Position numbers and translations under genes: made by a program
Source of the DNA: Babesia bigemina
Lineage: Eukaryota
Reading direction: 5' to 3'
NCBI RefSeq assembly: GCF_000981445.1
Contig: NC_027216.1
Span: forward strand, 1,860,001 to 1,924,000
Length of the DNA: 64,000 nucleotides
Shown: in pieces, positions 1 to 64,000 of the stretch
Position numbering within the stretch: the stretch's first letter is position 1
How the letters are laid out: each line of letters begins with the position of its first letter
Notes under the pieces: generated by a model
What the model was told of the DNA's origin: nothing
The model's database searches: none
The model's input: the letters and a program-made list of their open reading frames with translations, nothing else

Positions 1-162
1 AACCAGGTAGGTTGTCGCCGGAAGCGTTTACAAAATTTTAGGTCACAGTCGAGGCGCAACCGGTCATCACTACCGGCCAGAGTAGGTCAAGCGGTCGAAC
101 CGATTATTCCGCGCAGTCCACCGAGTACCGGCTTACAAAGATCTTCGCACGGTCATATACAT

Positions 163-1488
163 ATGGGGGGGTACGTGTCTACTGGCCGAGTCATGCAATT
201 GTTTGCTGCAGATAGCCCGGCAGCGAACCCTGCCGACAAGTCCCATGCCAAGGCCGATTGGGAGCCGACCATATACCGCCAGTTACCGGACATCCGTATC
301 GCAAGTGTGTCATGTGGGCCGTCGTATATGATGCTCTTGTCGAGCTGCCATCGGCTGTTCGCGTTGGGCCGGGGTGATTACGGGCAGCTCGGTCTTGGCG
401 CCTCGCTACGGCGCGTTACCGTGCCCACGCCAATATCGGACATACCCACAGTTACAGAGGTTGTGTGTGGTGAGTACCATTGCGTGGCCATCGCGTCTGG
501 AGGGAGCCTGTTTACCTGGGGGCGCAACGACGTGGCGGGCCATCAGGAGGGGTTCACCACCAGCAGCCCCAAGGAGCTTGTTTTCATGGGAAGCAAAACA
601 AAGTGCCGGTCGGTGAGCGTGAACCAGACGCTTACAGTTTGTGCGTGCGACGCCGGCACGTCGCTGTACCACTGGGGGTTCTCCTTCTCTGGGGAGAAGA
701 TCCAGCGGCCGCAGCTGTTCTACACATTCGACCAAGCGCGCATACGCCAAGTGGCATTGGGAAAGAGCTTCGGCTTGGCGGTGTCAGATACAGGGACCGT
801 GTACGGCTGGGGTGATCGCACATACGGCGAACTACTGGGCCTCGGCAAAAAGCATGAGTCGTCATATTTCATGCTTCCCACACTCCTGAAGCTCCGCCAT
901 GTCCACAGCGTCGTCAGCGTTGCAACTGGCGACCGTCATGCACTGCTGCTCGACGAGAGTGGAAAGGTGTGGTCGATGGGAGAAAATATGTATGGACAGT
1001 GCGGCGTTCCACCGTGTCACCATTCGTCACTGCTGCAGATCGACTTTTCGGACTCGTCGTTCCCAGTCAGCAAAATCGCATGCGGGCCCAGACACTCGGC
1101 GTGTATAAACTCGGGAAACCAGCTCTTTACTTGGGGCAACTCGGCGGGCCACAAGCTCATCTTCACATCATCCGTTGACATGTTGGTACAGCAACAACGC
1201 CAGCCGGGAGTGTCGGCGTATTCTGGCCTCAAGAACTGCTGCAGCCACCCGCAGTTGATCTACGCTCTGCTGCACGAGAAGGTGGCGTGCCTGGGACTTG
1301 CAGCGGGGTACACGGTCGTCGTTACAGGAGAGGGTATCGTCCCCAGTGAGGAACTGCCCCCGACGGTTGTCCTAGTTCCTGACGCAGAAGAAATGCCGAG
1401 CATTGAAGGCACGCCCCGTATTAGAGAAACTCCAACTAACGAAGAAGGTTCCGGTGAGGCGTACTTCCCGATACAGCTGTTCAAGTGA
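163..1488 (+). CDS. RCC1/BLIP-II repeat beta-propeller protein (5' end probably upstream of or outside the window)
   Basis: Repeated RCC1 motifs (FALGRGDYGQLG, VVCGEYHCVA..LFTWG, VATGDRHALLL..VWSMGENMYGQCG, IACGPRHSAC..LFTWG). The frame stays open back to position 1 and there is an intron-like GTAGG..TTTTAG at 7-41. Confidence 0.85.
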   Translation: MGGYVSTGRVMQLFAADSPAANPADKSHAKADWEPTIYRQLPDIRIASVSCGPSYMMLLSSCHRLFALGRGDYGQLGLGASLRRVTVPTPISDIPTVTEVVCGEYHCVAIASGGSLFTWGRNDVAGHQEGFTTSSPKELVFMGSKTKCRSVSVNQTLTVCACDAGTSLYHWGFSFSGEKIQRPQLFYTFDQARIRQVALGKSFGLAVSDTGTVYGWGDRTYGELLGLGKKHESSYFMLPTLLKLRHVHSVVSVATGDRHALLLDESGKVWSMGENMYGQCGVPPCHHSSLLQIDFSDSSFPVSKIACGPRHSACINSGNQLFTWGNSAGHKLIFTSSVDMLVQQQRQPGVSAYSGLKNCCSHPQLIYALLHEKVACLGLAAGYTVVVTGEGIVPSEELPPTVVLVPDAEEMPSIEGTPRIRETPTNEEGSGEAYFPIQLFK

Positions 1489-2553
1489 TGGTCTTCAACG
1501 TGCGGCACCGTCATAAATATCGATATGCTTATTGGATATTTCGCCAACGACGCCGCTTAGAGCTGATCAACTGCAACATGTGGTGCTGGTGAAGTGTACG
1601 CTGCGTTAAACAACGGTCATTTGTGCTCAACGTGCACTTTACGCTTGGTAGCACGTAACAACAATCTTGTAATGTTTCTACTTTATCTGTATAGATGTAA
1701 GATGCTAGTTAAATCTATAGCGATGTAAATGTTGTATGCTGACTCACCGGAACGTAACAGCTGGGCGAAACTCTCACGGTCCAATCGTTCGTTAGCTGTC
1801 CCACGTTTGAGGGGTTCGATCACTCATCAAAAGATGCGAGATTAAAAGTTGCGAAATATGGACGGGATTTAAGACTACCACATCAAGTAGACACAGTCCA
1901 TACGCCACGGCATGTACAGAGCGCAAGCTATAGGAAGTATTATTACAGTGGTACTAACTACGTATCCCCAAAGGTCCACACAACTTCAGCAGTGAGGTGT
2001 AAGCCAATCACACGCATGTCTAACTATTACGACCTAAGAATGTGATGTGCAGCAGAAGCGGTTCGACGTCATGAAGGTGTACGATTTAGTAGACAACGAT
2101 AATGTGAGACATGTGGCCGACACGTTTCGGTCTTAACAATAGCAATTCGCCTTCATCCATCCAACTTCTGTTAAAACAGTGGCACGTTCGTGATAAAGGT
2201 AGTATATAATCAGTCTAGTTGCGAAGACATGGGTCGATGCCAAAATAGTGATTGGCCATTAACCAATAGGACCAATGTGATCCAGTAATAGATTGAGACA
2301 TACTATAGATAACACTTAGTTGATGAACACATTGCACGCTGTCTAAAGGAATTTAAGGTATAATTGGGAATAGATGCATAAACAATGTAAAGGAAATTGG
2401 CATAACCATATCATGCCTGCACTCTGCATACCATGGCTTTTCAAATGTTCATTTTGATTCGACACCCTATATGTAGTTCAATTATGATGCCATATTGACA
2501 CCGGATGTGACATAATTAGAGGCATTCTATGTGAACTGGGATAGGCTATGAGA

Positions 2554-2727
2554 TTATTGGAGTTTAGGCTTGGAGTCACGGAATCCATCACGTAGTCTCG
2601 CGAAAAATTCTCCAAGGCTTACGTTATAAACTTGACCCATGATGTAAATGACCAATACAGGGAGGGCTATTATGGCAATGACGCCAATAATGCCACCAAC
2701 ATAATGCTTTGCGTCATCCCAAGTCAT
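2554..2727 (-). CDS. 57-aa single-TM microprotein, cassette copy 1 (MTWDDAKHYVGGIIGVIAIIALPVLVIYIMGQVYNVSLGEFFARLRDGFRDSKPKLQ)
   Basis: Translated by hand, below the ORF-track cutoff. The paralog at 27274-27447 has the same length, start and stop, with a ~20-aa hydrophobic segment and an identical RDGFRDSKPKLQ end. Confidence 0.75.
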   Translation of the reverse strand: MTWDDAKHYVGGIIGVIAIIALPVLVIYIMGQVYNVSLGEFFARLRDGFRDSKPKLQ

Positions 2728-4343
2728 CTTCTACAAAACACAATTGCAAATCACCCCTGCACAGCAACGCAAAACGTACCTCCGACCTCGAACACCCTCA
2801 GCCAACTGACAAGGTACAGTGCCCATATCGACACATCTGGCATGCCATCCGCATTGTGCTGGGGTTAGGGTTATTCCCGATCTCACAACCTTTGCATGGT
2901 GTGAACCCACAGAATTTCTGAGTGCATATATGAGGCATATGGACATCATAACTCAGATAACAAGGGGTGAAGCCGTCCAAAATACAAGATTGTTTTTTCA
3001 ATATCACCGACAAGTGCTTGCGTGCCACACTCTAACTGCTCCACCGCATGTCTTGGCGATCTGCCATTGACTATGACGATGTTAGTTGCCACATGTAATC
3101 GCATCCTGAAATGGCGCTTCTCTGTGGCGTGCCCTACCACCAAAGGCGGGGAGTCTTAGAATTATGCGTTACCCTACCGTTTACCTAAGCAGTAACACGT
3201 CATCCATTCAGATGAAAAATAGGTTACTATATCACCTAATATTGCACTCGTCACCTACTGCCGTGTATAGCCAAGCACCTGATTGGCACGGTGCGGAGCT
3301 ACTACTTAATCGCTCCATGATACCTACAACTCAGGCGCCGTATTGCAATGTAAATGCTCAGATGATTAACTCATATGTTGCTCGTATGTTATGTATTTGA
3401 TGCTGTTCTATATTCGTAGTGCCGTTGTAGGATCTGCCTTGTAATAAATTTGGAACCTAAAAGAAATCGTAGCAGCCGGGCGACTTTCTCATCCTCATAT
3501 ACGAGCGCTAAAACAGTCATGGGTGCAATGCCTTATACGAGGCAAAGTTATATGAAATCGGTAAATGGCAAATGATACTGCGTTGCGATATTGAAATTGT
3601 ATCTGAGCTGCTTAAGGATGCAAGTTATCCTTGTAAGGGAACGCTCAAAGGCGATCAATGTCAATATCGCAGTAAACCCTTTCACCAGTGATATAATTCG
3701 TGGATGAAACAGAAATCAGGGGTGGCTCGTCAAATACACCTCATAGTTTATAAACCAACATCAGTACTCCTTCAGTAAACACAACCCAACCAAAAGAGGA
3801 TGGTTAGGAGCACAAATATTTGGACTGGTAACGCACCAGCTGCGAATCACGTCATTACAGCCACTACCATAATCACGAGAGACAATTCATGTCTTGTACT
3901 GTTTCTAACCTTGTGCCAGCGCAACGCACACGAGTCGACATTACATTTATTACTGTCGTCACTTTCAGCATGATTAGTCACCAGAGGTCTTAAAGCAACT
4001 GTTTAAATTGTAAGACAGATATAAACTACACAGTTAAGAACAAACAGCGTTCGTCTAGTATTCAGCAGCTTTTATGGCGATTTGAAGCATTACACAATTC
4101 GTTCTGCGGCAATGGCAAGCATCAACATGAGTTTCGTGAAATCATTTGAGGTTTTAATCAGGTACCTTGCATAAATCATTTTCACTTGGTTGCAGTTGCG
4201 ATCATTAACCGATGTCCGGTGTCTATCCAGAACCGCTGCCATTACACCGTGAGTGTAAACCGAGCGTATCATTAAACGTATGTGATAATACAAGTAGATT
4301 ACAATGCGATGTTATTGATAGGACTGCCAACGCAATGAATTAG

Positions 4344-4802
4344 TTATGAAAGGTTTTTGCTTCCAAGTCCGGAGTAAGTCGTAGTGTACCCGGTCCACTC
4401 GTAGACCGCTTTGGGTATGATGTAAGCCGATGACTTTGTCTTATAGAGGTAGACAGCAAAGCCGAATAATATTGCGAATAAAATAACGCCGAATAAACAA
4501 CAAAGCATTGGCGTCCTGCTCTTATTACAACCTTCACATGGGCAAACCCAATTATTACAACCTTTATACCCAAAAGGTGAGCGTTTAATTTGTTTGGAGC
4601 GACATATCAAGCACCATGAGGAGTTCTTGCATTCGTCACAACACCAGGGGCAGCATTGACAAAATAGCCTATTACCTGTATCTAAACACGTACAAGGACA
4701 ACATTTACATTGTTGTTCTTTTTTGCAACTATTCCCCACGCAACACTGATTCTTTGTAGTCTTACAGTTTCCTTGTGTACATCCACACGTCTCTCCAGAC
4801 AT
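4344..4802 (-). CDS. Small Cys-rich single-TM protein, copy 1 (152 aa from the ATG at 4802)
   Basis: About 25 Cys in the N-terminal ~100 aa, TM LFGVILFAILFGFAVYLY, tail nearly identical to the paralog at 28202-28600. The ATG at 4802 aligns with the paralog ATG (GAGGGGAAAATG vs GAGGGAAAGATG). An alternative ATG lies at 4817. Confidence 0.85.
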   Translation of the reverse strand: MSGETCGCTQGNCKTTKNQCCVGNSCKKEQQCKCCPCTCLDTGNRLFCQCCPWCCDECKNSSWCLICRSKQIKRSPFGYKGCNNWVCPCEGCNKSRTPMLCCLFGVILFAILFGFAVYLYKTKSSAYIIPKAVYEWTGYTTTYSGLGSKNLS

Positions 4803-7320
4803 TTTCCCTCGATGCATGTATCAACCAAGCTTCTCAACAAAGGAAAACAAAATCAGATACCTGTGCCACCTATTATGGAATATCCTTGTTACAGCATCAC
4901 ATATCTAGACAGCAGTGCGTTTTGATATAGTATTTGCAGCGTGTCATTGTCCAAAACCTTGAGTGCTCCCCAATAGCCTGTGTTGAATACGCATGGCACA
5001 GTGGGTAAGTGTGGAACACCACAGACTTCATTGCATCTATTGTTTATGAAAGTTAGTTATATCGCACAATATTTAATATGGTAATATGTTCTGTTGTAAT
5101 CCGTAACCCTAGTCTCCATTACTCTACTTCAACTGAGTCACGCGAGGTGAGGAATGTAGACACTGCGTAATGTAGATGCTGAATAATACGATCATGCTGC
5201 TATACGCTATTAATAGAGCATGAATTCACAGAGTGATCAGTGAGACTAATTAGTAGTCCGTTGGAACATGCGTTGATGACCATCTCATAAGTCTGGGATT
5301 AAACTTCACGCTGAAGGCTGACACTTTTCGTGTCTTTCCAAATATTAGTCTTCCAACAACAATATGGTCTGCAACCAATATCACAAGATGTGTATTTTAC
5401 GCACCTAGTCTCTTTCTTGGTGTTATTTTGTGTATTGATGACCTATCCTGGGGGTTATTTCGCTCATGATGGCCAACTGGTTTCCTCTGTTGGCACCATA
5501 GAAAATCACATAATCGATTGAACTATACGACGCTTACGTGCATTATCAGAGCAAGCATTTTCGGGTTCAAAAATATTTTTAAGATTCTTCTCTTAGGCCG
5601 CGTCATCAATCAACTCGCTCACCTTTATGATACAATTGATCAGTTGCCATATATCATCACTGATAGTACGCACAGTGTTATGCTCTTGTCACATAGCATC
5701 GGCCTTGTCAGTGGTTGTCAGTTTTCCCACCTCGATCTATAATGACAAGCAACCGTTGATGGAATAAGATTATGATAGTTTATGAAAAGTGTTGGCTGTC
5801 AAGTGATATGTCATTGTGATCTGGCTTGACAGTTTTACGGATAGAATCGTACTATTGTCTTATCTAACATTGGGTTGGGGAACAGTACTAGCTCCTTGTT
5901 AACAGTGCACCAGTTAAACCCCAGAGAGCTCTTGGACAATTCGGATTCTACTTATATTTAAGTTTCAGTGATCACCACACAGCAGACGTATACAAATATG
6001 TTCCTGTAGTCACATGGATTGTTCGCCAATTCTGCCACCGTGTTAGAAACACATCGACTATGGTGGGTGGTTTGCCTGGGGGAAAGCTATTTTTAGTATT
6101 AATTACTGCCAATTAGAACTCCCGAATATTATTATCACTTGGGTATATGTAATTCGTGTGTGAAACTGTTGAAAAATGATTTGTCGCATTAAATGCCCCC
6201 CCCAAACAGCCGGACTGAAAAGACACCTTAGAGGTGTGACCCACTCAGCGATGAGACATTCCATAATATGAGGCGCATTATCATAGGGCTTAAGATACAA
6301 TATGATTGTGATGTTGTCTCAAGTGAGAAATCGCATTACTCCTCTTCATCTGATCAGATTAACTAAACCCTGCTTCAAGCACTGTTGCCGCTGCTGTTGT
6401 GTGGAAACACGAATTGAGACGTTATAAATGACTCTAGCACTTCTCCAGACAGCAGATACCAATACATTACGAATGCCACCAAATGGCAAATAGCAGCGAT
6501 TTTACAATAGCGTAGTAACAATGTTCCGCATAAGACTGCAGCCACTGGTCAAACAATTTAAATGTTAAATAGTGGAGCATAATGCTTTAAAAATCACTGC
6601 ACTATGTCAACATTCTGTCAGGCATTTGGTCTTCATTGCTGTGCTAGTCTGTGCTGATCGTAGCAGATAGCTGATTGGTAACAAGGCATAAGCAGCTGCA
6701 TAACAAATGCGTCTATATTTTAATCGACCTTGCAAAGGCCGATATGAGCATTAATTTGAAACTGTGGTGTATCTTACGACACTGATGACATTGATGGCGA
6801 AAGAACGCAACCTCCGCTTTCCGTAACTGTTGACGTCAAGGTGATGTTATACATTGTATCTTCGAGGAGAGGTTTGGGATCTCTCGGCTGAATGACAGCA
6901 GGTATATATGATTATCGCCCGAACCCATATGCTCATAACAGATGTAGCTAAGATGGTGAGTAGACAGTTCACCATAATTACTCATCACATCATGTTGCCC
7001 CGCGCCACTTACAGGAGTTGGCGAGGTACACCAACTTACGTTTCACATTTCAGTTCTAAAAAGGAATATAATTAAAGCGATTATATAGTGAAACGAATAA
7101 GATTCTGCGTACGAAGCATAAGGGAAATTGCAGTGGTCCCCCTTACCAATAGTGCTATGCATGTTATACACAGGTTCGTGAAAGCACCTCAGATTCTACA
7201 CAATTTTACACATGAAACACAAATTGATGCACATTGCCATGAATTGCTGATGCGGTGACTGAGGAATTGCACAGCCAACTGTTACCGCCTTCTGGGCACG
7301 TTGTTGAGCGCTTTACAGGG

Positions 7321-8079
7321 ATGGCAGAAATGGCGGCGGAGTTAGCGGATGGGAAAACAGCAGAGAATACATGCTTTGGATGTAACAACCGATGGAGCGT
7401 AAGCGCAGAATACTTCTGCTGTATACCCGGTTGTCCGGGGTGTAAAAAAATAAAGTGCTCCACAAAAAACAGATGTCATTGCAACGTTTGCGACTGCGGG
7501 TGCCAGAATGATGATGCGGTCAGAGAAGGTAAAAAGCGTTGTTACGAGAGCACATCTAACGGTTGCGCCAAATGCAAGGAGATATGCAACACCGAAAAAG
7601 CGGGAAAAAGATGTATATGCTTCCTTTGCAACTGTGGATGCAATGGCGTGAATTGTGGCTGCTGTACTTGGTGTGATTTTAACGACTGTTCTGGAGTATG
7701 CAACCGAGAGGACAAACACAGCGTAAAGTGTAAGGAAAACAAACAGAGCGGAAGCAAAGACTATGAATCGGGCAAGTATTACTGTGACGAGCACTTAGGT
7801 GGCGATTGCCTCGGCAAAAATTGCAACACAATCTACTACACCACCGGCACCTGCCGCGCGAAGTGCCAGTACTGCGGCACATTATGCGGCCAACATGTGT
7901 TTTTCCTACAGTGCACCATAGGTGGCCCCGTCATTGGAATCATACTAGTCAACATCGTCGTCTGGTTGATGTGGCGTGACAAGGCGCTGAAGGCAGTAGA
8001 TAAGATGCGCCGCTCATTCGCCAACCGCCCCGGACTATTCAAAACACGCTGGATGGTACGGGGATCCATGAAACATTGA
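7321..8079 (+). CDS. Large Cys-rich single-TM protein, copy 1 (252 aa from the first ATG)
   Basis: About 36 Cys, TM GPVIGIILVNIVVWLMW, basic tail. The paralog at 30818-31573 keeps the frame. The track ORF begins at a GTG (7255), which is unlikely in a eukaryote. Confidence 0.88.
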   Translation: MAEMAAELADGKTAENTCFGCNNRWSVSAEYFCCIPGCPGCKKIKCSTKNRCHCNVCDCGCQNDDAVREGKKRCYESTSNGCAKCKEICNTEKAGKRCICFLCNCGCNGVNCGCCTWCDFNDCSGVCNREDKHSVKCKENKQSGSKDYESGKYYCDEHLGGDCLGKNCNTIYYTTGTCRAKCQYCGTLCGQHVFFLQCTIGGPVIGIILVNIVVWLMWRDKALKAVDKMRRSFANRPGLFKTRWMVRGSMKH

Positions 8080-8466
8080 AACGTAAACAAACGCTACTCC
8101 GATTCACGTACAAGGATAATGTAGCTTCACGTAGTCAACGCTTTCAATAGAGCAGAAACTGCCGTATTAATGTAGTACATTTCATATGCTCATATTGATG
8201 TCCATCAAATATTGCTTGTCAGACAATTGCAAACCACAGTGCATATCGATATGGCATCGCATCTCACTCAGTAAATCAAAGTGCATCAACTACGACAAGG
8301 TATCCACTACACTCAAGCCAATAATCAAATCATCAACCACACCCAACACTCCACTCCAGACCAACCAAACAACACAAACCCCATGCACATCACCACATAC
8401 AACCGACCCACCACAGGAAACACAAAGAACTCAAAATTAGGCGGAAGCCAAGTCGCCGTGTCCGAC

Positions 8467-20456: not shown

Positions 20457-23078
20457 ATGGGGGTGAGACTGAGTTTACTACACCTCTGGTGCCTCATTTC
20501 GGTGCACCAAATCTACCGAGTTGACGGCTATGGCAGTGGCACGCTGTCGCTGCTGGGAGGAGAGATAAATCCGACTTACGACTTCTTCGGCGAGCTTGCG
20601 GTAGGGCTCTTTTTGCAAACCGATATACTTTGCAGGCGAATAACTCGCACAAGAAACATAACCACATTGCGGAAAGAGGGAACGGACATCATCACGGGCC
20701 GCACCATGGCAGTGAAGGCCATGGACATGAGCACCACCATGAACGGGAGGGGCACGAACATGGGACACATCACAAGATGATTCACGAGCACGGTAAAGAC
20801 GGCCACAATGCGCATAATCAAGCCCATTCAAAGCATCACCACAACCATGCTGGCGGCGCCGACGAACACTCCGGCCACCACGAAGCGGGCCACCATGGGC
20901 ATTCGAAGCATCACGCGAGCTTTTGCGAAACGCACAACTGCCCGGGCGGTCGCAAGGGAGTCAGGTTAGATGAAACAGGTGGACTGCCGTTGTTCCCTTC
21001 CTTTCTGGCATCAGACATACCCGGCTTTTTGGAGAGCCGCAACTTCCTCTACGAGCCGTCCCATGCAGGTTGGCAACACCGCCAAATAGACTAACATATT
21101 TGCAGCAATAGCCACAATTCCAGTTCACCCGCATCAATTTCTGGAGCGGGAGAGTGAGGCACACGATGTTGCTAAACACGAAAGCGCAAAGGATGGATCT
21201 GGACATCACGGCAGTGCCAAGCATGAAAATGTAGAGCACGGCGGAGACCCACAGCACAAATCTAAGTCGGAGGAAGCCGGCAATGGCCATAACAAATCCC
21301 ATTCGTCATCCAAAGATGAGGATGAGGAATTTGAGGACGAGGGCGACGATGAGTATTTGAAAGATGACTACGACGACGAGGACGACGAAGGCGAGGAAGA
21401 GGGATATGATGATGAATATATGGAGGACGACCTAAATGAAGACAAAGAATCCGGTCACGACAATGTTCCCGTATGCAAGCTTGCACCTGTCGGAAATCAT
21501 CCCAAGGATGGAAATGTCGTTCAAGGTGCCGAAGGACAGCAGTCGGGGACCCAGGGCGCCACCGACGCGCAACAGTCCATAAATGCTACCCACACAGAGC
21601 ATGCCGACGCTGCCACTGCAGGGGAACACATTGCGGGAGGGAACATTCGTGTGGACAAGCATACAGGCCTTGCCTGCAGGATTCGCCCGGAGGGGCACAG
21701 CGATGGAGCGGAGCAGCACACGGAAACTGCGCCATTGAATTCCCATCACGAGGACATGGATATCCGCAGCCACAACTCTGAGAATGCATCTGCGGCGACG
21801 GAATTGAATGCGCCGAAAGCTGCCGGGGATACCGCTGACGACGCCCATCACCAGGAGGGGTCAGCCGTTAACACTAATGAAAGCAGTGAACATACGGAAA
21901 AGAGCGAGAATACCGGTTCAGAGCACTCTGCTGACCAATCTACGGCTGCTTCAGTTAACGACAGTTCCGCCGATACGTCACACGAGAAGGAATCCGGCGC
22001 TGCAGATGAAGTCGACGCAGAGGATTCCAAGGGCGACCATAACACCGTCGACGAGGAGCATCACGAGGACGCTGAGAGCACGGATTCCGATCACAAAACC
22101 GCATCAGAGGAAAACGACAAGCAGGAGGAACATGATGATGAAGAAGCTAATCATGACGGTAAGGTTAATGATGAGGCGCAGGAACACGACGGCAAGCACG
22201 CGAGCGAAGAAGATGATGAGGAGTTCGACGATGAGGACGACGTAAAAAACGCGTCCGCAAAGGAAGAGGACGCAAATGCATCAAAAGAGGAAAACAAATC
22301 GCACCCAGAGGGCACCAGCGCGTCGGCCGAACATGCAAACTCTGATTCCTCCAAATCCAAGATGGATGCCGATGAGGAATCTGCAGACGCAAAAAGTGAG
22401 GACGATGACAAAGAGGAAGCTGAGGACGCGGATGACGAAGAGGATGAGAAGCACAATGAAAAGGAGGAGAAACACGAGTCTGAATCCCATGAAGCAGAGG
22501 AAAAGTCGGATGGTGCTGAGCACCACGAGAGTGGCAAAGATTCTGCGAATGAAGCCGACGCGGCAAAGACTGACAGTAAGCCAGCAGAGAAGGAAGCCAA
22601 AGCTGATAACCCAACCATAAATGCCGACACCGCAAATGCTGGCGCCAACAAGCCCGAGGCAAATAAGGCAACTGCGCAGCCCGAATCTACCGTAATACAA
22701 TCTGCAGCATCCGCTATACCGCAAGATGTTGTAAACAAGGTTGAACCTATCGCATCGCCCACCGTAGACGGGAAAGCAGTCGCCGTTGCTACCGCCAAGC
22801 CGCTGGTAGATGAAAGCGCTATTCCGTACTGCTCCGGTATCGATTCAGACGAAGGTGCTGCGTCCGCATATAGCGAAGAAGGTGATGTGCAGTCCAGCAA
22901 GCCCGGTTCCACAAAGGAGGATGGGGAAGATGACAACGAAGAACGTGACGAGGAGGAGCACGAAGCCTCAGAGCACCAAGAGGAAGCAGAGGAGGGCGAA
23001 AACGGAAACCAGAGCAAAAATGACGAGGAGGAAGCAGATGAAAAAGAAGAGGAGGGGGAGGAGGTAGATGACGAATAA
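20457..23078 (+). CDS. Secreted His-rich then Asp/Glu-rich low-complexity protein (~849 aa, 3 exons)
   Basis: Hydrophobic signal-like N-terminus. Introns 20601-20635 and 21069-21105 join the track ORFs at 20457, 20630 and 21357 in frame. Confidence 0.85.
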
Positions 23079-24680
23079 TCGCATTATAAATAACAACGTG
23101 TCGCTTAATGTATAGCAACTGTGTTCATGCCATGCGCAACATGGTATTCCGTGTCTGTATTTCCAGCTGTCAATTTAATAGAAGTGGCTTTTTACGGCAT
23201 AGCACATCTCCACACAATGTATAAATCTATATAATGCCTTGCATTGCTGAAATAACAGCGCGTTTTAGATACACTTCGTTGGAGCATACATACCGACTTC
23301 GAAGGCAGACTGTAATGCCAACTGTTGTATATGCGTGTCTATATTGTTAAACGTTTTCTAATTGCTTCCGGGAAGCTCGTAGATAAATGCGAATCTAAAT
23401 TGGGGTGCTGTTCACGTGTTCATTAGAATACAAAATTCACGCAAAATCAAAGCGTCCCTGCGGTAACTCCATAAGCCACTGCATACATATATAGATATTG
23501 ATAAAGACGTATGTTTATACCCTGATGATCTTGAATATTGCAGAAATTATTGCATCTGTGGCGTTTTCATGCGTGACGGAATGGTTCATACGTATTGAAA
23601 TCAAAATAGTCGACTTCATAGTTGTCCATTGGCAATCTCCCCTCTGTACACAGTTAATGTAGTTAACTGTACTGTAACGGTTATCACTCAAGTAATGGCA
23701 TAAATCCAATCGGGTTGCAAAATAAGTCGGCAGGGCATGTGATATAGTGTATATGATTTAATTATCAGATTACTACATGAGATAGGCAATTCAACAACGC
23801 GTAATGTTTTTATAACCAATAATTCCGGATCATCCCATGGACACAAGTGGATTTTGGCAAGAATATGATGGTAGCAGATATTTAGACAAATAGATTATTG
23901 GGGAAAACAGCTATCTTCAAAATTGTCTCACCAAACCACATGGGTCCATAAAATTAGACATAAAATAAGGATAAACAATAGATTCTGATGTAGGTTAAAC
24001 GGAGAGCGTTCATGTTTGACAGGAAGTTCCCTATAATGACGTAGGCCAGTGGAGAAATAAAACACAGAGACCATTATGACTTTGTGAATGACCCAAGTGA
24101 CTAGACAGCATGTATGACACAAAAGACGCTCGGCAATAGAAGAGCTTGCGACTCGCAGCCAAGATCACCATAGTAAGGAATCATCCGCTTAAATGTGAAA
24201 ATTGATTCAAATTAGATGTATCATTGTAGCAAACAATCGTAGTTGAAACGCAGCATTGAACTACGTTGCGAAGGCTGTCGAAGGCAGTTACATAGTGTCA
24301 AATATAGCGGCTTTTAGACAGAATTCCACATATATTTTATACAAATATAGTTGTACTCATTTAACATATTCCATATGGAAGAATTGTTTTTTTACAGTTT
24401 CGTCACCTTTCGTCTAATGACAACATGTATGACTCTGGGGTACAGTGTAATGTGTATAAAACTGTATAGTCGTTCGGAACGAGTGTATAATAGCGCAAAT
24501 GTGATGCGGTATTCATTTCCGTATGCAATTCTAGATTATTTTTAGAAAATCATGATATGTCGTACCATTCACGGCACCGATACTTGATGTTTTTTTGTGT
24601 TGCATATAATATACGTTATTGATAACATTTTATTATAAAATCGTTTAGAAGTACCCTAGACTATATTTTGATAACAAAAA

Positions 24681-26301
24681 ATGGCGGAAGGGTCGTCAGG
24701 AAGTGATAATACTTCTGCACAATTGGATAGAAAACTTGAGTATGGACCGTTAGCAAAAGCACTCTACATATTGGTGTCTTTTTTTGAAGGCTACGACCAA
24801 CAAGTGTTGTCCATGTGTATGAGAACCTTTGAGTTGACATTGGGATTCTCACAGTCTCAGTTGTCTACGTTGGCAACGGTATCAACTATGTCCCGTATGG
24901 GTTGCTGCTTACTTTGGGGTTTACTGGCAGACCAGCATGATTCAAACCTTATACTTGGTGCTGGTCTTTTAGTGATGGGTATGGCTTCGATTTTCTTAAG
25001 TTCAGCGTCGCATTACAAAGTGGTAAGTTGCAATTGTTGCGGAATAGATACACTTGCAGATTGTGTTTTTGCGTTTCTTACACGGTTTTGGATTTGCCTG
25101 CGTTTACCCTGTACAACAAAAAATTGTTTCCGATTCGACAGAGTCGAAGGAAGCAGAAGATAAAAGGAAATCGGTAACAGAAAAAGGCACAAAGGGGGGG
25201 GCAGGATCACCGGGGACATCAGTAACACCTACATCTCCGGAAGCAGATACTGCAAAAACATCAAAGAAAAAGGAATCAAAGGAAGCTAGTACCATGTTCA
25301 CGGCTCTACAGGCTCTAAATTGCATTGGTCGTCTTTTATGCGCTGTGATAACTACGATAATCGCACGCAAAGTATTATTGGGTTATTATGGCTGGCGCAC
25401 TTCCTATGTAGTTTTAGGTTATGTATGGATATTGTTTGGTATAGGGATTCTATTTGGCTTGACACCTCTATGTCGAAACGAGGCTTATAAGTCCGACGAA
25501 AATTTTAAGGAGCTTTTAGAGGATGCGTTTTCAAACGCTTTTAGGAGGGCAACTACGTGGATATTGATATTGACGATATTCATCGCAGAAGCTCCAATGT
25601 CCGCGTTTAATTATATGACGATATACCTTCAATATTTAGGAGTATCTGACACAATGGCAGGCGTTGCAATTGCAGTTACATTGATTGGTGGCGCAGCGGG
25701 AAGTGGAGCTGGGGGGAAAATCATAGAGAAAATTGCGGATCTCGAAGACGGATTTGGTGAACTCGGTTGTGGAATCGCAGTGATGGTTGTCCGATTAGTG
25801 GTCTGTCTGTTGTTCTTCTTAGGGAAGCCACCGTGTGGAAAGTTGCTATGGTATCATTATGTAGAGTTGGCAACCCTTGGTGGAACATTAGTTACTGTTG
25901 GCGGAGTAGATAGGGCGCTTTTGAAGAGTTCGGTCGAAAATAAATCGCAGGCAACAGCGTCCGCGACAGTTAGAACCATATCTGGCATATCAAGTAGTAT
26001 AATTCTTTTCCAGGTTTGCGCATATTTGACCGAGAAGGTGTTCGGCTACGTACCATCTAGGGAGTCCTTTGAAACGATGGCAACAGATATTAAAGAGAGA
26101 AATGCTGAGGCTCTGAGGAAATCAATGATGTATATCATTTTGGCCGGCACATTGCTAAACGTTGTGTGCTATGTTGTGTTGTTTTTTACGTATAAAATGG
26201 ATAAGAAAAAAGTTGATGAGAACAATGCCAATCACAAAAAGAAAGTAGAAGAAAAACCAAAGCAGCTACAAGAAGGGTCGCAAAAATGTATGAAGAATTA
26301 A
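24681..26301 (+). CDS. Major facilitator superfamily transporter (~527 aa, 2 exons)
   Basis: Intron 25023-25059 (GTAAG..TTGCAG) joins two ORFs in frame. About 12 hydrophobic segments, motif-A-like WGLLADQHD, LRFLHGFG and YGWR. Confidence 0.92.
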
Positions 26302-27273
26302 GGAAATTATCGAATGAACGAGAACTTCGGCTTAGTAAACATGTGTGGTGTTCTGTTGAGATAATGAAGCATTTTGCGTATTAACTTATATATGCGACTT
26401 GTATGATACACGTATCAAGAGAACCGAATACTTAAATATCGGGCGATGCAATTGATGTTTAAAGTGTTGGCAGAAAATCTCTTTGTATGGTTTCAAAAGC
26501 AATGTTAATTCACTCGTAAGACATGTATTTCTAGTTTATTGAATGAAAAAATATGATTCCAGTACCACCACAAACATACGTTGCGTACCAATAGAAACAT
26601 TGAGATACAGATCCTAACAGAACTCCAATATGGGCAATTCCCATTAATGCGAATATTAGCGCAGAGAGGATTCTGTTTAAGAATGTCTCCACAAACGCCA
26701 ATGTGCGCGCAGATGCCCTCATCATGCAAGGTGCTACAGATCATCCATAACTAATGCTCAACACGAATAGGTGACAGCAATTGCTGAGTGCGATGCTGAC
26801 TAATCACAAGTATGTCGCGTTAACGAAATACGCTCTGGATGGCGCTGAGAAAGATCATATCGAGGCACTGATGAAGGACTTCCGCTTGCGCTTAATGTTT
26901 TATATACGTGGCGAGTTTAATGCTAAGATTTTATGGGTAGGAACAATTACCGGGTAAAACGCCTTTACAGCGGCTTGGAAGTTGACAGCGTTTCGTCACC
27001 TAAGCAACCACCAGATCCACATTTATACATGGCAGTGGCTAGTTAAAAAATTAAATCTGGCTATCCGAACCTGACGTAATTATTCTGGCATATAGTTTTC
27101 TGAATAACTTTTTAATTTACTTGTTGCCGTTCTGTTATATAACAGTATGATTACATCAGCGCTCCAGTTCTTTGCTACATAAACAAACAGGTTTTTCGCA
27201 CGCTAAGTCCCGAACAGCGTTAATATTACGCAGATATATGGAATAAACATGTACTGTGTGCGATCACGAGATA

Positions 27274-27447
27274 TTATTGGAGTTTAGGCTTGGAGTCACG
27301 GAATCCATCACGTATCTGGCTGAATATCTCGCCAAGACTTACGTTGTACTGTCTACCCATGATGTAGAGGACCAAGACAAGGAGGGCGGGAAATGCGATA
27401 AAGCCGCCAATAGCGGCGCCTGCGTAGCCTGCTTCTTCACCAGCCAT
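27274..27447 (-). CDS. 57-aa single-TM microprotein, copy 2 (MAGEEAGYAGAAIGGFIAFPALLVLVLYIMGRQYNVSLGEIFSQIRDGFRDSKPKLQ)
   Basis: Translated by hand. Paralog of 2554-2727 with the same length and the frame intact despite many substitutions. Confidence 0.75.
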   Translation of the reverse strand: MAGEEAGYAGAAIGGFIAFPALLVLVLYIMGRQYNVSLGEIFSQIRDGFRDSKPKLQ

Positions 27448-28201
27448 CTTCCCTTAACTTGTTTGCAACCAATCCTGCACAGCAACGAACTACGTACCTC
27501 CAACCTCGAACACCGTCGTCTAACTTACAAGATGTAGTACTTATATCAGCACACCTAGCATCCCAACTATCTTGTGCTGGGGTTAGGGTTATTCCCGATC
27601 TTGCAACCTTGGCATAGTGTGAACCCACGCATCTTACAAGTGCATATGTGAGGCATATTGACGTCATAATTAAGATAACACGGCATGAATATGTGCAATA
27701 TTCAAGAGTGTCCTTTCAATATGACTGGCCAGTGCTTGCGTGCCACGATCTGACTGCTCCACCGCATGCCTTGGCGAGCTGCCATTCACTATTACGATGT
27801 TAGTTGTCACATGTAATGGTATCCTTAAATGGCGTCTCTTTGTGGCTTACCCCAGCAATAAAGGCGGAGATGACTAGAATAATTCGTTACCCTACCGTCC
27901 ACCTAAAAAGTAACATGTCATCCAGTCAGATGATCCACAGGTCACTACATCACTTAAAATTACACTCATCACCTTCAGCATGATGAGTCATAAGCACGGG
28001 TCATAAAACAACTAACTCTTATAATTGTAAGAAAGATGTGAACTAGATTGCAGTTGCGATCATTAATCTCTGTCCGGTGTCTATCACAAACCGCTGCTAC
28101 TACACCGTGAATGTGAACTAAGCGCATCATTAAACGTGTGTGATGATACAAGTAGATTACGATATAACATGAACGCCTGGACACCGACCGGCATGTGTAA
28201 G

Positions 28202-28600
28202 TTACTGGAGATTCTTGCTTCCAAGTCCGGAGTACGTGGAAGTGTACCCGGTCCACTCGTATACCACTTTGGGTATCATGTAAGCCTTCGACTTTGTCTT
28301 GTAGATGATATAAGCGAAGGCGAGGAATATCGCAAAGATTAGAGCTCCGATGATGCACCAGAATACATTTGCAGATGCTGATTCACGTTTACTTATACAG
28401 CACCGGCACCCACATAGAGGTTCAGTGCATGGCTTATGCTTTGGTTCTAGACCACATTTGTGAGTTTTCGTGTCACATTTTTTCTTGCTCTTACACTGAC
28501 TCCCCTTACAAGAGTCACAACACCAGGGACAACAATTACACTGTTCATCAGTACACTGATTCCCTACGCAATTACACTTTTGCTCTGCTGCTGCTGCCAT
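28202..28600 (-). CDS. Small Cys-rich single-TM protein, copy 2 (132 aa)
   Basis: About 18 Cys, TM IIGALIFAIFLAFAYIIY, tail KTKSKAYMIPKVVYEWTGYTSTYSGLGSKNLQ matching copy 1. Confidence 0.85.
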   Translation of the reverse strand: MAAAAEQKCNCVGNQCTDEQCNCCPWCCDSCKGSQCKSKKKCDTKTHKCGLEPKHKPCTEPLCGCRCCISKRESASANVFWCIIGALIFAIFLAFAYIIYKTKSKAYMIPKVVYEWTGYTSTYSGLGSKNLQ

Positions 28601-30817
28601 CTTTCCCTCTTTTGACAATTAACCCAGAACAGCAACGAGAAACCTACTCAACGTTGCAGCAGTCGGGGTATGAACTGTTCACCCCTTCTATAAACTGTGG
28701 TTGTAATCGGTTATCGCATACATTAGAAATGCTATACGTTGCGACGCGTATTGGTAATTTGAATATCAACCCCTTGAATCAGCTATGCCAGGATACCACG
28801 CAGCTGCATGTGATGACGGGCATAAGAGGAACTAAGTCACATGCGTATCATATGTTCGAAGCATATATCCCACAGTCATATATTTGCTGTTTCATCCACT
28901 TGTAGCCGGCACTCAAAAATTCGGGTTGTCTACAACTCACATAAAACTGCGAATGCTGTTACGACTTGCCAATGCAGCATCCGAGGCTGACTCATAATAT
29001 TATGAAATTGTTCCACTTGAAACATCACTGATGCACAACACACTGGTCTGCGGTATAGCGTGTATCAATGGTCCCGTTGCGTGTATTACGAATCTGCCAA
29101 AACGACCTACTCCCCACCACCAAAACATTCACTATCCACGCTCACAATACTCTCTGAGTCCGATATGCCAGCCTGAATGTAATACTACTTTTGGGGTTTT
29201 ATGCAGTTCCAGTTGATCTGACAAGATTGTTATTACATGGTCTGAATGCCCAACCTGGTATGTACCAGGGGGCAACGCAGCTCCAATTACACCTTATACG
29301 GAGAGTTGCTCGTAAAATGCAATCTAATCACATTGGCACTCAGTATATCTTTTCATAACATGGGTTCTCGCGTATTACCTAATGCAGGCGTTTCTCTACA
29401 CCACGTGACTCGTTTTATACCTGCCATTCAAGCTGATAGCTGATCGAAGTGTCTCAATAAAATAATTATGAAGTTCCTTTTTTCGCTCTGTGAAAACGTT
29501 CCACAACTTAATGGCAACCCGTGATGCTATAAACATCATAAATGTTACTATTGTAACTACGATGGCCGTTGCTGGGGCTCTGCTGTATCATCTTAATATG
29601 GGCTAACCATCAGGCATTTGATGGCAACGTTGTTAGCAGCAGTAACGTAAATGCTATATGTGACAAGCATTTCGCATAAGTCTCTCATTAACATTAAATG
29701 CCCCAATCAGCCGGACTGAAAAGACACCTTAGAGGTGTGACCTCACCAGTGGAACATTCCATAATATGAGGCACGTTATCGTAGCTGTTAAGATATTATA
29801 CAGCTGTGCTATAGTCTGAACTGAGAAATCGCATTAGTTCTTTCCATCCGATCCGTTTCACTGAACCCTGCTTCAAGCACTGCTGCCGCTCTTGTGGTTG
29901 GGAAATGTTAAAAATAATAATCAACGTTGAAAGCAACGGATGTTATCACATTATGAATGTATCATAATGCAAAATAGTGAAGTTTCTGATAAGGCGTGGT
30001 AAACATCCACTTACGAGAATCGCACCCCGATTTGGAGAATCTACCTCAGAAGTTTGAATTCAAACACTTGGAGCATTTCCTGAGACAAAGGTATGCGTGC
30101 TTGGTCGATGATTATTTATCACTTTATAATGCTTTTCCCCACGCCATATGTGGTGATAGCAAGGCATAAAATAAGTTGAAGCGAGGCGGATTGATTTTTT
30201 TGTATAAGTGAAAGATTGGACCCCAACTCTTCGAATGAAAATAGCATTCATATAGCACTGTTCAGTATGACACTACACTGATGACATTGATGGCGAAAGA
30301 ACGCAACCTCCGCTTTCCGTAACTGTTGACGTCAAGGTGATGTTATACATTGTATCTTCGAGGAGAGGTTTGGGATCTCTCGGCTGAATGACAGCAGGTA
30401 TATATGATTATCGCTGGAATTCACATGATCATAACAGATGTAGCTAAGACAGTGAGTAGACAGTTCACCATAATTACTCATCACATCATGTTGCCCCGCG
30501 CCACTTACTGGAGTTGGCGAGGTACACCAGCATACGTTTCACATTTCAGTTCTAATACGAATTATAGCGTAAGTAAATATTATGTGAAATGGGTAACATT
30601 TTGCTTATTTGCTGTAACGGATATTTCATTGGTCCCTTCTTAACCGTTGCGCTCTGCATGTTGAACACCGCTTGCTTTAAACACTGTATATTCTACACAA
30701 TTTTACACATTGTGCAACAAGACAAACATATCGCCATGAATTGCTGATGCGGTGACTGAGGAATTGCACAGCCAACTGTTACCGCCTTCCGAGTACGTTG
30801 TTGAGCTCTTTACAGAA

Positions 30818-31573
30818 ATGGCTGTAATGACGGCGGAGTTAGCGGATGTGAAAACGGCGAATAAAACATGTTGTGGATGTAACAAACGATGGAGTGTAAG
30901 CGCTGAACACTTCTGCTGTATACCCGGTTGTCCGGGGTGTAAAATAATGTGCTCCACAAAAGGTAGATGTCATTGTAACGTTTGCGACTGCGGGTGCCAG
31001 AAAGATAATGATGTCAGAGAAGGCAAAACGCGTTGTTACCAGAGCACATCTAACGTTTGCCCCAAATGCAAGACGAAATGCAAAGATGTTCAAAATGGTG
31101 AAAGATGTATATGCTTCCTGTGCAACTGTGGATGCAATGGCGTGAATTGTGGCTGCTGTACTTGGTGTGCTTTTAACAACTGTACTGGAGTATGCGACCG
31201 AGAAGACAAACACAGCGAAAAATGTAAAGAAAACAAAGATAGCAAAAGCAAGGAGTATGAATCGGGCAAGTATTACTGTGACAAGCACTTAGATGGCAAA
31301 TGTATCGGCGGAATTTGCGACACAATCTACTACACCACCGGCACCTGCCGTGCGAAGTGCCAATACTGCGGTACATTATGCGGCCAACACGTGTTTTTCC
31401 TACAGTGCACCATAGGAGGCCCCATCATTGGAATCATACTAGTCAACATCGTAGTATGGTTGATGTGGCGTGACAAGGCGCTGAAGGCGGTAGATAAGAT
31501 GCGCCGCTCATTCGCCAATCGCCCCGGACTATTCAAAACACGCTGGATGGTACGGGGTTCCTTGAAAAATTGA
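30818..31573 (+). CDS. Large Cys-rich single-TM protein, copy 2 (251 aa)
   Basis: Paralog of 7321-8079 with the Cys scaffold conserved and the TM and tail almost identical. Confidence 0.88.
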   Translation: MAVMTAELADVKTANKTCCGCNKRWSVSAEHFCCIPGCPGCKIMCSTKGRCHCNVCDCGCQKDNDVREGKTRCYQSTSNVCPKCKTKCKDVQNGERCICFLCNCGCNGVNCGCCTWCAFNNCTGVCDREDKHSEKCKENKDSKSKEYESGKYYCDKHLDGKCIGGICDTIYYTTGTCRAKCQYCGTLCGQHVFFLQCTIGGPIIGIILVNIVVWLMWRDKALKAVDKMRRSFANRPGLFKTRWMVRGSLKN

Positions 31574-32040
31574 AACGTGGACAAACGCTACTCCGATTCA
31601 CGTACAAGGATAATGTAGCTTCACGTACAACACGTATTCAATGCAGCAGAAACTGCCGTATTAATGTAGTACATTTCATATGCTCATATTGATGTCCATC
31701 AAACATTGCTTGTCAGACATTTGAAAACCACAGTGCATATCGATATGGCATCACAACCACTCAAAAAATTAAAGTGCACCAACTACTATCAATAATCATC
31801 TACATTAAGCCAATAATCACGTCAATAACGATCAAGAATACAGACGCATCAAAATACGACCACATCAACTACGACAAAGGATGCACCACACTCAAGCCAA
31901 TACTCACATCACCGCCCACACCCATCACTCCAGACCAACCAAACAAGACAAACACCATGCACATCACCACCTACAACCGACCCAGCACAGGAAACACAAA
32001 GAACTCAAAATTAGGCGGACGCCAAGTCGCCGTGTCCGAC

Positions 32041-32237
32041 CTAACGCTGCGCGTAGTCACGCAGCATCAGACTCTTGCCGAGCAAGTGAACTGCTCGCAC
32101 CGACATCATCTCGCTCCACGAGAACATGTAGCGGCGTCTCAGAGCCAGCAGCTGCGCCAGCACGAAACCGTGTGCGCCGAATAGCTCCTTCTCACGTGAT
32201 TCCAGAACTATCGTTTCACGCTGGCAGATCTGGGCCA
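32041..32237 (-). pseudogene. Duplicated 3' fragment of the kinase gene (last ~65 codons)
   Basis: Matches 8467-8663 with 6 differences counted by eye in 197 bp. It contains no kinase domain. Confidence 0.9.
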
Positions 32238-32445
32238 TCGCCACTCACTACTCCTGCATTTTGAGGCGTGAAATTATCATGTACTGCGTCAAAATCACAT
32301 CTGAACAAGTTTAACACGTAAGAATAACCATCACAATAAATCTGTGGTAACCGATAAGAGTTTGTATCTTTTCGACATTATTGCTTGTGTTTCACACTTT
32401 TGACCATTGTGAGTTGCTATTTGTTTGATGAAGTCTATTACGAAA

Positions 32446-35400
32446 CTAATCCGCATCTTTATGAGAACCAGCCTTTTTAAGGCGCTTGCGCAATTTTTTA
32501 TTCTCCTTTCGCATTTCCTCTAACTCATTTTTATAGTTCTGCAGCATCATGATGTCTACTTTACCTTCAACTTACCGTGACCATATCCTCTGCCTTGTAA
32601 AATGACATCGCCATTATATCTACCTGCTTGTTAAGTTTCGATATACGTTCTTGCGCAAATGCGATTTCCTCCGCGTGGAGATGGCTCATGCGTTGCACTT
32701 CTTCGGCGGTTTTGGAGCTGATTCGTTTGGCGTCGTCTACGTGGATGAGGGCGTAGTCCCTTAGGCTGTCCACCATTCTTCCGATGACATGCATCTGCAA
32801 AGTCCACCTGAATCTTTCCATGACGTAATGCACTCTGGGAGACAGCTCGAATTCGCACAGGTTTGTACGATGCCAAACTACTACACCTAGTGCATCGCTT
32901 TCTGCGACACTGTCCACCTCTGCCAGAAACACCTCCAACGTATCCTCGTATGATCGTAAAATACCGTCAACACGGCGGCAAGGTTGCAGATCTGTCATTA
33001 GTCTGAGAGCTCGAACATGTCGTTCGTTGCGATGAAGTTGTATTAGACTTTCAGACACGGTGACGATCGTCTGAAGCGCAGCCTTATCATGTAGCGGTAC
33101 GCCTCTGGCCTCCAAAAGGGCGAGTACCAATGCAGCTAGCTGTGTCACAGTTGCGCATTGGGCATCCTTATATGCCGTCATACATTCTGCATACAAATTG
33201 CGGTTGTGATAAATAAAGCCTACCTGTTATTGGGGAGCTGTCGACATCCCCAAGCTCAGTGCAAAGGTGACGCTTAGAGAGGTACAACGCAAGTTGTGAC
33301 AGCGCTTTAACCGTCAATGCGATATAATCGTCTGATGATTGTTGCTGAATGAATATGCTCATGCATGAAACAAATTTTACCTTTAGCAGCTTGACGGAGG
33401 CGGCCAAAACGGTTGTTCCGATGGTCCATGGATCGTCGTTTATTAACTTGTCCTGCACAGGTATACAAAACGACTACTAGCAGCAACGCACCCTTGATGC
33501 CTCCTCAAGTCCGCTGTCGAACAAAATGATCGACATATCCAGCATACTGCTTAAATGGCGCAGCTCTGGCCGTTTTTCCGTCGTTTCCGCAGACTCATCC
33601 AAGGTGGTCAAGCTGTCTCCATAAACGTCCCTGACGTACTCGAATATATCCGCAGCCACTTCGTTCCTTTCAAATATCGCGGAGGCGACCACCAATCTCA
33701 GTGAGCACCCCCACAGTGGCGCCTTGAAAGGTACTACAACGTCGCTGTCGAATAGACACAACAGCAAAAGCACCAGGACAGGCGTTTCAGCAATCTCGCC
33801 GAATATCTCCATGCGGAACCTGCTCAACCGTGCCTGCATTGGTGAGACTATCGGATTGAGTTTGAGGTTTTCGACATCGCGTGTTTGTATGTCGTGCATG
33901 ACATGGGCGTACACGGCCGGCATCCGATCACCAATTGGCATATGTATCTTGTTCATCAGTAGATCTGCAACTTCTACGTTGCTCCTGGATGCGATTTCCA
34001 CAGTAGCTATGAATCTCATCAGCTCGTCCACGACGTGTTCCGGGGCTTCATAGCCAAATCGGGTGCGATTGCACAACACGTACAACGCGTACATCACCTC
34101 CTCAGCTATACCAGTTTCGATGAGCTCGGAGAAATGCTGGGCATGCGTTGATTTTGCACAGTTCCTCAAATGCTTTACAGCTGACAATGCGTGGTTGGGG
34201 TTGCCTGCACTCTGCCCCGTTTGCGATGACGTTGCACCAATATCTACGATACGCGGCCTTACTAATGCGCAACACATGTCGAGAACAATGCACAAGATTT
34301 GCCTTAATATGCTGCTTTCCCCATCACGAGCGGAGCCGCGCTTCGTGCAGTAGTAGAAAATCCAGATCTTCAGAACGGTCGATGCCAGTTGCGTCACAAA
34401 TTTAATCACAGGACGTATATCCGTATCCGAAATACGTCCGAACCTTAGGCAATGGCGTAGCATGAGGATGCATTCAATGCTGCAGGGCACGAACGACATC
34501 CCGATGGCTAGTTCACTCTCCAATGCCGCCGCTTGTTTCTTTGACAGTTCTGCGGGTATTTCGGCCAGTGAATCGTTAAGAAGTCCGAATTGATCCACGT
34601 AACACCCATTCAGTACATCCAGCAGCAAACCAATGCATCCCTCGGATACGAAGTGTTCCTGAAATGAGGCGGAGTTCAACATCCACTGCAGCAAAATACC
34701 CGTGACTCTTGCGCGTAACGTCATGTCCCCGGATTCCTTGGCTAACCGCATGAGTCGACGGGGATTGACCTCAGAATCCACGAGCTCCTTTTCAATAAGG
34801 TGCCTGTTGGGTGCCGCATGGTCCCCTCGGGATATTACGCAGTTGCAAATGGTCCCGTGGGTGGAGCTAGGAATCGATTCTGGGATATCTGCTATTCCGA
34901 GTGGGTGGTCACAGGAGAAACAAACGCCCTTGTACGCCAGCTGCCAATTTACGTAGCATGCATCGAGTATATCGAGGGTGTACAGGTACTTGTCATCTGC
35001 CTGATGGAGATGCCATGAGAAATCGTTGTGGGTATACAGCTTTTCCACTATACCCAGCGAATAGGTCACAACATCCCGTTCCAACATCTCATGCCCATCA
35101 ATGCACATTTCTGCTGCCGTAAGGATGTTCCTCGCGAACTGTGTTGCGATAGTCACTGTGTTTAACATCCCCAGGAGGTGCTTCAGAGAGTCCCGTTCGG
35201 CCTCCGTCATAGACACGATTGCTACCTTTCCAAAATATTCGTATCCACTGGGGCAGTCATAATGGTCGAAGCTCTTGGACCCTCCATCGGCAGGCCCCAC
35301 GTCCCCGGCAAGTTTTGCGACCACTCGTGCAGATACATCCGCCGCATTGCACTGCAAACGTGGTGAAATATCGGCCTCAAACACTTTTCGGCCCTTCAAC

Positions 35401-36119
35401 TTTGTGATGCTCTCCGGGTATACCAGGATCTGGTCCATCAACCTGAGCACTATGGAGACAATTCCAAGAAGATCCGCATGCACGGTTTGCGTATTGTTGA
35501 ACTTCTGAGAAAGCGCGGGTTGCGGACGGTGGAACAGCCTCGCAATTTCTGACACCTCCAGCAGGCTGCATAGTGCCGGAATCACCTGGTTCTCCAAGAG
35601 GCGCCTAGTGGCGACGGATGTGCTAGAAAGGACGTTTTCGACACTCTTAAGGATATCTATAACAGAAGTAATGGCACTCTGGAATCTTGAAGCGTCGATT
35701 CGTTTCAATATGCATCCGTCGCCGAGGGGACATCGTGACGGCTCCACCTCGACCTGAGGTGAAGATGCTTCAGCAGTCCCATCGTCGCCAGCACTCTCCG
35801 CTGCCTCTGTGGTGGATGCACTAGGCGCATCCATCACATCTGACGCTGCGGCAGTCGCCGATGTGCTCTCGGTGACCCGTGCTACCGATGACGCTTCCGA
35901 CGCATGGTGGTCACCGGTCGCTCGTTTATATCCTCCTGGCCCGAAAATACAGCAGAGTGGGATATCATCCGGACCTTCGGGCCGCTTTAGCAGGTTAATG
36001 TACGGCAGGTGTACATTGTTGAGTTCCGTGACGCCGTTGGTGATCTCGAATCCCTCGTTCAGGATGGAGAGTGATTCCTTCACGTTCTTGTTGAACTCGC
36101 GCAAGAATTGCAGTGACAT
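32446..36119 (-). CDS. Large hypothetical helical (ARM/HEAT-like) protein with C-terminal coiled coil, 4 exons
   Basis: The 880-aa ORF and the downstream ORFs (33168, 32567) are linked by short GT-AG introns. The last exon, 32446-32538, reads NYKNELEEMRKENKKLRKRLKKAGSHKDAD*. The fold is a guess. Confidence 0.75.
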
Positions 36120-36621
36120 CTCCGCAAAACCGAGCCCGAACCCGAGCCGGAGGCTCTGAGTTCAGTGACGATGTCTTTTAACGGCGGTAGTTGCGATAGT
36201 ACGCGTTTCAGACGTATAGGTCACTAAGGTTACACATCGCAGCTATTATATCTACATTTCGTGTACGTCAGATCGTATATCATTATTTTGAATACACGGA
36301 AACGGGGCAGCGGCTATGTCGTTGTATGGCGTTTTCATTTTGTGATTACGTGCGACTAAAGCAGTGTACCTCCTCGAGATACAGATAGTTCCATTTACCA
36401 CAGCAGCAGCCTGGTACAGCAGTTGCTGCACCTTTTACTCGCCTATAGGTTTTTCGACGGCTGAATGTGTAGACATAGCGTCTTGCGGCTGATAGACATG
36501 GATGTGTAGAGCTGTTTGCGCATGTCTCGCCGCAAATCTCTGTGCCGCTTTTACCGCCCTTGCTGACACTTCAGGATGCTAAACGGTGTAACGTTATATG
36601 GGTTGTCAAGGGCGATTTCGC

Positions 36622-38466
36622 TCAGAAGGTGACGGACTTCTTCTTCTTGGCGTTGATGCCAGTTGTCTCGCCGGAGTACCCCGGCGTCTCCGACTTGGTC
36701 CCGCTGACCATCGAGCTGTGAACCGTCTTCTTCTTCTGGTACTTCATGCGGTTGGAAACGCGCGCGTTACCGGCGGTCTTCTTGCGCTGACGCGTCAGAC
36801 CCTTGTTGCGCAGGATATCCGCTCCAGCACCTAGGACACGTTTGTCTAAGCAAAAATACAACATACCACGCTTGCCCTCAACCTCCTCACGTTCGAACTT
36901 GCGCTTCTTGCCCTCTGATTTGCTTTCCTTCAGCGACTCCTTGAGTTCGGTTTGGTGCCGCTTCATCTTTGCGAATTCGTCGTCGAATTCCGACTTCCGG
37001 GGTGCAGGTGCCTCAGTCATTGGCGCAGAGGCCGCTTTAGGCTTGCTCGACCGTTTGGCAGCGCTGAATTCCAGTGATTATATGGCGCATGAGAACTAAC
37101 TGTGGTTTGAAGTACGCATCTGACGCACGCAGCTTCTCGGTCTCCAGGATGTCCTGGCGCATGATCTGAGCGGCGGTGTTCATGCCGACGAGCACGTCGC
37201 GCTTCGACTGCCCAGAAGTCAACGCTTCCGCGGCGAAGCTGCTGAGCTCGTCCAACATGATTCCGCCCTGCTTGTTGCGTTGGTGTTTCTGGAACTCGCG
37301 AAGTTCCTTCTTGGCCATCTTGTTCATCGGCAGACGCCGCATATGTTCCATTTCGTAGCGTTCGCGCTCCAGCAGAGCTTTGACCATCTTGGCGGCCTTG
37401 GCGCTGCTGTAGCGATCGGTGGGCTCATCTTCGTCCTCTTCCTGCATCTCACGCGCCTCGTCCAGCATCCGCCTGCCGCTAACCACCTTCTCCTTACGCT
37501 GCAGTTTCTTCTGGTGTTTGGCCTGCAAGATGTCAAAATACGCATGTTACACTTACGTAAGCGTCGGTTTCGGCGAGTGGAAGCTGCGAAGGTGGCTTGT
37601 ACACGCCACTCTGCTCACGCTCGTCGAACTCCATGAGGTCCAGGCGCGGTCTGAGGGCCTTCCCTTCAGCTGCGGTTGGTGTTAAAGCAAGTGAACGTGA
37701 CAACGAACCCTTCGCCATATTGTCGTCGAGCAGCTTGTTGATTTCAAACTGCAGCCGTGATTCGATAGGTCGTGCCTTGTCCAGCATGATGCGAATCTCG
37801 AGCAGCCTGTTGATCACCGGGTGGTTTTCCACTGGCACGCCGTGCGTCTTGAGCAGCAGGTAGTAGCTCAGGTACGTGACGTACATCAGCATGAGTTCGT
37901 TTCTCACGTCCAAATACTCCATGCCATCCTTCGTGCACTTCTTCGGCACTCCCATGTCGTTGACTATCTTCAGCACCTGCTCATTAGTCAGTTCGGCCTT
38001 CTCCTTGAACTCCTTGAGAAGCGCCATGAACTCTGGGTGCTCATCCTCCACGTACTGCCTCTTATCCGCGTCACTGAGCTGGTGGAAAGCCGGAGGCAGT
38101 TCCACCAGTGAGCTCTGGTTGCGGAGGGAAGCCGAAAGGTCTTCGAGGATAGAGTCCAGTGCCGTGGTCTCGGTGTCAACCTCATCTTCCTCCTCGACCA
38201 TGTCCTCCAGTTCGGCGTCTTCGTCGTCGACGCCATCGTACAGATCCCTGGCTATCCGTTCGGCCTCGGCTATGCGATCGTTGATGTCCTCGTCGTCGGA
38301 CGACTCCTCGGAGCCCTCATCGTAGTAAGCTCCCAGCTTCTTACCCCAGGAGGCCCCCTTCTTAGTTCCGGCATCCTCCTCTTCCTCATCGCTGCCGTCG
38401 TCAAGATCCTCATCCTCTCCGTCGTCATCCTCATCATCTGCATCCTCGTCGTCATCCTCTCCGTCG

Positions 38467-38503
<37 letters not shown>

Positions 38504-38717
38504 CTTCATCGCCATCAAGTTCTTCTTCCGAATCCTCGGAAGGCAAGTCCCGTGGCAGCGCCATGGCTTCGAACTCGGCGGCGTCGCTGTCCTCATCTGC
38601 CACAGATATGACCAAAGCGACCTATAACGTACCTTCGGAAACCGCCGCCAGCGGTATGAAAGCCTCGTTCCCCTTGAACCTTTTAGTGGCTGATTTTTTG
38701 GCCGTTTTGCGCGCCAT
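36622..38717 (-). CDS. SAS10: Sas10/Utp3 SSU processome component
   Basis: Acidic N-terminus, Sas10/Utp3/C1D domain (YLSYYLLLKTHGVPVENHPVINRLLEIR..RPIE..L..EI.KLL) and C-terminal NARVSNRMKYQKK..YSGETTGI. Several short introns. Confidence 0.9.
38467..38501. repeat. (TCA)11 trinucleotide repeat encoding poly-Asp
   Basis: Read directly. It lies in the acidic region of Sas10. Confidence 0.9.
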
Positions 38718-39616
38718 TCTCGCCGACAGCTCGCGTGATTAGAAACGGCAACGGATTGAATACGAACTGGCGCCGACCTCGTGACACCAAGCGAGTACTG
38801 CGAATATCAGTATTAAAAATATAACTGCGATTTATAAGAGGTCATGGGGATCAAAACCGTTTGTGAGATTCCTGTTGCCAACAGGCACCGGATCCATCAA
38901 CGGTCGCCGGATGCTCAATGTGCTGATAAACTCCACAGTTTAAGGCACACAGAGTAATTGCTATATTTGTGTTTAGAGTGATTTTGTGATCTCAGGGTGT
39001 TCTGGTTGTACTCAACTACACGGTATGGGCCGGAGTCCCAAACGACTCGTGTCGGCCAATCTCATGTTTCAAGCCTCAAGTGCTACACACTTAGACCTAT
39101 AGTAACGATAAACATATGCCGCTGTCTATTGGGTGGCTCTGATGAAAATCAGTTAGATTTTTGCTCTGTCCGTACTGCTCTATGCAAGGTTGTGCATTGC
39201 CGCGCCAGGCCTTCAAGCGGCCTAGGCGGGCCTTCCGGAAGCCGCGGGTCAACTGTACAGCACGAGCGTCAAACATTTTATTCGAGGCACGGCCTCTTAT
39301 GTTACACATCGCAATGGACGGTGTGAGCATGTCTATATGCGACTCCGCATAGACATCAGGGCGCTTCGCTCCCCGCAGCTTCTTCGCGCGGATTTTAGAC
39401 ACCAACGGTTGTTACACACACCACCGGATATACATACGGGCTTAATGCGGCAGGAGTGAGGGGATGTGTTGAGGGTGTAGGTCACTGTTTCGGGCTGGTA
39501 GGAGTCGATGTAACCTCGTAGGTTTCCTGATTGTTCGACGCCCAACGTTCGCGTCAATGCATTGACATTCGGGCGTCACCCTATGAGCGTATGCATGTTT
39601 TCATGACCTTTCATAA

Positions 39617-42600
39617 ATGACCGGCTGCTCTGTCCGCCAGGCAGACGGCTCCGCCGCAGCGCATGGTCGGCACGTGCCTGGAGTCGACCACGTTATTGCC
39701 CAGCCCAGCACCACCTACGTCGACGGGGACGGTGTGTACGGCGGTGAGTGCGGCAAGTGGCTGAAGTTCGTCGTGCGGAAAACCGAAAGCATCACCCGCG
39801 GCGTGCTGCGGCTGAACCTGGAGTATGCAGATGACGCGTTCCTCAGGGCGTCTGTATTCCTGACCAGCAATCACGACGAGCGGGATCTGCTGAGCAACGT
39901 GCCGGCGTGCCGAAACAACACTTTGGTCAACAACTCGGTGGCGGATGCTTTGGAGCACATTTTCTCATGGGACGTTTGCGTGGTCGACCGCTGCACCTTC
40001 AACGTCAGGTACCGAGTGACGCGCAAGGGCACTTACTCGTTGCATGTGAAGCTGGATGGCAACCCGCTTCCCGGCTCGCCGTTCCGCATCTACATCTCCG
40101 AAGGCGCTCCTTCCACAGCGGCATGTCGCGTGTACGGCCGGAATGTAGGCACGTGCTGCGCAATACCGTACGTCCCCGAGATCATGAACGCGATTTTCCC
40201 CAATGCGTCGCCGTGTGCTGCCACTTCGAGGGACGATGCAAGGACGAAGCGGAATGCGGCCAGATCAGCCTCCGACGATGCGCCCACGAAAGGATCGTCG
40301 TGCAAGAGCGACTTTTCCCCAATCGACAACTTCAACAGGAACACGTGCGGATACTTTTCCAACAGGTCTGCCGTATCCATCGGCGGCTGGCTGGCTGATA
40401 ACTCCACACCGGATGACATCGTGATCCCCAACCACTCAGCGCCGGATGCATTCCGGCCCGGCGGCACCTCGTGTGCCGACAACTCTAATCGCAGTGAAAA
40501 CGCAATCTCGTATGCAAAACAATCGGTCGCTGACCCAGATTTCAGGGACGTGGAGAGGGGCTTGCCTGCTGCTGGCAATGCGGTAGGGAGAGGCGTCGGT
40601 TGCACGCGTAGGAGCATCTCCAGTGACGGTTCGCTGTCCGTCAACCTCTCGGGCGACAGTGCGGCTACGGCGCACAGCCACATAAAGGAGTCTCCCCGAA
40701 CGCCCAGTTTTAATCCCTACCAAGCGACAAATCGCAACTGCACTGCCGACGCAGGCGGTCGAGGAAATGTATACAGTGCGAGATCCTTCGGACCACCGAG
40801 GGCGTCCATGAACTCATCCGAAGCTGACATGCTACCGATGGAGTTCACCTTGGGAGCAGATACCTCAGCCGTGCCCGAGGGCAGGACCACCCTCGCAAAC
40901 GAACCGGGAGCAGTCGGGTCGTGCACGCGTTCTTCCGCAATGACCAGCGCGCTATGGGATGGATTGGACGACAGGCGTTCGTCCGATGCCACGCGTAAGA
41001 GGCGGCAACATGCTCTGCAACAGCTGGAGAGACGGGGCCTGCTCAACGAAATTGAGATCCGTCTGGCTGATGCGCATGGCAACGCGGTGACCCACGCACT
41101 GCCATACGTACAAGCGTGGGGCGAGAACTACGCACGAGTGGTGAGCGTCGACAACAGGCCGAACGGCGTGGTCATCGTGAAGTACGTCGTGGTGGTCCCA
41201 AGGGATGGCCTGGAGTCCCTAAAGACGGCTCAATCGCACGAAAGCGACTCCGTAATGCCGCACGCGCTACGCGTTGGCGGCGTGCCGTGCAAGATCCACG
41301 TTGAGATTAACGGGAAGCCGGTCTTCGGCTCGCCATTCCACCCGCAGGTGGGTAACGTGAACGAGGTCGAGCACTACTTCGAGACCACCGTCGGCACCAC
41401 GGAGTGCCTGATGCAGACCTTCACCGAGCTGGTGCGCAACAACGACTTCGACGGCTGCGCCGAGCTGTACAGCATGGTGGAGACCGACGAGGTCAAGGAC
41501 AAGTTGACGGGCATCCTGCTCACCCGGCTCTCGGAACTCGAGAAGACCAACATCGCCGCCACCAGCAACATCAGGCTGGTGGAGTCGCTCAAGCTGCAGA
41601 GCCTCGGCAGGCTGCTTGAGCTGGTCCAGAGCCAGTACAAGAAGATGCTCACCTACAAGACCAGCAGCATCGTGGACTGCATCCGCGAGCTCAAAAGCTT
41701 CGAGAACATAGCTGCGGACCAAAAGGGGAACAAAGCCGCGAGCGATCAAAAGGGAGAGGCTGCGAAGCGGTTCAACAACCTTGGTGACGTCATTCTCAAC
41801 TACCGGCTGATCGGCGACGAGCTGCGCAAGCTCCACCGCTACGAGCTGGCCGACAAATTCGACCAGATCAACAACCAGATGTGCGACGAGATCGATTTGG
41901 GCATGTGGACCTCGATCATCGGCCACAAGGAATCGCAAGTGCAGAAGCTGCGCGCCGAAGTGGAGTCGGCCGCCGACCGCCTCACTCGCTTCAAGGACGA
42001 TGTTGAGGAGCGTTACAAGAGCTTCACGAGGAAGGACCTCGCCGACTTCCGGGGCACCCCCGGCTTCGCGTTCGACCACGGTACCCAAACGGAAGCCCCG
42101 GAACTCTTGACCACGCGGCTGTCGTCGCTGGTGCGGGGGCGCTGCGTGCCAACGACCGCGCACAACGAGGTGGACAAGATCGTGGAGGCGTATTGGCGCA
42201 AGTGCAACAACTACGACATCCAGACCACGGTGGCCAAGGTGCTCAAGTCCAGCGTCAGGCTGAAGAACAGCATCTCCGAACTGTTCATGTACTACAGCAC
42301 GGCGCACCCACGCGAGAGTGGCGGCACGATGCTGGGCGTCTCGCGCGCGTCTATGGAGCTCTTCGTGCTGCAGCTGCGACTGAACAACTACCTGACGGCC
42401 AACGTGCAAAAGCTCGACTGGCTGTTCGAGCGGTTCTCCTTGGAGCTCCCCTCAGGCCAGGCAGACGGGTCAACGCCTCCGCAAAGGGCCATCCCGGAGC
42501 ACATGTGGTGCGCCTATTTGCGGGAAATCGGTTATTTGAACCTGCTGTACACAATAGCGGAGTCCGGGGACCGCGAGATTCTGAGGGACCACCAGCACCC

Positions 42601-43351
42601 CTCGAGGCTGGTGGCGTTCCACCACCTGTGCAAGGAGCACCTCATTCCTCTGTACGAGATGCTCTTCACAACGAAGCCCGAGTTCCAGAAGTGCCTGAAG
42701 TTCACGGATTCCAAGGTCGACAACGGGTCGCAGCGCGTCAACAAATCCGCCAAGAAGGCCGCCACGCCGTCGGAGCAGTACTTCAGGTCGCGCCAGGACA
42801 TCTTGGGCTACTTCAACGTCCACGCGTTGGAGCACGTGCTCAACGTGCTGGACATCGACGTGCTGCAGCGCGTCTTCAAGCACTACAGCCGGATTTCCAT
42901 GTTCGGCCGGCAGCAGGTTGCGCGGGATTGGTTTGACGAAAAAACCGCCACCATCTCCACGGCAACCTTCGTGGTCTTCGCGCGTGACTTCCAGATCATC
43001 CCGGGCCACATGGACGGCGAAAGCGTGCACACGATCGCCCGCGGCGTGGCTCTGCGTGGCACCGGCGGCGCGAACAAACTGGTGCTGCGCGACTTCGTGA
43101 GCGCCGTGTCCCGGACCCTGGCACGGGTGGTGCTCGCCAGCTGCCTTGCGAAGCACGACGCATACGAGCGCATTCGCGACTCGCTCACGGAGACTATGGA
43201 GACAGCGCCCCGCTGCGTTCAGTCGAAGGAATCTGTGAAGCGTGACATCATGGTCCTGCTGCAGTTGCTGGGCATCTGCAACCTGCAGTTCGTCCGCTAC
43301 ACAATCGACGCCATTTACGGCTCCGAAGCCGTGGAACAGATGGACGAGTAA
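39617..43351 (+). CDS. Filamin/ABP280-repeat protein with coiled coil (1244 aa)
   Basis: FNVRYRVTRKGTYSLHVKLDGNPLPGSPFRIYI and a second repeat IHVEINGKPVFGSPFHPQV. Strong GC3 bias. Confidence 0.82.
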   Translation: MTGCSVRQADGSAAAHGRHVPGVDHVIAQPSTTYVDGDGVYGGECGKWLKFVVRKTESITRGVLRLNLEYADDAFLRASVFLTSNHDERDLLSNVPACRNNTLVNNSVADALEHIFSWDVCVVDRCTFNVRYRVTRKGTYSLHVKLDGNPLPGSPFRIYISEGAPSTAACRVYGRNVGTCCAIPYVPEIMNAIFPNASPCAATSRDDARTKRNAARSASDDAPTKGSSCKSDFSPIDNFNRNTCGYFSNRSAVSIGGWLADNSTPDDIVIPNHSAPDAFRPGGTSCADNSNRSENAISYAKQSVADPDFRDVERGLPAAGNAVGRGVGCTRRSISSDGSLSVNLSGDSAATAHSHIKESPRTPSFNPYQATNRNCTADAGGRGNVYSARSFGPPRASMNSSEADMLPMEFTLGADTSAVPEGRTTLANEPGAVGSCTRSSAMTSALWDGLDDRRSSDATRKRRQHALQQLERRGLLNEIEIRLADAHGNAVTHALPYVQAWGENYARVVSVDNRPNGVVIVKYVVVVPRDGLESLKTAQSHESDSVMPHALRVGGVPCKIHVEINGKPVFGSPFHPQVGNVNEVEHYFETTVGTTECLMQTFTELVRNNDFDGCAELYSMVETDEVKDKLTGILLTRLSELEKTNIAATSNIRLVESLKLQSLGRLLELVQSQYKKMLTYKTSSIVDCIRELKSFENIAADQKGNKAASDQKGEAAKRFNNLGDVILNYRLIGDELRKLHRYELADKFDQINNQMCDEIDLGMWTSIIGHKESQVQKLRAEVESAADRLTRFKDDVEERYKSFTRKDLADFRGTPGFAFDHGTQTEAPELLTTRLSSLVRGRCVPTTAHNEVDKIVEAYWRKCNNYDIQTTVAKVLKSSVRLKNSISELFMYYSTAHPRESGGTMLGVSRASMELFVLQLRLNNYLTANVQKLDWLFERFSLELPSGQADGSTPPQRAIPEHMWCAYLREIGYLNLLYTIAESGDREILRDHQHPSRLVAFHHLCKEHLIPLYEMLFTTKPEFQKCLKFTDSKVDNGSQRVNKSAKKAATPSEQYFRSRQDILGYFNVHALEHVLNVLDIDVLQRVFKHYSRISMFGRQQVARDWFDEKTATISTATFVVFARDFQIIPGHMDGESVHTIARGVALRGTGGANKLVLRDFVSAVSRTLARVVLASCLAKHDAYERIRDSLTETMETAPRCVQSKESVKRDIMVLLQLLGICNLQFVRYTIDAIYGSEAVEQMDE

Positions 43352-43623
43352 GCTTGTGTGGGAGCGACAGGCTCCGTCAGGTGCAATCAGGATGCACTTT
43401 GTAGGTGCTGCCTCCGCAGCATAATGTACTCGAATCTTGTTAATGCTTACTCTTCTAACGGTGGCACATGTCGTTTCTGCACGTCTGATTGGCACGCTTT
43501 AGAGCCGTTTGAGGCCATATGTGGTTCATGTGATCGGGTGTTGTTGCCCCTGCCGTGGCTGGTGAGTGACGGCATACGTGGAATGCCACCATCGACGGGA
43601 GCGCCAGTGCAAGTGCCGGCAGG

Positions 43624-44273
43624 ATGTCGGCAGTATCGCACATCGTTCGGCTTAGTGCCGATGTGTGGAGCCTCAACGGCCTTGGTGGCGGTATTGGCGG
43701 AGTAACGCTGCGCCATTTGCTGCGAAGGCGCTACGACGAGGCCGCGGCAGCCGTCAAGAGGGTCGTCTACCCGGACGGACTGCACCAAGGGAGTGTAGAC
43801 ACATCGCAAGTGGCTGTAACGCCACAAATACTACCCAACGGCGGCTACAACGTCCCGGTAAGTCCCCGAAAAGCGCAGCCGTCGTCGCCACGCTCTACAC
43901 ATCTCAGACTGTGCAGATACTGGACGAGCTCTATAGGCGAACTTCTAGCGGCCTAGCTTCGGTGTTAGAAGGGCTTCACATCCTGCTGTGGAAGGGGAAG
44001 CAGTTCAAGGGTAGGTGCCGTTGGATTCCGTTAACCATGCTCAGGGTGTTTCCAACCGAGCAAGTGGAAGTGGTACCACCGCCACGGCTACTGGGCGACG
44101 CGTAAGAAGCTGTTGAAGTTCGACACGTATCGGCGCCACAGGTTTGTCCGCGTCAAGCGTCCGACAACGACCGTAGGTACCACGAGGTCAGGGGACCTGG
44201 AAAACGGCCTCCCAGCAAGTGGGAGGACAAATCCTTCTATAAACCGCTAAGGGACTCCATAAAGTTTTGGTGA
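43624..44273 (+). CDS. Small basic multi-exon protein, possibly mitochondrial ribosomal bL34-like
   Basis: Three GT-AG introns splice in frame to ..KQFKG|CFQPSKWKWYHRHGYWATRKKLLKFDTYRRHR|YHEVRGPGKRPPSKWEDKSFYKPLRDSIKFW*. Confidence 0.7.
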
Positions 44274-44312
44274 ATATTACGTTGCTATCATAAGCCGTGT
44301 TGATGTTGTTGA

Positions 44313-45571
44313 TCAGGCGATTGAGCTCAGCAGATCTCGTTCGCCGGCTCCGGCCTGTAGCTTTGCGATGTCGTAGTCGGCGCGGTGCATCCGGCTTGGC
44401 CTGGGTAACACCACTGCATTATATGACAGAACGTAGACGCCTGCTTACCGTTTACGCGACCGAAACCTCCGCTAGACGTGTCTGGTATGTTGGACACGAT
44501 GGGAAGCGATGTCAGCTCGGTCATGATCGACCCCGCCAGCACCTTGGTCTCGTCTGGCACAGACTCGCGCATCATGGTGATGTACAGCACTGCGGTGGTT
44601 CCCAGTACCTTCCTGAACTCAGATTACGTCACAAAATAGCCGTCCACCTACATCAAGGTCCTGTTGAGCGGGTTGGCGGCGATGGTGTTCAGCCTGACCA
44701 GGGCGTCAGACGCAGTCCTGCCACAGATGAGGACGCTGACCAAGTGGCACCTACCTCCCGCCCACCAAGCTGCGGAAGTTCAGCGTTAGCACCGTGATTC
44801 CGGTGTGGATGACCCGCGATATGTTGGCCACCATGTCACTCACGCAGATGAGCATCTCTGCCTCATTCGATTGAGGGGTGCACAGCACGTTCTGAAACAC
44901 CTGCGACCCTAGCACGCTCTGCAGCCCTGATACAAAATAACACTGGTCATTTATGTCAAACGTATACACAACAGATCACGCTTGCAACGCAAACCTTGTC
45001 TGCTACACAAAAGCTACCAAGACCCACCCATGTTGACCAGTGCGTACGTTGAGTCCTCCACAAAACGCTTGACGCCCATCATGCTCGACGGCAGACTATA
45101 AATAAACGCCGGTATCAGCTGCAACACCGACTTCATAGGTATCTGAGGAAGGTCGAGGTGGATTCCCTGTATCTCCTCCTCCTTCAGCTGGTCCCTCATG
45201 GCCTCGAAGGAATGCGATGCGGTTGCGATTTCCGATACAGCCTCGGTGCTCAATTGGGCAGGCGGCACATCGCTGTGGATCTCGGCTGTTTTGCGCTGTT
45301 TGCGATGGCGATGCTCCGCCCTGATTCGGACGTTGCTCGGTAGGCCGATGGGTCCTGCATGTTAATTGACAACGCCAACACCATGTAATAAATTACGAAA
45401 CGGAATACTGATTGCAGCAACCAACTGAACACCACTACATTCCGCCGGACGCGTAAGAATTGTTGGAGGAAAACACCTACCATCAGGGATGTGCGACAAC
45501 GACATCGCCCTTGGAAGCCAGCGCCACAAGGCCGCCGCCGCGAGGTATTTAAGCAAGCGGCGGCTATACAT
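44313..45571 (-). CDS. Hypothetical multi-exon protein with signal-like N-terminus
   Basis: MYSRRLLKYLAAAALWRWLPRAMS followed by a chain of short ORFs flanked by GT..AG. Exon structure is only partly resolved. Confidence 0.55.
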
Positions 45572-45760
45572 CGCCCTTTAATGCGTAAATCTACATGTGT
45601 GTATAGATAATTGTGCTATGTGTGACCCATGTGGACAAGGAAGTGGTGCGTACACACACGACGTTGTTTAGGGTGTTACGGAATCATGGCGTCTTCTCCA
45701 CCATGAAAGATGTCTTCTGAGCTTACCAACATGACCGACGATATTCGTTAGTAGCTGAAG

Positions 45761-47049
45761 ATGCCTGTGTGTTGCGGCGTTCGTCGAATCCGCCTTGCGT
45801 TGGCGTGTCTGGCGCTCTGCGCAGTGGCACAACTGCAGCTCCTTTGCGCAGCCAATCAAGCGCCAGACTCCACTGCCAGCCTCAAAGTGGGCAGGATACA
45901 GTTCGAACGCGGCAATTCGTATTCGCAAATCGACGAAACGGACGGCGCATTCACATTCCGGACGAACAACATCCAGCTCAAGCTGACCACCGACAAGTTC
46001 GAATGCCTGTCGAAGTTCAAGTTCGACGGCAAACTGTCAGTGAGTAAAGTGACATCCGGCGAAGTCGGTCAATGGTAAGCGGATGGTGGATTCCTGTTGA
46101 AGTGAATGTATGGATAGTAATGAACGCAATTTGCATATACGCCAACTGTTGGTAAACGGTATTGCAGTTATTAAACGGCTTCATGTTGCTGTATATGGTC
46201 GTGAGAATCACGTACACGTTGACTTTATGTGACAGTATTGCTGATGTGGCGTGCTTGAAATGCGCATAACATCTATTTTGTATAGCAGCATCCCCCAATT
46301 TTGTTTTGCATATTAAGTATTTCTCGCCTACTTACCTACCTACCTACCTACCTGACTATCAATCAATTATTGAGTGACGGTGCTATGCGTAATCGTGTGT
46401 TCCCTGAATTTCATATAATCCAGGGTGCTGTGGAATATCGACATGTTCGACCCCGGCAAGATAAGCCCGTGGATGCCGGGGAATATTTCCTCTTGCGGGC
46501 GTTCAGTCGACTTCTTCCTCGGTGGCCCGTGGTAAGTTGACGAACGCTGCCAGCGTGTTTACCGAATGCTCCAGCAAGCTCTCCAAAGGCCGCGTGAACC
46601 GCTTTTACTTCGGCATACCGCAGCACTCGGAGATCAGACTGACAGGGCGTGTCCACTTCTTTGACCAGTGGAACGGTTGGTTGCGGCCACGGACGTTCGA
46701 TATTCGCAGGTGAAACACTGAGCCTCAAGGTCGACAACAACGTTGTGTGGTCACGTAAGTGCAACTCAGCCAGCCCCGACATGGCGCCGTCAGAACCTCA
46801 CAACTGGTGCCCTACGCTGAGCAACGCCGACTGCGTCAGGTTCGGAATCGACAGCTGCGGCCAGGAGTACCCCGACCGGATATCGGTGAGCTAAGTGTAC
46901 AAAAAATTTATACTGCTGTTCAGGTGCATTACGATGTGTCGATGCGTCACTCTGGAGGAAGCATGGCCGTGGAGTTCAGCAGTTCCCTGGAGACCGACCC
47001 GTGTGAGGCATCTTGGGGCATAGACGACGTGGCCGTGTATATCCGTTAG
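45761..47049 (+). CDS. Secreted alveolate-type protein, possibly of the PH-like (CryPH/TgPH1-type) group
   Basis: Signal peptide (LALACLALCAVAQLQLLCA), RVHFFDQWNG|ETLSLKVDNNVVW and C-terminal DPCEASWGIDDVAVYIR. The family call is from memory of similar proteins and has not been searched. Confidence 0.6.
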
Positions 47050-47217
47050 ATTACAACCGCTTGCGTGCGTCCATCTAGGGTGCCACGGCGGCCGCCCCGC
47101 CGCCACAGCTGGAGGCCGGGACGTTCACCGTATGCTGCGCTTCTGCGCTATCCGATTTTCTGCGAACTGTGAAGATGCGCGGAAAAGGGCGCCGCGTCGG
47201 TCGCGGCAGATGCGATG

Positions 47218-48355
47218 CTACCAGGTCCGGTCGACATACCTGCGGTACTCAACAGCGCCGTTGCGCAACAGCACGCTAACCGCCTGCCGGTTGCCAGCCG
47301 CCGCGGCCACCAGCAGCGGCGTGTCGTAATTGTCGTCCATCGCGTCAATGTCAGCGCCGTGCTTCAGGAGGCACTGTATAACTTCGATGTGGCCCCTGCA
47401 AAAGCGTAAATCGGTGCTAATCCTCCACTGCCGCGTACGGACACCGCTGCTACACAAAACAATGCCACATCCAATATGGTGGGCAGATCGCACTTACAAA
47501 CAATGCAGTAAAAACACAAGATCAGACAGTTTTTGCAATACACGAACCAGTGGCATCGTGCGATGACGAATTGCAAACATGACCGTGCAACCTACCTGTC
47601 CGCGGCAATATGGAGCGCCGTGAGCCCCTCCGGACTGCGAATATTCACCAGATGGGGGTTAGCTGCAAGCTTTGTACGCGCGATTATGCCGCACTACCTT
47701 TCAGCAGCAGGTCCACCATGCCGACGTGGTTATCCGCCACGAGCGCGAACAGGCCCTCGCTTTCGTCCGCATCCGACGCATTGTCCGGCTGCACTTTCGG
47801 CCGGCTGACGGCGTTGGACATAGTCGGGTGCATGGAATCGGTGTTGGTCGGGTAGCCGTAGAGGTTGCGGACCAAAGCGATGTACGCCGCCATTGCGTCA
47901 GCCTTGCTCATGCCCTTGCACTTCTGCCAAGACGCCCTGAGCGGTGTGAAGACTGCAGCTAAACGAAGGCACGTGCACGTGTTTTAATACGCATAGTTCG
48001 AACTGTGTTCGGCAAACTACACCTCGCATCTCACCGGGCATCAACCACTAAAACACAGACAAGAAGCATTCTAACACACCATTTGCGCCTGTCAGCTTCA
48101 GTGCTGTCCTCCAAGTCCTTGGGATTGAAATCGCCAACTACCGTTTGTTTGAAGAAGCCTGCGAAGGTGTCGGCGCGTGTCGCGACGTCGCCTACCGTAG
48201 AGCACCCAAAAGTTATCGTCGTCGAGCTGGCCTCCCGCGCGTTTGATCGCCACCAGCTGACAGCATTCTTTGAACTCTGCGATCTGCTCGCTGCGCTTAG
48301 AACGCCACCGGAACAGGCATCCTAGAACGCGGCCTAGTGCCCTCATCAGCGCCAT
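47218..48355 (-). CDS. Acyl-CoA-binding domain plus ankyrin-repeat protein (ACBD6-like)
   Basis: ACBP motifs LYG|FFKQTVVGD..W..CKGMSKADAMAAYIALV. Ankyrin LHIAADR|GHIEVIQCLLKHGADIDAMDDNYDTPLLVAAAAG. Confidence 0.85.
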
Positions 48356-48519
48356 TACGCAAACGCGGTCTCGGACACACCCCGGAGATAGGCGTAGTCC
48401 CGGAGAAATTTTCAAGACTCTGACTGTGTTTGTATTGTAATTTAAATTGAATGCGTTGCGTATGCGTCTGCAGATTCAGGACGCGCCGTGCACACCTTCC
48501 TCCACGAACCGGCGCCAGA

Positions 48520-50600
48520 CTAGGCGGTCCCGCCTACCAAACGCGACAGAATCGTCTCCACAATGTGACGTTTACGCTGAATCACGTGACAATCGCCTGC
48601 ATTAAACCAACCAGAACGGTGTAGTAGTAGGCATGGTGTAGTCCAGACAGCACCGCCAGGAGCGCCGCAGCGCGGAAATAGCTGTCCATGATGGTCATCC
48701 TGACATGCGGATCAGTTGTAGGAGACAGAAACTCACAGCACGTCGGCGTTCACCTTGACCTCCTGGACCTGCTCGCTTTCCAGGTCCAGCCCCGCGGAAG
48801 CCACCAGCATGTCGGCATATTCCTCATGCATGAACGCTAGACAGTAGAGCGGCCGTCTCATCACCTACAATATGTTTGACAATCGCGTGTAAAAGCTGTT
48901 ACGCAAAAATATAGCGTCGCCTGGTCAAATAAGCATGTTTCACATCGCAATCCAGTGACCAGTTACATAACCGATATCGGAACCACAACAATTTTTAACA
49001 ACGTAAGAGCACTGTCGAAGGGTAGCTGTTGTGTAAAGTGCCACCAGACACGCATAACATCCCTGATGAAGGTCACCTACCGTGTCGGCGTACAGTATGC
49101 GCTGCTGGAGGTAGTGGCGCGCAATGTCGGCCTCGCCGCGCTCCTTGAAGCACTCGAACAACAGCGTCTCCAGCTTGTACAGACACCAGTGTTGCTTGAA
49201 GACGTTGCGCGCGTGGTTGTAGACCTGTTGGATGTCGCACAGGTCGTTCGGGTCGATGCTTTCGATGCGCTCCACGTACGCCCGCTCCAGCTCCAGGTAC
49301 TCCGATATGTCGGCATCGGTGTAGACGTACTCGCATAGGGTGCATGCGTTGCTCGCCATCTTGGTGCTGCCGCTGTCGTAGTAGAATCCCACGCGGCCGT
49401 AGTGGCACACCTTGCAGAGGAAGCCACGCGCAGAGTCTACGGGGATGACGCATCTCGGGCACTCGCAGTGGAAGGACCAGTTGTACAGCAGCTCGCGGCG
49501 TTCTGCAGCGCCTTTGTAACATCTTAAACTGCAGTCCGCTTACTGTGGGTTGGGCAGAGCAGGTCGGACTCGCCGAGGTACGATATCGTCAGCTCGTCGC
49601 CCGGCCGCAGGCGCCTTCGGGCACGCAGTATGAAATAGTCGTCTCCCAGGTGGTGCCAGCAGGCAGTCGCATCGCAGCTGTGTGCCAAGAAGGATATTTC
49701 TGAAAAAGTTGATTACGCGACAGCCGCGAAAACCCACTGTTGTATATCACCAGGCCGTTCGGGTCCGTGCTGTGGCCGAAGGCGTTGAGCGGCCACACCT
49801 GCAGCAGGAACTGGTACAACTTGGGGTCCACCACGACTTGGTTAGAGTAGACGAACGAGCCGTCAGCCTGAGCCACGCAGGTTGCTTCCAAAATGCGATA
49901 GACATCTTCCGACACAGGCGGGTCCGGATCTGAGCGACATTGAAAAAGCACCACCGACTCCACATCATCGAAAAAAAAGTTATCTCGCTCATAACACTAC
50001 AAATACGCATGCCATCTAATAGCCATGTCATTGGGATGTTCGTATCCGGTTCGATGCGAGCATGTCCGACATCACAAAGGTGAAGCCCAATTCTCAAAAT
50101 CACGCGGATAGCTACTTACCTAAGACCCACTTCCCTCGCATGATCTCCAATTGCTCCTTAGTGCCGGTGATGATGGTGATGAGCGCTGCATGGTGCCAGA
50201 GCGGCGACAGCTGCAGCAGCTGGCGTTCATGGAGCGAGTTGATGGTGTTCCATAACTCGATGTTGTTGTCCGGAACGATGACGAAGAGCGGCTTCTCGAC
50301 GAGAATGAGCCCTCCCGGCTCGTAGGCGTTTCGTACGTACATACACCCTGCACGAATTGTCAACGGTGCTACACACCACCTACTTCCTTTGCCGGGTGCC
50401 GGTGCGATTTCGACGAGGCTCATGATACGCTCGTCCGAGTAGGGCTCGATCTCCTCCACCATCGGGCCCGCAACCGCTTCGCCGGAGGCGTCGGCAGCCT
50501 CCTGGCCGTTCACTGCGTTATAGGTAACGTAGGCGTGCGTCGGAGACGCCACCTCCTCTGACGCTACACGCCTGACGACACTCCCTCCACCTGATACCAT
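48520..50600 (-). CDS. SMYD-like SET-domain methyltransferase, multi-exon
   Basis: GGLILVEKPL, LNAFG..GLVIY, FLAHSCDA..LRARRRLRPGDELTISY and post-SET WSFHCECPRC. Confidence 0.85.
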
Positions 50601-50911
50601 TGTGGTAGGCGGCGCTCATCCCGCGGCCCAGCAGACCGCTAGCCCTTCCGTCCTCTTCCGGCGGCTGGCACGGCAGTATCAGCTCGCAAGTAGCCCCGCA
50701 ACGACGTATCGCGACTGCTAGCCAACACAGGACGCTGGGTTTTATTGTGGCGCGTTACGCACGTTCGGTGTGTGGAGCTTGGGGTCTGCGACGAGCGTGT
50801 CTGGGCGGCTGGATAGACAGCCGGCGTCCACGGTGGTGGGTGTGCGCTAACGAGGGCCAGTTAACCCCCGAATCGCATTAATTAATCTAGATGCTGTATG
50901 TATTATAGGTT

Positions 50912-51005
50912 GCTCGGTTGGCACAGTGGAAGTGCCGCGCGAACTGCCAACGTGATTAGAGTCGCGGGATGCATCAGCGTGGTTCGAAATCCGCCGCCGA
51001 TTCCA
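50912..51005 (+). other. tRNA-like element (degenerate cloverleaf with A and B boxes)
   Basis: A box TGGCACAGTGG (50919-29), D stem GCAC/GTGC, stem CGCGA/TCGCG, B-box-like GGTTCGAAATCC (50981-92), partial acceptor stem TCGGT/GCCGA, and a CCA end. The stems are imperfect. Confidence 0.4.
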
Positions 51006-51487
51006 CTTAAAATATAACGACCGTTACATTCCCGTAATATATAGCAGTGTGCGGGTCAGTGGTCGTCACTCCAGGAGGAATCCTTCTAGATGCGCTCCCG
51101 CAGCCGTTCGACTGCTCCCCACCAGCCGGCGCGGCCATAACTCACGCAGCCACCCACCCTCCCCGGGGTACAAAAAACGCCCGTTCTTATAGCACGGAAC
51201 TATACTAAGTTCGTGGCGAACAACAGGCAAGCTCCGTCAGAGAAGCAGAACGGAGTGGTTAGGCCGCTTGTGGATGAGCGTTGCGTCCCGTGGCCTCTAG
51301 GGCTGTTCGGGTGTGCTGGGTGGTTTCCGACGGAGCGCCCCGCGAAAAGGGCGAAATAACGGCGCTGTGCCCGCCGGGTCGATTGCGGCGTTGCCGTCAC
51401 GGTCGCTTCCATTCGTGGTAGAGCCACGCCACGACTTCTCGGCGGCGGGGACTGTCGCACAAAGGCGGACCTTCCGAGCTCGGCACC

Positions 51488-53338
51488 ATGACTAAGACGT
51501 TCTTCCTTTTCGAAACCGCCGCGGGCTACGCCCTCTACCAGATCGAGCAATGGGACCAGATCGGCCATGTGGAGGCCATGGAGGAGGTGTGCTCCTCCGA
51601 GGAGCGGTTCAAGGAGACTGTGAAGTTCAAGGCGTTCCAGCCCTTCACCACGGCGTCGGACGCGCTGGAGAACATCCGCGCGGTCGTTGAAGGCGAGGTG
51701 ACGGCGATGCTGAGCTCCTTCCTCTCGCTCAACCTGCCCAAGAAGGGCACCCAGCTGGCGGTCGTCGACCCCGGGCTCGGCAAGACGCTCAGCGCCAAGG
51801 GATTCAACGTGGTGTACGACCCCAACGTGGTGGAGCTGCTGCGCGGCTGCCGGCAGCACGAGATGAAGAATATCGCCAGGCTCGCTTCGGGCGCCAGCGC
51901 CTTCGACATGGACAAGTTCCACGTCGGTCTGAGCCACAACTACAGCCGCAGCAAGCTGCAAATCGACCCCAGGCGCATGGACAAGCCGGTCATCAATTGC
52001 GTCGCCCTGCTGGATTCGCTGACGAAGAACCTCAACTCCTTCGCCATGCGCGTCAGGGAGTGGTACGGCTGGCACTTCCCCGAGCTGATCAAGATCGTCC
52101 CCGACAACAAGATATACTGCCAGGTGGTGCAGATAATCTGCAGGAAGGACAAGTTCGACTGGGAAGCCGGGGCGGCGGAACTGCTCAAGGTGCTGGGCGA
52201 CGAGGACATCGTCGCCAACGTCAAGAAGGCGGCTGGGCAGTCGATCGGCCACGAGCTTTCTGAGCCCTGCATGGAGAACATCCTGAACTTCGCCAAGCAG
52301 GTGGTCAAACTCGAGGAGATGCGCGAGCACCTCAACACTCACCTCGCCAACAAGCTCGCCGTCACAGCCCCCAACCTCAGCGAGGTGGCTGGCAACATTC
52401 TGACCGGCAGGCTCATCAGCCACGCGGGCTCCCTTGTCAACCTCGCCAAGATGTCCGCAAGCTCCATCCAGATTCTGGGTGCCGAGAAGGCGCTCTTCCG
52501 TGCGCTGAAGACGAGATCCAACACCCCCAAGTACGGCCTCATTTTCCAGGCCAACTTCATTGGTCGCGCAAGCCTCAAGCACAAGGGGCGCGCCGCCAGG
52601 TACCTCGCCAACAAATGTGCGTTGGCGGCTCGTCTCGACTGCTTCTGCGATGTCAACACCAACGTCTACGGCAAGCGCATGGTCGAGTTGCTGGGCAAGC
52701 GGATGGAGTACCTCGCGGGCGGCCCCCAGCATGAGACCAGCATCGAGGTCATGCAGGCTGCCGCCAAGGAGTACCAGGCAATTAAGGCGCAGAAGGCCTC
52801 GGAAAAGAGGACCCGGGACGCATTGGAAAATGCTCCGCAGCACGAGTCGGCGCACGACGTGTCCATGGTGTCGGGGTCGGCGGATGCGGAGCCCGCTGAC
52901 GATGCCTCATCTGGCACCGTAACCGAGAAGCCCGCAAAGAAATCCAAGAAGGCTAAGAAGGACAAGTCTAAAAAGTCCGATATCGCCGAAGAAGCAGCAA
53001 CTGAGGACACTGCTGATGTCGCCGTTGCCAGTGTGGCCCCGCAGAAGGAGCCGAAAAAGAAGTCGAAGAAATCCAAGGCTGAAGGAGGCGCTTCTGGTAA
53101 AGACTCTTCGTCATCCGCCACCGATGCATCATCAACTTCCGTGACGGCAACTACCGCAGTTGCCGCTTCCAAGGTGGAGGAGGCCAATGTCGCGGCGGCC
53201 GTAACCTCGGCTGAGGAGGGGCCGAAGAAACGCAAGAAATCCAAGCAGGATAAGTCTGCGGATGTCGCCGAGGCGGCTGAGGTCGGAAAGCCAGCCAAGA
53301 AAGCTAAGAAGAACAAGAAGAAGGCAGCATCGGAGTAG
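51488..53338 (+). CDS. NOP56: Nucleolar protein 56 (box C/D snoRNP)
   Basis: FLFETAAGYAL, MRVREWYGWHFPEL, SIQILGAEKALFRALKT, NTPKYGLIF, KGRAARYLANKC and a Lys-rich tail. Confidence 0.95.
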   Translation: MTKTFFLFETAAGYALYQIEQWDQIGHVEAMEEVCSSEERFKETVKFKAFQPFTTASDALENIRAVVEGEVTAMLSSFLSLNLPKKGTQLAVVDPGLGKTLSAKGFNVVYDPNVVELLRGCRQHEMKNIARLASGASAFDMDKFHVGLSHNYSRSKLQIDPRRMDKPVINCVALLDSLTKNLNSFAMRVREWYGWHFPELIKIVPDNKIYCQVVQIICRKDKFDWEAGAAELLKVLGDEDIVANVKKAAGQSIGHELSEPCMENILNFAKQVVKLEEMREHLNTHLANKLAVTAPNLSEVAGNILTGRLISHAGSLVNLAKMSASSIQILGAEKALFRALKTRSNTPKYGLIFQANFIGRASLKHKGRAARYLANKCALAARLDCFCDVNTNVYGKRMVELLGKRMEYLAGGPQHETSIEVMQAAAKEYQAIKAQKASEKRTRDALENAPQHESAHDVSMVSGSADAEPADDASSGTVTEKPAKKSKKAKKDKSKKSDIAEEAATEDTADVAVASVAPQKEPKKKSKKSKAEGGASGKDSSSSATDASSTSVTATTAVAASKVEEANVAAAVTSAEEGPKKRKKSKQDKSADVAEAAEVGKPAKKAKKNKKKAASE

Positions 53339-53837
53339 CCCCAATAAGGTGCCTAAGATGCCTCCAGACAGCTGAACCGCCTAGTCGCTCTGCTAGTGCA
53401 TCGTCTGCTTACAAGCAAAAAACTAGAGTTCCATAACACGACCTAAGTGTAGTTGTTATACTGACTGGGTGAAGTGCCGCTAGGAATGGCGTTGGCTGTG
53501 TTACCGGCCGTCAAGCTCTTTGACCGCATTTTAACCGTGTACATCTTCAGCTGCTGTGACTTAAGGGAGTTCGCCTGTAAATCCCGCCAACGGCTCAGCG
53601 CACATCTGAGCGCAGCACGAGCCGTTCCTGAAAAAAGCTGATGTGGGTAACCAGCCAAATCACAGAGCTACACATTAGCTACACATCTAATCGAAATGCT
53701 GAGCTAAAGCTGCCAACAGCGCATGTGTGGCACGGGAGCGCTGTTGCTGGCCATCCGCCGCCCAGGTGCCGTGGTGTGCCAGTAGCGCCTTAAACGTTTC
53801 GCTGCGCGCTCATTGCGCAACATGTAGGCAGTTAGAT

Positions 53838-54400
53838 ATGCAAGACGCCCGTGAGTTCGACGCCCTCTGCAGGGACATCTACGCCTACTACAGCAACCAG
53901 CTCGTGACGGTGCCAGGCGAACGCCTGGCCATGATGCTGCGCGCCACCGGCGAAGTTTGGACCAAGGCGGAGCTCGACCGGCACACGTCCGCGCACGGCC
54001 AATACTTCTCCTTCGACGACTTCCACAAGATCGCGAGGAGGAAGCGCGACGCCGCGTTGGCTGCCACGGGTGTCGAGGTAGGAGGAAGTGTTAACTGCCT
54101 GATGCTGCGCAGGGCGTGCCGCATGTCCTGGTCGACGACTACGGCTACGTGATCAACCTCACGGTGGCGGAATGCCAGGAGATTGTTGATGCCTTCAAGG
54201 CGCTTCTGGAGCTGCGCTGCGCAGCGGGGGACGAGCTGCGGGGCCCAGTGATCTCCATCGACTACTTCAGGCACCTGCTGACCAGCGTCGGCGATGTCAT
54301 CCCCAAGCAGCTGATGCAGCAGCTGCTGTCGGACGGGCTGGCGTTTCGAAGCGAGATGTCGCTGAGGACGCTGATCAAGCTGCTGAATCGCAAGAGGTGA
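53838..54400 (+). CDS. Calmodulin/myosin-light-chain-like degenerate EF-hand protein
   Basis: LAMMLRATG....AEL, FSFDDFHKI, EIVDAFKAL, ISIDYFRHLLTSVGD. Intron at about 54078-54112. Confidence 0.7.
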
Positions 54401-54701
54401 CCCGCCCAGTAGGCCGCCGGCGATTCACAGACTAAAACAGCATTCACCGGCGTGTCAGCCGCGTGCGAAACGCAGGCGGCGTTGTAAAGTGTCACCTTTG
54501 TACATCATTAAAATTTATATACCACTTTATGTCCTCTGAAGACACTGTTCCCCAATGTGAGTGAGGGGTTGCCAAACTTTGTGTACCGCTAACACACAAC
54601 ACGCGCCAGCGACGTGGCGTGGCGTTGTCTGCGCTTGCCCGTGGAGCGCTAGGGACTACGGCGGCCGGGCGAGACCGAAATGGGTAGGATTCTGCGATAG
54701 G

Positions 54702-56171
54702 TCACACCGGGGTAGCCTCGTTGTGCGCATCATAGGGGATCCAGTGCAGCTTCTCCATGTACAGCTTCCTGGTCTTGGTGCGCGCCTTGGACATGAGCTC
54801 GTTCTTCTTCTCCGGCAGTAGCGTGATCACGGACGTGCCGTTGGACAGCGTGTGCAGCAGCCCCAGCTCCTCGAGGCACATGATGATGTCGGCGGGCTCG
54901 AAGCACGTCATCTGCGAGAGCGTGTGAATGGACACGTTCTCGAGCTTCGGGTCGAACAAAATCTCCAGCAGCACCTCCGACCAGTACGACATGTACGACG
55001 CCCGCCCCAGGTCGGACAGCGGGCGTTCGGGGGTGCCGGTCCTACCCTCCTTCCTCGACAGCAGGTAGCTGAACGCGGTGAGGAACTTGCCGTAGCCCTT
55101 GCGCTGGTGCTGCGGCAGCGAGAGGATGCACGACACGTTGTTGGTGCTGTGCTTCTCCTTGGAGAAGTAGCCCGTGATGTGGTAGCCGTTGTCGTCGAAC
55201 TCGGTCATGACGTAGAAGATGAACAGGTTCACCGTGTGCCGCAGACTCTTGTGGTCGAGGAACAGCTTCGCCAGGTAGCACAGGTTCTCGCAGTACACGC
55301 TGCTCAGCGCGCCGTCCACCTCGAACATGGCGAGGTTCCCGTCGCGGTAGATTTCGTTGCCAGGCGGGTGCCTCAGCTCGCACCGCTTGGTGTGCCACTG
55401 CAGCTCCGACTCGTGCCTGCGCGGGGTCGACGCGCAACAACAAAAACCTACACGAAGAAGAGCAGGCAGAACTCGCATATATACAAAGTGTCCAGGTTCT
55501 GGTACGGCTTTGGGTACGGCGAAAAGTACCACGCGTCGACCAGGTAAGGCCCGAGCTTTATGCGTTGGATGGTTTTCAGCTTGGTGTTCATCTCGTGCTC
55601 ACGCAGGTACTCCTCGTCCATGCCGGCGTGGTCGTGCGCCTCCACCTCGACGTCGTGGCAGACGTCCTGGCCCGGTTCGGGGCCCTCCTCGATCGTGCGG
55701 ACGTCGGACACATCCAGCCAGCAGTCCAGACGGCGGTCGGAGCCCAGCCAGTGGATGTAGTAATCGTAGTCCTTGGGCCCGAGCTCCGCCACGTTGCGGT
55801 CGGGAAACCGCGACCTGCGAGGGTTAGCGCTTTCACGGCGGCAACTCACCGTGCATGTACTACAGTGCACCTCCGCCACTGCTCGCGCGAGCGGTCGAAG
55901 CCCCAAAGCTCGGACTCCATCGGAAAGGCGGTGGGGAACTGCAGAAAGTTGAGCTCATGGTTGAACGCCGTGCATGGGAGCCACGGAGCTGCGCGCATAC
56001 CTGCGACGTGTAGTGTTCCCGGGCCTTCGCGATCACCGTGCTCTTCTCGCGGGACTTCTGGTGCGACTTCGCCTGAGGGCCCGCTCCGGGCGAGCCCATC
56101 GCCTTCTGCGGAGCCTGGCCGACGGCGGCATCCACGCTGCCTCCGCGCGTAATGGGACCGGCCGTTTTCAT
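54702..56171 (-). CDS. MYST-family histone acetyltransferase with chromo-barrel (Esa1/MOF type)
   Basis: YYIHWLGSDRRLDCW, WYFSPYP, YICEFCL, HPPGNEIYR, QHQRKGYGKFL and GTPERPLSDLG. Two introns. Confidence 0.95.
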
Positions 56172-56967
56172 GGTCGCGCAGCCTCGGTATTCACGCCGGA
56201 ACCGGCGGCAAAACGCCCTGATGCTCTAGCCGCGAAAGCTCGAGGTGGCCTGACTCCACACCAAACTGCAACCGCGCCGGGGGACAGCAGGCTGTACAGG
56301 CCGTGTATTCGTGAGGGTTCAAATTTGGTCAGCTGCGCGCTGCAGCTCCGGTTAACGGGGCCCGCGTGTCTTCACGACGCCCTCGTGTGTGTTAGCAGCT
56401 CTGGGGCATTTCACAGCCTCGCTGAGCCCTTTTGAGCGGCCGTAGTTCGAGATTATCGCTCATACGGTCGTGCAACGCGCTGTCTGTGGCCGGCGTGGCG
56501 CATTGGCGGCCGTTGTGCCGGCATGTGTGCTATGCGGCCCCTGGCCGGTGCCACTTGCCCATGGACGTTGGCGTGCTCGCGCGGACTCTTGCGTGGCCTG
56601 CATTAACGGATGCAGCACGCCACGGAGGTCATTGGAGTCTCGTCTCGCCGCACTTTCGCGCTGGCAAATCCACGTTCCCGCGCTAATGCGCAAACACGGG
56701 CCTCACATGTACATGGAAACCAGACATGGTAAAAATTCACTGACAGTTGTTCACGTGCGGTGAGCAATGGTGGCGGAACAGGTAGCGTGGGGAGATGAGT
56801 TGCACCTGCTGGTTGTGACACGTGTCATGTCGGAATAGCGGTGGCACAACCATCCACAGCATTCCTTTGCCGGCAGCCTGCCGAGCCTTCGGCGGTCACG
56901 GCATAGTGCCTGCTGAACTCGGCCATAGTCGCTGAGAGAAAAGCTTGAACCTACAATCTCCGGCGAG

Positions 56968-64000: not shown

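What the first reader, a model, noticed from the sequence alone, without database searches (positions are those of the whole stretch)
2554..2727. Hidden 57-aa transmembrane microprotein, copy 1
Not in the ORF track. Both copies are exactly 174 nt from ATG to TAA. The first ~22 residues differ almost completely but stay hydrophobic and Gly-rich through the TM. The last ~30 residues are strongly conserved (YIMG..YNVSLGE.F...RDGFRDSKPKLQ). Homology between the islands ends right at the stop codon, as expected if the ORF is what selection maintains.
Basis: seen in the sequence. Interest (0 to 1): 0.75.

Follow-up and report, generated by a model that had tools for sequence, protein, structure and literature searches.

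The report
Undescribed Babesia membrane microprotein family
This overlooked 57-codon reading frame is one of at least 18 related tiny genes found only in the cattle blood parasite Babesia bigemina, and it likely makes a one-helix membrane protein with a variable outer tip and a fixed inner tail, predicted to work at the parasite-host interface.

Summary
The ORF is real and lies on the minus strand (2727-2554; copy 2 at 27447-27274). Only this frame shows clear purifying selection between the copies (dN/dS 0.32, p=0.0007). It belongs to a family with 16 annotated 'hypothetical' paralogs, all Babesia bigemina; a scan of 1.84 billion proteins found no other species and nothing long. Members share a start Met after a conserved non-coding leader, a variable N-terminal tip (Cys-free, or Cys-rich), one transmembrane helix and a fixed-length amphipathic tail with Lys at -5 (18 of 18; full KxKxx in 12 of 18). 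The GTAAG is not a splice donor. The gene sits in duplicated islands of Cys-rich single-pass genes, and one paralog bridges to that neighbouring family. Four of 11 paralogs checked are transcribed in infected cattle and nearly absent in an attenuated line (published table; dropout is possible). It is not VESA1, VESA2 or SmORF. Best reading: a stripped-down variant host-interface membrane protein. Translation and location are untested. I found no paper that describes the family.

The parts
2554..2727 (-). 57-aa ORF, copy 1 (P0001)
   Evidence: dN/dS 0.32; exact sequence not in the protein collection
2635..2700 (-). predicted transmembrane helix, about codons 10-31, with a GxxxG motif
   Evidence: hydropathy 2.82; AlphaFold helix 3-34, mean pLDDT 69; motif scan
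2557..2634 (-). conserved predicted cytosolic tail: amphipathic helix, then KxKxx-type end
   Evidence: AlphaFold helix 38-51; hydrophobic moment 0.54-0.78 in 12 members; tail ends
2553..2594 (-). 42-nt tract identical in both copies (last 13 codons including the stop); likely gene-conversion tract or DNA-level constraint
   Evidence: 0 of 8 silent sites changed against 10 of 16 just upstream, p=0.006
2731..2733 (-). in-frame TAG just before the start codon (copy 2 has TAA at -9..-7)
2757..2779 (-). candidate 23-nt intron in the 5' leader; donor and acceptor kept in both copies; not shown to be spliced
2728..3256 (-). conserved non-coding 5' leader (predicted promoter plus 5'UTR)
   Evidence: 79% identity over 482 ungapped nt, mismatches 34/36/30 by codon phase, stops in all six frames; N-terminal extensions of annotated paralogs match it in two different frames
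27274..27447 (-). 57-aa ORF, copy 2
27448..27974 (-). conserved leader of copy 2
4344..4817 (-). neighbouring Cys-rich single-pass ORF, 157 aa (island 1); possibly the same superfamily
   Evidence: (dN/dS 0.25)
28202..28600 (-). its paralog in island 2, 132 aa (P0006; exact sequence is in public collections)
7321..8079 (+). divergently oriented Cys-rich single-pass ORF, 252 aa (island 1); no detectable homology to the microprotein
30818..31573 (+). its paralog in island 2, 251 aa
1489..8466 (.). island 1 (GC 0.43 against 0.55-0.57 in flanking genes)
26302..32237 (.). island 2 (GC 0.43), ending in a copied 3' piece of the kinase gene that flanks island 1

Best explanation
The ORF is an unannotated member of a Babesia bigemina multigene family and likely encodes a tiny single-pass membrane protein, predicted to sit N-terminus out and tail in, that would act as a variant host-interface protein whose conserved tail is its likely sorting or docking handle. 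Steps. (1) Shown: an intact frame under purifying selection, a family of at least 18, a conserved non-coding leader, an in-frame stop just before the Met. (2) Shown in published data, for paralogs only: transcription in infected cattle. (3) Inferred: the transmembrane helix doubles as an uncleaved signal-anchor; the N-terminal tip faces the lumen or outside, since paralogs with a longer tip carry paired Cys and the tail is basic. (4) Inferred: the tail, fixed in length and with an invariant Lys at -5, binds a conserved cytosolic partner such as a vesicle coat or scaffold. (5) Inferred: the tip is exchanged between a conserved leader and a conserved 3' end by gene conversion, and the two window copies belong to the subgroup whose ectodomain has shrunk to about 8 residues from a Cys-rich ancestor shared with the neighbouring gene.
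For: Frame-specific dN/dS 0.32, p=0.0007. 16 annotated paralogs, all B. bigemina. A whole-library HMMER scan gave 9 hits, all B. bigemina, 67-95 aa. The Ser-Leu/Phe-Gly motif lies 21 residues from the end in 17 of 18 members. Among 12 members counted from the conserved Met, 5 are Cys-free (57-60 aa) and 7 carry 2 or 4 Cys (68-71 aa). BBBOND_0109010 scores E=6e-8 to the family profile and 92% probability to the neighbouring Cys-rich pair (BLAST E=2e-5; 0 of 300 shuffles). Both copies lie in islands with two other variable-ectodomain single-pass families. 3 of 16 paralog locus tags lie within 2 tags of a listed ves1b gene and 7 of 16 within 7 tags of a listed ves gene (partial lists). PMC4066756 (passages and sections 21-22 read) says non-ves species-specific genes often have a conserved C-terminal end and a transmembrane domain and that multicopy genes gather at ves-type sites. 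[quoted passage not shown]
Against: There is no RNA or peptide evidence for these two copies. None of the 11 paralogs searched is in the 459-row proteome table of PMC4066756 (positive control found), though such short hydrophobic proteins yield few peptides. The reference annotation is ab initio, so annotated paralogs are predictions. No cleaved signal peptide is evident and no RxL was found. An 8-residue tip is barely exposed, and the N-terminal part shows no excess of amino-acid change (dN 0.67, dS saturated). A KxKxx end (12 of 18) argues for retention inside the parasite. The RNA contrast may be dropout: the attenuated infections had at most 0.1% parasitaemia, ribosomal protein S29 shows logFC -10.5 in the same table, and 4 of 11 against 519 of 3544 gives only p=0.064. 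The family profile as a whole matches the neighbour poorly (probability 3.6% and 17%), and the tail-only match is weak (p=0.03-0.08). The locus-tag proximity to ves genes was not tested against a null.
Confidence: 0.5

Rival explanations
1. The protein stays in the parasite's ER/cis-Golgi. Its KxKxx tail would bind COPI, and it would escort or hold back other single-pass surface proteins through helix-helix contacts. Paralogs with Ser at -3 would escape retrieval.
For: KxKxx in both copies and 12 of 18 members; Lys at -5 in 18 of 18; fixed tail length. PMC3521961 (passages): Lys at -3 and -5 is the motif, and KTSLL abolishes beta'-COP binding, which parallels the five natural paralogs with Ser at -3. 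Small-xxx-small motifs occur in 12 of 12 helices scanned.
Against: The key -3 Lys is missing in 6 of 18. The last 13 codons look homogenised at DNA level, so the 12 cases are not independent. A species-restricted, variable, Cys-paired tip fits an exposed protein better than housekeeping traffic. I found no passage showing dilysine retrieval in Babesia.
Confidence: 0.22
2. The ORF is the last exon of a somewhat longer protein, with a short upstream coding exon inside the conserved leader.
For: Four annotated paralogs (P0002, P0012, P0015, P0016) start at a Met that appears to correspond to window 2826; three of them match that DNA in the same frame, and P0016 has no other Met before the helix. 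A frame from ATG 2949 is open for 72 and 76 codons in the two copies (dN/dS 0.5, p=0.09). A 13-codon exon with a weak donor at -183 and an AAG acceptor is possible in both copies.
Against: Both copies have an in-frame stop just before the ATG. The best conserved donor (2779) gives no ATG-started in-frame extension in either copy. Another paralog (P0008) uses a different frame of the same DNA. Leader mismatches show no codon periodicity. No protein over 114 aa carries the tail.
Confidence: 0.12
3. It is a relic: a Cys-rich surface gene that lost its ectodomain, copied along with the islands and kept tidy by gene conversion, with little function as a protein.
For: The islands are duplicated and even carry a piece of a kinase gene. 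The tail tract is identical at silent sites. One paralog lacks the helix (P0013). Copy 1 has the longest branch in the tree (1.13). No peptides were found.
Against: Silent changes outnumber replacements in codons 22-45, outside the identical tract (pS 0.60 against pN 0.22). Five Cys-free members keep the Met, helix and length (57-60 aa). Two Cys-free paralogs are among the transcribed four.
Confidence: 0.12
4. GTAAG at the Val-Ser codons is a splice donor and the ORF is an internal exon.
For: GTAAG is present in both copies.
Against: The codons after it change at silent sites (pS 1.0, pN 0.30). 8 of 18 members lack Val there. 17 of 18 members end 21 residues after the Ser.
Confidence: 0.02

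Closest known systems
VESA1 / BbigVes1a,b (Babesia variant erythrocyte surface antigens)
   Same: Multigene family; variable outer part, one C-terminal transmembrane helix, short conserved tail, no signal peptide (PMC9477259, PMC4066756; passages read); some paralogs lie next to ves1b genes.
   Different: 57-114 aa against listed ves1b products of about 190 kDa; no VESA1_N match; no long protein matches the tail profile.
SmORF (B. bovis) and VESA2 (B. bigemina)
   Same: Small, species-specific multigene families interspersed with ves loci; SmORF is the third gene beside divergent ves pairs, as this ORF is beside a divergent Cys-rich pair.
   Different: Both have a signal peptide and no membrane anchor; SmORF has a PEXEL-like motif and repeats. 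This family is essentially an anchor plus a tail.
Unnamed species-specific multicopy transmembrane genes noted by Jackson et al. 2014 (PMC4066756)
   Same: B. bigemina-specific, conserved C-terminal end, predicted transmembrane domain, predicted surface role.
   Different: In the passages read the paper mentions them only as a class; it does not define this family, its size range or its tail.
Dilysine (KKxx/KxKxx) COPI cargo such as yeast Emp47 and p24 proteins
   Same: Single-pass protein with Lys at -3 and -5 in 12 of 18 members, and Phe-containing pairs upstream.
   Different: No GOLD or other luminal domain; the motif is absent in a third of members; no homology.
Plasmodium PEXEL-negative exported single-pass proteins (PNEPs; class read in PMC9477259, the small example REX2 is recalled, not from a call)
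   Same: One helix serving as ER entry signal, no PEXEL.
   Different: No sequence similarity found; export is untested here.

Membership tests
VESA1 (ves1) | Homology to the conserved VESA C-terminal domain / large ectodomain | tested here: not met
   Whole-library scan: 9 hits, all 67-95 aa; search of 161-2000 aa proteins: none at E<=1 (weak test). No direct alignment to a VESA1 sequence was run, as none was fetched.
VESA1 (ves1) | VESA1_N domain | tested here: not met
   No such Pfam match for either copy, the neighbours scanned, or 12 family members
VESA1 (ves1) | Single C-terminal transmembrane helix with short tail, no signal peptide | tested here: met
   (predicted)
VESA1 (ves1) | Display on the infected red cell; one gene expressed at a time | not testable with these tools
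   Four paralogs appear together in one population-level table, which neither shows nor excludes it
VESA2 (ves2) | Homology to the 5' part of ves1b, signal peptide, no membrane anchor | tested here: not met
   Has a transmembrane helix and tail; no VESA1_N match; definition
SmORF | Signal peptide, PEXEL-like motif, A/B repeats, no transmembrane helix | tested here: not met
   No RxL in 12 of 12 cores (RxxL was not scanned); helix present; definition
KxKxx COPI cargo | Lys at -3 and -5 at a free C-terminus | tested here: met
   Both copies; 12 of 18 members
KxKxx COPI cargo | Cytosolic orientation of the tail and binding to alpha/beta'-COP | not testable with these tools
   Orientation is inferred from charge and Cys distribution
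Neighbouring Cys-rich single-pass family (132/157 aa) | Common ancestry | tested here: inconclusive
   Bridge through P0017 at 92%, but whole-family profile 3.6-17% and tail-only p=0.03-0.08

The most novel reading that the evidence does not exclude
B. bigemina carries an unrecognised family of 20 or more membrane microproteins, the stripped-down end of a Cys-rich surface superfamily, that is expressed in virulent parasites and shut off in the culture-attenuated vaccine line. A single natural change at the -3 position of the tail sorts members into an ER-retained pool and a surface-bound pool, making them tunable escorts of variant-antigen traffic.
Probability: 0.15. Interest if true: 0.78.

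Novelty: new variant of a known kind. Interest (0 to 1): 0.5.

Why it matters
Variant surface and exported families (ves, smorf, mtm) are central to Babesia persistence, and B. bigemina's are little studied (PMC9477259). This family is small enough to be missed or mis-started by gene finders: the two copies here are in no protein collection, and several annotated paralogs seem to have wrong N-termini. It gives a compact, testable unit with one conserved tail peptide that a single antibody or targeted mass-spectrometry assay would detect. If the expression contrast holds, it is also a candidate marker for telling the attenuated vaccine line from field parasites. Small lineage-specific membrane gene families are an expected kind of thing in apicomplexans, so the surprise is moderate.

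Tried and rejected
No whole genome is held for this window, so unannotated copies elsewhere could not be counted. Sequencing-run search: no RNA holder was listed; this is no evidence either way, and no reads were laid. Pfam: only sub-threshold hits to generic helices (AcrZ, PsbH and others). PDB sequence search: 0 hits. ESM Atlas: best scores 0.82 and 0.77, below the lead threshold. Metagenome scan: 2 weak partial matches (E 2e-4 and 3e-4 among candidates; L001, L002), judged chance and not read. Rfam over 1500-8500: none. RNA folding of the identical tail tract and the near leader: z from -0.07 to -1.36, no structure. Upstream region as a long coding exon: rejected. Homology to the 252-aa neighbour: 2%. 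No fold search was run, because the model is two plain helices at pTM 0.32. Earlier scan findings: nothing relevant. Literature: 0 papers hold any of the 16 locus tags in their main text; none of the 11 searched is in the supplements of PMC9531838; topic searches listed no description of the family. The library lacks most subscription papers. Supplements not seen that may bear on novelty or expression: file 1 and the figures of PMC4066756, the tables of PMC10463595, and most of Table S1 of PMC10975891 (only search hits and part 7 of 9 were read; four of the five late-found paralogs were not checked there, and 0313740 is absent from the part that covers its range).

Full report
Setting. The window is eukaryotic. 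It holds intron-split housekeeping genes, an RCC1-repeat gene, a kinase and an MFS transporter. All named homologs of the ORF are Babesia bigemina proteins, and one neighbouring ORF is letter-for-letter in public eukaryote collections, so the species is inferred to be B. bigemina. Two islands of lower GC (1489-8466 and 26302-32237; 0.43 against 0.55-0.57) are partial duplicates. Each has the same layout: the 57-aa ORF (-), a Cys-rich single-pass ORF of 157 or 132 aa (-), and a divergently oriented Cys-rich single-pass ORF of 252 or 251 aa (+).

Observation. The ORF is on the minus strand, 2727-2554; copy 2 is 27447-27274. Both are 174 nt and align without gaps. Residues 1-21 are 7 of 21 identical and residues 28-57 are 24 of 30. 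Upstream, however, 482 nt align ungapped at 79%.

Is it coding? Nei-Gojobori dN/dS between the copies is 0.32 over the ORF (p=0.0007) and 0.28 over codons 22-57 (p=0.008). The other five frames give 1.07, 1.34, 1.55, 0.49 and 1.32. The upstream region has no codon periodicity (34/36/30) and has stops in all six frames, so it reads as a conserved promoter and 5'UTR. The last 13 codons are identical even at silent sites (0 of 8 against 10 of 16, p=0.006) and form no notable RNA structure; gene conversion is the simplest account, and this is inferred.

Family. A single-sequence search gave 4 annotated hypothetical proteins, a profile search gave 11, and a whole-library HMMER scan plus cluster look-up added 5 more: 16 annotated paralogs and the two copies here, 18 in all. 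All 9 hits of the whole-library scan are B. bigemina and 67-95 aa. No protein of 161-2000 aa scored (a weak test). Several long annotated N-termini match the window's leader DNA: P0008 in one frame; P0012, P0015 and P0016 in another. The reference annotation was ab initio (PMC4066756, passage), so these extensions are probably read-throughs of the leader. Counted from the conserved Met, 12 members fall into a Cys-free group of 57-60 aa (both copies and three paralogs) and a group of 68-71 aa with 2 or 4 Cys (the split of six Cys-bearing members has support 100/97, most other branches are open). P0013 lacks the helix and was left out of the tree; the five late-found members were not in it.

Start and splicing. 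Both copies have an in-frame stop just before the ATG and an AAG-ATG context like that of long ORFs in the window. A GT..AG pair at 2779-2757 is conserved in both copies, and two paralog models lack about the same number of residues at this point, but 23 nt is shorter than the 41-nt intron inferred in an Hsp90-type gene of the window, so it stays a candidate. This donor yields no upstream in-frame extension in either copy. Weaker donor/acceptor pairs could, including a 13-codon exon, so that rival keeps about 12%. The GTAAG is not a donor: silent changes follow it and 8 of 18 members lack the Val codon.

Anatomy. There is one hydrophobic stretch. AlphaFold gives helix 3-34 and helix 38-51 at mean pLDDT 69, pTM 0.32. 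The second helix is amphipathic in 12 of 12 members examined. An acidic or Cys-paired N-terminus and a basic tail point to an N-out, C-in signal-anchor protein (inference from standard topology rules). The tail has a fixed length in 17 of 18 members, Lys at -5 in 18 of 18 and a full KxKxx in 12 of 18. In yeast the -3 Lys is the key contact for beta'-COP and a Ser there abolishes binding (PMC3521961, passages); five paralogs have exactly that Ser. This makes the tail a plausible sorting signal, but it weakens the idea that ER retrieval is the family's shared function.

Relation to neighbours. The family profile does not match either neighbouring family well. One divergent paralog, BBBOND_0109010, with a longer Cys-rich tip, matches both the family (E=6e-8) and the 132/157-aa pair (92%; 0 of 300 shuffles over the full length, p=0.03-0.08 for tails alone). 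Common ancestry is plausible but not settled, since Cys-rich and hydrophobic composition can inflate such scores. Some paralogs sit beside ves genes: for example tag 0303050 next to ves1b 0303060, and 0305150 and 0305410 two tags from ves1b genes. The ves lists were partial and no null was computed.

Expression. No run was listed for this DNA, so these copies are untested. In PMC10975891 (abstract, methods, results, passages, search hits and part 7 of 9 of Table S1 read), 4 of 11 paralogs searched are listed at logFC -9.7 to -10.9 and logCPM 8.8-9.8, higher in the virulent strain; two are Cys-free like the copies here. That shows the family is transcribed in blood stages in cattle. The contrast is less sure. 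In the 70 rows read, 7 have logFC at or below -9.7 and 3 of them are family members (p=0.0006 within that part), but one is ribosomal protein S29, the attenuated samples had at most 0.1% parasitaemia, paralogs can share reads, and overall enrichment is p=0.064. None of the 11 is in the published proteome table.

Mechanism. Most likely (0.5): a minimal variant host-interface membrane protein, inserted by its helix, with a swappable outer tip between a conserved leader and a conserved 3' end, and a tail that docks on a conserved cytosolic partner. Rivals: ER/Golgi escort through KxKxx (0.22), short upstream exon (0.12), relic (0.12), internal exon (0.02). I put the chance that the ORF is a real protein-coding gene at about 0.85-0.9.

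Comparison and novelty. It works like the anchor end of VESA1 and sits like SmORF, but fails the membership tests for VESA1, VESA2 and SmORF (definitions from PMC4066756, PMC9477259 and PMC6630957, passages read). Jackson et al. noted such species-specific transmembrane genes only as a class. Searches for all 16 locus tags found no paper in the library. Of PMC10463595 I read part 2 of 5, which covers B. caballi families and does not mention it. PMC10433460 and PMC7950211 (passages) gave no evidence on dilysine retrieval in Babesia. Verdict: a real, apparently undescribed microprotein family, a new variant of a known kind, interest 0.5.

Noticed in passing
window 31863-32237 vs 8284-8663: Island 2 ends in a 93%-identical copy of the 3' end of the kinase gene that flanks island 1 (62 of 64 residues identical), which suggests the right arm was copied from island 1 while the left arm is older (78%).
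   Followed up: partly
window 4344-4817 and 28202-28600 (-); 7321-8079 and 30818-31573 (+): Two further Cys-rich single-pass families, with no Pfam match for the three ORFs scanned, arranged head to head like ves pairs, with conserved tails (dN/dS 0.25 and 0.14) and variable ectodomains.
   Followed up: partly
window 6187-6407 vs 29692-29905; 6747-7243 vs about 30243-30740: Conserved non-coding elements between the divergent Cys-rich genes, with near-identical blocks; candidate shared promoter elements.
   Followed up: no
window 2949-2731 (-) and 27667-27437 (-): An upstream frame is open for 72 and 76 codons in both copies (dN/dS 0.5, p=0.09). An ATG at 2826 in that frame appears to be the start used by four annotated paralogs but is out of frame here and lost in copy 2; it could act as an upstream ORF.
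   Followed up: partly
window 3227-3185 (-): A second candidate intron of 43 nt with ends conserved in both copies, at the far end of the leader.
   Followed up: no
window 24681-26301 (+): An MFS transporter gene directly abuts island 2; B. bigemina has an expanded mfs family, and MFS export was shown in B. ovata (PMC9477259).
   Followed up: no
window 21090-23078 (+): Long acidic, His-rich low-complexity ORF (662 codons stop to stop), resembling a secreted protein.
   Followed up: no
P0013 (BBBOND_0109930): An annotated paralog keeps the leader-derived part and the tail but lacks the transmembrane helix; a deletion or a wrong gene model.
   Followed up: no
PMC10975891 Table S1, part 7: Hypothetical genes with tags next to expressed paralogs (0307660, 0310450, 0310470) are also higher in the virulent strain, hinting that whole islands are co-regulated.
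   Followed up: no

What the first reader, a model, noticed from the sequence alone, without database searches (positions are those of the whole stretch)
27271..32237. Second cassette copy is a mosaic of very different divergence levels
Seen: the left block (27271-27974 vs 2551-3256) has many substitutions and the small Cys-rich N-termini barely align. The spacers 3257-4185 and ~4870-6180 have no visible counterpart. Yet 30275-30414 is identical to 6779-6918, and the right end is ~97% identical. Inference: this is not one simple duplication event. An old paralogous pair patched by segmental gene conversion, possibly from further copies elsewhere, fits better; this is the mechanism known for Babesia ves variation.
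Basis: partly seen in the sequence, partly recalled or inferred. Interest (0 to 1): 0.7.

Follow-up and report, generated by a model that had tools for sequence, protein, structure and literature searches.

The report
Gene-conversion mosaic in Babesia membrane-gene islands
Two islands of small membrane-protein genes, 23.5 kb apart in the cattle parasite Babesia bigemina, are old copies of each other at one end and nearly identical at the other, most likely because one has repeatedly been overwritten from the other; the process is well known, but these are not the parasite's known variant-antigen (ves) genes.

Summary
The mosaic is real. The window is Babesia bigemina DNA with two direct copies of an island of three small one-pass membrane genes, called A, B and C here. 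Synonymous divergence is about 0.8-0.9 for A and the tail of B, 0.22 for C, and at most 0.09 for a 196-bp tail of the neighbouring single-copy kinase that copy 2 has captured. One duplication cannot give this. A 140-bp identical run lies beside a 176-bp patch at 36% divergence; both are extreme under permutation. Best reading: an old paralogous pair, later homogenised on its right side by local interlocus conversion, locus 1 to locus 2 for the kinase tail. Constraint on non-coding elements explains part of the finer patchiness. No reads were available to exclude assembly error in the finest tracts. A known process acting on undescribed gene families.

The parts
27274..27447 (-). Gene A copy 2: 57-aa one-pass membrane micro-protein ORF; member of a family whose chromosome III copies lie beside ves-type genes
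   Evidence: ORF; hydropathy; family; neighbours
27461..27974 (-). Conserved non-coding region upstream of A2 (old tier: 107 of 514 sites differ, no indels, no codon periodicity)
27959..28045 (.). Remnant of the A-B spacer; two pieces present in copy 1 are missing here
28046..28201 (-). Conserved 3' flank of B2 (old tier, 37 of 156 differ)
28202..28600 (-). Gene B copy 2: 132-aa Cys-rich one-pass membrane protein (18 Cys); tail dS 0.78 against B1; ectodomain barely alignable
28601..29691 (.). Spacer with no detectable similarity to copy 1
   Evidence: z 1.2
29692..29904 (.). Conserved non-coding element between the head-to-head genes B and C (old tier, 38 of 213 differ)
29905..30274 (.). Near-saturated spacer, length kept (371 vs 373 bp to the start of the identical tract)
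30275..30554 (+). High-identity non-coding tract upstream of C2 (11 of 280 differ); its first 140 bp (30275-30414) are identical to 6779-6918
30555..30733 (+). Divergent patch between two high-identity tracts (64 of 178 differ, one gap)
30818..31573 (+). Gene C copy 2 (first exon of annotated BBBOND_0108490): 251-aa Cys-rich one-pass membrane protein (37 Cys); dS 0.22 and dN 0.094 against C1
31777..31862 (.). 86-bp segment found only in copy 2; a diverged tandem copy of the sequence that follows it
31863..32040 (-). Copy of the DNA just downstream of the kinase stop codon (9 of 61 and 7 of 117 differ)
32041..32237 (-). Captured last 65 codons of the single-copy kinase gene (6 of 196 differ: 4 synonymous, 2 replacement); similarity ends abruptly at 32237 and the junction makes an in-frame ATG at 32238
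2554..2727 (-). Gene A copy 1, 57 aa; a long branch in its family
2743..3256 (-). Conserved non-coding region upstream of A1
4344..4802 (-). Gene B copy 1, 152 aa, 25 Cys; exact sequence not in the protein collection
6187..6406 (.). Conserved non-coding element, copy 1
6779..7058 (+). High-identity non-coding tract, copy 1
7321..8079 (+). Gene C copy 1, 252 aa from the first ATG (249 aa as held in the collection), 36 Cys
8467..12288 (-). Intact protein-kinase gene (BBBOND_0108400), source of the captured tail; expressed in blood stages and kinetes
24682..26301 (+). MFS transporter gene of the expanded B. bigemina / B. ovata family, at the left edge of island 2

Best explanation
The two islands are paralogous copies of a three-gene membrane-protein cassette whose left part is deeply diverged and whose right part has most likely been overwritten more than once by non-allelic gene conversion between these two loci. 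Step 1 (shown: collinear A-B-element-C order, kept spacing, dS 0.8-0.9, saturated spacers): an old duplication of the whole cassette. Step 2 (shown: C is uniformly at dS about 0.2 and C1/C2 are sisters on a long stem; inferred: conversion): C and its flanks were homogenised later, leaving 7060-7235 / 30555-30733 behind. Step 3 (shown: a 140-bp identical run and a kinase tail with 2 replacement changes; inferred: most recent tracts): short patches were copied again. The kinase tail can only have gone from locus 1 to locus 2, either by a tract that ran past the end of homology or by an old breakpoint kept young by conversion. A crossover between these direct repeats would delete the kinase and five more expressed genes in a haploid parasite, so only non-crossover products would survive (inference). 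Purifying selection on non-coding elements adds to the patchiness and likely supplies the identity from which conversion starts.
For: dS tiers: A 0.88-0.93, B tail 0.78, C 0.22 (pS 0.16-0.24 in five successive blocks), kinase tail 0.09; A+B tail vs C P 2e-6. Non-coding DNA falls in the same two tiers, each homogeneous: 182 of 883 on the left (P 0.38) and 42 of 684 on the right (P 0.16). The distance from the old-tier element to the C start codon is 915 vs 914 bp across a saturated spacer, so C sat in register before homogenisation. C1+C2 clade 100/100, stem 1.13, tips 0.086 and 0.10; closest other relative 41%. On 1,241 non-coding and third-codon sites of the right block, 0 of 20,000 permutations reach the divergent patch, and the empty 100-site window has P 0.0001. 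A functionless kinase tail as old as C's divergence should carry about 15 replacement changes and carries 2 (P 4e-5); third positions C 38 of 252 vs kinase 3 of 66, P 0.023. The kinase forms a module with one B. ovata orthologue only. The genes between the islands are in the expressed table.
Against: Only two DNA copies could be compared, so no outgroup or strain test of conversion (GENECONV, RDP) was possible; no whole genome was held. The ratio of non-coding to synonymous divergence is similar in both tiers (about 0.2-0.4, my arithmetic), so the 4% element upstream of C needs no separate event; thinning the A-upstream mismatch pattern to the young tier still gives a 140-bp run with P 0.003-0.046. 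Synonymous sites of C and of the kinase tail do not differ significantly (P 0.12). A2 is nearer a chromosome III paralogue than A1, which the local model explains only by faster change in A1.
Confidence: 0.62

Rival explanations
1. The cassette was duplicated once, fairly recently (dS about 0.2), and the A-B part of one island was then replaced from distant family copies at ves-type islands elsewhere.
For: A2 matches BBBOND_0308880 at 40 of 43 C-terminal residues, and 6 of 7 chromosome III paralogues match it better than A1 does (33-40 vs 32; the seventh 31). That paralogue lies next to a C-family-module gene and two accessions from ves1a-module genes, so A plus C neighbourhoods exist elsewhere.
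Against: The AU test does not reject A1+A2 (p 0.209) and A1 is a long branch against all members. B found no relative outside the window among 29 candidates of 72-266 aa (unannotated copies would be missed). A donor would need the whole A-spacer-B-element order and the 914-bp spacing to C.
Confidence: 0.15
2. Two events only: one old duplication and one later overwrite of about 1.9 kb (6779-8663). The finer patches come from selection: a conserved promoter or UTR element, a free spacer, and a constrained kinase tail.
For: The change-point search leaves 7236-8662 as one segment at 9%. Four young non-coding segments are homogeneous (P 0.16). Syn sites of C vs kinase tail P 0.12.
Against: The 176-bp patch (36%) exceeds C's synonymous divergence (19%; P 0.0008) yet has one gap only. 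The 140-bp run has P 0.005 even within its own 280-bp element. Nothing shows that the kinase tail has a function in copy 2.
Confidence: 0.12
3. The islands belong to a ves-like antigenic-variation system in which an expressed locus is patched from silent donors.
For: The 140-bp run is within the range of B. bovis conversion tracts (mean 109 +/- 39 bp; PMC7485966 passages). B and C are head-to-head like a ves1 pair. All 7 A paralogues sit within two accessions of ves or ves1a-module genes.
Against: No ves gene or VESA domain in the islands. The most identical tracts are non-coding or kinase DNA, not ectodomain. C's ectodomain has dN/dS 0.50 and even dS. C's other relatives are at most 41% identical. 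The five annotated island genes and all 8 paralogues looked up are missing from the expressed table.
Confidence: 0.06
4. The high-identity tracts are assembly or polishing artefacts.
For: The reference was built from 8x capillary reads and corrected with short reads (PMC4066756 methods section); short-read polishing can overwrite a few sites in near-identical repeats (own knowledge). No reads were checked.
Against: Differences are spread through the tracts (127 in 1,418; 11 in 280). The only long identical run, 140 bp, is far shorter than a capillary read (own knowledge). The sequenced parasite was cloned by limiting dilution. Both ORFs are intact under purifying selection. This could touch only the 140-bp run, not the dS tiers.
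Confidence: 0.05

Closest known systems
Segmental gene conversion of Babesia bovis ves1 genes at the locus of active transcription (PMC7485966, passages read; PMC4066756, sections read)
   Same: Patchwork identity between paralogues; a tract of similar length (140 bp vs mean 109 bp); a head-to-head gene pair; same genus; gene A's paralogues lie at ves-type loci.
   Different: The genes are not ves1 or ves2. The partner is the neighbouring island, not a repertoire of donors. The best-kept tracts are non-coding and kinase DNA. No expression site was seen. The tiers span long evolutionary times, not an infection.
Ordinary interlocus gene conversion between nearby paralogues, e.g. Arabidopsis halleri HMA4 (bioRxiv 10.1101/2025.10.29.685298, abstract and outline only)
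   Same: Mosaic divergence within nearby direct copies, because the effective conversion rate varies along the sequence.
   Different: Here the unit is a three-gene island in a haploid parasite, with conserved genes between the copies, and the tract includes the tail of a single-copy housekeeping gene.
B. bovis smorf and mtm, B. bigemina ves2 and expanded mfs: accessory families that gather at ves loci (PMC4066756, PMC7561165 passages)
   Same: Small, lineage-restricted, multicopy genes in AT-richer islands; an expanded-family MFS gene abuts island 2.
   Different: A, B and C have a transmembrane helix and no N-terminal hydrophobic signal (B, C); ves2 has a signal peptide and no membrane anchor. 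ves2 and smorf were reported to show little mosaicism. No smorf or ves sequence came up in any search with A, B or C.
'Metallothionein like protein, putative' / hypothetical Cys-rich membrane proteins of B. bigemina and B. ovata (database labels)
   Same: Gene C is a member: 12 of 12 profile hits are from these two species; shared Cys framework and C-terminal helix.
   Different: The label is automatic. C1 and C2 have their own shorter cytoplasmic tail. No paper holding Babesia + metallothionein + ovata was found.

Membership tests
ves1 (VESA1) variant antigen genes | Large protein with the conserved VESA C-terminal domain | tested here: not met
   Island ORFs other than the MFS gene are at most 278 aa; no VESA Pfam family among 14 window proteins or 14 C-family members; VESA column blank for CDR94541 and CDR94551.
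ves2 short ves-like genes | Homology to the 5' end of ves1b, signal peptide, no membrane anchor | tested here: not met
   All six proteins have a hydrophobic helix (KD19 2.2-2.8); B and C have no hydrophobic N-terminus; no ves protein among the homologues.
ves-type antigenic variation by segmental gene conversion | Short mosaic tracts of about 100 bp between paralogues | tested here: met
   140-bp identical run and 176-bp divergent patch, both beyond permutation; one pair only.
ves-type antigenic variation by segmental gene conversion | Many donor copies similar enough to supply the tracts | tested here: not met
   For C the next relative is 41% identical; the kinase is single-copy. Met only for gene A. 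Protein-level search; unannotated DNA copies not searched.
ves-type antigenic variation by segmental gene conversion | An actively transcribed recipient locus in blood stages | tested here: inconclusive
   BBBOND_0108390 and 0108460-0108490 are absent from the >=1 CPM table while 0108380, 0108400-0108450 and 0108500 are present; another strain was mapped on this reference, so poor mapping of diverged genes is possible.
ves-type antigenic variation by segmental gene conversion | Product exposed on the infected red cell and changing during clonal infection | not testable with these tools
   Needs localisation and serial sampling.
Interlocus gene conversion between paralogues | Synonymous and non-coding divergence vary along the alignment beyond chance | tested here: met
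Interlocus gene conversion between paralogues | Tracts group by species or strain rather than by locus against an outgroup | tested here: inconclusive
   C1 and C2 are sisters to the exclusion of all other members, which a recent duplication also gives; no strain or orthologous DNA could be obtained.
Interlocus gene conversion between paralogues | Non-reciprocal transfer with a donor left intact | tested here: met
   The kinase is whole at locus 1 and its last 196 bp are copied at locus 2; shown for this tract only.
B. bigemina / B. ovata Cys-rich 'metallothionein-like' membrane family (gene C) | Profile match over the Cys framework and the membrane helix | tested here: met
   C1 and C2 were in the query profile, and the single-sequence search already gave E 8e-39 and 4e-18 to two members.

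The most novel reading that the evidence does not exclude
Babesia bigemina carries an undescribed set of ves-satellite genes: a 57-aa membrane micro-protein family that sits beside ves loci, and head-to-head Cys-rich membrane genes. They form a second conversion-driven surface repertoire, silent in blood stages and kinetes and used in another tick stage or one locus at a time. The same recombination machinery reaches past the island edge and captures housekeeping sequence, here making a new 65-codon ORF from the kinase tail.
Probability: 0.12. Interest if true: 0.7.

Novelty: new member of a known kind. Interest (0 to 1): 0.33.

Why it matters
The process is ordinary. The modest gain is threefold. 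It shows conversion-type mosaicism in Babesia outside ves1, in genes of a kind that was reported to recombine little (ves2, smorf; PMC4066756). The captured tail of a single-copy gene fixes the direction of one transfer and gives an internal clock, which ves mosaics do not. It brings out three small membrane-gene families with no description in the papers searched, one of which tracks ves loci (7 of 7 paralogues) and is missing from the gene models at both window copies as far as exact look-up shows. Strain assemblies already made for B. bigemina make the question testable at once.

Tried and rejected
No whole genome was held for the window, so no genome-wide DNA search for further copies. A scan of metagenome contigs with the A alignment gave 73 pattern matches and no relative. 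Rfam on 1500-33000 gave one chance-level match outside the islands (E 0.82): the 140-bp tract is no known RNA family. Hidden coding in the 514-bp region upstream of A: rejected, stops in all six frames and no period-3 signal (P 0.62). Positive selection as the cause of C's pattern: dN/dS 0.50 in the ectodomain, 0.12 in the helix and tail, highest block 0.74. Mosaic of C from other family members: the 27 differences informative against two paralogues interleave (11 like C1, 14 like C2, 2 tied). A decayed family tail behind the C stop codon, seen by eye: rejected, 30 and 107 of 396 control frames score as high. Retro-copy of the C transcript: no poly-A at the right junction. Cross-similarity between different island modules: two hits in copy 1 did not repeat in copy 2. 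AlphaFold2 of C: mean pLDDT 43.9, only the membrane helix confident, so no fold search was run. ESM Atlas: no usable feature hit for C1 or a paralogue, best TM 0.27 by query. Pfam: nothing significant for A, B or C. The proteome table of PMC4066756 and the single-cell supplements of PMC9531838 hold none of the ids searched; both are partial lists, so this says little. Look-ups of earlier findings by place and by sequence were empty.
Full report
Setting. A self-comparison of the window finds one repeated unit: 2550-8663 against 27270-32237, same orientation, in six HSPs of 73.6-93.2%. Both copies lie in AT-richer stretches (GC about 0.38-0.47 against 0.50-0.64 in most of the rest). The organism is Babesia bigemina: the 399-aa protein BBBOND_0108490 matches 30818-31549 and 31717-32181 letter for letter. 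Island 1 lies between an RCC1 gene and a protein kinase. Island 2 follows an MFS gene of the expanded family (38-member module).

Anatomy. Each island holds three intact ORFs with one hydrophobic helix. A is 57 aa on the minus strand, without cysteine. B is 152 or 132 aa on the minus strand, with 25 or 18 Cys. C is 252 or 251 aa on the plus strand, with 36 or 37 Cys. B and C are head-to-head. Copy 2 also carries the DNA downstream of the kinase stop and the last 196 bp of the kinase coding sequence; similarity stops abruptly at 8663/32237. The names A, B and C are mine.

Observation. Confirmed as given, with two corrections: a piece of the A-B spacer survives in copy 2 (3949-4028 vs 27959-28045), and the poorly aligning Cys-rich ends belong to B. 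Divergence by segment, as mismatches over aligned sites: A upstream 107/514; B 3' flank 37/156; middle element 38/213; spacer 6407-6778 146/344 (z 3.4); spacer 4803-6186 unalignable (z 1.2); C distal upstream 11/280, with the 140-bp identical run; C proximal upstream 64/178; next 84 bp 6/84; C coding 82/756; C 3' flank 18/203; kinase downstream 9/61 and 7/117; kinase tail 6/196. I chose these segments by eye. A penalised change-point search on the right part gave 6187-6429 (0.18), 6430-6779 (0.43), 6780-7059 (0.04), 7060-7235 (0.36) and 7236-8662 (0.09).

Not one event. Nei-Gojobori dS is 0.93 for A (0.88 without the first ten codons), 0.78 for the helix and tail of B, 0.22 for C and 0.09 for the kinase tail. 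A plus B-tail against C gives P 2e-6. The left-hand values rest on few sites: pS intervals are 0.36-0.73 and 0.30-0.68, against 0.13-0.26 for C. Within C, pS runs 0.24, 0.21, 0.20, 0.16, 0.16 over five blocks, so C itself is not a mosaic; its apparent 5' to 3' rise in identity is protein constraint (dN/dS 0.50 in the ectodomain, 0.12 in helix and tail). Non-coding DNA shows the same two tiers, 182/883 and 42/684, each homogeneous.

Why conversion rather than a fresh insertion of C. The old-tier middle element lies 915 and 914 bp from the C start codon, across a spacer that is nearly saturated but has kept its length. So C stood in this place before the right side was homogenised. In a tree of 14 family members C1 and C2 are sisters (100/100) on a stem of 1.13 with tips of 0.086 and 0.10. 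The nearest other member found is 41% identical. The partner of the young tracts is therefore the other island, as far as annotated proteins show.

Finer patches. On 1,241 non-coding and third-position sites of the right block, none of 20,000 permutations reaches the 64 mismatches of the proximal patch, and the mismatch-free window has P 0.0001 at 100 sites and 0.008 at 178. The proximal patch is more diverged than C's synonymous sites (P 0.0008), so it looks like old-tier DNA that conversion skipped. The 140-bp run is weaker evidence than it looks: conserved non-coding elements here diverge at roughly a quarter to a third of dS in both tiers (my arithmetic), and a constrained element thinned to the young tier gives such a run with P 0.003-0.046. 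The kinase tail is the best clock. The kinase is single-copy (module of two with its B. ovata orthologue) and whole at locus 1, so the transfer went from locus 1 to locus 2. If the fragment were functionless and as old as C's divergence, about 15 replacement changes would be expected; there are 2 (P 4e-5). It is younger than C's divergence, or constrained. Synonymous sites alone do not separate the two (P 0.12; third positions P 0.023).

Further copies. A has seven annotated paralogues on chromosome III among 20 candidates. Over the last 43 residues A2 matches BBBOND_0308880 at 40 and A1 at 32; A1 matches no member above 32. The tree is unresolved and the AU test does not reject A1+A2 (p 0.209). 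B found only its own copy 2 among 29 candidates of 72-266 aa; longer and shorter proteins were not searched. C belongs to a family of at least 10 B. bigemina and 5 B. ovata proteins; 12 of 12 profile hits among 1.84 billion representatives come from these two species. In Table S2 of PMC5660447, 7 of 7 A paralogues lie within two accession numbers of a ves-type gene: four beside genes labelled ves1a, ves1b or ves2, three beside unlabelled members of the ves1a module. Accession order is a proxy for position, I saw only the first five rows per search term, and I ran no control. The accession next to BBBOND_0308880 falls in a module with two C-family genes. The window's islands are thus ves-type accessory islands that hold no ves gene.

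Not ves. No island ORF has the size or the domain of VESA1; the helix and the lack of a signal exclude ves2. In the RNA-seq table of PMC9806345 (3,721 genes at 1 CPM or more; another strain mapped to this reference) the flanking genes 0108380, 0108400-0108450 and 0108500 are present and 0108390 and 0108460-0108490 are not; 6 of 6 A paralogues and 2 of 2 C paralogues looked up are also absent. That C1 is 0108390 is inferred from gene order. Short or diverged genes may fail to map, so this is not proof of silence. Four B. ovata C-family genes have RPKM 9-30, against 371 for the kinase orthologue. B. bovis conversion tracts average 109 +/- 39 bp and need little flanking homology (PMC7485966), so the machinery could be shared; that is inference. 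Jackson et al. report strong mosaicism for ves1 and little for ves2 and smorf.

Assembly. The reference was assembled from 8x capillary reads and polished with short reads, from a parasite cloned by limiting dilution. Differences are spread through the young tracts and the longest identical run is 140 bp, so collapse cannot produce the tiers. Polishing could have removed a few differences from that run. No reads could be laid.

Mechanism and verdict. Old cassette duplication, later local conversion over C and its flanks, and short recent tracts, one of them carrying kinase DNA from locus 1 to locus 2. Crossover between the direct repeats would delete six expressed genes (0108400-0108450) in a haploid organism, which would leave conversion as the surviving outcome (inference). 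Confidence 0.62. The process is known; the genes are undescribed in the papers searched. Novelty: new member of a known kind. Interest 0.33.

Papers seen. PMC4066756: abstract, methods section 8, results parts 1-2 of 4, passages, search of 2 of 3 supplements. PMC7485966, PMC10463595, PMC7561165, PMC7999288: passages. PMC5660447: passages and searched supplements. PMC9806345: passages and searched supplements. PMC9531838: supplement search only. bioRxiv 10.1101/2025.10.29.685298: abstract and outline. Figures (such as the synteny maps of PMC4066756) could not be seen and may bear on whether the islands sit at rearrangement breakpoints. Subscription papers are not in the library.

Noticed in passing
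window 32238-32041 (minus): The right junction turns the kinase codon GTG into ATG, giving an intact 65-codon ORF for the kinase's C-terminal tail in copy 2. It has 4 synonymous and 2 replacement changes; the exact protein is not in the collection.
   Followed up: partly
window 2743-3256 and 27461-27974: 514 bp of non-coding DNA upstream of gene A align with no indel at 21% divergence and no codon signal; both copies keep a GGGGTTAGGGTT run and a possible 23-nt intron. The annotated first exon of paralogue BBBOND_0310030 matches part of it, so the element seems to travel with the family. Unexplained length constraint.
   Followed up: partly
proteins P0006-P0012 (chromosome III): All seven paralogues of the 57-aa gene A lie within two accession numbers of ves1a, ves1b, ves2 or ves1a-module genes: a ves-tracking micro-protein family that I found in no paper searched.
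   Followed up: partly
window 30818-32184: The public model BBBOND_0108490 (399 aa) splices C2 at 31549 to 31717 and reads 155 more residues, ending antisense over the kinase fragment; the C1 model stops at the shared stop codon. Probably an annotation artefact.
   Followed up: partly
window 31777-31862: An 86-bp segment unique to copy 2 is a diverged tandem copy of 8284-8337 / 31863-31949 (0 of 500 shuffles reach the score). It is either old copy-2 DNA left beside an out-of-register new tract, or an ancestral repeat lost from copy 1.
   Followed up: partly
window 3257-3955 and 4030-4187: Two pieces absent from copy 2. The first is bounded in copy 1 by the short repeat CGTCAC(C/T)T, as expected of a microhomology deletion.
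   Followed up: partly
window 27239-27259 and 32269-32289: An imperfect 21-nt direct repeat (81%) flanks the homologous block of island 2 on both sides, 11 and 31 bp outside it; one of 25 short families in 9.6 kb, so possibly chance.
   Followed up: no
window 4862-4884 and 6255-6277: A 23-nt inverted repeat (83%) links the region just upstream of B1 to the conserved middle element; no such pair was listed upstream of B2.
   Followed up: no
window 24682-26301: The MFS gene beside island 2 is absent from the blood/kinete expression table, while its best B. ovata match has RPKM 566.
   Followed up: no
window 38409-38516 and 57061-57112: Short low-complexity matches between two distant coding regions; simple repeats.
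   Followed up: no
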